Below, piece after piece: positions 1-64,000 of a stretch of DNA of 64,000 nt. This DNA comes from Monocercomonoides exilis PA203 (lineage: Eukaryota; Protista; Preaxostyla). The translations under genes were made by a program, and so were the position numbers. The notes beneath the pieces are model-generated. The model was not told the DNA's origin, did no database searches, and saw only the letters and a list, made by a program, of their open reading frames with translations. Location of the stretch: contig LSRY02000028.1 in the NCBI GenBank assembly GCA_001643675.2, positions 682,001-746,000 on the forward strand. The letters are read 5' to 3'. The stretch's first letter is position 1. The number at the start of each line of letters is the position of its first letter.

Positions 1-3000
1 GCAACTTGTTATGCCTCTCGCTTAACAATCATTGCTAGTTGTTCATTACGAGATTCTTCGCTTGCTTCAGATTCAGCCTGTGAACTACTTGCGCGTATGT
101 TTACGACACCTGATCTCCAAGGATTGCCTCTCATTTCACTTGTTTGGAGTATCATGGCATCAATAGCAGAGGCAGATATTTTGCCTGATCTTTCTATGTG
201 CCGTGCAGGTGCAGCACCTCCATGGAAGATCTCTTCCACACCATTTGAGTCAACCAAAGCAAGCGTTCTGTCAGCAAGCATCGAGCCTCCAAAAACAGAA
301 AACACTTCTTCTTCTTCTTCTTCTTCTTCAGTACAATCATCTGCTTCGACTGAAGCAGCACCACTTTCATTTCAGAATAGCACTCTCTTCTCCTTTCGCT
401 GTCCAGCACAACACAGAACAATCATTTCGCTTACATTGCTATCGCGTCTGCTGAAGTACGCACCAGAAGAACCTCTCAAAAAGATTGCTGATCAAATCCT
501 CCCTCTGCTGATTTTCTGGGCAGACATCGCAAGAAATGCAAAGCAATCGAACGGACTCATTTCACAGTCCCTGCCGCCTTCTGCTTCGTCTTCATCCGCT
601 TCTGTTGCATATCTGACAGAAAAAGAAAGCTCAGCTGCGTCTTTGGAAGGAAGCGAGAACAATACTGAGAACTCATCTGCATCCATTAAGCTTCCCTCGT
701 TCTTTGCAGAACGTATTCCACCACCGAAGTTGTGCGAATTTCCGCCGTTTGAGTCGCCTTCGCTTTTCACGCCGTTCTGTGCAGATGCCACACTCAGAGT
801 GGAGCAGACAGACATCCCAACGGTGAATGGGATTCCGGTGCCTTTCATCATCACCCATCCGCCTTCGCTTGTCCGAAAGCTGCTGGCGAAGTGCATCGGG
901 CTCCTTTGCATCACGCTTCTTCCGCCTGCGTCGATAGAGTGGAGATATCAAAGCGGATGCCGCTCGCTTACAATTGATGTGGGAGATAATGACGATGACG
1001 GCGAAGAAGGCGAAACTGAAAAAGAAAAGCAAAAAGCAGAAGCAGAAGCAACTGCAAGCGAAAAATCAACAGAAGAAAAAGAACAAAACATTCAAAAGGA
1101 AGACGCCAAATGTTCAAAATGCGATTGTGGATGTGAAGAAGATGATTCATCTTCATCCTCATCTTCTTCTACTTCTGCCTCTTTTGGACGATCAGCAACA
1201 AATGCACCAGAATCTGCGGAAGAGTTTTTCGTTTCACATCCTCTTGTCTCTCATTCTTTGTGTTGTCTTCTTTCGTCTCTTTCTGATCCAGACACAATCG
1301 TTCGTGTCTGCGCTTCAAAGGCTGTTGGTCGAATTGTTTCACGTCTTCCTTCAAGCGAAGCGGCTGCTGTAATTGTCAAGTCTCTTTTGCTCCGTCTCGA
1401 TCCAAATTGCTTAGGCGAGCAGTCGAATCGTGAAGACGCATCAGATTCCTCGTTTTCAAGTGCTTCTTCCATATCATCTTCTTCATCATTTTATTCATCC
1501 TCATTATCTTCTTCTTCTCTAAGCTCTGTTAATTCGTCGCCAATAACCTCACAGAAGGAGGCACGGATGATGGCGCATTCAGCCCAGGGATGCTGCCTCT
1601 CTTTGGCACAGATCATCCAACGAGGCGCTCTTCTTCCTGACTTGTTGCATCCTCTTATATCAGCCCTTGTTGGCTGTCTCTTCTACGAGCAGCGCGTTTC
1701 GCAGTCGATTGTGGGAGTTGCTGTACGAGACGCTGCGTGCTTTGCCATCTGGGCAAGTGTCCGCATGTTCCAGCCGTCTCTTTTCTTGCAGTCGAGACGT
1801 GATCTTCTTTCAAAAGCAAAATCGTCCTCTTCAGCACACAAAAGCGAGGAGGACAATCGTATTAATGGGCTTGTGATGTCTTTGGCATCTGCTCTGGTGA
1901 AAGTGGCCCTGTTTGATGCGGATGTTGTGTGCCGAAGAACGGCTGCTGCTGCTCTACAGGAATGTGTTGGAAGGCTTGGCACAGTAAAAACAAAGATTCC
2001 TCGGGATGAGACAAGTGACTCCGAAGAGGAAGAAGAAGAAGAAGTGGAAGTTGTTCCAGAGGGGATTTCCTTGCTTCAGCTGATTGACTATTACAGTGTT
2101 GGGTCTGTTTCGTCGTCGTTTGTGAAGCTTGGTCATTCTGTCTGTCTTCTCAAAGTTTATCGAAATGATGTGGTTGAACATCTTGTGCTGAGGAGGCTGT
2201 CTCACTGGGACTCTTCAATTCGCGCGCTGGCAGCTCGTTCGTTGGGCACAGTCATCCATCTCTTGCCTTTTGAGAAGGAAAGAGAAGAAGAAGGAAAAGG
2301 AGAAGAGAAAGCTATCAAAGCGGCTTCATCAGGAAAGATTTGTGATGGAAATGGCTATTCGGTCGAAGAGGTGATGCTTGGCTTGTGTGCTGAGGCTCTG
2401 AATGGAGGTTGCAGCGGATGTGTTGATCTGTCAACACAAAGATTTGCAGCTACGCCTGTTGTTCAGGGTGCAGTTCTTGCGCTGAGCGAAGTGCTGATGG
2501 CGTTGGCAGCAGAAGAGAACGAGATGGAAGAAAAGAGCGAAGGAATGGATCAGTGTGACGATGAAAGCGAAGATAATGACGGGGCGTATTGGAGAGCTGC
2601 AATTCAACAGATGGAAGAAAAAAGACAATCAATGGACGACTCTTCACCAACAGATGCTTCAGAAAAGACACGAAAAGAGCTTGGAGCAGCATCGAAATCT
2701 GAGCAAAGTGCTTCCTCGAGTTCATCTGCTTCTTCTTGTTCTGAAGGCAACGTTTGTGGCGAGTCTTCACTTGAACTGGAGGAAGAGTTTCAGAATGGAG
2801 AAAACAAACTTTATGACCAACTGATGAGAGTCCAAGCATTCACTTCGTCGTCTTCATTTACATCTAAAGCGACTAAAAAGAAGACAGACACAACAGGATT
2901 GGATCTTATCCCTCTGATTGTCATTGAAAATTCAGAGCAGAATGCAACTGCACCATCTTCGTCTAATTCTCCGCTTCAGCGCCTGTTCTCATCACTCAAA

Positions 3001-6000
3001 TGGGATGAACTGAGAGTTATTCTCAATGGAAATAAAAAAGTGAGGCTTGCATCTCTTGTCACAGTAAATTCTGTTTGTGGAACTGAAGCAGCAGAAAAAC
3101 AAATGGAAGCAAAGCCAAAACAGGAAAAAGCAGAAGAAGCCACTTGCTCTTCTCTTTTGAGTGTGATTGCTGCCATTCCAATTGTCTTAGCACCTCTCTG
3201 CAAGCCTTCAACAGACGAGCTGAACACTCAACTGATTTGTGCTGTACTTCGATTGATCGCAGCCATCTGCCATGCGTCTTCAAGCTGCCCTGGATCTGCC
3301 CTGCCGCAGCAGCTTCTGGAGCTGTTTGGTCTGATTGTGCAGTCATTCCTCGCTGCATCGTTTGACTTTTTGTTCACCAAAACACGCTTTTGTGAATCGG
3401 CTTCATCATCTTTATCTCAAAGTACCGAAAAGAAGTCGAAAGTTTTGGTTGAACTGGAACGCAAACGAAAACAAACCCAGTTGCTCGCCTTCACCCAGAC
3501 AAACATGTGCATGGAGATCCAATTGCAAGCTGCGAAAGCGGTGCAAATGCTGCTTTTGTGCCAAACCAGCAGAGAAGGAAACGATGCTGGAACTTTATCT
3601 ATCACAGAAACTCTTTTGAAAATGCTTGCATCTGCTGAATTGCCTAAGCCGAGTGCTTCTTCATCGCAATCCTCGTCTTCATCTTCTTCTTTGGCTACCA
3701 AAATGAAGCAGCCACTGCAACAGCGTCTGTCTCTTTCATCGGCTGATCGGAGCTCTTCACTCAATCAAACAGCTCCTTCATTCAATTATGCACCAGTTCG
3801 TGGTGTTTGCTTGGCCATTCCTTATCTTCCTTTGGTAGACATTATGAAGTGTGCATTTAGCTCTGATTATGCATTGAATACAACTTGTGATCCTACGTCA
3901 GCAGAATCTGGATCTTCAAATGCTTCTTCAAGTGCATCTTCATCATCTTCTCTAACTCATTCTAGCATTCTCTTTTCAACATGGCTATTTCGCATTCTCC
4001 GCTCACTTGCTTTGTTATCCAAGGCTGATCCACTGAGCACTGGCGCAGCTGAGGACGATGCATTCACTCGATCGAGTGCCATCCAAGCAGTTGGCTCGAT
4101 CTTAACTCGAACTGCACTTCATTCATCAGATGGCTCTTTGTCTTCCACTTCACATGATTCTTCATCGTCTTCATCGAAACTGTCAACTGTTCAATTACCA
4201 CACCTTTCTCCGTTGTTGGTGAATGAGGCACTTGATTTCTTTGCACATGCATGTGCTGACTACACAAAAGTTAAAGGTGGAGATGTTGGTTCACTCGTGC
4301 GTCGAGCAGCCATCATTAGCATTGCCAAGTTCGCATCAGCGTTAGCTAATTGTATGTCTGCTTGTATTTTGTCCTATTAATTAATAATTCTTTGTTTATT
4401 TGCAAATATTAAATGAAAAATTGAACACTCTTTTTTAATATAGCATGCAAAGATTGCGTTGATGGTGTATTACTGTGCCGCGTTGTGAATCTGTTGGGAA
4501 GGCAGTGTGCTGAAACAATTGACAATGTTCGGACAACAGCTGGACCGCTTTTGGCAGATGTGATCATTCGGGGATATGACGTTATGAAAGCAAAGATTCA
4601 GAAAGATGGAATTGCACCTCAAGCTGAGAGTGGAGGAAATGGAATGATTGTTGAAAGCCAACAAATGAAAAGAGAGGAAGATAGTTTGAGACAAAGCCAA
4701 ACTGGATTAAGTTTTGAAGAGATAGGCAAGCTGCGGTTGCTCCTTTTGTGGCTGGCAAAACTGGAAAAGAATAATGAAGTTGAGAGTTTTGGAGGAAATT
4801 CAGAGAATGTTACTCAAGATGCATCAGAAGAAAAGGATGGAAAAACAGAAGATGGAAGAATTGGTGTTGGTGAAGAAGAAAATGATATTATTGAAGAAGA
4901 GGAAGAGGAAGAAGAGGACGAAGATGATGGGAAACAAAGAAAGCCCATTTCTTTGTGTAATTCTGACATTCCAAGTGAAGAAAGAGAACTTCGGAATTAT
5001 ATTTCGAATTGTCATTGGTGTGTTGCTCTTCTTTAAGTGAAATGTTTTTTTGTTGACTGATTATGTTCAAATTCTCTGTATTTCAAAAAAATTTTTTTCC
5101 AAAAATGTAACATTTGTTTTTGAAATTGTCTGGATGAATTAATTTGTTATTGATAATGAAACTTATAATTTGTGAATCATTTTCTATTTTTTATATTCTT
5201 TCATTTTTCAAAAATGTTCTTTTTTATTTCTTTGCTATCTTTTTTAACGATTCCTTTTTTGCATGAATTAACACTTTCAGGATCCGAATTGATTGGTCTC
5301 GCACTGAATACATCTTCCGATTTCTTGCTGGATTATTGGGCTTTGCACAGTGCAGAGAGGAGATATTGTGTGGACTGACAATGAGCGTTGGTAGCTCCTC
5401 AGCGCTTTCTGCTACGTCTTTATCAACCAGTCAGATTGCACTGAAGGAATGCATCGAAGAATCTTTGTTGCTTAACAGCAAGTGCTTCCCTCTTCGGCAG
5501 GATCTTCAAAAGAAAGCAGAGAAGAAAGGAACGTCAGTTTTCTCTTATGCTCATATTATCCGCCCAGTCTCTCCAACTGACCTTCTTGTTACCCTTCTCC
5601 ACCTTCTGAAGCAGCACAAGCCAAATGATAGAGTGTTCCTTCCGCTTTGTACAACATCAAACTTTATTCTGCTTCAGTTTGCTGCTGACACAGAGCATTT
5701 CAGCAGAAGCGAAAAAGAAGAAAGCAAAGAAAACCAGAAATACCCTGATGAATTCGAGGCGATTATTGATGAACTTTGCAAATTTTTCAATAGAGCACTT
5801 CTGAAAAGACAAAAGACTGCAGCTAATAAAAACGCATTGGATTCTGTGGCTGAGAAAGCACAGCAGGGAAGTGAAAAAGAGCTCAAATGTTCATCTGCTT
5901 TACCACCTTCTGCTTCTTCTTCACATTCTCAGTCTGATGGGAATGAGCAACCATTGTGGGGCAGTAATCCAAAGAGGGCAACAAGCATAGTGCCAATCCT

Positions 6001-6364
6001 TGGGCTTCTGTGCCACTTCAGAAAAACACAGAAGGAAGCATTGAGCTCTTTGGTTCAACTGCTGACACATCCATTCCCGCAGGTTAGGCGTCTTGCTGGG
6101 CAACAGGTGAATTTGCTGTTCAACATGATGCCTCTACTTGAAGAGCAAGAGAAAGGTGAGAAAAAAGAAGTCTGGGTGAATTCCGAAATACCAATGGGAA
6201 TTATTGAATGGTTTGGAACAATTAATATTAATTATAAAAATGTTGAATTACATAACTTTGATGTAATTTGTTGTTTTTGTAGGGATAAGCCTATTGGAGA
6301 TGCACATCTGAATGCTCAACAAAGCCTCAGAGCGTTGCTATCGCTTTCTGCATTCACTGGCTGA
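1..6364 (+). CDS. TBCD: Tubulin-specific chaperone D (beta-tubulin folding cofactor D), 5' end outside the window; exons ~1-4351, 4444-5017, 5281-6210, 6283-6364
   Basis: TBCD motifs appear in order: LSDPDTIVRVCASKAVGR, VGVAVRDAACFAIWA, ALFDADVVCRRTAAAALQECVGR, SHWDSSIRALAARSL, DYTKVKGGDVGSLVR, QCAETIDNVR, LLTHPFPQVR. GT-AG introns join the ORFs in frame, and the frame is open from base 1. Confidence 0.92.
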
Positions 6365-7113
6365 ATTTTACAATGAAAGCGTGCTTATATTTAATAAATA
6401 TACGATCGATCCTGTTCACTGTCATTGTGGAGTGATGAAAATCATTTATATAAAATCGAGCACATTCAATTACAGTTATATTTGCAAAATAAAGGTAATC
6501 TTTGTATTAACAGTGAGATTATTTATTAAGAAACACACATCAAAATAGCTTTTGAAAGCTTAAAATAAAGAATGAAATAAGTGTCACAAATTTACGGAAA
6601 TTGTTTAAAAAACTCACTGTGTAATCATATTTTGCTTTTCAAGTTGCAATTATCAATTGGTTTCAATTTTCCAGACAAAAGATAAGTTCTGAACGATGAA
6701 GCACCGCAATCAAAGTTCATTGAAGAAAAACAAAAACCATTTTACACTCATCATCATTTTCGGAAACAAAAAAGGATGTAAATAGTTAATTGAGCGGAAC
6801 TGCCCAAATATTCATTTCCAGTTTCTGATGGATTTTTATTTAAAATGTTTGAAATTAAGATTAAACAATGATTCAAAGAACAATAATATTTTTTTTGGAA
6901 TATTTCTTATGATTAGCGTATTTATAAAGTTTTTTTATAATTATCTTTATTTTTATTTTTCCCCCACTTTTGGGTGCATGAAAAATCTTCAATAAATTGT
7001 TGCAAAATACATTTTTTTTATAATATAAATGAGAAATGGAAATAAAAAACCACAAAATGCAAAATAAAATGACGTGAATATTTGAATTATCGATATTTAA
7101 CGAAATGACATTA

Positions 7114-8007
7114 TTAAGGAACAGCGTCACCCATTGAGTATATTGGTGGAAGGTTGCTCGATGATGAAGGGACAGCAGATGTTGTTGAGCTTGCAGGTGA
7201 AGTTGCAGGATTAGAAGTTTGCTGTTCAGAAGTGCCTTGAGACATCAATGAGAATGGAAATGAAAGCGAATTGTTCGATGATTGTCCAGCTTCTGGAGAA
7301 ATTCCCATCTGTTGATTCAGGGCATTTGTTGCGGCAGTCACAGTTGCTTGCGTCACAAGCTTTTTGAACGCTTGTTTTGGATCCTCTGATAAATGAAAAT
7401 ATTTTGAAAAAAAATGAAAAATAGTGAATGAGCAAACGCCTTGAACACTTTATGTAACCTAAAAGGTTTGTGCCAGCAAGCATTATCCCAGCAATGTCAA
7501 TTAACAACCATCCAAAGTTTAACTTGATAATGGCAACCAAAGCAAGAATACTCCAGACAGCAGGATAAATCCACAATGTTCCCCAAAAGAGAGTAGTTGA
7601 GAATTTTGGAACAAGCGAACGATCTCTTATAGTTTCAAAACGCCAAACACTTTGCCCATCTTCAAGAATGTCATTCCACCAACGATATCCAACAAGCATT
7701 CTCCCGCTGATATTTTTCACCATCCAAAAGTCACAAGCTAGCAGTAAAATTATTATGACAAAAGCTGTCACAAAGCCAAAATTCAGTATTCCAGCCAGTA
7801 TGTAAAGAACAATTGCCAATCCTTTTATGATTGAAATGATCATTAGATTTGAAAATGCATTAGAAAAAACAATAAGAAAAATTCAAGGAAATAAATATAG
7901 TGCGGTGTGAAATTTTCCGATTATGAAAATGATTTCGAACCTTTGAATGCAAATGTTAACGCCCAAACAATTGGATGGTGTTGTTGAACAAGAGGTGTAA
8001 AGTCCAT
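7114..8007 (-). CDS. TVP23: Golgi membrane protein TVP23/FAM18 (DUF846); exons 8007-7941, 7821-7438, 7385-7114
   Basis: Spliced product MDFTPLVQQHHPIVWALTFAFKGLAIVLY...LLACDFWMVKNISGRMLVGYRWWN...WRFE...NLLGYIKC carries the DFW.VKN..GR.LVG.RWW family signature. The 3' end is slightly uncertain. Confidence 0.9.
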
Positions 8008-8126
8008 GTTATCTGGAAAATAAAAAAGAATAATGCAATTCAAAAAATGATAATTGTTAATTTTCAGAATGAGAAATTATCGGTAAAAAACAAAATCAAA
8101 CAAATATGTTTTTCACTATTTTAAAT

Positions 8127-9949
8127 ATGGGCAAGATCAGAAAAATGAAAGTGAAATTTTCCCATTTAATGTTGGGGGGACTAGCCATAAGGCTGCTCCT
8201 AATCGCCTATGGAACTTGGCATGATGCGCATAGTATGAATTTTTAAATGTTAGTTGTAATTTAAAAAATGTTCACGTTTTGCAATTTTAGTGGATTTGAA
8301 ATACACTGATATTGATTACACTGTTCTAACCGAGGGAGCAAAATATGTAGCTGAAGGCCAATCACCTTTTTATAGATCAACATATCGATATTCTCCTCTT
8401 TAGTACGCTGTTTTGAATTGTTTATAAAAATTAAACATTTTTGTTTTGTCGAATATACCACAATAAAAAAGTGCTTACCTTGTTCTACCTAATTTATATG
8501 TGCATGAGGCTTTTGGTAAATTAGTGTTTTGCGCTTTTGATCTTCTGTGCGGATTTCTAATCTACAAAATTTTAAAAGATGATTTGCTTGAACTTCACTT
8601 GGATATGAAAAAAGTTCTAATTTACACCTCCACCTGGATTTTTAATCCAATTGTGATAAACATTTCAACACGTGGGAGCTCAGAATCTATTGTTGTTCTT
8701 TGCGTTCTTTTAACTCTCTATTTCTTTCTTCAACGAAAGCTCGTTCTTTCTGGCATATTGTTTGAAAGCTCTTTTTTTTTCTTTTCAAAAGGAATTTTCA
8801 TTAATTTTCTTTGGATAAATTAAAAAAATTTTTTTATTTCAATATAGCTATGGACTTGCCGTTCATGTGAAAATATATCCAGTGTTGTTCACACTTCCAT
8901 TTGTGCTCCGATTGGACAATGAATGGGTTGAGCGCGGTTTAAATAAAAAGAATGCTACAAATGCAAAGAAGCCAAAGGAACAAAAAAGACGAGGATTGTT
9001 CGGATGGATTGGATGGGTTTGAGTTTTTCTTTCTTTTTTTTTTTTATTGAAATTTGATATTTTTACCTTTTCAATAAACTTTCAGTTCTTCCACATTATG
9101 AAATATAGAATTCTTTTTGGATGTGTTGCGTTGTCAGTTTTTATAGCTATTTCTGGACTGTTTTTCTATATGTTTGGAAAAATCTTATTAATATTACTTT
9201 TTTCACAATTGAATTCAAATAACAATATTCAATAAAACATTTTACAATTTTTCACTCCGTTCTTATCAATTCTCTTTTCTCTTATTCGTTATTGTCTTTG
9301 CAGGTATGGCTTCCAATGTCTGTTTGAGCAGTTCCTTTACCACGCCACACGAACGGACGTGCGCCACAACTTCTCTCTCTTCTGGTACTATTTGTATCTG
9401 CGAGACAGCATGGATACTGTCAGCCCAATTGCAAGTGTTGGATTCTTCCTTCCTCAGCTCATTCTGTGGCTCTTCCTTTCAATTGCACTTTACAAGGAGC
9501 TTCCCTTGTGTCTTTTCGCAAATACACTCTGCTTTGTCATGCTGAATAAAGTCTGCACTGTTCAGGTTTGTATTTTAATTTGTCAATCTTTTTGATGTTT
9601 TGTTATAAATGTTGTATTCTTGCGATAACTTTGAAATGCATTTCTTTATTCTTAAAACATATTTTATTCTATTCTTTAGTATTTTGTCTGGTGGTTCAGT
9701 CTTCTTCCACTTGCTTTGCCATTTGCGCCTTCTGTCACGATGTTTTCATTTGGTGCAATTATTCTCGCATGGCTTCTTATTCAGGTTCTGTGGATTAGGC
9801 TTTCATATCAAATAGAGTTTTTGGGCAGAGCTGACTTCTTCCCGATGTTTCTCTCTTGCATTCTATTTTTCATCTCAAATTTAGTTATTTTATGCCTCTT
9901 CTTGTACAAGCCAAAATCACTTCAAAAGAAAGTTGAGAAAAAAGAGTAG
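8127..9949 (+). CDS. PIGM: GPI mannosyltransferase I (PIG-M/Gpi14), about 7 exons; true start may be the ATG at 8145
   Basis: Spliced motifs KYTDIDY (DxD), [47 protein letters not shown] and NKVCTVQYF; many hydrophobic segments. Confidence 0.93.
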
Positions 9950-10434
9950 CAAAGAATAACTTAGAACGCTGAGATTATTTTTAATTGACTTATTCAGCTT
10001 GTTTCCTCAAAGATAATTGTGAAAATATTCTTTGAAGAAACGAGAGAGCTCCACGGACAAAAACCGAGGTTCTTTAATTTATTCTCCTGTTCTTTGTTAA
10101 CCTCTCCAAATTTAAAGAACTTCTAAATGTTTTGTGGTTCGTTTTCTTTTTGAAATATTAATTTAGAAACAAAAGTCTAAAAAATAATTTCTTCGAACAA
10201 TTGTTGTTGCAGATATGCTCTAATAAAAAGAAGAACTTAATTGCCAAATCACAAAAAATAAGTACTTCTGAACGCAAAGTGAAATAAAAAACAAAAAATT
10301 ATTTAACACTAAATGTTCATACAACAAAACACAAAAAGAAAAGAAAATATTAAAACCTAAAAAATGAAAAATTATAATTACATTTAAAAATGTCACTAAA
10401 GTGAGTTGTTGAATTGATAAAATACGAACATTGA

Positions 10435-11352
10435 TCAAGCAAGATCATAATCAGACTCATAAAACAATGGAATTATCCTCTTTGGTTCTTTATTTCCTGT
10501 TTTATCATTCCGACTCATCTTTTGCTTTTGTTTGTTCTTTGAAGCCATCAATTCTTTGTCTCTTTCGTCTCCTTCTGGTGGTTCAAAGCCAGTCAATAGA
10601 AGTGATGTGTTCGTAAAGATATCTTCTGCCCGTCGTTGTGCATAGGCAGCTCCATTATAATGGTAAACAAACAGCATGATGCGTTGAATATCAGATAAAG
10701 GCATTTCACATTCTGAACGAATTGTTGTGCCACTGTAAAGGTGAAGTGAAAAACAATGAACTGAATTTGGTTTTAGATTGGAAAAAACATCAGGGGAATC
10801 TTCTCGAAACCAAGTATCATTTCCAATACGAAGATATTGTATTTGATCTGAAGTGGTGACAACTTTTTTGGATGGACGACAACACATCAAAGCGAAAATT
10901 GTTGATTTATGAAGAATCACAATTTGTCCATTTTCATGATTAAATTCAAATATATGGCTTCGAAGATCCGATGAAATAAATCTCTAAAATCTAATATATA
11001 CGTTTAAAAAAATATAAAAAGCAAACAAGAAGAACTGCGCCAATTATTATCATTGTAACAGCAGCCTAAAAAACATAATTACAAAAGGTTTTTCAATCGG
11101 AAAAGGATACTAATTATAAAAAAGCTTCATACAATAACAGCGAACCATCCAGCAAAATATGCAATGAATCCTGTCAGCGCAGCACCGAGAACAAGCATCA
11201 TAAATAAAAGGAGAATAAACAAAAAAGTTGAAGCTTTAACTGAAAAAAATGTTCAAAATTTTCTATCAAAAATATAATCTATTAATAATACCTCGAATGG
11301 TTAGACTTTCTTGCGGCCGTTGTGGTGTTGGCCGCAAAGAAGTTGATATCAT
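10435..11352 (-). CDS. Hypothetical membrane protein with two N-terminal hydrophobic segments and a soluble C-terminal part, 4 exons
   Basis: ATG at 11352 and three short GT-AG introns splice MISTSLRPTPQRPQESLTIR, VKASTFLFILLLFMMLVLGAALTGFIAYFAGWFAVI and AAVTMIIGAVLLVCFLYFFK in frame onto ORF 10435-10920. Confidence 0.6.
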
Positions 11353-11411
11353 TTGAAATTATCATGGTAAATTTGATCAATTATTCTGCATGATGGTATA
11401 GATCCGTTTAA

Positions 11412-13780
11412 ATGAGCATCCAAGCTGTGCTTGATAAAATCAGAGGTCTTCATTCAAGGCCAAATGACATAAAGTTCTTCGAATTTATGGCTGTTCTTAG
11501 CGACCCGGAGGCCCCTCAAGATTTTACGCAAGAAGAGTGGATAGGGTTTTGTCAAGAATTGCCTATTAAACTTACAGGGGTCGAACAAAAAGTCTTATTT
11601 GAAACTAACCAAGACGAAGGAATTTTACAGATGGAGAAATTTAGAAATTCTTTATTGGTTTATTCTATTTGTTGTAGTTTATTCTTTGTATTTTTGTTGA
11701 ACTTTTTATTTAGATTCCAATGAACGAGAGTCGAAGAGAAGTTGTTGATTCAACCTTCGCTAAAATTGTTGGAGACTCTGATTGCGTTCCACTTGACTTT
11801 GTTGCCTCACTTTTTAGAAGTCAGTCGAGCGTTTACGTTACATCTGGAAAAATGACAGAAGATCAAATGAGAGAAAGGTTTAGAAAAACGTTTTGTCCTC
11901 CTCTTGTTGGTTGTGATGATGGCAACATCACGATTGCGGATTGGTTGTATTATCACACAATTCTTTCAACAACGATTCCGGAAGATAATTTTTTCACAAT
12001 GGAAATGTGGGGAATATGGAACATTTCATCGCTTGGGAAAATGAAGACATCAAGCTCACGTCATCAAAAAGAAGTGCATATTAGATCAACAGAAGCAATT
12101 GCTCGCTCGTTCTCTCCGACTATACCATCTGGCGATGCATACTGTTTTGCTCCATATGATACACAACCAATAGATAAATCATTTTACAAAACAACATCAT
12201 CACCAGATACTCCCCATAGAAAAATTCAAGGATTTGATGAGAAACACAGCATTCCGCAAAGTGCATATCCTCCAGAGTCGCTGGAAAAGGAAGATTATCC
12301 CATCGCATCACCATCCAGGCGATCCGTAAAACAACAGAGAGCCAGAGAAATAGCGGAAATCTCAGAACTGAAAAGAGAAGAAGGTGTTGAAGAAGAGAAG
12401 TTTCCGCCTGATCTTGAAGCATCATCGGTGGAAATCATCCAGCAAAAGATGATGAGCGCTCTAAGTCGCATGCCCTTTGTTGAAGTGATGAAGCAAATTG
12501 CAGTATTCACATCAGCTGCCTCTCCTCGACCTTCCACGACACGTACATCAACAATCTTGCCAGGCGGTGTGCTTACTCAAGAAACACTGAAGACAGCTTT
12601 TGCGCATTCCGCGTTTCGTTTAAGTGAAGATGAAATTGATCTGCTCTTTTCCTCTCTTTCTGCATCAGACTTATCATCAACTCGATCAGAACTATCTCAT
12701 TCACGCAGAGATGCAGGGTTTGTGAAGGTGGCAGAGCTTGTGAAATTTGTGATGCCTTCGTGGGCTGATGTCACAGACAAGGACGAGAGATCGCCGCTTC
12801 TTCCTTCGTCACCTTCTCATTTTGCATCTAGACGTACTGCTCCGATCCATTCATCTCCATCTCCGCTCTCCTCTTCTTACGCATCTGACACTGCCTTCTC
12901 ATCCGCTACTCCACAGTCATCGCCCATCTCCACTCCACACAAGCAGCTGCCGAGCGACTCAGCACTGACAAGATCAGCTCGGAGGCGCGAGGGCGAGAGC
13001 AAAGTGCTGAATGAAGAGCACCACCTCTCATCACGCTTCTCTGCTGTGCTGAGTGCGTGGGTGTCTGCGGTTGCACGGCACATGATGCTGTGCCACACAG
13101 ACGACTACTCACAGCTCCACTCTCATTCCACACTTGAAGAGGAAAGACGCTTTGTCTCTATGCGTATTCCTTTGAGTGCTGTGCGTGATGCATTCTGTGC
13201 ATTGACACATCCAGACGCGAAGAGTGGGAGACGCACTGAAAGCGAATGTCTCGAAGAATTTTTGAGCACCTTCTGCGTAGAAAGCGTCTTCTCACTGGAC
13301 GACAGGCTGTTTCCTGCAGGGAAGCTGTTGCCAACCTGCAATTGCTGCACCATCAGAGCTGATTCGTATCACCAGCAGTCTCAATTGTCTATTGGCTTCC
13401 CTGAATTTTCCAACTTCTTTTCTTTATTTTCACTCACTATTCCACGCGACAGCACATTTTCTTCGATTTTGGAAGGATGCTTCCGTACAAACGATTATGT
13501 CAGCAGCAGACGAGCTGATGTAGAGAAGCTGATTGACGAGACAGTGATGGGAGATGAGTGGATGAGAGAGATCACACTGGGAGAGAAAATACCTCTTCAG
13601 TTCTATTTTGAATCGGCTGAGGAGAGACAGAAACATTTGAATGAAATACAAACACATGCAAAAGGCGAGTCAGAGAAAGATGAGGCAAAGAAAGAATATG
13701 TCCAACAGGCATTGTTTTCTAAGCAGCAGGAGTTTGATATCTTTGGGCGAAAGTCAAATACAAGTCGCTGGGCTCACTAA
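11412..13780 (+). CDS. Calcyphosin-like EF-hand protein; intron 11658-11713
   Basis: PMNESRREVVDSTFAKI...VTSGKMTEDQMRERFRKTF...DGNITIADWLYYHTILSTTIPEDNFFTMEMWGIW follows the calcyphosin C-terminal pattern. A second degenerate copy lies near the C-terminus. Confidence 0.7.
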
Positions 13781-14372
13781 ATTCACAGGAAATGGCAGCT
13801 GAATTGCGTTGAGCATTTGGTGATTGGAGAATTCAGCAATGTGTTATTCAATAGAAGGTCATTAAGCATACTTTGACAATTGAATTTTTTACAATTTATT
13901 TGTTCAAATATTTATCTAACTATTTTCTTTTAGTTTGATTCTGTTTCTTGGTTGGGGCATTTTGATCGAAAATGTGCCAATTTACATAGAAATAAGCTTA
14001 TTCAACTCTTTCCCTCTTTTTTCATAGCATTTACACTTCAGTGATTTATCAACTGTGCTAAGAAAAAAAAATAATTAAATAAAAAACAACGTCGATTAGA
14101 AAACTTAAAGAATGAAAATAATAATAATAAGGCGATGAAAAGCATCCACAAAAGACATATAAAACATTATAAATATGAAAAGATGTTCCATTGTTATACA
14201 TAAGTCTTTAAAATAAGATAAACAAAAAAATGGAATATTAATGTCACTATAAAGTTAAAAACAACTTACAATTCCAAATCAAAGAGTAAAGAAAAATAAC
14301 AAATAACAAATCGAATAAAGATAAAAATTTTACAAGAAAATTTCGCGACTTTCACAAAAATATGTTTCAATT

Positions 14373-17300
14373 CTAATGTTTTTTCCACAACTTTTCAATG
14401 GAAAGACGATACGCAGAAAGAAATCTCTGAAGTGTTTCGCAGCAAGTGAACGTGAGTCTGTGTGTTATTTCACGAGCCGAACGAGAAGAAGAGGAAGAGG
14501 AAGAGGAAGAATAAAAAGAGGTGGGGGTAGAATGCAAAATAAGAGAAAACGAATCAAACGGGTCGGGAAGCAGGCTCCGATGGAGGCAAAGGCGAGATGA
14601 ATACACACGCTGTGGGGTTGATGGCATCACATTGGAAGACAAAGAAGAAGAACGCCTTGCTGGTGACTCTGAAGATGATGCTGTAGAATTTGAAGCAGAG
14701 ACCGAAAAAAAAGGAAGAAACGAATTGTTGACTGGCGATTTTGAAGGCGAAACGCTCTTTGATTGGCTTGCAGATGCCACTTTTGCTGATTTCGCACGAG
14801 GAGGGTATATCTGCGGAACACCAGCCGTTGCAGAAGGCCACTCCGCCGATGGAATAAGTCTTCTGTCGCCTCGTTCTTCTTCTTCAGCCACAACAGCGTT
14901 TATTTCAGTCTGCAGACAGTCAGAAAGAGCAATGGCATTTCCGGGCTGAAGATCTGACCAGCCGAAAGACGACCAAAACTTGCTGACAGAAAAGGAAGAA
15001 GAGGACGACGACGAAGACACAGGGAACTCATACAGAAAATGCTGATCTAAATAAAGAAGAGAAGGATGACCACTCGAAATAGAATTGGAAGTTGAGGAAG
15101 AAGAAGAAGTGGAAGAAGAGAAAAGGCAAAATCCACAGAAAAGCGGTGTGTATTTCTTGAGTGATTGGTTGTACGAAAAGAGCGGGGAAGGTGAGCGCAT
15201 TGGAGATGCTGATTCAATCGAATTGACTTTTTCAGTGTTTGAAGACGTTGCCTGTGCAAAGTTCAACAAGGCTTCTCCTTCTTCATTCAGCGAAAGGGCA
15301 GGCAGTGCTTCCTCAGCCATGTTGAACCCAGCCATTTCAGACACTCTTTTCAGCGCTTTTGCTGCTTCAGCGATCGAATTAGCAGAGCCTGAATAAAAAA
15401 CAAACCCGAAATTGCGCAGAGAAGGCTCGCATTTCACGCGAATCCGCTGCAACCTCACAGAAACGACAACAAAAGCGATGTCTTTGAGAGACAAGATCTG
15501 CACGCACCGAAGAGAGGACGGATGCAGAATGTCAGAAGAGAAGCTGCCAAACGGGCCATAAAAGGATTCAAAGAAAGATGGATCGGGTTTTGCGGGGAAA
15601 GAATATGGAAACTCAGTTATGGAAGATGGATGAGAAATAAATTTTTCTTCTTTCGAGGTAAATGAAGACGATGCAATGGATGAAGTGTTTGCCAAATCAA
15701 AAAATGGAATTGAGCAGGAGGAAGAGAGAATGCTCGACCAGAAAGGAGCATATTCGTCACAAGAGGAGAAGGGGAGAGGAGAAGTTGAGGAACCTAATTT
15801 GGGAGAGGTGCCGATTCTTTGCTTTCTCTTCAGTGTTGGGGGATAAACAGCTTTTAAGTCATTTTTGGACTCCTTCTGTGTCTGAAGAAGCTTAACCACA
15901 AACAGACCGCAATCGCAGATAAGAAGAACAGAAGCAAAAGAGGAAGAGCCGTCAAATGAATAGAATGCGCCAGCCAGAACAGAAAGTGGCTTAATCTGCC
16001 GATGATTGGAGATGGTCTCCATGAAAAGAGAAGGAGCACTCGAAGAAATGGAAGTATTACTTGAACAATGAAGATTTGAAGAAGAAGGTGAAGATGAAGA
16101 TGAAGATGATGGAGATGATGAAAGAGAAGGTAATGTCTTTTCGATAAGAGCATCAGGAATTGTGTTTCGTTTTCCGAGCAACACTTTTTCGAGTGTTGGC
16201 ACCAACACAACTGCTGCTGTCCTCATCAGCTCAGTCTGAAACAGAAGCCCATCCACAAACTTCGGAATAAGATCAAAGCTGTTCTCCTTCTGAATGCGAA
16301 TGATAAGCTCAATCACTTTGCTCAGTTCTTCCGGAAACAGACAGAGATACAGCGAGACCAAATTACACAGAGCGTGAATGTTCGCCTGAAGAGTGCCAAT
16401 CACATCGTCAGAGAGAAAAAGACCCATCCTGCCGTACTCGTGAAACAGAAGCGACACAAAAAACAAGAGGCGGTTGAACGGAAAAGCAGAACGCCATATC
16501 TTTTGGGCTGAAAGGGCAAACGAAGAAGAAAAAGAAGATTCGTTTTCTGCTTCGCTTGGAAAATAATCATTTTCCACTGAAACAAGCTGAGAATAATCAA
16601 CCGCTTGCAGCTGCTCATAAAAGGAAGTGCACAATTCAATGGTGTGGAACAGAAGAAGCTCTTCACTTGCTTTTAGGCGGACGGTTGGATGAACAGTGCC
16701 TAGTAACCAGAGCGAGGTTGGACGTGGCTTGTCAAAGAAAGGCACGTCCAGTGTCTCTGAACATTTGACATACTGAGGGAGAGAATAAAGAGAGAAGTGA
16801 GTGGAAGAAGAAGAAGAGGAAGAGGAAGAAGAAAAAGAAGAAGATGAGAAGGAGGAGGAGGATTGAGGTGGAGGAAACAAGCTAGATGATTCATTTTCCC
16901 GCAATGAATAGAGGAAATTAGCTGGTGTTGAGCGAGTGCAATACGACGGGATGATTCTCTCTGAATAATACGCAATAAGAGAAGCGATGAACGAGTCTGT
17001 CTCGCTGCACATCGAAAGCACTGCCTCTGGCGGCGTCTCGTCGCTGCCGTTCACCGGCACCTTCAGCACTTCTGCCACGACGCCTGCCACACGAGCACCG
17101 TAATGTGCATTCAGCAGTCCAAACAGCACGACCGACTGGATCAACGTGCGGATGGTGCGGGCGGAGCGGAGCTGCTGGCGGATCATCAGCTGAAGGGGGT
17201 AGAGGTCAGACCGAGGATACCACAGCATCGCAAGAAGGCATCTGAGGCACACTTCGAGATGGGCTGTGGAGTCTTGAAACAATGAAGTTGAGTAACAAGA

Positions 17301-20300
17301 AGAGGAAGAGGAGGAAGAGGATGATGATGATGATGACAATGGAGTTATGGATGTTGATGCAGAGGAAGAAGTTGTCTGAATAGATGGCGTTGAACTGTTG
17401 GGATAATTGTCCAAATGCGAAAGAGGATTTTGTTGACATTCGGCTGAAAATACTTCGCGTGGGGTCTGCCGAATAACTTTTGGAATTGTAAATTTTGTCT
17501 TTGCAGTTTTCCCATTCGCAGCTTTGTAAGACGCGACTGATCCATTTTCCATCTTTTCTGACTGATTTTCGTTCAACAGAGAAGAAGAAGAAAGCTCCAC
17601 CGAAGACGTTTCAGAAAGGACCGAACTGGAAAAAGTTCTGTTGGAAGGCGAAAGAGCACCTGGAGACATCTCTGCATTCTGTGTCAATGCAGCTGCTGCT
17701 GCGACAGTCGCCGGTGGGGCAGCTTCTGCCTGGTTCTGCTTCGGAGTCCGGTCGTCTCTGGAAAAGGACTCGTTGCTCAGCGCCTCAGACAGCGCACGCA
17801 GCTGCTCAAAAGTGTAGCTCAGGTTCTTCTCAGTGCTTAGCGGTGACACGGCCGGAGAAACTAGCGCGGAGCTTATCGGAGAATTAAGTGCCATGAAGAG
17901 TGCGGGGGAATCCGGTGTGGAGCAAGCGGGGCTGAAGTCCAGGCCAGGGATGATGTTCTGAAGAGAGTCCTTTCGCCGGGACATCACACGCGACGGATGG
18001 AACGCCTTGTTCATTCGCAGCCTGTCGGCGTATGGATTGCTCACCACTGGGCTCATCTCAAATATCAGATCTTCCAACTGCAGTGAATGTGACGATGCTG
18101 ATGCTGAAAGAAATTCAGTGTTTGTTTGTTCCTCTCTTTGAAATGTGCCTTCAATTCTTCCTCCAAAAGCAGAATAGTTTTCCTGTGAAGTTGAGCCGGT
18201 CGTTAAAAGCTCCATAAATGATTTGTTTCTGGGGACAAACCGAAACGACGACGAAGAAATGTGGTTGTCAATTTGCTTTAAACATTCTTCGCCAGTTGCT
18301 TTTTCGAAATTTGTTCTAAATTGAATTCGTTTGTTTGATGATGGACTCCGCGTGTTCTGTTTGGCTTGTCTTTCTTCTTCGTTCTTTGAAAGTGTGTGGA
18401 TTGTCTTCAAAACAATAGAAGTTCCACCCAATTTGGCAAAGAGAACAAGATCATCAGACCAAAGCTTCATATTCTTTGATGCTAAACTGCCTTCACTTTC
18501 ATCTTCTTTCGTGATTGCATTTCCTTTGCCACTGTCTGATTCATCTTTACACACTGAACCAACAGATGAAGATAGATCAGATTTCTTCTTTTCAAACAGC
18601 TTATTCTTCATTCCGTTCCCACTCATCAGCTTTGTCGGTCTCCATGGCAAAAGAGTGGTTGCTCCGCTTGTCAAGCTCTGCAGAGGCTGGTGAGCGCCAT
18701 CCAGCTGTTTTGCTAGCCGCAAAAGCACCCGCGCAGCCGCCGCAGAGTCAGCTGGGAGCTCCTTCAGTGCAACAAGAAGGCGAGACACGCTTTTCCCGAT
18801 GATTGTGTCTTCAACACGGGCAGTCAGAGAACACTTCCGTTTGACCTCCAAAAGCGACAGGCGCAAGAGAAGGGCAGAGTCTTCTGTGGCTGCTCTAATT
18901 CCTTCGTCCCATCCGCCTTCTTCAATCGCTGCGATGAAATCGACCAAAGATGAGTGCAGCTCATCTTGTGTGGTCAGCAGCGCATCAGTCGAAGCAAACG
19001 ACAAGTTGAGCTCCATCAGTCTGGTTATGTGACGGACAATGTTCACGCAGCGCCTGTCAAACAGAATGCCTCTCTTTCTGCTGTCTTCGCGGGCGATGTT
19101 CGACAAGAGCTCTGCCACAGTCGCGATGCGCTTGGAGGCCGAGGCGTCGGCGAGGTCTGTGGTTGTCTGCACCGAACGCAGCGTCTGTGCAACCAGAATG
19201 ACATGCTCTGTTGTCGTGAGGATGTTCGGGTGGCGGTAGAGAATGGCAAGTGCTGCAGAGGAAACAGGGTTGCTCGGCAGATTCGCGAAAAGCAGCAGGC
19301 TCCGCACGCCGTTGCTTACAAGATGAGCGATCTCGCCTGTCTCAGGCAGATCGGCGCGAAAGAAGAAGGCTTCAAAGCGAAGGACTGCCTTGCAAAAGCC
19401 CAAAAACGTGATGTTGCTTTCTCTTTTGTGATTTGAGGAATCGAGAAGATCTGACAAAGCTGAAGAGATTGGATGAGCTGGCTCTGCCGGTGCAACTGCA
19501 GATGAAGCAGACAATGTGCCAGTCATCTGATCGACATTTCCCGAAAGTTGTGATGTGGACAATGGAGCTTCTACTTCACAAATCGTATCAAGCCCATTCC
19601 CCACAAAGCTGTTCACAACTACAAACAGAAGCTCGCCTCCATTTGTTTCAGTGACGATGGTGTTGACCAGGTTGTCTCGCTTTGCCTTCTCTAAAGATGG
19701 ATATGCTTCCAACATCGTGCCCAGTGCATCAGCAGCAGCCGATGCCAGCACCAGTGAAGGAGGCTCTAGCAGCAGGAAAGAGCAGATCTTCGGGACGATC
19801 TGCTGCACATTGTGTGCCTCAGCCACTTCGTTCATGATGCGCTGTGCACGGCACAATGCAGCGCTGCAGCGGGTGATGTCTGCAATCACCAGCGGGTAGT
19901 CAGCTGTGCAGGCGCCGTCCGCCAGAGTGGCCGTGTCGACAGACAAGACCATCCCCAGCATCGCCTCGTGGATGCGGCGCAGATGGAACACGTTTCCTGC
20001 GCGGAGGTTGCCGGCAGCTGCGCCGATGCAGCGCAGGAGCGGGCGGTGGATGGGGCGGAGGCAGATGGCTGGGGTGATCGGGGGCAGCGAGAAGAAAAGG
20101 TCGCACAGGGTGTCGGCGATGGTGTGCTCTTGGTCTCTTTTGAAGTGTGCTGCCTCGCAGAAGAGGAGAGAAAGGCTGGTCAGAGCATCGGGAAAGAGGT
20201 GGACATGGGTGGTGTCTGACTGGCGGAGGATGAAGAAGCAAGTGTCCTGGAGGAACTCGATGAGGAAGGTGGAGGAGGGAAGAGATGATGTGAAGGGGGT

Positions 20301-22868
20301 GGATGAAATGGATGAAGAAAGATCAGAGGAAGAGGATGCAGAAGAAGAAGATGAGAAGGAGGATGAGGAAGAGAGATCTTTGTGAGATGAAGCACTCGAT
20401 GATGCTGATGCTGATGATGATGATAACGATGAAGTGTGTGTTGTGTATTCAATGTCTTGTGGGTGTGTGTCTGATGAATCGTGAAGTGCTGAAGTGTCAA
20501 ACTGAGGTGATTTCTTGGGCATAGAGGCGTCGTTGTAGATGGACAGCGTCTCCGTCGAAAGTGGGGCGTCGCATATTTCTGCGACAGACGCAGAAGAGAG
20601 AGGAAGATCGAGCAAGTTGACAATCTTCATGAAGTGGATGGAAAGCGGATGTAGCTGGAATGTTGCTTTGCCAGCTGATGAAGAAGAAGCAGAAGCAGAA
20701 GCAGAAGCAGAAGAAGTAGCAGCTCCTGTTGGCTGGCTTTGTGTCTGCTGTGAATTCGACAGAGAAGACGAGCTTGTGGATGAGACAGCAGAGACAGCAG
20801 CAGACGATGTGAGAGACTGGATGGCTGCAGGTGTCAGCTGTTTTGGAGAGGAAGCTGCTTTCCTTTTTGGCAGCGGCTGTGTCTGTTTTGAAGGCAGCGC
20901 AGTGAAAGTGGAGACGACATTTGACGAGTACGGCGGCACAGACAGAATTTGCTGGGTGGCTGGGTCTGCCAGGCGGCGCTCGAGGATGAGGAACACGAAG
21001 GGCTTGATGGCGTCGCCAAGAGACTGGACAAGAGGATTGGGGCTGGTCTGCGAAATGGACTGGAGATGCTCAGCGCAGAAGATGCCGATGTGCTCGTCGG
21101 GAAGGTTTGTGATGCAGAGGGCGAGCAGCTGGAGGGCGGTGACACGTGAGAGCGGGGACAAGAGCGAGATGGAGGCGAGGGAGGCTGTGAGTGTGTGTGC
21201 GAAGGAGGAGGCGGTCTGCTCTTGCCAGACGATGGAGCGAGCATCCAGAGGGAAGCTGGAGAAAGTGAGGATGTTGTGGTGGAGCTGGCGGAGAATAGAA
21301 ACAGCGTCGTTTTCGGTGAGGAACGACTGGGAGAGCAGCGAAATGATAGCGGTGCAGTACAGAATGTTGGGTGCGGTGTCGGTGATGGAAGATGTGAAAG
21401 ACAGGTGAGAGGCAGATGAGGAAGTTGAATGAGCAGATGAAGAAGAAGAAGAAGAAGAAGAAGAAGATGATGATGATGATGATGAAGATGATGATGATGA
21501 TGATGATGATGTGTTGATTGCAGAAGAAGAGTCAGATGAAGTGGAATGTGACGTGCCGTCAGCATTGATTACAGATCCAGTTGAAGTATAAGACGAGCCG
21601 TGTGAAGTGGAAGAGGAAGATGAGGCAGACGAGGCAGAAGGAGTGGATGAAGACGAAGCGGAAGCTGTTGAAGAAGCAGAAGATTTGGAAGATCCATTAT
21701 TGGCGTACTGATGGGAAAGCGGGTCTGCTGAATGCTTCCCTTCGTTGGATTGCTGTTTTTCTGCAGATAAATTTGATTGATTTTCGTTGGATCCCCTTTG
21801 AGCACCCTCAAATTCAATGTCCTCGTTGTTAGCAAAATTATTATCTTTCTTCTCCTTTTCAGGGTCTTCCAGCTTAAATGGGTTTATTTGCAATGGCTGG
21901 GGTGGCTGCTTCCGTTCTTCCTTTGTAATGCGTGTACCGTTCAACATTGCCAAACTCTGTTTCCTCAATGCCCATATAATGTGATGTGCCCATCCAGTTT
22001 TGAAGTTGCTCGTGAATGGATTGGGAGAAATGGTCAAAGACTTCATTTTTTTAAAGTGCGAAAGAATTTCAAGGTTCTGTGAAAATAAATAGAAAAAAAA
22101 TAAAAGATGTTGAATATACTTTTTTTCAGAGTTTTATGTGCATACTGTCTGAAATTCATCTGCATTCCAAGAAAATCTATTGAGCGAAACATTCAAAAAT
22201 ATCAAATGAGAAGATACTGGCATCAAAGATGAAAGTGATCCATTAAGTTCATTATCTGATAAATCCAAAATTCTGAGTGCTGGCAAATCTACAAGGTGAG
22301 GAAAAGTTTTTAGCTTGATAAAGTTTTTTTGATAAATTTTGAAAAAATTAAATTAAATTAAATTAGAAATAACTAAAGCAAAACACAAAACTTTATTTCC
22401 ATTTAAATAAAGTTCTTCAAGACGAGGGACAAGATTTATTGAAACAGTCCTTAAGTTATTCCTATCAAGCCATAAGCGTCTAAGGCGCTCAAATCCAGGC
22501 TTAAGGCCATGCACGTTTTCACTAGCATCCAATGTACTAAATTCTTGTAAATGATTCAGACTGTGCATCGTATGGTTCAATTTACAAAGTCAAAAATACT
22601 AAAAAAATCTACAATCTGAAAACCTCAAGTCAATTTCCTTTATAACTTTTGTTTCACAAGCACGACCAATTGAATTTACTGATTGAATTTCGAAACTTCC
22701 GCTGTCTTTTGAATAGCATTCGTTAGAAAAGCATAAATAAGTTGGATATTTACGTGCTAAATGTTGCTTTTCTCTCATCAAGTACTCTAAATTATGAGCA
22801 TCTAATTGTTTAAGAGGTTGTGAAGGAGCTGTTATGCATGTTCTCCAATGATTCTTCTTGTTGGACAT
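14373..22868 (-). CDS. Giant (~2700 aa) protein: N-terminal LRRs with an LRR cap, helical and Ser-rich middle, possible C-terminal PH-like domains
   Basis: Spliced 5' exons give IKEIDLSLNHL, LRRLWLDRNNL, LEELYLNGNKL, LRILDLSDNEL, LIFLNVSLNRF, MKSLTISPNPF and the cap LAMLNGTRITKEERKQ, followed by one 7.7-kb exon. The start codon is inferred. Confidence 0.75.
21437..21511. repeat. Compound (GAA)n/(GAT)n microsatellite encoding poly-Ser on the minus strand
   Basis: Directly visible trinucleotide run. Confidence 0.9.
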
Positions 22869-22995
22869 CCTCAAAAACAACAAGGAAAATTATGAAATAC
22901 CATAATTTTTCACTTGTTAAAAAGAAAAGAAAAAGAAAAAAAGAATATGAAATGGTAAAAAATAAAGTAATGGAAATTACATTGCTCAAAACAGT

Positions 22996-24861
22996 TTACC
23001 CTTGCATTCCGTATTCCTTCGTCCATTTATCGCAGCGCTCAACATCCACAGGTGCCACGGAAGGTCTGGTGTGCATAAGAGACGAATACATATGCTCCTA
23101 AAAAAAATTACACAACACAAAAAGCAAATGAATAAATAAATAAATAAATAAACTTATGTAATTTTAAAAAAAAAGAATTAAAAAACCATTGTGACAGGTG
23201 GTGTGTACAGCTCTTTCGATGGTATGTCCATCAAATCCATTGCCACTGCTCCTGGCTCAGCTGGAGACACTCCAACCCATTTCTCTGTTGTAGTGCCATC
23301 AGCCTCTGTGATAGGGTATTTTTTGAAATGTGTAGTTGTCTGAAGCCGCCTAATTGGCTGCATCAGCGCATCACGCACAACAATAGAAATATCAGACCCG
23401 GAATATCTGAAAAGGAAAACAATTTCATTATATTTTTTTCAATTAAAAGGAATTATTGCAATAATATTTCCAGAAAGAGAGAAAAACAGCAAATGAAATT
23501 AATACGATATTCTCCATTTAATAAAAATTACATTACAAACCCTTCGGATTTTTCGCCCAAAAGCCTAAAGTCTTCAGGTGTCAAAGTGTTTGGCGTCTTT
23601 CCCAAATGGATGCGGAACAGTGCTTCTCTTGCATGTGCCTCTGGAAGAGGTATCAGAATTCTCTTTTCAAACCTTCTGATGACTGCTGAATCCAAATCCC
23701 ATGGCGTGTTGGTCGCGCCCAAAAACAGGATCCCATCGTTCTGAGCACCGACACCTTGCATCTGCACCAAAAGCTCTGTCTTCACTCGACGGGTTGATTC
23801 TGACTCGCCGTCTCCTCTCTTTCCGGCAATTGAATCGATTTCATCGATAAACACAATTGATGGCTTGTTCTCTCGTGCCAATTCAAAAAGTGAGCGCACA
23901 AGACGTTCGCTCTGCCCAACCCATTTCGACATCAGATCTGAAGAAGAAACAGAAAAGAATGTTGCATCAACTTCTGTCGCAACAGCTTTGGCCAAAAATG
24001 ATTTTCCTGTTCCGGGTGGCTTTCAAAAAAAATTGAATGAAATAAATTTCATGAAAGATATTTGTTTTAAAAAAGACAATAAAATTTTTTGTTTTATCGT
24101 TTAAAAGAAAAATTTTTCACCACAAACCCCATAAAGCAAAATTCCTTTCCATGGTCTTCGTTCACCAACAAATAAGTCAGGAAACTTTATTGGGAGAACG
24201 ACTGCTTCTTTCAAAGATTGTTTTGCTTGTTCTAATCCAGCCACGTCACTCCATTTAACATTCGGCTTTTCTCTAACAATTGCACCTTCCAGAGCATCTT
24301 TCAAACCCTTGTCATCATCGTCTCCAGAACCTTTTCTATAATAAATGTGTGAAGTGGATCAGTAATATGTGAACAAAAAAGATCAATTTATTGATATACG
24401 GTTTAGATTTTTGCCCATCTGTTGTTGGAGGTTCTTCTTTGGCTTTCTCGAGTTGAGGAAGTGCTTTTTGAATATCTTCAGCTCTTTTTAACATATCTGT
24501 CAGAATCTCTTTGTATTTTGCCTTTGTTTCGGAAAAGTTTTCATCTTCAGGAAATTAGTTAAGTTTTACAAAAAAATTGTGTGTACTTTTCTTCATAAAA
24601 GAGCAAAAACAAACATTTTATTGCAAAAGACAATGCTTGGCATCCTCTTTTATAATGTTCCAATGCTGATCGATAATCCTTGGCATTTTCAGCTGAAACA
24701 GCTAACTTATTACACTCCTGTGCCTGGAAATTATAAAAAAATGCAGAATCAATATTATTTTAAAATAATTCATAAAATAGATATATATTTCATATATAAA
24801 TCAATTTTTTAGTGTATTCAACAATCCAAACCTGTTTCACAAAGTTCTGTGAATTTGCCAT
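22996..24861 (-). CDS. VPS4: ESCRT AAA+ ATPase Vps4, 7 exons
   Basis: N-terminal MIT domain; [17 protein letters not shown]; Walker A GILLYG|PPGTGKS (split by an intron); Walker B IVFIDEID; [23 protein letters not shown]; C-terminus WTKEYGMQG*. Confidence 0.96.
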
Positions 24862-25960
24862 TATTGATCTTTTAACCATATTAATTCAAGAAATGAGGAT
24901 ATTGATTATAATTTATATTACGAATAAAAATTCTTTCGCCATATGATATATTGATTAAAAAATTATTTGTTGAATTTGAATTATTCCATTTTCAATTTTC
25001 ATTAAAGAAATAATACAATTTGCAAAAAAAAAATAAATAAATAAATAAATAAACTAATAACTGTAAATTATCAACATGCAGTTCATTTTCATAATTGTGA
25101 AAATGAAATTATTGAACCAATTCCAAAAAACAACATGATTTTGTAAAAAGCAAAACATCTTCATCACTTTGGAAAAGTTGAGTCGGAACACATCATGTAT
25201 TTTTTCATTTTTCCTAATAAAAATTCTTTTTCATAAAATATCTAATTTTGTTCAAAATCTCCCTTGTTTCTAGCACATTCTGAAAATTAAATACATTATT
25301 TCAACAATATAAAGATTGAATGGGGGAAAGAATGTAACTTCAAGCTTTTTCATTGAAAAATTATGCGCATCAGATGAGCTTTTTGTGATCAAAAAGTTTT
25401 GCAATAAATAGGTTAATTTTTCGAAATATATATGAGGTCACAAAGCATTTTGTTATTTCATCAATGATGTTTGTTCACAGTAATGAAAATCCAATTTATT
25501 TTGAAATCTGTTAAAGTTAAATTATGTTATGAGTGATACAATTATTTAATGCTTTGTGCATAAAAAGCTTGAAAGTCCGTATTTTCCCTCGAATGAAAAT
25601 CAGAAAATATTTGTATTTTGTTGTTACGATTGGAGATTAAAATTCAAAACACCTCATAAATAATTTATCGTGTCGTTTTTTTGATAACATCAATAAGAAT
25701 AAAAAAATTTTTTCATCATAATTTATTATATCTATTCCAACTCTTCAAACATTCCAGATTTTCATTATTATATGGATTTTGAAAAATAAAAAATAATTAT
25801 TGAAATCTCTGAGTAATTCGAAATTTTATTTTCACAAGATTTCAAAAATCACTTTTTGCAGATACAACTCACATGAAAATGAAAGTCTGGAATGCCAAAA
25901 GAGTTGGGTTATGTAAGACACGTTTGGAGGAATGATATCAGAATTAATCCTCATGAAGTG

Positions 25961-26825
25961 ACACCATTTATTATTCAAATTTGGTAAACTTATTATTCGA
26001 AATTGGTCAACTAATTATTCAAAATTTAAAAACTAATTAATCGAAATTGTTAAACTTCTTATTCAAAATTAATAAAATTCAGAATTTTTTATTCAAAAAT
26101 ATTTATTGATATAATATGATCACTGGCTGAGTATCAGAAAGCGATTAAAATGTTTTGTTTTTTCACTGTTCTTAAAAAGGATGAAAAATTAAACCCAGAT
26201 TTTTATAACTTGTGAATAAATATGAAATTTTTTGATTTTACAGAAAAAAATCATCACCATGGAAAATCGGATAATTTTCAAATAAATTCATCTTACACTG
26301 TTGGATTGCACATAATTCAATCATGATTCATTTTTTTTATTAAAATATATTCTGAAGATCAATAAAAACAAATGTTGAATTCTGAAAGTGCATTCAAAGA
26401 TTTTTTTCATTTATGAAAAATAACTATCTTCATCTTCTTGAATTGAAACAAAAAAATTATCTTGAATGAATAACGCATAATCAAATAATGTTAGGTTTAT
26501 TTATTTGAAAATTATCCGATTTTCCATGGTGATGATTTTTTTCTGTAAAATCAAAAAATTTCATATTTATTCACAAGTTATAAAAATCTGGGTTTAATTT
26601 TTCATCCTTTTTAAGAACAGTGAAAAAACAAAACATTTTAATCGCTTTCTGATACTCAGCCAGTGATCATATTATATCAATAAATATTTTTGAATAAAAA
26701 ATTCTGAATTTTATTAATTTTGAATAAGAAGTTTAACAATTTCGATTAATTAGTTTTTAAATTTTGAATAATTAGTTGACCAATTTCGAATAATAAGTTT
26801 ACCAAATTAGAATAATAAATGGTGT
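25961..26825. mobile_element. Non-autonomous foldback/MITE-like element: 327-bp inverted arms (25961-26287 and 26499-26825) around a 211-bp spacer
   Basis: The arms are reverse complements, with one mismatch seen by eye. Ends are ACACCATTTATTATTC...GAATAATAAATGGTGT. No transposase ORF and no clean target-site duplication. Confidence 0.8.
25970..26079 (+). repeat. Five degenerate 22-bp tandem units, mirrored at about 26707-26816
   Basis: Units: attattcaaatttggtaaactt / attattcgaaattggtcaacta / attattcaaaatttaaaaacta / attaatcgaaattgttaaactt / cttattcaaaattaataaaatt. Confidence 0.85.
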
Positions 26826-27198
26826 ATTGAGAAATCGATCTAATCTAGTGTTTTTTGCACAATCTGAATATTTGTGAAACAAACAAAATTGTTCACTTCA
26901 AAAAAAATTCATTCTATTGTTTGAGTTATTCCTGACTAATGATTGGAATATTTTGAAGTGATATTAGTTGGTTTATTTCGCTCAGACCAGAATTTTCTTT
27001 AACAATTGTAACTGACTTCAATAAAAAAGGCAATTCGTGTCTCACACGTCTATTTAACATAAACAGGTTCATAATAATCGAAACATTTAAATAATAACTT
27101 AAAAATTTGAACATTGAATTTCTGATAATAAAAATATAATGGTAATTTCTTTCAGATAGAAAAAGTTATATTGGCTCATTTAATTCATGAATTGAAAA

Positions 27199-29831
27199 AT
27201 GATGATAGAGTCGCTTAAAAATGTATGCTTATATTTAATGTTGAACAATAAATTATTTTCTATTTTTGCTTTACACATGAAATTAATTCATTTTTCTTCT
27301 TTTAGGAAGAAGATTCACTAAATTATTTTCATAACGAATTTAAAGCAGAAGATTGTTCTTTTTTCTTACAAGGGCATCACTCAACATTTCTGTCATTTCC
27401 GTCATCTTCCCCTTTTGAACAAAAATGTACATATCTTTCAAAGAATGCATTTTCAAAAAAAATAGGAAAAGAAGATTCACTTTTTACATATTCTCAACAA
27501 GAAACAAAGACAAAATCCATTTCAGGTGCACAGTGCTCTTTTTTGACTGATCAATCGAATAGGTTTTTAACACCATTGCAAGAGGAATCAAATAATTTGG
27601 CTGATAATAAAGATTTTACAAAAACAAAAGACAGCACAATTTATCCAAATAGAAATGAATTAGTTATACAATCAAGCAATACGAGAAATATTTTATTACC
27701 ACACTTTTACGAGTCACATCTATTTGAACATCATCTTTCTTTTTTTGACGATGAACCAATGTTTTGGGAAGGCTCTTCCAATCTTAAGCCACTATTGAAA
27801 AATGGTAAACAAGAGATTGACGTTAATCAAAAAATAAAGTTTGAACATTTTGCAACGCATCATTTGCATTCTGTAAGCGATTTTCTGGATGTTTACGAGA
27901 ATAATAGACTGCAAAATCAAGATGTCAAAAAAGTAGTTAAAGAAAATAGTAGAAAGAATTTATGTTTGTCTTTTGATCTTGATGAAAAAAATTCCGAAGC
28001 CAAAGAAGGAGGCGATGAAGCATTACATATGAACGATTCAGTTGTTAACTTGTCTGATAACGCCAAATGCACATCATTTTCTGACTTAAATGAAGAAACC
28101 TCCCAGAACTTACATCAGTTTTATGTTGCTGAAAGCAGCCGAAATGCAGTCAGCGTGTTTGCAGAAATCGAGGCGAATGGAGAAAGGCAATCACGATTGA
28201 GTGAAGTTCTGCTGCAAGAGATGCTTGGGAGATGGATGAAAAGAGACGCATCACTAAAGAGAGGGACAAGCACACAGCCTCAAAACATCACAAGAAAAGG
28301 TACAAGTGAAGGAGAATGCACGGACAGTCGAGGAGAACAAGCCAATAATGAAACTTCAAGTGAATGCCATAATGAACAGAGAGAAGAATTTGATTCATGT
28401 GGAATGGAAGAGAATCAACAAAGCGGAAGGCAGTTGGACAAAAGACGAGTTAATGCAATTCGCACAGAAATCAAAGAGGCTGAGCAGTACAGGCGAATAT
28501 TTGGCAGATGGATTCGCAAGCCGTGGATCGAAAGAGACGACGAGAGAAAAATGTGGGATGCAGCCGAACGGAAGCTGGGAATAAGCAGCAAGGATGAGAA
28601 CGATGTTTCGGCTGAGTTTGAAAAAGAAGAAACACTTGAAGAACTGAGAAACAAGCTGAAAGAAGGAGAAGGTAAAGAAATGAGTGAAGAAGAGAAGAAG
28701 CAGCTGCTCAAGATGATCGAGAAAAAAGAGGAAATTATTAGAGAAAGCGACAAAATGCAGCAGACGACAAATTTGGAGAGATATCTGTGGACAATGCAAA
28801 AAGAGAATGGGAGACAGAGAAAGAAGAAAGAGAGGGAAAGAAACAAAGATATAGAAAAGAATCTTAAAGCGGAAGAGGAATCTTTTGAGACATTAAGAAG
28901 TTTCGATTGGTTTCAAGACAGTTCTTCTACAAGTGCTTCTGTTATTATCCCTAAACCAACTTACCTCCCATCACATTCACAACATCTTCTTGCTTGGACT
29001 CCTTTTTATCTTTCGAATACATCTTCTTCAGCTTCGCGTTTGCCTTACTGTTTTGGAATTGATTCTTCTGACAAATCATCCATATCCGAATTATTTACAA
29101 CACATCTGTCAAATCCTTCAACAGAAAATACAAAATGTTTGAGCGTCTCTGAAAATGGAGTTGATTGTTTATCTTCTCCAAAATGTGAAAGCAGATCTGT
29201 CTGTCCTTCATTTTGCGAAAGTGGTCCACTCGTTCAGTCTGAAATTGGTTCTGCAATTGCACATGCTGATTCTGCACAATTTCCTTTTTCAACTGTTTTA
29301 CCAAAAGACACCAGAATTTCACAAGTTCGTGAAGCCAATCTTTTGAAACTGCAAATTCATTCTGGAAACATATGCAGAAAGATAAAACAGCTTCATGATT
29401 TAAGCGAAGTTCTACTGCAACAGATGAATGTAGTGTCATTTATGAATATGGAAATCTTTAATGATGAGGACGCTAAGAAGGTTATTCAGCAAGGAGAAGA
29501 CGAAATTGAGAGTAAGAATGAAACCGAGAACATATGCGATTGTGCATCAAAAACTGATTGCGAAGGAGCTCAGGAACAAGTTATTTATTCTCCTTTAGTC
29601 ATGAATGCATCTGGCTATTTGAACAAAGAAAACGTAAAAATTCTTAGAAACAAACATTTTAATAAATACTCGGCAAACATTCAACTCATAACCAGTAGAT
29701 TGTTTATGAAAACTCCTCCACAGCACAAATGGTTTTGGACCTTTGATGAATTCACACCAAACATAAAGAAACAATGGAAAAATTGGTATTTTGGAAGCTA
29801 TATTCCAAGGCTCTCCAAAAATATGAAATGA
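27199..29831 (+). CDS. Hypothetical protein with a charged coiled-coil core; probable exons 27199-27222 and 27306-29831
   Basis: The frame is open from the AG acceptor at 27305 through the 762-aa ORF. The short upstream exon MMIESLKN ends at a GTATG donor. No family recognised. Confidence 0.6.
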
Positions 29832-30231
29832 ATATTAATAATTGTTATTAAAGTTCTATTTTTTTAAATCTTTAAGTTTAATAAGCGATTATTTTGATGT
29901 TTTATTTGTTTCATAAATATCAAAAAATAATTATCATTTTCCGAAATTTTAAATGAAAAATGCAAGAACTAAACAGAGTTTAACAATTATAATAAAATAA
30001 AATTGAATGAAGGGAAGCCAATATATGAGATCAATTGATTAACCGTTTTTTTAAACGCAATAAGAATATTATTGAAAATTTAACTAGTTTGGTTCTATAC
30101 TGCTACACATTATGCAATATATATTTTAATTTCTATTTGTTCCACGGATTATTTTTTACGTAAAAATTCAAATATATTTCACACAAAACATAAAGCTTTT
30201 TTTATTAAAACAAAAATTAAAAAAATTATTT

Positions 30232-33200
30232 ATGCACCAAGGATTTGACGAAGAAGTTTCTCAAGTTTGAAATATATATTCTTTTGATTATATTCTTTGG
30301 TTATTATTCAAAATGAAAATTTGAATTGGATATATTCATTTCAGGAAATTGGCATATTGAAAACTGATAATCTTATCACAACGTCTCAACAAGATGCGCC
30401 AACGACAACATATGCCGATTTTGATGCTTTAAAAAATACATCTGATAACGAAACGAATTCTATGTCAAATTCTTTAAAAGAGATTTCAAGTCAAGAACAA
30501 AATGATCAAATTAGTCGCAAACGTGCTCATTCTTCACATTCAAAATCAAGTAAGCGAGATGCTTTTTGCAAGAGAAGAGAAATATTTCGACTTTCTTCAA
30601 GATCATATTATAAAACTTTTTCACAAGAAGAACAAGCGCTCCAAGATTTTGACTCACCAACAAAAGAGTCTCCAACAGCTTCAAATGACAGTTTTAAAAT
30701 CGAATTATTTGTGATTGAAGATAGTGACGAAGAGAAACCAGAAGAATTAAAAACAGATAAGAAAGCGGAAGTTACAGAAACTATTGATGAAAATACTCAA
30801 GATAAATTGCGATTAAAGCGTGTATTTGTTGATGCTGACACATTGCTTGGAGATGGTACAAAGAAGAATTTGCGGAAGCGTCGAGGGCCTGAGATTCTCC
30901 AGAAATTGATCCAAAAAAGCGATGACGGGAATACACAAAGCACGCAGAATGGGTCGAAAGATGAACTGAAAGACGTTCGATGGAGAACATTGGCAAGTGT
31001 TGAATTGGAAGTAGAAGCAGAGATGGAGCGAGTGGCAGCGAGGATGGAGAACGAGAAGAAGGCGCTGAGAAAGAAATGGCGAAAGTACATGGCAGCAAAA
31101 GGAGACTTGAGATATGACGATTCCGAAGATGACGAACAAGACAAAAAGAAAGAGCAAAACACAGAAACATCATCGTCAATTCCTTCTCCTTTGTCTGATT
31201 CTGGATTTGGATCGAGTTCAAAAGAGAGCGAATCAGACGACGAAGATAGCAGCGAAGAGGATTCTGTTGTTCAGAAGCTCACTGAGCGTAATCTGCGGAT
31301 CAGAAAGCTGCGAGACATGCTGTATCGCTACAAGGAGTACTACATGAAGCACGACTCCAACGGGAAGAGGAGGACAGGCACAGACATGCGGTCGCTGCTG
31401 CTGTCTGGAGAGAAGGATCGTGTGTGTCTGAAGTGGGAGCCGTGGATGGAGACGGAATCAGACGAGGAATTGGAGTGGGAGACGGTGGACAGCAAGGAGG
31501 AGGAAGAAGAGATCGAAGAGAAAGAGAAAGAGAAAGAAGGGAAAAAGAGTGGAGAAGGGAATGAAGATGAAGAAGTGCAGCTGATCAAGGTCTGCGAGGT
31601 GGATGACAAGAAAGTGAAGAAAAGATGGGTTGACTTGGATGATGAAGATCTGCGGAAAGAAGATGAAGAGTGGGAAGCAGCAGAGCGCGACAGGATGGCT
31701 AAGATAAGAGAACGGCGAAGGGCGATGCAGCTCAAGCGGAAGGAGATGGAAAGGAGGAGGCGACTGCAGGAGCAACGAGAACGAGAAAAAGAGCAGAAGA
31801 AGGAAGAAGCTGAACAGAATGCTCTGATAGAAAGCTTGGAGATGCAGAAAATGAAGAAAGAGAAAGAACTAGCGGAGCTGGGGAATATGATGAATGACAC
31901 GACATTTAAGGAAGAAGAGAATGAAACATTGGATGAAGGCAAAAGCACCAGAAAACAGAAAAAAGCAGAAAAAGCAGAAAAAGCAGAAAAAGCGGAAAAA
32001 GAGAGTAAAGCAAAGAAAGCGAGCGGAAAGCCAAAGACCAAAAAAGAGCTGGCAGAAATCGCCGAAAACCGCTCAAGTTTTGTGAAGCAGTATGCAAAGC
32101 AGATAACAAAGGAGATTGAAAGGAGGAAGAAAAGAGGGCTGTACAACGAAGACAGCGACTGGTACGAGCCGCTGGATGCGATGAAGCTGCTGAAGTGGCT
32201 GGAAGAAGACAGAGAAAACGAAGCAGCAGCTGAGTGTGAGAATGCAGATGCCAATGCAGAGAATAGCTGTGGCGGGACAATCACAGAAGGAAGAGAAGAG
32301 CAGATCAATGTGGAGCTAGTCAATGAGAATCAAAGCTCGCACAAATCTGTTCAGCTGTTCAAAGAACAAGCAATGCTGACAGATCTGCTGAAAGAGCTGC
32401 TGGTTGTCGAAGGAGATGAATGTGGAGACGCCGATGAAGAGGAAATGAACGACGACGACACCAATGAAACAAGAAAAGGCACAAACCTTTCGCTTTTTTC
32501 TTTCTTTGAGGCGAAGCCGAGTTTAGATGCTTCCTCTTCTGCCTCTGCCTCTGCCTCTGCTTTTACAACTGCAAGTGATGCAGATAGTACTGGTGAAGAT
32601 GATGAAGACGATATGTTTTCATTTGCATTTGATGAGACGCTCTGTAGAAATGTTCCTCTGAACGAAATCGGCTTCTCCAAGCTAGATACAAAAGGAACTG
32701 CCAACAATTCACACAGAACAGCAGATGGCAGTAAAGACAGTGCAGACAATTCCGTTTTGGATTCGATTGGAGGGAAGTCAGATGGCTCTTATCGGGTGAA
32801 TATGGACAATAAGTCATTTGGAATGATGAATGGCTTTTTTGACGATGCGTTAGGAGAAGGCAAAGGAGCAATGGATGAGGAGGAGGAGGAGGACAACGAA
32901 AGTGTTGTGTTTGTGAAGAAAGTGCAAGCGAGTGGAGAAGGCACAGAACTTCAGGAGGAAGAAAAACAGGAGAGAGAACGGGCGATGGAGAGAGAGAAGC
33001 GAAGGATTGTTAGAAGTGAGCTTTTGGAGGCTGTTGACAGAAGAAGAGACGAAGAAGAAGACGATGAATCTCTTCCATCTGAATCAGAAACAGACAGCAA
33101 TGAAAGCGATGATGATGACGACGATGAGGATGAAGAAGAGGAAGAAGAGGAAGAAGAAGACGAAGGTGCTGATGAAGATGAGGCAAATGAAAACATCATC

Positions 33201-35744
33201 AATAAAAGTACAAACAAAGAAGATACACACAATGGAAGCAGTGATTTAGACTCTTCTAACAAGAAAAAGAAGCAACAGAAGCAAAGCAAGCTGAGTGCAG
33301 GCAGCCGAATTGAGATGTCTATTGTGATTTCAGACGAAGACACATCTGAAAGCAACGAAGAGACAGAGGAAAGCGGATCTCAAAGCAGAAATAGCAAAAG
33401 GAGGATGGTTCGGAAGACTCCGAAATCGAAAGAGAACTTGGAGATATTTGGAGAGAAGAGGAAGAAGGAAAAGAAGAAGAAGAAGAAGAAAGAAAAGAAA
33501 AACAAAGAGAATGAAAAACACAAGAAATTAGCAGGAGTGAAAATAATTCCTGAGACAAATCACACAAAGCAGCTTAGCAAAGAAGAAAAAGCTGAGAGAA
33601 AGCGAAGGAAAGCTCAGCAGAAGCAGAAGAAGCAGAAGATGGAAGAGCAAAGACGGCTGCTGAAGCTGCAGGACGAGAGGAGAAACCACACGCTGTGCGA
33701 GCTGTGTGGCGTGCGCAGTTGGATGCTTGTGTTCAGAGACAGGATGAAGAAGATGAAGAAGGAAAGAAGAGCGCAGAGAAGGAAGAGAGAGGCAGAAAGA
33801 GCAAAGCAAAGGAAAATGATGGAGCTGCGCATTTTGGAGCAGGAAGAGGACATCGAAGTGGTAGAAGAAGATGCGAAGTTGGAGAAAGAGGAAGGGAAAG
33901 CAGCTGAAAATGCACCAAAAATAAAGTCAAAGCGAAAGCCAGGGAGAGCCAAGCAGGTTTCGCCTTCGCAAAGCTTGCGTGACATGCAGCTGAAGTACTT
34001 GAAAGAAGACCAGGCGGAGGAAAGGCTGATTGAGCAGCAGGAGCGCAAAGACGACGAGAACGAGGCAGAAGACGCGCTCAAACAAGAGAGAGAGTTGCTC
34101 ACAGACTGTCTGATGAGCCTTGTGGACTTCTCAGCAATACCACTTGCCCCGTTCCTTCCATTCACAATGTCCCCTCTGGCGATGCTGCAGTCAACACTGT
34201 CTCCTTCTCAAACCACGTCTCATTCGTCTCAGCGCTCGTTCCCTTACATCCTGCCCCACATTGTGGCTTCTCTCCATTCCAAACCCCCTCAACCATCTCA
34301 ACCATCTCAACCTCCTCAATCTTCTCAGCCTCAGACTCCTCCTGTTGTCCCTCAGATTCCCCAGCATTTCAGCCAGCCAGCACCTTCTCCCTTGATTATG
34401 TTTACCAATCCTTCTCCTTTCCCGCTCTTGCCAGTGTCTGGCCACACATCGCTTCCAGCTTCTAATCCACCACTTCAAAAGCCAACCACTTCAGTCATTT
34501 ATTTTGGACTTCCACCAACTTCTTCCCCAACATCTAGCTCATCATCATCTTCTTCTTCCACTTCTTCTTCATCTTCTTCTTCGTCTTCTACATCATCTTC
34601 ATCTTCTCCTTCCTCTGCTCCCACTTCTGCTGCAACCCCTACGACTCCTCTGACTCCTGCAGCCACTACAACCGTCTCTTCCTCTTCTCCTTCTCCAGTT
34701 CCTGTGTCTGCAAATGCTTCTGCCACAACAATTACAGCTGCACCTGCCTCAGCACAAGCACCAGCATTATTAACACCCACAATAATGCCAACATTAATAC
34801 CAACATTAACTCCCATATTAACACCATCAGCTGCTGCTTCTTCGTTTTCATCTTCGCCTTCGCCTTCTCCAATCTCTTTGCTGCCAAAATTGCCACCGTT
34901 GACAGCATCTCCTCCATTCCCTTCAACTCCGTTCTTCTTTCCCCGTCCCGGCTTTTCCGAGCATTCTGCTTCTCGCTCCGCTCATTCTCCAGCTATTTCT
35001 CCGATCTCCCCAATTTCTCCGATTTCACTGTCTTCTCCATCTTCTCCGTCAGTTCCTTCTTCTCCTCGTCCAGCACAAACCCTTCCTCCGTTCTTTGCCA
35101 CACTTTCTCTTCCGCTCCGTCGTCATGTTTTAGAGTGGGTGAATTCGATTGTAGCTTCGTGTGTGAAAGAGAAAGAGAAGGAGAGGGCAATGCTTCTTCG
35201 CAATGTGCGGATCAAAATCGAACAGACCACGCTTCAAAACAGAGCATTCAATCAAATTGCAAACAAAGGAAATTATGGCGCTTCGTATGAATACGGCTCA
35301 TCACCGTTTCAGAAGCAGGAGAACGACAGTACGAGCATAAAACCTGAAGTAAAGCTACAGTCAGATGTGATTGATATCAAAACTGAAGCTCCTCAACCTC
35401 AAAAGACGAAAACACCTGTGATACAGAAAGAGACTAATGAGAAAAAGGAAAGTGAAGCTGTGGAATCAAATGCAGAACTTACTCAAAGCGACTTGGATGA
35501 TTTGTCAAATGACTCGAATGATGAGCAGGTGTTTTTCATCAAAGGAGATACTGGAAAAGAAAGTGCAAAGATAAAAAGAACCAGAATTAGAAACAGAAGG
35601 CTCAGAGAGGAACGTCGAAGGCAGAAGCTCAAAATGCTTAGTACTCTGACCATGCAGCAGTTAAATATAAAGTTTTTGGAATGGGAAATAGATAGGATGC
35701 AGAAGAGTGCAAGACAACTTAGAAAACAGCTTACAAATAAATGA
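30232..35744 (+). CDS. Large hypothetical low-complexity protein (Glu/Lys coiled coils, acidic tracts, Pro/Ser-rich C-terminal region)
   Basis: 5.4-kb open frame. Probable first exon MHQGFDEEVSQ, with a GTTTG donor and a CAG acceptor at 30344. Confidence 0.7.
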
Positions 35745-35802
35745 ATGATGAAAAAAGGGCATTGATCAGTTATTTTTTTAAATTTATTTTTTTCTTTCTA
35801 AA

Positions 35803-38800
35803 ATGGCAATTGATGTTGATGAGTTAATAACAAAATTATCAAACATTGATTCACCTGTTTTTGTAACAACGTTTAGTACAATGTGGGAAAACATTTCAAA
35901 TGGTTTCAGAAATTTTCAATAATTAATTTATGCGTGTTTATTACAACTTAAATTAAATAGGTTCAACAGCAAGGAAATTGTTAGAAAAAAATATAATTGA
36001 AATTTTACTTCCAGCTTTTGATTTACCTCAGCCTGCAATTATTAGAGGGCTTATTTCTGTTTTCACTGTATTTCTTCTGAAAGGTTTTTTTGGATAATAT
36101 ATTATGCATGATTTAATGTAAAAGCTATTTAGGAGGACAACACAAAATGGCAGGAACGTCTTTAACAACAAAACTTATGCAAATACTACAAAATCCTTGT
36201 ATGTGTAAAACTAGGTTTTTTTTATTGAAATATTCAAATACTTTTTGTAGTATTTTTTCAACTTCGAGAATTTGTGTTACGGTTCATTTCATTGACATTC
36301 TCTTCAAAGTCTATTGTTCAAGATGCCAAAGCAAGTGGACTTGTATCTGAGCTTCATAATCATTTAACCCTTCCACTATCGCAAGCGAAGCATAGCGTCT
36401 TCACAGTATTGAAAAATCAAAAAGTCCTTGACCTATCGAAAATTCCTGAGGCTGTTGTAAAAGAATTTGAAGGCAGTCGAGGAAGACTTCCATCTGAAGA
36501 AATGGGTTATGACTTCACTTCTCAAGATAAAGCAACTCTGGCAGAACTCGCAGAAAAGCTCAACACAACAAGCATTTACACTCCACCCCTTCAAGCACCA
36601 TCGCCAAAGCCTAAACCAGAAACCAATCCTTTTCTATTGGCTCAATCAAGATCGTCAACTCCATCTCTTCCTGCTCCTTCTGATTCTTCTGACTCCTCTC
36701 CATCTCATTCACAAGCATCTCCATCTTCTTCTTCAAATGAAAATGCACCAAGTTCTTCTCATTCATCTGCTTTTTTGCGTCTACAGGAGATGAGTCGAAA
36801 GGCTCTTGAGCAGGCAAAAAAGGATGAGACGAATTCGAAGCAAAGCGATGAAACTAGTGGAGTAAAAGCAGGAAAAGGAGAAGAAAAAGAATCCATAAAC
36901 GACGTGATGAAGAGATACAGAGAGATGCAGGAGAAGTTGCGAAAGGACAGAGAAGAACGGCAGAAAAAGCTGAAGGAGGATTTGGAGAAGATTGAAGATT
37001 CATCGAAGAAAGAGGAAGCAACTGATGGAGGCAAAGAGGATGAGAGGGAAAAGAAGCTCAGAATCTATAAAGAACTTCAAGAAAAGAAGAAGAAAGAGAA
37101 AGAAGAAAAAGAAAAGATGCAATCACAAAAAGAGCAAAAGAATGATAAGAAAGAAGCAGAAGAAGATAAAAAAGAGAAAGGAGAAAGAGAAGAAGGCGCT
37201 TCGATAAGGCAGTTGCGAAATGCATCAGGGAGAAGATCGTCTCATTTGAGTTTTAGTGAGACATTTGCAGTTGAGCCAGACGAAGAAGACGATGGGAAAG
37301 CAGATGACAAAGAAAAAGGCTCTGAAGAGAACAATGAGGAAGTTAGAAGCGATGAATTAAGAGAAGGAGAAAATGGCTTTGATGGAAATGAAGAAACACC
37401 ATCAACTGCAGACGATAACATTCCGCCTCCTCCCTCGACTCCTCCTCCACCGTCCAGCCCACCCCCTCCATTTTCCTCAGAATCGTCCACACCAGCACTC
37501 CCACCCGCATCTCCTCTTTTGTCAACGTCGCTATCTGAAGTTATCCCGTCCACGCCGACTTCACTTGCCTCAGATCTCCCGCAGCTCTCACCTCTTTTCA
37601 CTCCCCCTGAAATCACACCTCTGATGCCCCCTTCGACTGCTGCAACGTCCACTGTGCCCAGTCCAATTCCGCCGAGTTCTCCAAAACTGAGCTTGTCCCC
37701 CGTGCAAAGCGAGGCTGATGAAAACAAGAAACAAGAGGAGACATCAATCGAAAACAAAAACGATGAAAAAAAGAAAGCCAAAAAGAAAACCGAAGAAAAG
37801 ACAATAAAAGGATACTTGCCAAAAATAATCACCAGAACTAAAGAAGATGCTTTGTTCACCCCTAACCAATCTTCTCTTCCAATTGATAATACAAAAGTTG
37901 ATTCTCACTCCTCTCCTCCGAATTATGTGCTTAACTTTGCACAGGCATCAAGTCCTCCTTCTGCGTCATCGGCTGCACCTCTTCTTCAGCCTATCGCTGC
38001 AAGCGATGTCAGTTTGATTTCAATCAAACCACCTCAGCATCCTCCCCAGCCTTCTCAAAATGAGAGCATTTTGGAAGAAAAGCTGAAGAAAAGCGAGAAG
38101 CAACTCGGAAAGGAAAAAGAAGCGAAAGAAAAGTTGTATTATGTTGCAAAGGCAATCACAAACGTGTTTGAAGAGAAAGAAAAACAGACTTCAAAGGGAA
38201 GCAAAGGCACCTCCGAGTTATTTCCACAGCAACTCACGTTTGATTACATCACTCAGCAGCTTCCTCGTCTGCCTACTTCAGCCACACTTCTGTCTCAGAC
38301 AACAGATTTGAAGGTTCTTTCAGAGCCTCTTTTGCAACTTGCGAACAAAGTGTTGTCGTTGCAGTCAACAATTGGCACGTTGGCGGACGAAGTCTCTTCT
38401 TTGAAGGAAACAATCGCTGCGACTGCTGCTTTGACTGCTAACAATGAAACGTTTTCTGCTTCCGCTTCATCTTCATCACCATCTTCTTCATTATGCTCAT
38501 CTGATTCACAATCACCACTTCAACAACAAGATTCACTTCAAACGCCTTCACTTCAGCCATCTTTAGACACGTCAATCCAAGCATCCTTTTCACCCTTGAA
38601 TTCGTCTTCGTCTCAATCTCCACTTGATTTGTCTTCTTCATCACAAGAAACAACATCTCAACAAGATTCCGCCTTGCCTTCTCTGTCTCTTTCATCCACA
38701 TCACCTTCTCCCATCTCTTCTGATTCTGAAGAGAAAATGCTTTCCTCATCAGCTTCCTCATCAGCACCATCACCTTCAGAGGAAGAAGCTCATAAAGCAG

Positions 38801-41800
38801 AAGACTCAACTGTGTCGAAGAGAGTCGTATCAAACCCTTCTCCAGCATTTTCTGGTCTGAAGCTTGTTGGGCGTCTTCCTCATTCCTCTCGCTTCAATCT
38901 GTTTGTTCAGAAGTTGTCTTCAGTCTGCGATTCTTTCACAGCAGAAAATGAAAAGTCCACAAAAACACTCCATCAGCTTCTCTCTTCACTGTTTGTGCTT
39001 CTGAGTCGTCAAATACCTCTGTCTGCTGTCTCTTCTTCTCTTTTGTCTTCTTCATTGTCTTTACCTTCTTCTTCTTCTTCTTCCACACTTATTTTTGAGA
39101 ACTTGCATTCACCACACGGACCTTCGCTCCGTCGCAATGGAATCATTCCTGTTTTGGCTTCTCTTCTGAAGAGCTGTGCAAAAATCATCGCAGAACATTC
39201 AGAAGCTGTGGAAGCTTTCTCTGATGCTTCTTCAGACAAACCAATTGAGCAGCCATCTGAACAAACATCATTGTCATCTGCTTCAGCATCTTCATCTTCA
39301 CCCTCTACTTCATCTTCCTCTTTGTCACCTCCACCTTCACCTGCGCATCCTGCTCCACTTCCACCAGGCGTTGCCCTTGTTGCATCTTTGGGATCGCTCT
39401 GTCTGCTTCTTTCGTGCATTTCTTGGGCTTCCTTTCAAAACAAACTTGATTCTGACATTTCAGTCACACTTGTTCCATTCCCAGTCAAAGAAGCATGCAA
39501 CGCTGCTATCGAATCGGGGTATATTCAATCACTCGCAACGATATTTTCCTGCTGCTCCATTAAAGATATTGAAGTCAGTGCATCACTTCTGAACAAAGCA
39601 CCCGTTTCTTCATTCGGAGATACTGTCTCTGATCAGATGGATTGGACTTATTATGCACTGTGTCTTTCACAGTTTGCATCACTGGCAATCACACAAAACA
39701 TAACAGATGCAGCAAACCACCAAAAATCTTCTCAAACACAGCGAACAGCATATCCTTCACCATTCAGAAAAAGGATGTATTTGTCTGTTTTGTATGCTCG
39801 CCCAGGAGAGCAGAGTGAGACTTTGTTCACTCCAACATCGCTCTGCAGCACTGGAGCTGTTTCTGTTGTGAGAGAGCTTCTGAACAGTGGACTCAACTTT
39901 TTCAGCTCCTCAATCAACATTTTGAATGAAAGCATTCAGAAAACATTTGGACCTTCACTTTCATCAATCAAGGAGATACGTCCACCTTCTGCTGCCATCA
40001 AAGAACTGCCTTTGCTTGATCCAGCAGACTCACAAATTGGATGGCTGTGCTTGTCGCTTTCTGTTCCTCTGTTGAACTGTCTGACTTCGGACTCACAGAA
40101 CAACACAACAAAAACAGCACTTCTATCGCTTGTACCTCATCTGATTGTCTGTCTCTTCTTTTCATCTGAGCGCAAGTTTCTGATCAATCCACTTTTAGCA
40201 CTTTATGCTCTCACCGAACAGAACAATACTTTCACAAGCTCTTCTCCAACTAAATCTGGAAGCGTGTTTGCAGCTAAACCATCACTAGTACCAACAAACG
40301 ATGCTTTCATTGCAGTTTCAAATGTTCTGCTGACCTCTCCTTTACTTAAACATCCTGAAGCGATTTCTGACGAATCATCAGCAGATGAGATTGCAATAAT
40401 AAACATTTGCTTGTCGCTTTTATCTTCTTGGACAAAAACACGAAATCAAAGGCGTCTTCTTCATGTTTTAAACATTCCATCGACATTAATGAAATGTTTG
40501 ATAATGTTCATGCCACTACTGAAGCCACAAAAACAAGCATCTTCTTTCTCTGAAGAGTCGAAAGTTCAATCAACAAAAGTAGAAGAATCAAAAATGGAAT
40601 TAACAGACGAAAAGCAGTCAGAGGAAAATGATTCTTCTTCTATGGAGGATACTTCGAAGCAAACAGTTTCCATATCGGTAGTTGAGTGCAACCAGACATT
40701 GGCTGAGTTCTTTGATATTTCGCAGTTAATCTACAAAACACAAGCAGCTATCTTTGAGATAGTCAAGCTTTGTTTAATTCTTCTGTGCAATTTAGTTGCT
40801 TCTCGAATCATTTTGCTCGATTTGATTGTGACAAACTCATTTCCATCTGTGTTAGTTGCTATCGCAGCCGAATTCGCACATCAAATTGTAAAAAGTCCGT
40901 CTTCTGCTTCTCATATCGTGCAATGCCTGATTGGAACTCTGGGACTGTTAAGTGATTGCATCTGCTGCCCAAAAAAGAACCAGAAAGGAAACATTGCTAT
41001 TCCTATTGCTGTATCAGATCAGCCATCTCTGAAAGTTGCCCTCACAATTAGTGATATTGCTGCATTGGATGTATTACGTTACGAGCCCTCGTTGATGACA
41101 CTATCCTCACTTGCTCTGCAGCTTCAAGCAGAAATGAACGAGAAGTATTTTCAACATCAACAAGAGCGGGTCACAGCCTTGTCACATGTTGTTCACATTC
41201 TGAACAGACTAATCACTTTCAGAATTCAAATTCAGACTGAATGGCAATTTGCGCTTTCTCTTTCGCAAAATGAAAGCAATAATAAAATAGAAAACGATGA
41301 AGTTCCATCGTCGCCTCTTCCAGACGATTTTGCAGAGACTTTTCTTTATCCTGTTGTGAATCATAAAGTTGAGCTCAAAGAGGATGAAAATAGAATTGAA
41401 AGTTTAGATGATCTTTCTTACTCTAATTTTAACATACTGATGAACTGCGTATCAGCTGGAAGTGACTCTTCCATTGAGACTTCATCTTCATCATCTCCAA
41501 CTTCTTTGTTGGAAACAAAAATACTTTCTGATTGCATAAATACTGTAACTGTTCTAATGCGTCCTTCGTTTATTGTATCTTACATTTCTCTTGCTTCTCA
41601 TTCCATTCCATTCACCTCTTTGTTCTCAATGCGTCCACTTTCATCTGCCAAGCAAAAACAACTCATCTCTGCCTACATTTCTCTTCCGTCACATTTCTTT
41701 GACAACTCTTTCACTTCAAATGCATTCACTTTGTCAATCACATCACCGTCTTTCCAAAGTGCTGTGAGTTCTTATCTGACTTCCATTCAGTCTCAGATAT

Positions 41801-44800
41801 TTGCTCCAGATGACGACACTGAACCAAACACAATAGATTGCTACCCATTCTTCAGTGAGAGCAACATCTCTGAAATTGTGCATATGCTATCAACAGCTTT
41901 CTGTGCTCAAACATCCACAGACTCCGCAACTGCCGAATATTTGAACCAAACACCATCGATCCCATTCGCAAAAATTGCTCAGCTTTTAATTTCACTGTTT
42001 AAAAAAGCAGTTCTCATAGTTAAAACGGAAGATGAATTAACATCTTCTTCTACAGAAACAAATAAGCCTCTCGATGAATCTACTAATCCTATTTCTTTAA
42101 TATCTCCTTCTTTGCCATCATCATCTTTTTCTGATGCTTATGAAAATAAGGAACTTTTTGCTGAACAAGTCTTTTCTCTGATAAGCCATCTATGTTCACT
42201 GGAACCGTTAACTGCCCAAGAAAACGTATTCACCACGATTCGCTCAGCCTTTACACTTTTGACGATTGCTCAGTCATTTTCACTGAACGAGGTTTCTTCA
42301 GCTTCATCATCCGTTGAAGACACATCATCTTCAGCCTCAGCATCTTCTTCTTCCTCATCGAACAGTGTTAGAGGAAGCTGCTTTATTGATTCTCTCCTTT
42401 CGTTAATTGAGCCACCACATTCTTCCTCACTCGCACATTCTGCGCTCTCGTTGCTATCCGTTCTCCTCTCAAAGCCCTTAATCACAGATGAAATTGCCGA
42501 TAAGCCGAAGCGTAAATCCACACGAAATACGGCTGAGTCCACTCTCACCCATTCTTCTGTGTTGTTCTTGCCAATTTTATCAACCGCTGTTCTACTATCT
42601 CCACATTATCATTTGATTGTTGATAATATTTTCCCAACAATTTCGCACAAACTGTCTGCATCGTCTTCAAATAAAAATTATTCTTCAAATGAAAGTGATG
42701 GCACACTCGATTTCTCCCTTTCCATTTGCTCTGCTGGAATTGTTTCATCTCTTCTCCACATCATGGCCGAGAAACTGGCTAATGCTTCTCCACTTTCTGC
42801 GTCAGAGTCCTCCTCTCAACAGGAATTGCTCTGGACTTCCTTAAGCAATGCAGTTAAAAAAATTTATGCTTTGCTATCATTCCAGCCAACTAAGTACTCT
42901 GAAACGCCTTGTGATTGCGTGCCACTTTGCAGTCACTTTGACAGTGATTCGGCCGAAACACTTTCTCCGACTGCTGAGCTCCTCTTTCATTTGGGCGATC
43001 CTCTTCCTTCTGCTTGTCCTGCTGCAAATCATCTTGTCCTTCTTACAAAAATGTGCTCCTCTTTATCTGATCTTACTTCCTCAGCTTCTTCTCTTCTATC
43101 TTGCTCTTTCTATGAAACACCCACAAATTCTCACAATTCTCCGTTCCAGTCTCACTCTTTGAAAGCTTCATCAGAACCTGATCTGTCTATTGTGTCTACA
43201 TATTTACAAGGTTTTGCCACACCTGCTACGCGGAACCCTCACTGCCTCCTTTGCATCCTCTCAACTCTAAGAGCAGTCTTTGCATCAGATGTTGATGTGC
43301 TGAAGGCAGCATGCCAACAGCACATTGTAGTAACAATAATCCTTCCACTACTTCATTTCTTGACATTCAGCGGAGAGTACAAATCTGTTCGTGCATGCTT
43401 TGCGCTGCTTTCATCTGCAGTTGAGCTGAATAGTTCAGCAATCCTTTCGAGCATCGCACTTTTTGGACAAGAATCTCCAACTGAAATGAATAGTGGGGAA
43501 CACAAAGAAGTACCAGTTTCTTCCCATTCATCTTTGCCAAATGCAGCAGATGTGATTGTAGCACTGCTGAACAAGCTGCATCAATGCGCTGATTACAATA
43601 AGGAAATCAAACTTGCAAAGGAAAGAGAGAAAGGAAAGGCGAAAAAGCATTTTTCATCTATTTTCATATCTTGGCCTTACTTTTCTGCTGCGTCTATATC
43701 ATCTTCGATGCTAAATGGAGGCAACGAATCAGCAAAAGAAATACAGCAATGTTCATCTTCAGTTGGCATGGGAGAATGTATCTTGTTTGAAAGTGGCATT
43801 TTGCTTTGCATAATTACCCTTCTTCACGAACCTTCTCTTCAGAAGCAGTTCAGAGCAGTTGGACTAACACACATTTGCATCGACTCCATTCGCTCAATTG
43901 TCTCTGCACAACAAAATCTTCTCTCGATGCTGTTTAATGTTTCTGACAGCAATAAAGTGAACAGAGAAGAATTGCTGGAAGAAGAGGATTCTGTATTTGC
44001 AAGCTTTGTTTCCGAGAAGCATCAATTTGAATATGTGAATCTTCCCCATCCGCTGGCATTACTTGCACTGGAAGACAAAACATTCAGAAAATACTTGCCG
44101 TCGCTGGAAAGTGACTCACAACCATCTTCTTCAACTTCTCTCAGCTTGCCATTCCCATCTTCATCTTTCTTTACAATTTCACATGTTGAGTCTGCTGTTA
44201 CAATCATGAAGCGGCTTTCCAATTTGTGCAACTTCTCCATTTTGACGCTGATCAACACGTGTTATCATCAAGAAGCACTTTCTGTGGCGATAGGATTGGG
44301 GATTGCACGTCTCCTTCGAGATGCTCTTATCGTTGAAAAAAAGTGCGCCCAGCTTCTTGTTTGGCTGCAGCCAGAAGCTGCATCCCAGCGGCTGCTGGCT
44401 GAATCTCCACGTTATAAGATTTCGTCGTCTGTGTTGCAGCTAATGGAAATAGTGCTTCCGTCGCATCTGTCATTTTCAACTCAATTAGAAGCAACTGTAC
44501 TCAATCTGATAAGTCGCGTTTCGTGCACTGTCCAAGGAATGGAGCAAATTGCTGCACAGGGGCTTCATGTGTTTATTTGTGCAATGCTAAGAAAGACTCT
44601 GACAACCCTTTCATTAAGTGTGTATTTTTATTGATTTCCAAAAACATAATTGAATTTTCTTAAATATAAAAATTTCTATTCTCTTTTTCCATTTATTGGT
44701 TTTTAATAATATGTGATCATTCGCTATTTTCAAAAGATTCTCCATCAGTTACTGATGAAGTTATGGAGACAGCAACTGCATCAGTCGTTCATCTGAACAC

Positions 44801-45374
44801 ACATTTTTGCTATGCCTTTGTTTTTATGAGTTCGCATCCATCAGAAGAAACACCAGTTATTCTTTCAGCCCCAACCACCGAATCCATAAGAACAGATTAT
44901 TTGTTCTTTAATGCGATGGACATTCTTATTATGTTTGCGCAGAAAAAGTGCAAAGATGAAGCATCGCATAATACAGAAGAAGAGCACGAAGAGAAAGCAT
45001 CTGATATTCGAGATGTTCACAAAGATGTTGAATACATTGCTGCCTTTGTCTCTTTTCTGATTGATTGGATCTCTGTAGAGCAATCGCACGGTGGCTTCTC
45101 AAATCAATCTGAGCAGATTCAATATCCGTCAATTCTTTCTTATTTATTAATTGAATCTGCAAGCCCAAGTCAGATCTTTATGTCTGTATTAGAAAGTATA
45201 ACACAGCTAACTACGTTTCCGATTATTCTTCGGAGGAGAGCATCACAATTGATATCAACAGTTCATCAGCTTATAAGAAGTGGTTTCATTCCACCAAAAG
45301 GAACATTATCACCCTCAAGCATATCGCACTTTATCATAGATCCAAATAAGAAAGCTATTATGAGCCTTAAATAA
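35803..45374 (+). CDS. Very large (~3000 aa) hypothetical protein, probably an ARM/HEAT-like helical scaffold with charged and Pro/Ser-rich segments
   Basis: An ~8.4-kb exon (about 36251-44618), short spliceable 5' exons from ATG 35803, and a last exon at about 44737-45374. Amphipathic Leu-rich helices. The 5' exon structure is ambiguous. Confidence 0.65.
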
Positions 45375-45646
45375 TTAAACAGGTTAACATTTGTTTTCTG
45401 TTAATTGCTGTTTTATATGTTTTTGCTTTTGTTTGAAAAGATTGAATTCTTGTATTTCTTACTTGTTTATAAAAACACCCCATTTTAAATTTTTCTGTTT
45501 AATGACAACGTATTTATTATTTGATTTTTGTGATATATTTAGATATTAATGTTTATGTTTTTAATAAAGCCGAAATAAAACAGTAACTGTAGACGATGTG
45601 ATAAAGCAAATAGCATCAACTCATCGTAGAATTTTTTTAACTGACA

Positions 45647-48600
45647 ATGGTTTTAAAAAATCAGAGTTCTTGTTGTTTGTTTAAAAAAAATTCACAATTT
45701 TTAATAAACAGATCCTTCACTACACATTGAGCAAATGAACAATTATCTTAAATTATCAGACGTTAAATCTGCCGCGTATCATGTTAAAAAAGGTTTCTTG
45801 CAAAGAAATTATTTCAGTTAATTAAAATGAAATTAGCAATGCAAATTTCTGAGAAAGATGAATATAAAATTACACTTGCTCATATTTACGATATGCTTGG
45901 ATTGGTATCTTTTTTCAACTTATGTTGTGTCCGATGATAATTTCTTTTAAAAAGATTTTTACACGTTCAGGAAAAAATGATGAAGCAGAACAAGCATTTT
46001 CTGATGCAATCCGACTTGTTGAAAAGGAATGGTCATTTTGGGCTCATTGGTCAATTCCTGCTCTTCAAAGAAGCGATTGGAAATGTGCAATTGAGAGACT
46101 CGATAAAGCAATAACTCTCTGTAGCAGAGAAAATTCAAAACCATTGCTAATGATGATTGCATATGCATATCTGATAGATGGAGAAGTATGGCATTATTCA
46201 TATATGTTCGACAAACGATGAGCTCATTTGATTTTTGAACACTTTCAAAACCAAAGGAACAAATATCCAAGTCTTATTGCCTTGAATGTCTGGATATTGA
46301 TCCGAGATATTCACATGCTGTGCAATTTATGCAAGATTTTCAGGATCGAGTTGACGCTTTGTGCAACCAAGCTAGCTTGCTTTCAAAGAAAGGTTTTAGC
46401 AATTTCATTATTTGAAAATCAGAATTTTGTTTTGGCTGAAGGAAAATTTGTTGAGGCCTCAAGAGTAATGGCAGAAGCAATAAAAATACAACCGGAATCT
46501 GCTTTGTTACGATGCCAACGGTATAATTTTTTTTGTGAATTTATGTTTTCTAAAAGTGTGTTGGATTTTGTTTTCAGTGCAAGTTATCTTCGAATGGGTG
46601 GTTCAATTTTGAAAGGCAAAAAAGAGATGACAAAACTATTGACAGAAGTCGAAACTGTTTGAATTACATTTCTTTTGTCATTGTGTTATTTTATCAAATC
46701 TTTTTCTGTATTTTGATGAAATACAATAAACATGTTATTTTTTTTAAAGGATTCCGAAAGAAAAGCAGTGAATAAAGAACTTGCCCTTCTTCTCAACGAT
46801 GAAGCTATCATTGCATTAAGGTTTGCTTTATTTATTGTGATTTCTGCTGTGAAAAAAAAACTATAAATACTTTTTACATCAAATGAATGATTTCAATTAA
46901 TATTTGAAATGAACAAATGCGGTTTTTTATTTTGCTGTTATGGAAAATCATATTTAGCGAGGGGAATTTCGAGAAATCGCTTTCTTTGTTGGCAGACGCA
47001 ATAAGTGCCGATGAACAAGCTGCTATCATCAGAAAGAACAGAGGAGGTTTTATTCATTTCTTGCTCATTTTGATGTTTTGGCTGAATAATTTGCTATTTC
47101 GAATTCTTCTTTCTCTCACTCAAAAATTGTCAAATAACTCGATCATCTTCAATGCGTTTTCATGATTAAATTCACTTTTGATACATCCTTTGAATGACTA
47201 AATTCAATGGCTTGAATAAACTTTTAGACTGTTTTCGTGAGATGGGAGATCTTCCATCAGCAATGAAAGATTATTTGATAGCTTTGAAATTGAAGTATGC
47301 TTTCTTTCTGTTGTTTAAAACATTATCAGCTGCATCCTCTTAACATTAAATAATTCGTGAAACAATCTGATTATGTTATCATTTTTATGTAATTGAAGTC
47401 CTGGCGATGAGGAAACACTCTATCGAATTGCACAGATTCATGCATACTTTGGTAAAGAAGTCTGTGATACTACATAACAACTTGTCTTTTTCACACACTC
47501 TGTTTTATTAATTAATTAATTTTGTTTCCATTTTATTAATATTGCTTCTCCATATCTTTTTACATTCAGCTGCTTGAGGCCGGACGCATTGAAGAGAGTC
47601 TTGTGGAGATGGACCTTGCAATCGAGTGCCTTCCTTTCTATCGCTCGTCTGTAATGACACAATATTCTCCCTCGACAAGAGCGCAGACGTCTGTTCTCTC
47701 TTCTTCGTTTTTCGTTCTGCCTCAGCCATCTCATTCAATTGCTTCTTCCTCTTCCTCTTCTTCGTACTCCGAGTCATCTACATCACCTCAATCTGCCTCC
47801 CGCTCTTCTGCGCAGGCAATGACTGAGGATTTGTCGCATTCAATTTTTGCTCCTCTTCAACTATTTCTCCAAAGAGCAGATGTTTTGATGAGACTTGGAG
47901 TTTGCTTCTTTGAATTGACATTTGAAAATAATGCTTTATCTATTTTTAAAAAACAATAAAAAATATATTTTGATGCTTTCTTCTTATCTCATTCACAAAA
48001 TGAATGATTCATCTTAAAGCGAATGAAAGATGCATTTTCAGATCTTGAATGGGAGTACAAACTCAATCCAGACTCACCAGTTTGTTTCATTTATGTCAGT
48101 TTTCTGCTTTCCTACAATGAATGCATTTTTTATCTTCTTCAAAACGAACAATTTTTTGCGGGGTTGATTTATTGCTTTGAAACAATAACAGGAAGTTGAG
48201 CAGCGGATAAAGCAGTTTATGCCTCAGAGCATGACGCACCCGTCTGAACATCCATTTTCATCCATTCCATCTTTCGATTCTTCATCTATTTCTTCTTCCT
48301 CTCCTCGCCACATTCGCGTCTCTTCCTCGAATCAATCACGTCCTCTTCGACCTCTTCCGCTTCCTGATTGCCTTGTCCAATCTCGACAGTTTGATTTTTG
48401 TTTTTCACATGATATTTCTCATTATTTAATTATTACCAAAATGAACTGTCTGAATGTTTAACTTTTTTGCTTTATCTTCGATTTTTTTCAGAAAATCAAA
48501 GGAGTTTGAAAGATTTTGCGCTCAGCCCATTCCGCATGGCCCTCCAAAAGCCAAAATTATCCTTCAAAAGTCTGAAAAGAAAACATGGAAAGATCGTTCA

Positions 48601-48864
48601 AAATCCTCTGAGGCTTCTACTCAACATTTTCTGTTGCCTCAACAAAGGAAAGAAGATAATTATGATTCTCCAACAAATAAAATGCGTATTACTCCAACAT
48701 CGTCCATTCTTCCAACATTACCTCCTCAAGCTTCTGTCCCACCAAAACCTCCTGAAATCATAACAACATCAAGTAGCCGGCCGCAAACGGAAGACGAAAA
48801 ACGAATGCAAAACCGTTCTGGAGGTGTTGCATCTTTTCAACTTGAGTCAAGATTTCACATTTGA
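45647..48864 (+). CDS. TPR-repeat protein, TTC16-like, more than 12 exons
   Basis: Spliced LALLLNDEAIIALSEGNFEKSLSLLADAISADEQAAIIRKNRGDCFREMGDLPSAMKDYLIALKL.PGDEE resembles, from memory, the TTC16 N(D)...NRGDCF..G....A..DY..AL.L.P.DE region. TPR periodicity is clear; orthology is inferred. Confidence 0.7.
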
Positions 48865-49110
48865 ATAGTTTTTAAAATAAATATTTCTATTTGAAGAATT
48901 TCTTTTTTTTGAAATAATTGTTTTTTTCATTGAATTTTCAAGTCCATTTTTCTTTTTTTGTAAAATGAAGAAATTTTTTTGCATGTTTTTTAAAATTAAA
49001 AAAAAAAAAAAAAAATTCAAGAATTAATATGAAATTTTTCTTATTTTATGAAACATAAAAAGATGTGTTGAAAAAACACATAACAAAGATAACTTGAAAC
49101 GAATAAGAGT

Positions 49111-49428
49111 TTATGCACCAAAGCCATAAAGTGTTCTTCCTTGGCGTTTGAGTGAGTAGACAATATCCATGGCGGTAACTGTCTTCCTTCTGGCATGTTC
49201 TGTGTATGTCACAGCATCACGAATGATTCCTTCAAGGAACATTTTCAAGATGATTCTTGTTTCATCATAGATAAGGTTGGAGATTCTTTTCACGCCTCCT
49301 CTGCGGGCAAGACGGCGGATGGCTGGTTTTGTAATTCCTTGGATGTTATCACGAAGCTTGCGATATCCCTTTGCTCCGGTTTTTCCAATACCTTTTCCTC
49401 CTTTTCCTCCTTTTCCACGTCCAGACAT
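49111..49428 (-). CDS. H4: Histone H4, intronless, with a variant N-terminal tail
   Basis: [24 protein letters not shown]...[32 protein letters not shown]. Confidence 0.99.
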
Positions 49429-49685
49429 ATTTTATATAATAGATTTGAGATTAATAATCAATGTTGTTCACATTTGAGATTTTATATTTATATTAGTTAA
49501 AAATATCCCATAATATATCAAATGGACATTTACCATAATTTTTAAAATTTTCTTCATTTCAAAGACTTTGCAAACATCCATCAAATTTCAAAATAAATAT
49601 TTGATTATTTCAGAAAATTTGCTAAAAATAATTTTATGATCAAAACCATATCTTTGGATCAAATTATTGTTTGTTGGAATTGTTG

Positions 49686-50277
49686 ATGGAAGATCAGGGT
49701 ATTTCACCTATTGCTGATCCTCTTGCAGGACCTAAGTTGACAAAAAAGCTATTCAAATTAGTTAAGCATTGTTTGTCTTTGATTTTTCATTGCATCTTCG
49801 ATTGTTACGTTGTTTTTTTCATAAACATAGCTGCGAAAGAAAAAACACTTCGAAGAGGTGTTAAAGAAGTGGTAAAAAGCATAAGAAAGGGGAAGAAGGG
49901 GTATGATTGACTTATATTATTTTGTGTGCTCAATTTTCATTTTTAATATCAAAAAATATTTTTTTGAAAACCTTTGTCAATGATCAAACAAACTTTCATT
50001 ATGATAAAAACTTTTTGTAATTTAAATCATAAGGCTTTGCGTTATTGCAGGAGATATCTATCCTATTGACGTCATTTCACATCTTCCTGTCTATTGCGAA
50101 AAAATGGACGTTCCATACATTTTTGTTCCTTCAAAAGCAGATCTTGGTGCAGCAGCAGGAACAAAAAGACCAACTTCATGTGTTCTTGCAACAGAACTTG
50201 ATGGACAAAACTCTCCTGACAAAATTAAACAGAAATATAAAAAGATTCGTGCTGAATTAGCTAAATTTTCTGGTTAA
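49686..50277 (+). CDS. NHP2: H/ACA snoRNP subunit Nhp2 (L7Ae family), 3 exons
   Basis: SPIADPLAGPKLTKKLFKLVK, LRRGVKEVVKSIRKGKKG, IAGDIYPIDVISHLPVYCE, DLGAAAGTKRPTSCV. Confidence 0.93.
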
Positions 50278-50429
50278 ATAATCTTCCGTGTTTTTTTGTT
50301 TTTTATTCAAAACAATTGAATTTTAAAGAAGTCTTTTTTAATTGTGAATTTTTAATAAAAAAGAAAATTACGGTTTCATAATTGATCTATTATTCCCTTT
50401 CTGGCTTCATACGAAAGGTTGATCTAAAA

Positions 50430-51229
50430 ATGAGGGCACACGTCGTTAATTACAGGAATGTTAAAGAAAAAGGTGAGTTAATGTTTAATGATTTTTCGTT
50501 TTAAATCGTATAACGAATGGCTTATTCATGACTTTTCAGTTGCCAAGGCAAAAGGAAATGACGTCACAATTCACTTCAAGGTAAATATAAATCAAATTTT
50601 ATGATATATTCTTTGATTAATTTTATCTTTTAAAAAAATTTTAGCAAGCACGTGAAATTGCTGGAGTTCTTCGCCACATGAAATTGAAAAGAGCAAAACA
50701 ATTTCTGTGCCACGTTATTCAGCACAAAGAAGCCGTTCCATTCCGTCGCTATAAATACGGTATTGGACATAACCCACAAGGAAAGGCATGGAAATGGTCA
50801 CAAAGCGGATTCCCTGTTAAAGCAAGCAGAGTTTTTCTTGAATTGATCCGTAACTGCGAAAGCAATGCAAAGGTATTGCATTTATTTATGTTTTACGCAC
50901 TATTTTTTGTAAATTGTCAATCAATATTTATGAATTGAATTTTTTTCAGAAAAACAATCTCAATGTTAGAAACTGCGCCATTGCTCACATCAAAGTTAAC
51001 AAGGCTCGTATCCACAGCAGAAGAATGTATCGTGCTCATGGTAGAATTAACAGTATGTTGTTGCATCTTTTAAAATGAAAAGAATTGTTTTAAATAAATA
51101 TTTTTTAATGTTTTGCTTTAAATAGGATTCAACAAAACTCCATGCCATATTGAAATGATCATGACAGAAAAAGGCATCTCTGTTCAAAGAGCAGCTCGCC
51201 GTGCAAGAAAGGAAGCAAAGAAGGAGTAA
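50430..51229 (+). CDS. RPL17: 60S ribosomal protein L17 (uL22), 5 exons
   Basis: AKAKGNDVTIHFK, HKEAVPFRRY, LIRNCESNA, RRMYRAHGRIN, PCHIEMIMTEK. Confidence 0.95.
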
Positions 51230-51625
51230 AAGACTCTCCGTTTGTTGGGTGAGTGAAATACAAACATTCTTTGTTTTCATTTTCTTTAGGACTTACCAAC
51301 ATTTCGCCTTTCTTTCGACCATATTCTTTCCTTTCGTATCAATTTTTAAAAATTTGAAGAAGGACAAATTCAATTTTTCAATTTATGTTGATTGACAACG
51401 TTTTTCAGATAATACATGAGAAAAAAAAGCCTAAAAACATGATAAATTTCTGAATGTTGATGAACAAATGAGGAGAAAAAATAAAATAAACAACAAAGAT
51501 TGTTGGTTTTGATACGAACATAAGGATGCTAAAAACACTGTGCAATGATTGTTGAAGAGTGGGCAATTTCTTTCCCATTAAGCATATTTCGTATTTGTAG
51601 TAAAGAAATTATTTGAAGGCGTAAT

Positions 51626-53907
51626 ATGCGCAGAAGATATGAAATAATACAAAAAATAACAAAGTTTTGCCCTTATGTACCTCCTCCTGAAAAGGAAGTG
51701 TGATTATGAAAATTTCTCAAGATTAAAAATATCTGTATTTATTTATGTAGATAACATTTAAAGAAAAGTGCTTCTGGTCAATACTTATATTATTCACATA
51801 CGTTGTTTTGTTTTTTATGCCTGTTTATGGAATGTCTTCAAAAAACAATTATGAAGTGTTTTTCAGACGTTCTGAAGTGAATCCTGTTCAAGGTAATATA
51901 TTTTCTTATGAAGAGTTAATTTTTTCTATTGCATAAATTTTATTAAAAGGAACTTTAATGGAAATTGGATTCAGCCCTTTTTTGACAATTGGCATGTTTT
52001 TCTCAATTTTGTCAAAAAGTGGAATCTTCGCTCCTGATTCAAATTCTAAGGAAGAAGTTACTGTTCATAATCAATTTATGAAATGTTTTTATTTAGCATT
52101 GTTTTTTATGTTCGATTAAACCTTCTGATTTTTTCTTTGCAGTTATTGGATTATCTGTTACTCTTTTCCAAGCAATATTCATGGTGTCAAACGGATCATA
52201 TGGACCTCTTAGCGAAATTGGAATAATCAAAAGAATTCTCATTGTTGCTCAATTATTCTTTTCTGGATTGTCCATGTGCGTACTGGTTTGTATTGAGAAT
52301 AACGTGATTTTCGATTTTGATTTAACTGTGATTTGTTTGAAATATGTTTATTCTTTTGCTTGTTAAAAGGACGAATTTCTTGCGAAAGGCTATGGATTTG
52401 GAGAATCTGCTATGACTGTGTACTTTGCGTTCATTCCTGCAGAATCGTTGTTTTGGAAATTATTTGCACCAATTAGGAAAACAATAATAAAGCAGCTGTT
52501 GCCAACTCAAGTTGAGTCTGCCCTTTCCGATGCCCAACCAGCGGCAAACGCCAACAAACAAGTGGAATACTTGGGGCTTGTCCCGCATGTGTTGTCTGTC
52601 TGGTTTGGGAGAGGCAAAGCGCAGACGCTCCAGATGGCTTCATCAGAAGAGCAAAAAGTGTCTCTTCTGTCGAGAATATTGCACAGAAGCGACCCGTCGC
52701 TTTCGACCGTGCGGGAGGTAGCAATTGCTCTGCTCCACATCTTCGTCACTTTGTTCTTTGTACAGATTAAGTGCAACATCTTCGCTGTCCACCACAACAC
52801 TCAGAGCGATTCGACCAAATCTGAGTCACATTCATCTCAATCATCATCATCTTCTTCTTCTTCTACAACCACTTCCGAATCAATGCGTCATTCACCAGAC
52901 AGCTCTGATAACAAGTCATCGAGTCCGAACTCGCTTAGCAGCATCGAAGCCGGCCACTCGCCGAAATCTACTCTTCTTGTGGCGACTGTTCCGTTCTTCC
53001 CTACAGCTTATCTGCCACTCGTGCTCTTTGACTTCTTCAAGGGGCTTGTAGACACACTCTCTCGCAACTTATACTTCCACTTTGTCTGCCCTTCAATGAT
53101 CAGCTCCATTTCGTCGTCTGCTTCTTCGGCTGATCTTTCAGCTCCGCTTTCTTTCTCCTCTCTCGCTTCAGACGCCCTCACATCAACCTTCTGCAGCACT
53201 AAGCCGCGTTCTCTGTTTGCTTTCCTCTACCGCGCTTTTCTTCGCCCTGTTTTGGGCTCGTGGCAGATCGATCGGGTGACTCCTCTCGGAAATGTCATTT
53301 CTCACCCAACGTCTGGTCTCTCTGGCCTTATGGCGTGTCCAGCGCTGACTGGTGCTATAAAACCTGCTGCTTCTATGACATATTTTGTTGAGCTTGTGAG
53401 CGAAGCTCTGTTTATTGTCGTGTACATTGTTGCGGTTTCTTGTTATTATTTGCCTTTTATGGACACTTCTGTTGAGAAGCTGCAAGAGGATGCAAGAATA
53501 GCACTTCAACAAAACTCCAAGGAGAATCGAGGCAAAAAAGAGAAAAGCGAAAATGAGGAAGGAAATGAAGGAGAACATTCTTCTGGTGACTCTACAAAAA
53601 TTAACTTTTCACAGGAAGAGGAGGAGGAATTAATGAACGATATTGAACATACAACACTGATTGCAGTAATCATTTCAAGCCTTTATGAAGCAATGTTTGT
53701 CATTTTGGACAAAGTCACAGGTTTGATTTTCGACTTTTTTTAATTTTATATTCGTTTAAATATAAATTATTAATACTTAATTTAACATTTATTGAATTAG
53801 GAAATACAATAAATATTTCTTCGATACTTCAATTTACCATGACTGTATCAAAAATGACAAAGCAAGCCCAGATCGATTGGCAAAACTCTAAGAAACATAT
53901 TAAATAA
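51626..53907 (+). CDS. Highly divergent Sec61-alpha/SecY-family protein; exons 51626-51697, 51751-51892, 51950-52084, 52143-52285, 52370-53720, 53801-53907
   Basis: Collinear Sec61-alpha landmarks: PPPEKEITFKEKCFWS, MPVYG, GTLMEIGFSPFLT, FQAIFMVSNGSYG, QLFFSGL...DEFLAKGYGFG, ESLFWKLFAP, VEYLG, LGSW...HPTSGL. Confidence 0.85.
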
Positions 53908-54083
53908 AGCGTTAACAATTTTTTGTTAACTTATTTTATATTAGGTCATTTCACTTTTATTTTTTAAAACTACGTTCTTCTATTTATGGCTTTGATCAAT
54001 TTTTCATTTCAAATCTTGTATTGTGTGAGCATTAATTTTAAATTTAAACTTTATGAATATTTTTTACTATATAGGTCCCTTTC

Positions 54084-57000
54084 ATGCAAACTATCCCCGA
54101 CGTTCAAGCAGACCAATTGACAAAAGATGCTTTACGCATTGGTCCGAAGGGGAAAAAACTGACGATCAAACGAGGAAAAGGATGTTATCCATTTTCTTTG
54201 GGAGAATTGTGCATTGGTCCTTATCAAATTCCTTTAGGTGGTTCATCACCTTCGCCCCCAACTGAATTCAACTTTACCCGTCATTTCAATGACCCGATCC
54301 TAACGCAAGCTGTTGCTTCTAAAAATACTGCAGTTACTCTTGCATTGCTTGCAGAAAATCCACACAACATTTTTTACAACTATTTAAGAAAATGGTTTGT
54401 TGTCTTAGTCTTTTTTTTATTTCTTATTGTTATTTTTTATCTTTTATTTTACATATTTATTTCTCAATAAGGTACACTTCATTCGCAATTCACAACGGAT
54501 TAAAATCAATTGTTGTGCAATTCGTTCATGCTGTACATACGTATAGAATGCACATACCATTCGACACAATCGAAAAAATTGCTTTATCTGATGAAAATGG
54601 CAATCGATATTTTTGTTTGTTGCTCAATAGTTTTTTATTGCAATGATATATTTTTTTCTCTTTGACGTTTTAAATGTGTTTGCATTTATTTTGTGTTACA
54701 GGTAATCGCATGTATCCTCAAGATCAGCCTGATGAAGTACCAAAAGATCCTCTTTCGTGCTTTACTTATTTAGAAATTTATCTATCACAACCACCAAAAT
54801 TAAAATGGGCCAAAACAAATCACGATATTCGTGACGGCTTTTTTAATCCGTATGAAATTTCCAATCCAATGGAAACAAAAGGAGCAGAAGTTCAAAATGG
54901 TATGAACAGTTTGAATAAAAGTTTTGTTTAATACTGTTCTTCATCGACTTATATTTGTTGATTCAGTCTCCTCATTTCCAGGAATCAACACAAAGAGAGG
55001 TCCCGTTTATCATCCATGCGCAGCAGATCGGTTTGCTCGTCTCGATGGAATTACAATCCGTTTTAGGTTTGCATAATACTTAAGTGACCTTAAATATTTG
55101 AAAATGTATTTTTACATTTTCTATAATAATAACTTTCCTGTTACACTTCTTTTCTCGGCTTTTTTGATACAATAAATATCCAGGCGCTATCGATTTCTTC
55201 TTCAAGATCGGTGGATAGATGATCCAAAAATACGTGTTCCATCACATATTCCTGGTGTGTATTTTATTCGATCTTGTTATTTATTCTTCTCAACTGCATT
55301 TTGTTTTGTTTTGTTGTCTATTCATTTTATATAAAACAATGCTCGCAACAAACTTCCATATCATTATCATCTCTACAATCACAATGGATTATTATAAAAC
55401 TATTCCAAACGTCATTTCCTGCATTATTTTTTATTTCTCATATCATTTTCCAGCCAATTCAGCTCCTCTTCCTCCATCTACTCTTCTCGAATATGTTCTT
55501 CTGAGTGAGCCTCACCTGGAGCATCTCTTGAAAGAGCAGAATGTTCTTGCCCAGTCAGATTCTCCTCACATCCCATTCGCCTTGGTGTCAATCGCCGACC
55601 CAGCGTCTTCTGCTCCCCGTGCAGTGCAAGGGCTGACAGGCTATCTTCCCTTCCTGTTTCCGTCTGCACAGACACAGCAGGGCGAGCCAGCTGCACTTTT
55701 GGGCGAGCAGAAAGGAGAAGAGAAAGATTTGGATAAGAAAGGGACGAAGGAGGAATTCATCAATTCTTTGGGAGAGGTTGACGAGAGGAAAGCGCAGGAG
55801 AACGAAATAGGAGCCAATGTGCTGTCAAATGAATCAAACATTTCAAACACTTCTTCCACCATCGCTTCTTCTTCTTCTTCTTCTTCTGATATGTCTAATT
55901 CCTCTTCCTCTCCTTCTTCTTCAAACAACGAATCACTTCCACAAGACCCTTCTTCTTCTTCTAACACCTCATCTTCTTTAACTTCACAATCTTCCTCGCC
56001 TTCTTCCTCATCATCTGCACTTTCTGTCACTTCTGCTCCTTCCTCTCCATCATCCTCCTCAGCCAATCCTTCTTCTTCCATTGCAGATGAGATGCCAATC
56101 GCACAACTGGCTGTTGTCGACTTGAACTCCAACGACGACGACCGCCTCGCCACTGAGCTTCTTCGCCTGTTTGACGAGAATTCTGAGATCAGACTGCTTC
56201 TGACAGGCATCCTGCAGTCGATGCAGAAGCAGAAGGCGATCGAAGCTGCTTTCATCAACTACATCACCACCTCCCAGCGCATCCAGCCTCTTCCCTTTCC
56301 CTCGCAATGGCTCTTCACTCAGATCCAGCTGGCCAATGTCGAAGAGATCCCTCCTCTCGCACCCAGCAAGCGCGAGCCCGACGCCGGCTCCATCTTCCCC
56401 TTCTATCCGCTGAATGGGTGTGGATGCCGCTCAGGACAGTGCACGACGCGCAGGTGTGTGTGCTATCTGGCAGGTGTTGGCTGCACCCACCGCTGTCTGT
56501 GCCACAAGGGAGGGCCTCACAGCTCCCCTCACAATGGAGCGCCTTCCATCCAGCAGGGCGCAGAGAACTCAGCCACTCCGCTGTCTGGCGGACTGCCCCC
56601 GGGATTTGGATCAACTCCCTTCCCGTTGCAGAAACTCACCCAGCTGAATGGGGTGGATGCAGGCAGCGGAGATATGATGGGCTCTTCTGCGCTGGGAAAT
56701 GGGGGAAATCCAGGTGCGGGGGGAGACAGTGGAATTGGAGGGGGTGGTGCAGGGAATATTTCTGTGGACGATGGCTCCTCTGCGTCTTCATTGAAGCTTC
56801 CAGGAATAGCTGATCTGTTTACGGCGACGCCTGTTGTGCCTACACATGCTGCACACGAAGAAGTGCTGGGGATGATGATGAATGGGAAGCTGGGTGAGTA
56901 TTTGGCCGCACAACCTTGCCGAAATGTGTTCAATGTAATCTTCCCAGCATACGGCATTCTTCAGGCAGCTCCTTGTTTTGCATCGTATCTGCGGCACACA

Positions 57001-59094
57001 GCAACGACGCTTGTGACACTCCAAACACAACACAGAAAGACACCTGCTGCTCTCCCGCGGAAAGGAAGAGGGCGGCCGAGGAAGAGAGACCACGATCTGA
57101 TTGTGCACAACCCGACAGGCATTGCAATTGCAGCGCCGAGGCAGCAGATGAGCGGGTATGGTCCGGCCGGCGGTGATGGTGGAGCAGGCGAGCAGATGCA
57201 CCAGAGTGCATCGTCTCTGTCTCTGCCGCTGCTGCCTGTGGATCTGTGGAGGCTTGTGCGGGAGAGTGAGCTGTACCACTACTGCTGCGAGGAGATGATC
57301 CAGCTGTGGGGCTTTGACGAGGAAGACGCGTGGGCCAAGGCGCAGATGCAGCAGTCGCTGATGAAGATGGAAGAGAAGGAGAACGGGATGGACGAGCTGG
57401 GAGGGCCTGGGGGTGCAGGAGGAGGGCTGGATGGGATGGGCGACGGATCGGGTGTGTCTGCTCAGATGTCTTTAGCTGCACAGCAGACGCTTACTCAGCC
57501 ACTGACTGTGGCGTGGCGCAACACAGTGCCATTGTTGGAGCTGACGCCCAGACAGACATACATTCTGCAGGAGATATTTGGTGTGCATCCTCCAATTGCT
57601 GTTGTTCCTCTGCCTCCCAACGCTGTCTATGCACATCCAGCATGTGCCCAGCTTGTCACTTCACCATTTTCCTCTTCTTTCCCAAAGATGAAGCCAGCAT
57701 CCTCTCATCTCTTACCCCAGTCTTCCCAGCAGCAGTCTGTGCGATCTCAAACAGGCTCACCCAGCTTCCCTGACAGTCCACTCTTGTCTGATGCGCCAGA
57801 TGTTCTGGACAGCGGCGAGACGCCTTATCTGACTGAGTTCTTCACAGGCGCATATCTTGCTGCTCTTCCCCCGCAGGTGCTGACCTTCTCATTCTGCTTC
57901 GGCCAGTCCTCGCAAGTGCAGCAGCAGATTCAACAGCAGCTTTCACAGCAACTCCCACAAGACCCCTCTCAAATGGCGCTCACCTCGCAACTCGCGCCTG
58001 GTGCGGCTGCTTCTGCGAACATGCTGGCAAATGCAGCACTGCGCTCAATAGACGGCCCGCCAGTTATTCGAGTGGTGGGCGATCTTTCTGTGTATCCCTC
58101 GATTGATGACACGCAGCGTGTGAGAGGTTGCATCGTCAACCGCAACGAAGTGTTCCACTGCTCCCGCTGCGACGAGTGCTTCCACGGAAGAATGTGGCAC
58201 TGCAGGCGGTGCAACAGATGCACCACTGCAATCGACGGAAAGCCGTGTGAGTTCTGCCATCCTCACAAAAGAGAAGGCGTTGTGATTCCGCGCTGGGACA
58301 AAGCACGCTCTCAGCTGCATCTGGGCATTGATGGATCTTTAAGCATCGGAGATGGATCGGCTGTGGGCGCTGTGGACTCTCAGCAGCAACAGGGAGTGAA
58401 TGCACAGGGTGAATTAGTTGGTGAGCGAGACAAAATGAAAGGCTCGAATGTTAAGAATGAAGATGGAACTGGGCAATCAGGAGTAAACTCCTCGTCCTCC
58501 TCAGCATCTCAGGCAGCTGGTGTGTCAATGGGCGTGTCGTCACAGCTTGTGTACTCAGACATGGGAGGAAGCCCGTCGCATCTGCAGTCGCAGATGATGC
58601 ACATCTCGCGCAGTGTGACTGAAGAAGGCGAGACGAGCGAGACTGACAGCGATGCTGAATTAGACTTTTCGCTGTCGCATTCGTACCAGCTTTCCTGCAA
58701 CAAGCACATGCAAAACATTGAAGCCCGGTTCAACACACTGGCCTTGGCAAGAGAGCCCATCCCGCCAGACATTCAGGACGAGGTGGCTTCGATACGCACA
58801 ACGGTGGATCATGTGCAGCAGATCTTCTCACAGCACCTGGCGTCGATGACTGCTGCACTCTCGTCGAACCAGGCTGTGTTCTCATCTTCGCAGGGGATGC
58901 TTTCTTCTTCGGGTTCTCTCTCTTCACTTCAGACGATGGAGCAGCAGATCCAAGAAGAGCAGGATGCTGTTGAGAGGAACAATCGGATGGCCGAGCTGGA
59001 AGTAACTGGCGTTGATGATGCAACGAAATGCCAGGAACCACGAAACAATGTGAATGATATCAATCTGATGGATGTTGGAATTGAAGGGCAGTGA
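54084..59094 (+). CDS. Putative DNA/chromatin-binding protein: possible N-terminal PH-like domain, CXC-like Cys cluster, AT-hook, Cys/His Zn finger, C-terminal coiled coil; about 6 exons, the last 55454-59094
   Basis: GCGCRSGQCTTRRCVCYLAGVGCTHRCLC; RKGRGRPRK; HCSRCDECFHGRMWHCRRCNRC...CEFC. The upstream small ORFs are flanked by GT-AG sites. Confidence 0.72.
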
Positions 59095-59627
59095 ATGTTT
59101 TAATCACACTTCTTCACTATCTATTTCATTGTTCCATTTTAAATTTGTGCTTCGGTTTGTTTTTCAACTCTTGCAATCATTTATTCGGTAATTCTGTTGA
59201 TGATTTCAATCATCGTTCCGGGTGCTTGTTGCGTGTATTTTCTGCTTCGTCATCTCATTTTCAGTTCCCATGTCATTTTCATGTCATTCCTTCAGTGCCT
59301 GCTTGCATATCACACCTGTTCTGTCTTATGCGGTCTTTGTTGCATTATTTCTTGTTGGTATCATCATTTCTATCCATATTGGCTTATGTTTTTAATGTTT
59401 ATATGGCTTGTTGCAATATTAAACCAAAAAGAAAGGGAAAAAATGTCTCTCTCTGCAAGTGATTATAATAGGTAAAGATAAAATTCAACTGACATGAAAA
59501 ATGAATAAAATGAGATTTATAAAAAAAATTTATTCAAAAAGACGTAAATTGAATTATTTTCAAACAATTAGAATTGCTGTGAAAATTAGATTTATTAATA
59601 AGAAGAAGCAAAGAACAGAATAAAGAA

Positions 59628-60753
59628 TCAAGCAGATAAAGCATCGAGTTGATTCTGAATAAGTTCAAGTTGCCTGGAAAATAAAGAAAGCTCTTCATGA
59701 TTCATCTCAAAAATGATAGAGCGATTGCTTTTCTTCACATGCTCTGGTTGCTGCTGAGATGAGCGATTCTCTGCTGGCTTTGTGGAAGATGAGCTTGTTG
59801 AAGAAGAGGCAACGGAAGAAGTTTCAGAAGCGTTTGATGATGAAGTGGCACCCGCAGGAGCATTATCCGATGCCGAGGAAATAACAGTTCCAGAAGGCTA
59901 GAGCATATTTGAATGCGAATATAAAAGAAGTGCATTGATGTGCATTCAATTATGTGATGTAACAATCAAATGAGTATGCAAAAAAAGAAAGTTTTTCTTA
60001 CCTGTACACTGTGCTCGGCTTCGTCAAAAGAAAACTGAAGTGTGGCCATCGGAGCTCGATCAAGTCTTGTAGCAGACTATAAACAAAGTTAAAAGAGTTC
60101 GATGTGATTAATTGATTCATTGAAAATGGAATACCGATGCCAATGGAATGTGCGATTCCCACTTAATGGTTTTCACTGCAGGAGGGAAACCAAAGTTTTG
60201 ATCTCGTAAATTCTGGATAAATGATTCTCCTTTCTTTTCCCATACATTTACAAAATCATTTCTCTGAAATTCAGTGAAAGAAGTCAAATATAAGTTTGAT
60301 TATTACATATTTTGAATGATAAATACCTTTGTTTCTTCAATTGAAGTCTTTGCAAGCTGTGCAGCAAACTTAGCAGGCTTTAACGTCATGTATGCTGCTT
60401 GCTCAAAAATAAAGCAGCAACCTTCGGTAAGGATGTCCATTTCTTCCGCATTAAGCTCAAACATTTCCATGAACATTTTTTCTTCTTCTTCAGTAAATAT
60501 CTTTCCGACCTACAATAAAAATATTTTATAAATCATCGAAAATTTTTTCTCACTGTACCTTTTCTCCTCCTAATTTTGTTATTACTCTTTTAAGGAATGA
60601 CTATTAAAAAAAAAAAGAAAGAAGCGAAAAAATTGAAATGAAAAGAAAATGAAAATTGAAAAGAAAATAAACCAGGAATTTTTCTTGTTTGAAATTGTTT
60701 ATGAGTTCAATTGCAGCTTTGAAATTCTTTGTTTCAGCAAAAAGTTGAGACAT
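59628..60753 (-). CDS. COMMD10: COMM domain-containing protein 10 (Commander/CCC complex), 6 exons
   Basis: Spliced MSQLFAETKNFKAAIELINNFKQEKF...RVITKL...FTEEEEK...FIFEQAAY...FVNVW...IKWESHIPLAS...FEMNHEELSLFSRQLELIQNQLDAL* matches the COMMD10 pattern end to end. It is absent from the ORF track because the exons are short. Confidence 0.88.
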
Positions 60754-61261
60754 TGATCGTATTTAACTTTAATGGGTCAAAAAATCTTAATGAACTAATG
60801 TTTTTCTTTTGATTTTGCTGTCTGAACAACTCTTCTTATTGTTTTTCCCTTGAAAAAGAAAAATTGATGTTTGTTGATATTTTGAAATTGTTTAAAGATA
60901 ATAATGTTTTTCTCAAAAAGTTAAAATGTATTTGTCAAACACATTTTCGAATTATTGAGTGTTGTTTAATTCACTTCATTAACTTAATTTGATATTGCTC
61001 CTTGGTGAAATGAATACAAAGAATCATTATCACTTTCAAAATTTTACAAATAATTGGTTAAGTGAAAATATGATAAAGGAAAAGGAAAAGGAAAAAAGGA
61101 AATGAGCATTTCATCAAAACATATAAACACATCGATAGAAAATAATATTTTTTTTTTCACAACTCGTTTGAAAATCACTAAATTTTCAAAAACAACAATT
61201 TTTCATTTTTCTAGGTGGACGTTTTGATGTGAATTTTTTTTGAACTTTTTGGAAAGAAAAA

Positions 61262-61262
<1 letters not shown>

Positions 61263-61303
<41 letters not shown>

Positions 61304-61316
61304 AAAAAAAAAAAAA
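61263..61316 (+). repeat. Poly(A) tract (A39-GG-A13)
   Basis: Directly visible. Confidence 0.9.
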
Positions 61317-62104
61317 TCCAACAATAAAAAGAAGCTTCATTTTAAAGTCGACCGAGCTGATATTGCTTTTGGTGATTTCAAACTTGGAGATTCCTGATAA
61401 TTTGGTTTTGATTCCGAGTTAATTGTTAGAAAAACATTCTGGATCAGAACAATGAACACATCAAATGACATTTTTTCAATCAAATTTCAATTTAGCAAAG
61501 TTTTTTCAGTATATTTCAATAATAGTTATTCACTGTCTGAGCAAACGTGAATTCTACCTGATTCAATTCTTGCCAATGGTTTTCAACAAGATTCACTTGT
61601 TTTTAATATGCAAAACCTGTATCGTTCGTCATTTATCATTCTCTCATTCCATAATTATCATTCATTCAAAACAGCTTTCAATACCAAACTGAAATAATAG
61701 AAGTGAAATCTATTGAAAGGTTCACATATGAAAGGATCAATTGAACGGTTGAAAAAACATAGGGCAATTTGAATGAGATGAAAGATGAAAAGAAAATGAC
61801 AAATAATTTGGAATAAGTTGCTCCTTTCGATTTCTCGTTGTATTCATTTGTTCCTTCATTGAAACTGTTCGTTTGATCTTTTTATTTCTTCTTCAGTTTG
61901 ATATTGTAAGAAATTGTTTGAACAAACAAGTTTAAGTATCTGGATTATAATTTTGACAAAAATGGATCCTTTCACATTCCTAATAATCTGCTCATTTGCT
62001 TTTTCATGAAAATTAAATCTCTTAATTATTAATTCGAATGAATGCTATCTTATAACTGAATGAAGTGATTATTCAAGGTGCAAGGAGTCAAAAAAGCATT
62101 TGAT

Positions 62105-63657
62105 TCAGTAATAAACAAAATAATCATTCAAATTTTCAATCAAAAAATAACAATCCTCATCTTCTTCAACAAAGCAATAGTTGAATCCGATGGTCCAATC
62201 TTCATATCCATATTCCTCTAACTTCTCAAACAATTTTCTTTTAACTTCTTTTCGTTTTGCCTCATAACTTTCGCTTGCTTTCTTTTCTTTTAATCGTTTG
62301 CAAAGTTTTTTTATAAACGATAAACAACATATATTTTGTCGGAGATCGATATTTGATTGGACGATCATTTCGAATATCACATCAATGGCACCGCTTTCCA
62401 AAAAATGTTCAATTTCAACGGATTTGTTTCTCACTGAATTATCAAAACATTCTAAACATCTATCGCAAATTTCTCCAAAATTATTTTTAGCTGTTCTTAA
62501 TATCTGAGCAATGTTTCCTATCAGCTTAACAAATTCTTCATTCCTCAATTGACAATAGCGAAAATAAATTAATAATGTTTTGAGCCATCTCTTTAAAATA
62601 ATCTCTTCTTTCGTTTCGTTAACTCCTTCCTCATCCTTTTGTCTTTTCCAATCCACACATTTCGAAAGCTCTTCAAGTTCTTTTATTGCCTCTCTTGCGA
62701 AATGCAGTTCATTTGCAACAACGTATTCCCAACTTCTATTGTTGCGCAATTGATTTATTAAAAATTGCCAAACTGACTGATAGGCAAGTCGTGTCAAGTT
62801 GCGATGCTCCTGGAGATATTTGATGATTTCGGTAATCTTATCCAAGAAAAGTTCTTGTTCCACTTTCTAATGAAAAAGGAGAGAGAACATTAAAAACGTC
62901 AAAAATGAAATAGAAATGCTCATACACAAAACCCAATGTTGTTCAAAGCTAACAAAGCCATTTCCACTTCTTTTTGTGCTTCTTCGTTCTCCTCTTTGTC
63001 TGATGCAACTTTCAAAAGACAAGGTACGCAAATTGAAATTAGCTTCGATGAAAATATGCTGCCAAGCAAAAGATTGCATTCGCAGAGATCAACAAGAAGT
63101 TTTTCATCCTTTTCTTCTTTTTTCTCTTCTTCTTCAAAAATCATTTTCTCGAAACTCTTACTCAATAAAGTGAAATAAAAACCACAAATTTGTGATTCGT
63201 TCAACTCATTACAATATCCCACTTGCTTCAACAGTAAAATTGCGTTTTTTAAATCCATTTTCTTTTCTTCAATCATTTTGTTTATTTTATCGAACATTTC
63301 ATTGTTGAAAACAGATCTGAATTCTTCTTTATTCATTTCATCAATCAGTCTATTTAACTCATAGACATTCTGTTTTTGACTGACTTTGTCACAATCTTCA
63401 AATTCAGAAAACAATTCTATAATAAAATATTTGAAGCAGTCACAATCATCACTAATAAAAATAACACTATCTACAAACCAGTGAACTTCTTTGTGATGTC
63501 ATCCTTATATATTTCTGCAAAGTTTTTGCAATCGTAAAGGAACTACATATTTGTTATTTTAACAGACAACGATACAGAGCGAGAGAGTGAAAAAATGAAA
63601 TAATATAAAATAAAAAAGCTTGCATATTCATTATAATATCAGCATTCATACATCCAT
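62105..63657 (-). CDS. Helical protein, probably from a lineage-expanded multigene family; 4 exons, the first encoding only Met-Asp
   Basis: Spliced MD|FLYDCKNFAEIYKDDITKKFT|ELFSEFEDC...NAILLLKQVGYC...CVPCLLKVA...QKEVEMALLAL...|KVEQELFL...HRNLTRLAYQSVWQFL. I recall this pattern from repeated Monocercomonoides hypothetical proteins but have not verified it. Confidence 0.75.
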
Positions 63658-64000
63658 CCACACGCAAGCAATTTTTGTCGATTGAAAACACAAGAAAAGC
63701 CGCTTTATTTTTCTGTTATGTTGTAATGGTAGTTTTGATCATTTTCAAACATTTATCTGAAACTGCTTTTTCCTCTGTGAGAATGAGAGAACAAAAAAAC
63801 ATTTGCTTCAAAAGCGTCTTTCGAAAAGAAAATGAGGAGGAGATGCTTGGAGAATTGCTGAAGTCGAATTTCACAACTTTTATTTTTCTTTTTTCAACTT
63901 CTTTCGATCTTATGAAAAGACATCTTCTTCGTTATCTTCTTCTTGGAACAGAAAGCTCACCACTAATTGTTATTTAACAATTAATCAGATGCATTTAATT

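Follow-up and report, generated by a model that had tools for sequence, protein, structure and literature searches.

The window analyzed here is a 64-kb stretch of contig C23 in the 82.3-Mb, 101-contig genome of Monocercomonoides exilis. It holds a six-exon gene, MONOS_16824 (XP_067725730.1; P0001), deposited under the name 'putative Secretory protein 61 B (Sec61B)'; a protein search with exon 5 returned one record at 100% identity, that of this 649-aa protein. The exons total 1950 nucleotides, or 650 codons, with no internal stops, and their translations occur in order in P0001. RNA contigs from four runs of a single study span about positions 51595 to 54031 of the window, skip all five introns (each GT..AG) and show no sequence differences from the gene; their depth cannot rank genes, so that they are evidence of transcription and not of expression level. 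A preliminary description of this DNA had proposed six exons in one open frame, which the public record and the spliced RNA contigs bear out, and had allowed that the gene might be unexpressed, which the same RNA contradicts. The exons are as follows.

51626-51697, plus strand: exon 1, residues 1-24; the intron after it is at the Sec61A site and phase
51751-51892, plus strand: exon 2, residues 25-72; TM1 and the altered plug
51950-52084, plus strand: exon 3, residues 72-117; TM2 with S80, T84 (human T86) and pore-ring residues F79 and L83
52143-52285, plus strand: exon 4, residues 117-164; TM3 with Q126 (human Q127), and TM4
52370-53720, plus strand: exon 5, residues 165-615; TM5-TM9, and inserts in four loops (5/6, 6/7, 7/8 and 8/9)
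53801-53907, plus strand: exon 6, residues 615-649; TM10 region without GSGTG

Upstream of Sec61B lie a histone H4 gene (49111-49428, minus strand), an L7Ae-family (NHP2-like) gene (about 49671-50277, plus strand) and, immediately adjacent, a gene resembling uL22 (ribosomal protein L17), recognized by eye at 50530-51230. RNA contigs differ from this L17-like gene at several sites, suggesting a second expressed copy elsewhere. Downstream, at 54084-59094 on the plus strand, is a long spliced gene with no Pfam match and with Cys-rich clusters like CXC or zinc-binding motifs; the RNA contigs of this gene begin about 50 bases past the end of those of Sec61B.

A SecY profile run against the genome detected a separate locus at E 5e-50 and did not detect the Sec61B gene.

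Contig C11 (L001, G000:C11:1092539-1094300), minus strand: Sec61A (P0003, MONOS_2417, 471 aa), canonical Sec61-alpha

The last exon of Sec61A is 76% identical to its counterpart in Streblomastix and 70% identical to those of both Blattamonas and Paratrimastix. A transposase-like open frame was seen by eye downstream of Sec61A (L001:44-457). No third Sec61-alpha copy was found in a search of the M. exilis genome. Because canonical Sec61A is on a different contig, Sec61B is a second paralogue, as had been proposed, and not the sole Sec61-alpha of the genome, the case that would have spoken against that proposal. The host was likewise correctly surmised, since M. exilis is an amitochondriate oxymonad; no link between Sec61B and mitochondrial loss was found. 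MONOS_16824 is listed as Sec61B in a published supplement, with no orthogroup shared with Blattamonas, Streblomastix or Paratrimastix (PMC10703272), and a literature search found no study discussing the paralogue, which its depositors had already annotated.

The homology to Sec61-alpha suggested at first reading was confirmed for the N-terminal half, where residues 6-199 matched solved Sec61-alpha at E 1e-31. The same search gave archaeal SecY at 1e-14 and, as the weakest Sec61-family match, Ssh1 at 2e-5. Against a profile built locally from 88 canonical sequences, Sec61B scored E 1e-44, in the N-half only. Pfam models PF00344 (SecY) and PF10559 (Plug) gave no match to Sec61B at E<=1, Pfam scans of its exons and of the full record returned low-complexity noise only, and a word-index search with residues 1-250 returned only the self-match. 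Sequence similarity alone was below significance in the C-half, where hhalign placed TM5 only; this half was placed by block scans (p=0.005 for loop 7/8), an intron anchor and fold comparison. The anchor is an intron inside the G615 codon that matches invariant G437, after which 34 residues follow in Sec61B and Sec61A alike. An ESM Atlas model compared with a Sec61-alpha cluster gave TM scores of 0.64/0.71 over 459 residues. Our own model, which is biased toward the Sec61 fold by the canonical rows of its 67-row alignment, had a pLDDT of 64 and a pTM of 0.58 and reached VIA Z values of up to 21 against Sec61 structures, over 414 residues to 7tm3; TM10, which is weakly hydrophobic, had a pLDDT of 41-45 and fell outside the structure-aligned range. 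Single-sequence AlphaFold (pLDDT 41) was unusable. By prediction, Sec61B has the ten-helix SecY fold. Conservation is uneven along it: TM2-4 keeps 28 of 46 invariant columns, TM9 keeps 2 of 22 and TM10 keeps 2 of 19. Identity is 44% in TM2-4 and 11-15% in TM6, TM9 and TM10, and the N-half is about 35% identical to canonical Sec61-alpha.

Among 1.84 billion representatives searched with exon 5, a single other match was found, P0002 (E 2e-5). It is encoded on a 2.4-kb JGI metagenome contig, L012, which may be from a termite gut, judging by its sample series; the region corresponding to the Sec61B plug lies off the contig. The L012 protein is a Sec61-alpha homologue (E 4e-8) and, within the M. 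exilis genome, matches the Sec61B gene best rather than Sec61A, a reciprocal best hit. Its TM7-loop 7/8 region scored z 15 to P0001 versus 3-8 to canonical proteins, and both genes have the G437 intron and probably also the 164/165 intron. The L012 protein is thus the probable orthologue of Sec61B, as judged from sequence. A neighboring gene on L012, for a TFIIIC TPR subunit, matched M. exilis with 187 bits and human GTF3C3 with 81, which fits an origin of L012 in a related protist. There was no synteny between L012 and the Sec61B locus, the L012 neighbor mapping to contig C91. An ESM Atlas search with the L012 exon returned only MFS matches below 0.9. Two metagenome scans with two-sequence alignments were blank and also missed L012's own contig, so that their blanks are uninformative.

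The altered regions of Sec61B are located as follows.

51847-51891, plus strand: plug region (residues 57-71), shorter than that of Sec61A by one residue
52793-52954, plus strand: Ser-rich insert in cytosolic loop 6/7, at the loop tip (residues 306-359, approximately)
52988-53074, plus strand: TM7 region, residues 371-399, with V382 at pore-ring Ile292 and L390 at Asn300
53075-53233, plus strand: insert in lumenal loop 7/8 (residues 400-452, approximately), containing C404 and C439
53531-53542, plus strand: probable loop 8/9 tip, G552-K553-K554-E555 versus yeast G404-K405-R406-E407
53549-53629, plus strand: acidic insert that follows the loop 8/9 tip (about 27 residues)

The plug change reported in the preliminary description is present. 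The apolar plug patch (yeast L63, W65 and L66) is not kept and one residue is deleted; R63 falls on the yeast L66 position in either register, and R64 corresponds to conserved Arg66. At the lateral-gate cluster T86/Q127/N300, Sec61B has T84, Q126 and L390. The first two equivalents were correctly described as retained, and the cluster is incomplete, as it is in M. exilis Sec61A, whose L300 aligns with human N300. Asparagine occupies position 300 in 79 of the 88 canonical Sec61-alpha sequences; the canonical Sec61A proteins of the sampled Preaxostyla (P0003, P0006, P0011, P0012, P0013 and P0016) have Leu, Ile or Met there. The loss of Asn300 previously taken to mark a specialized paralogue is therefore real, but L390 is no mark of Sec61B specialization because canonical preaxostylan Sec61A also lacks Asn300. 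In yeast, the N302L mutant has a tight gate and resists several Sec61 inhibitors. N302L stabilizes the closed channel at the expense of weakly hydrophobic signals and is suppressed when yeast L66 is made polar (L66N/S); in a survey of 264 sequences, position 300 was polar in all eukaryotes (PMC3518225). The preaxostylan loss of Asn300 is a natural equivalent of N302L and coincides with the lack of a detectable Sec62. The pore ring comprises I81, V85, I179, I183, I292 and residue 449 (10.1101/2022.08.11.503542); five of these six sites are hydrophobic in Sec61B (F79, L83, M179, F183 and V382), and the sixth is Q625, an uncertain assignment in an intron-anchored register.

TM7 carries a charged stripe, D385/K388/D392/R396, and D, K and R occur on one face in the orthologue too. 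The TM7 register scored 27.3 versus -0.8 for the next shift; another register, given by MAFFT, with N397 at N300, scored -8.3 and was rejected. The orthologue has a loop 7/8 insert of like length with two cysteines, the insert by itself showing no significant similarity. The GSGTG motif before TM10 is missing from both proteins, in agreement with the loss described for Sec61B. The paralogue-specific features are the polar plug residue, the TM7 charged stripe, the loop 7/8 insert, the loss of GSGTG and the strongly diverged C-half.

Loop 6/7 was thought to be wholly replaced by a Ser-rich insert. The insert exists, but it does not displace the whole loop: both flanking strands are predicted (residues 298-304 and 366-372), K363, after the insert, lies on Arg273 in a gap-free alignment from TM7, and K298, before it, lies on Arg262 in a TM6 register tied with one other. 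The acidic insert of loop 8/9 was also found, but the 'NRGKK' said to be all that was kept is itself the likely loop 8/9 tip (p=0.058), the best match being G552-K553-K554-E555 even when both basic columns are omitted (13.5 versus 8.0). An interim reading of Arg405 as Glu in Sec61B was dropped after this loop-8 scan. Loop 8/9 as a whole has 19 acidic and 8 basic residues. In the orthologue the Ser-rich and acidic inserts are absent and the basic residues are lost, with Pro at Arg273 and an acidic residue at the loop-8 tip, where Arg403 of Sec61A is invariant in the canonical set (88/88). Ser-rich runs occur in 7 of the 10 long open frames of the window and are common in the M. exilis genome. 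Yeast R275 in L6 and K405/R406 in L8 matter for ribosome contact, R406E abolishing binding and R275K being tolerated (PMC2171681). From these alignments, the ribosome-facing arginines of Sec61B appear to be replaced by lysines (K298, K363 and K554), and ribosome binding may have been weakened in the Sec61B lineage. The earlier suggestion of a ribosome-independent channel is not established, since the loss of Asn300 is common to Sec61A, basic sites look to be kept as lysines, and the inserts are both typical of the genome and missing from the orthologue.

Three of the five Sec61B introns are common to oxymonad Sec61A. The other two, both of phase 1 and located at codons 118 and 437 (Sec61A numbering), have no counterpart in the Sec61A genes of M. 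exilis, Streblomastix and Blattamonas. The codon 118 intron (after exon 3) is used in Cavenderia and in L014, and the codon 437 intron (before exon 6) in L014, an animal-like contaminant sequence from a bacterial assembly; the L014 protein clearly differs from the human chain. L013 and L014 are both eukaryotic Sec61-alpha genes on contaminant contigs within bacterial metagenome-assembled genomes; an outgroup scan of genome contigs returned eukaryotic contaminants only and no archaeal SecY. On the simplest reading, the duplication would predate loss of the codon 118 and 437 introns from oxymonad Sec61A, although the introns may instead have been gained in parallel or lost repeatedly. In an N-half tree (LG+G4) whose only metamonads were Preaxostyla and which held no Ssh1 sequence, Sec61B sat on a terminal branch 2.6 changes per site long and joined Preaxostyla at 84/90, unstarred. 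A position as sister to M. exilis Sec61A was rejected (p-AU 0.007), whereas one as sister to oxymonads was not (0.48); at 24 oxymonad-diagnostic sites, Sec61B had the general state at 9 and the oxymonad state at 3. With a C20 mixture model the Sec61B branch was saturated and its placement open. Taken as sequence evidence, introns at sites shared with other eukaryotes, the p-AU of 0.007 and a reciprocal-best-hit orthologue indicate that the Sec61B duplication is old, and the phylogenetic check that had been recommended agrees, in the N-half, that it is not a recent duplicate of Sec61A. Sec61B is a real, expressed and old gene, annotated as a second Sec61 and apparently unstudied.

Six-frame genome searches for Sec62 in M. 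exilis, which may miss divergent intron-rich genes, returned only low-complexity matches. Three PF02889 (Sec63-domain) loci were found, none of them a convincing Sec63: one was read as a helicase, and the other two, with open frames of 2418 and 3170 codons, look like Brr2-type helicases by size and by the published supplement. There are two Sec61-beta genes (G000:C25:2446189 and C36:419729; L020 and L021) and two Sec61-gamma genes (C25:2184651 and C19:310987; L035 and L036), each pair about 77% identical in DNA. The paired proteins are near-identical (the beta copies as compared in their C-terminal parts) and are recent duplicates; a divergent beta subunit dedicated to Sec61B was not seen.

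We consider Sec61B a candidate auxiliary ER translocon with a loosened gate, an old duplicate that would be kept under selection beside Sec61A, and we assign this reading a probability of about 0.4. It draws on sequence, models and yeast analogy, and is favored by the canonical copy elsewhere, the spliced RNA, the reciprocal best hit, the fold, the residue registers and the yeast phenotypes, as well as by a 649-codon frame left intact despite so long a branch. It is disfavored by the few invariant columns kept in the C-half, the weak TM10, Q625 at the pore ring, the loss of basic residues in the orthologue, the p of 0.058 for the loop-8 register and the tied TM6 register, and it is limited in that point-mutant rules from yeast may not transfer to a protein so diverged. 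Sec61B would be of low abundance and, most likely, still assemble with Sec61-beta and -gamma in the ER. The conserved N-half (TM1-5 with T84 and Q126), the hinge E/G and the W/G/P/G of loop 7/8 would preserve the scaffold together with half the lateral gate, and the five hydrophobic ring residues would maintain the pore seal. Sec61A, with Leu at 300 and an intact plug patch, would have a tight gate; Sec61B, with Leu at 300 and a polar patch, would open more easily, the Arg at the yeast L66 position loosening its lumenal gate. Ribosome contact would be weakened, perhaps being kept through K298, K363 and K553/K554. Sec61B may in this way admit other proteins to the ER than Sec61A does, serving clients that the latter would handle poorly.

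It is doubtful, though worth weighing first among the alternatives, that ribosome docking was lost and that Sec61B is a ribosome-independent post-translational channel or insertase or works in retro-translocation. The half that bears the ribosome contacts has diverged most, the orthologue is acidic where Arg403 is otherwise invariant, much as in yeast R406E (PMC2171681), and acidic residues predominate in loop 8/9; M. exilis Sec61B nevertheless appears to have lysine at each of the three key sites, the searches did not turn up the known post-translational motor (no Sec62, and Sec63-domain loci that look like helicases), and the inserts are not common to the orthologue. A broader form of this idea is no less tentative, namely, that Sec61B is an ancient, preaxostylan-specific Sec61-alpha derivative working off the ribosome as a post-translational insertase, as a channel for retro-translocation or as a solute conduit, its host cells apparently lacking both Sec62 and a recognizable Sec63.

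An unlikely role is that of a scaffold, half-channel or small-solute leak, in which the N-half would bind beta and gamma or other ER partners while the C-half formed no protein pore and the TM7 stripe lined a polar groove. The asymmetry between the halves (TM2-4 versus TM6, TM9 and TM10), the charges on one TM7 face in both divergent proteins, the lost GSGTG and Q625 would suit such a role, but five of six pore-ring sites are hydrophobic, T84 and Q126 are kept, loop lengths around TM9 and TM10 are exactly preserved and all helices are predicted. Less is to be said for a dispensable duplicate drifting under relaxed selection and gathering genome-typical low-complexity inserts, which we regard as improbable: the very long branch, the single relative among the representatives searched, the lack of a shared orthogroup (PMC10703272) and the local abundance of such inserts are opposed by a gene still open in frame and correctly spliced after so long a divergence, by motifs common to a distant orthologue and by conservative Arg-to-Lys changes. 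That Sec61B is a SecY taken up laterally from archaea or bacteria, or an artifact of prediction, is scarcely credible; the failure of the Pfam SecY and Plug models to match might suggest it, but eukaryotic Sec61-alpha outscores archaeal SecY, all five introns are at sites of other eukaryotic Sec61-alpha genes, and the RNA is spliced.

Few eukaryotic membrane proteins are as conserved as Sec61-alpha, and second copies that have diverged deeply are known mainly in fungi (Ssh1). An independent, old and expressed second Sec61-alpha in oxymonads would be a natural experiment showing where the channel tolerates change, and the Sec61A/Sec61B pair offers a testable division of labor, with Asn300 naturally missing from canonical Sec61A and a suppressor-type plug change in Sec61B. 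Compared with the canonical proteins (Sec61A, human SEC61A1 and yeast Sec61p), Sec61B shares the predicted fold, the T86 and Q127 equivalents, three introns and hydrophobic residues at five of the six pore-ring sites, and differs in its length (649 versus 471 residues), altered plug, TM7 stripe, four loop inserts and lack of GSGTG. Bacteria have in the accessory SecY2 a dedicated divergent second SecY-family channel, driven by SecA2; Sec61B resembles it as a divergent second channel, but a SecA2-type partner is not expected in M. exilis. The yeast prl and gating mutants (N302L, L66N/S, R406E and R275K) have natural counterparts in substitutions at the same positions (PMC3518225, PMC2171681), although the mutants are single changes in a normal channel whereas those of Sec61B sit among hundreds. 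Yeast Ssh1p, an auxiliary cotranslational translocon (PMC2171681), has its own beta subunit, Sbh2, and as far as tested is not an orthologue, being the weakest family match; by analogy, however, it is like Sec61B a divergent second Sec61-alpha beside an essential one.
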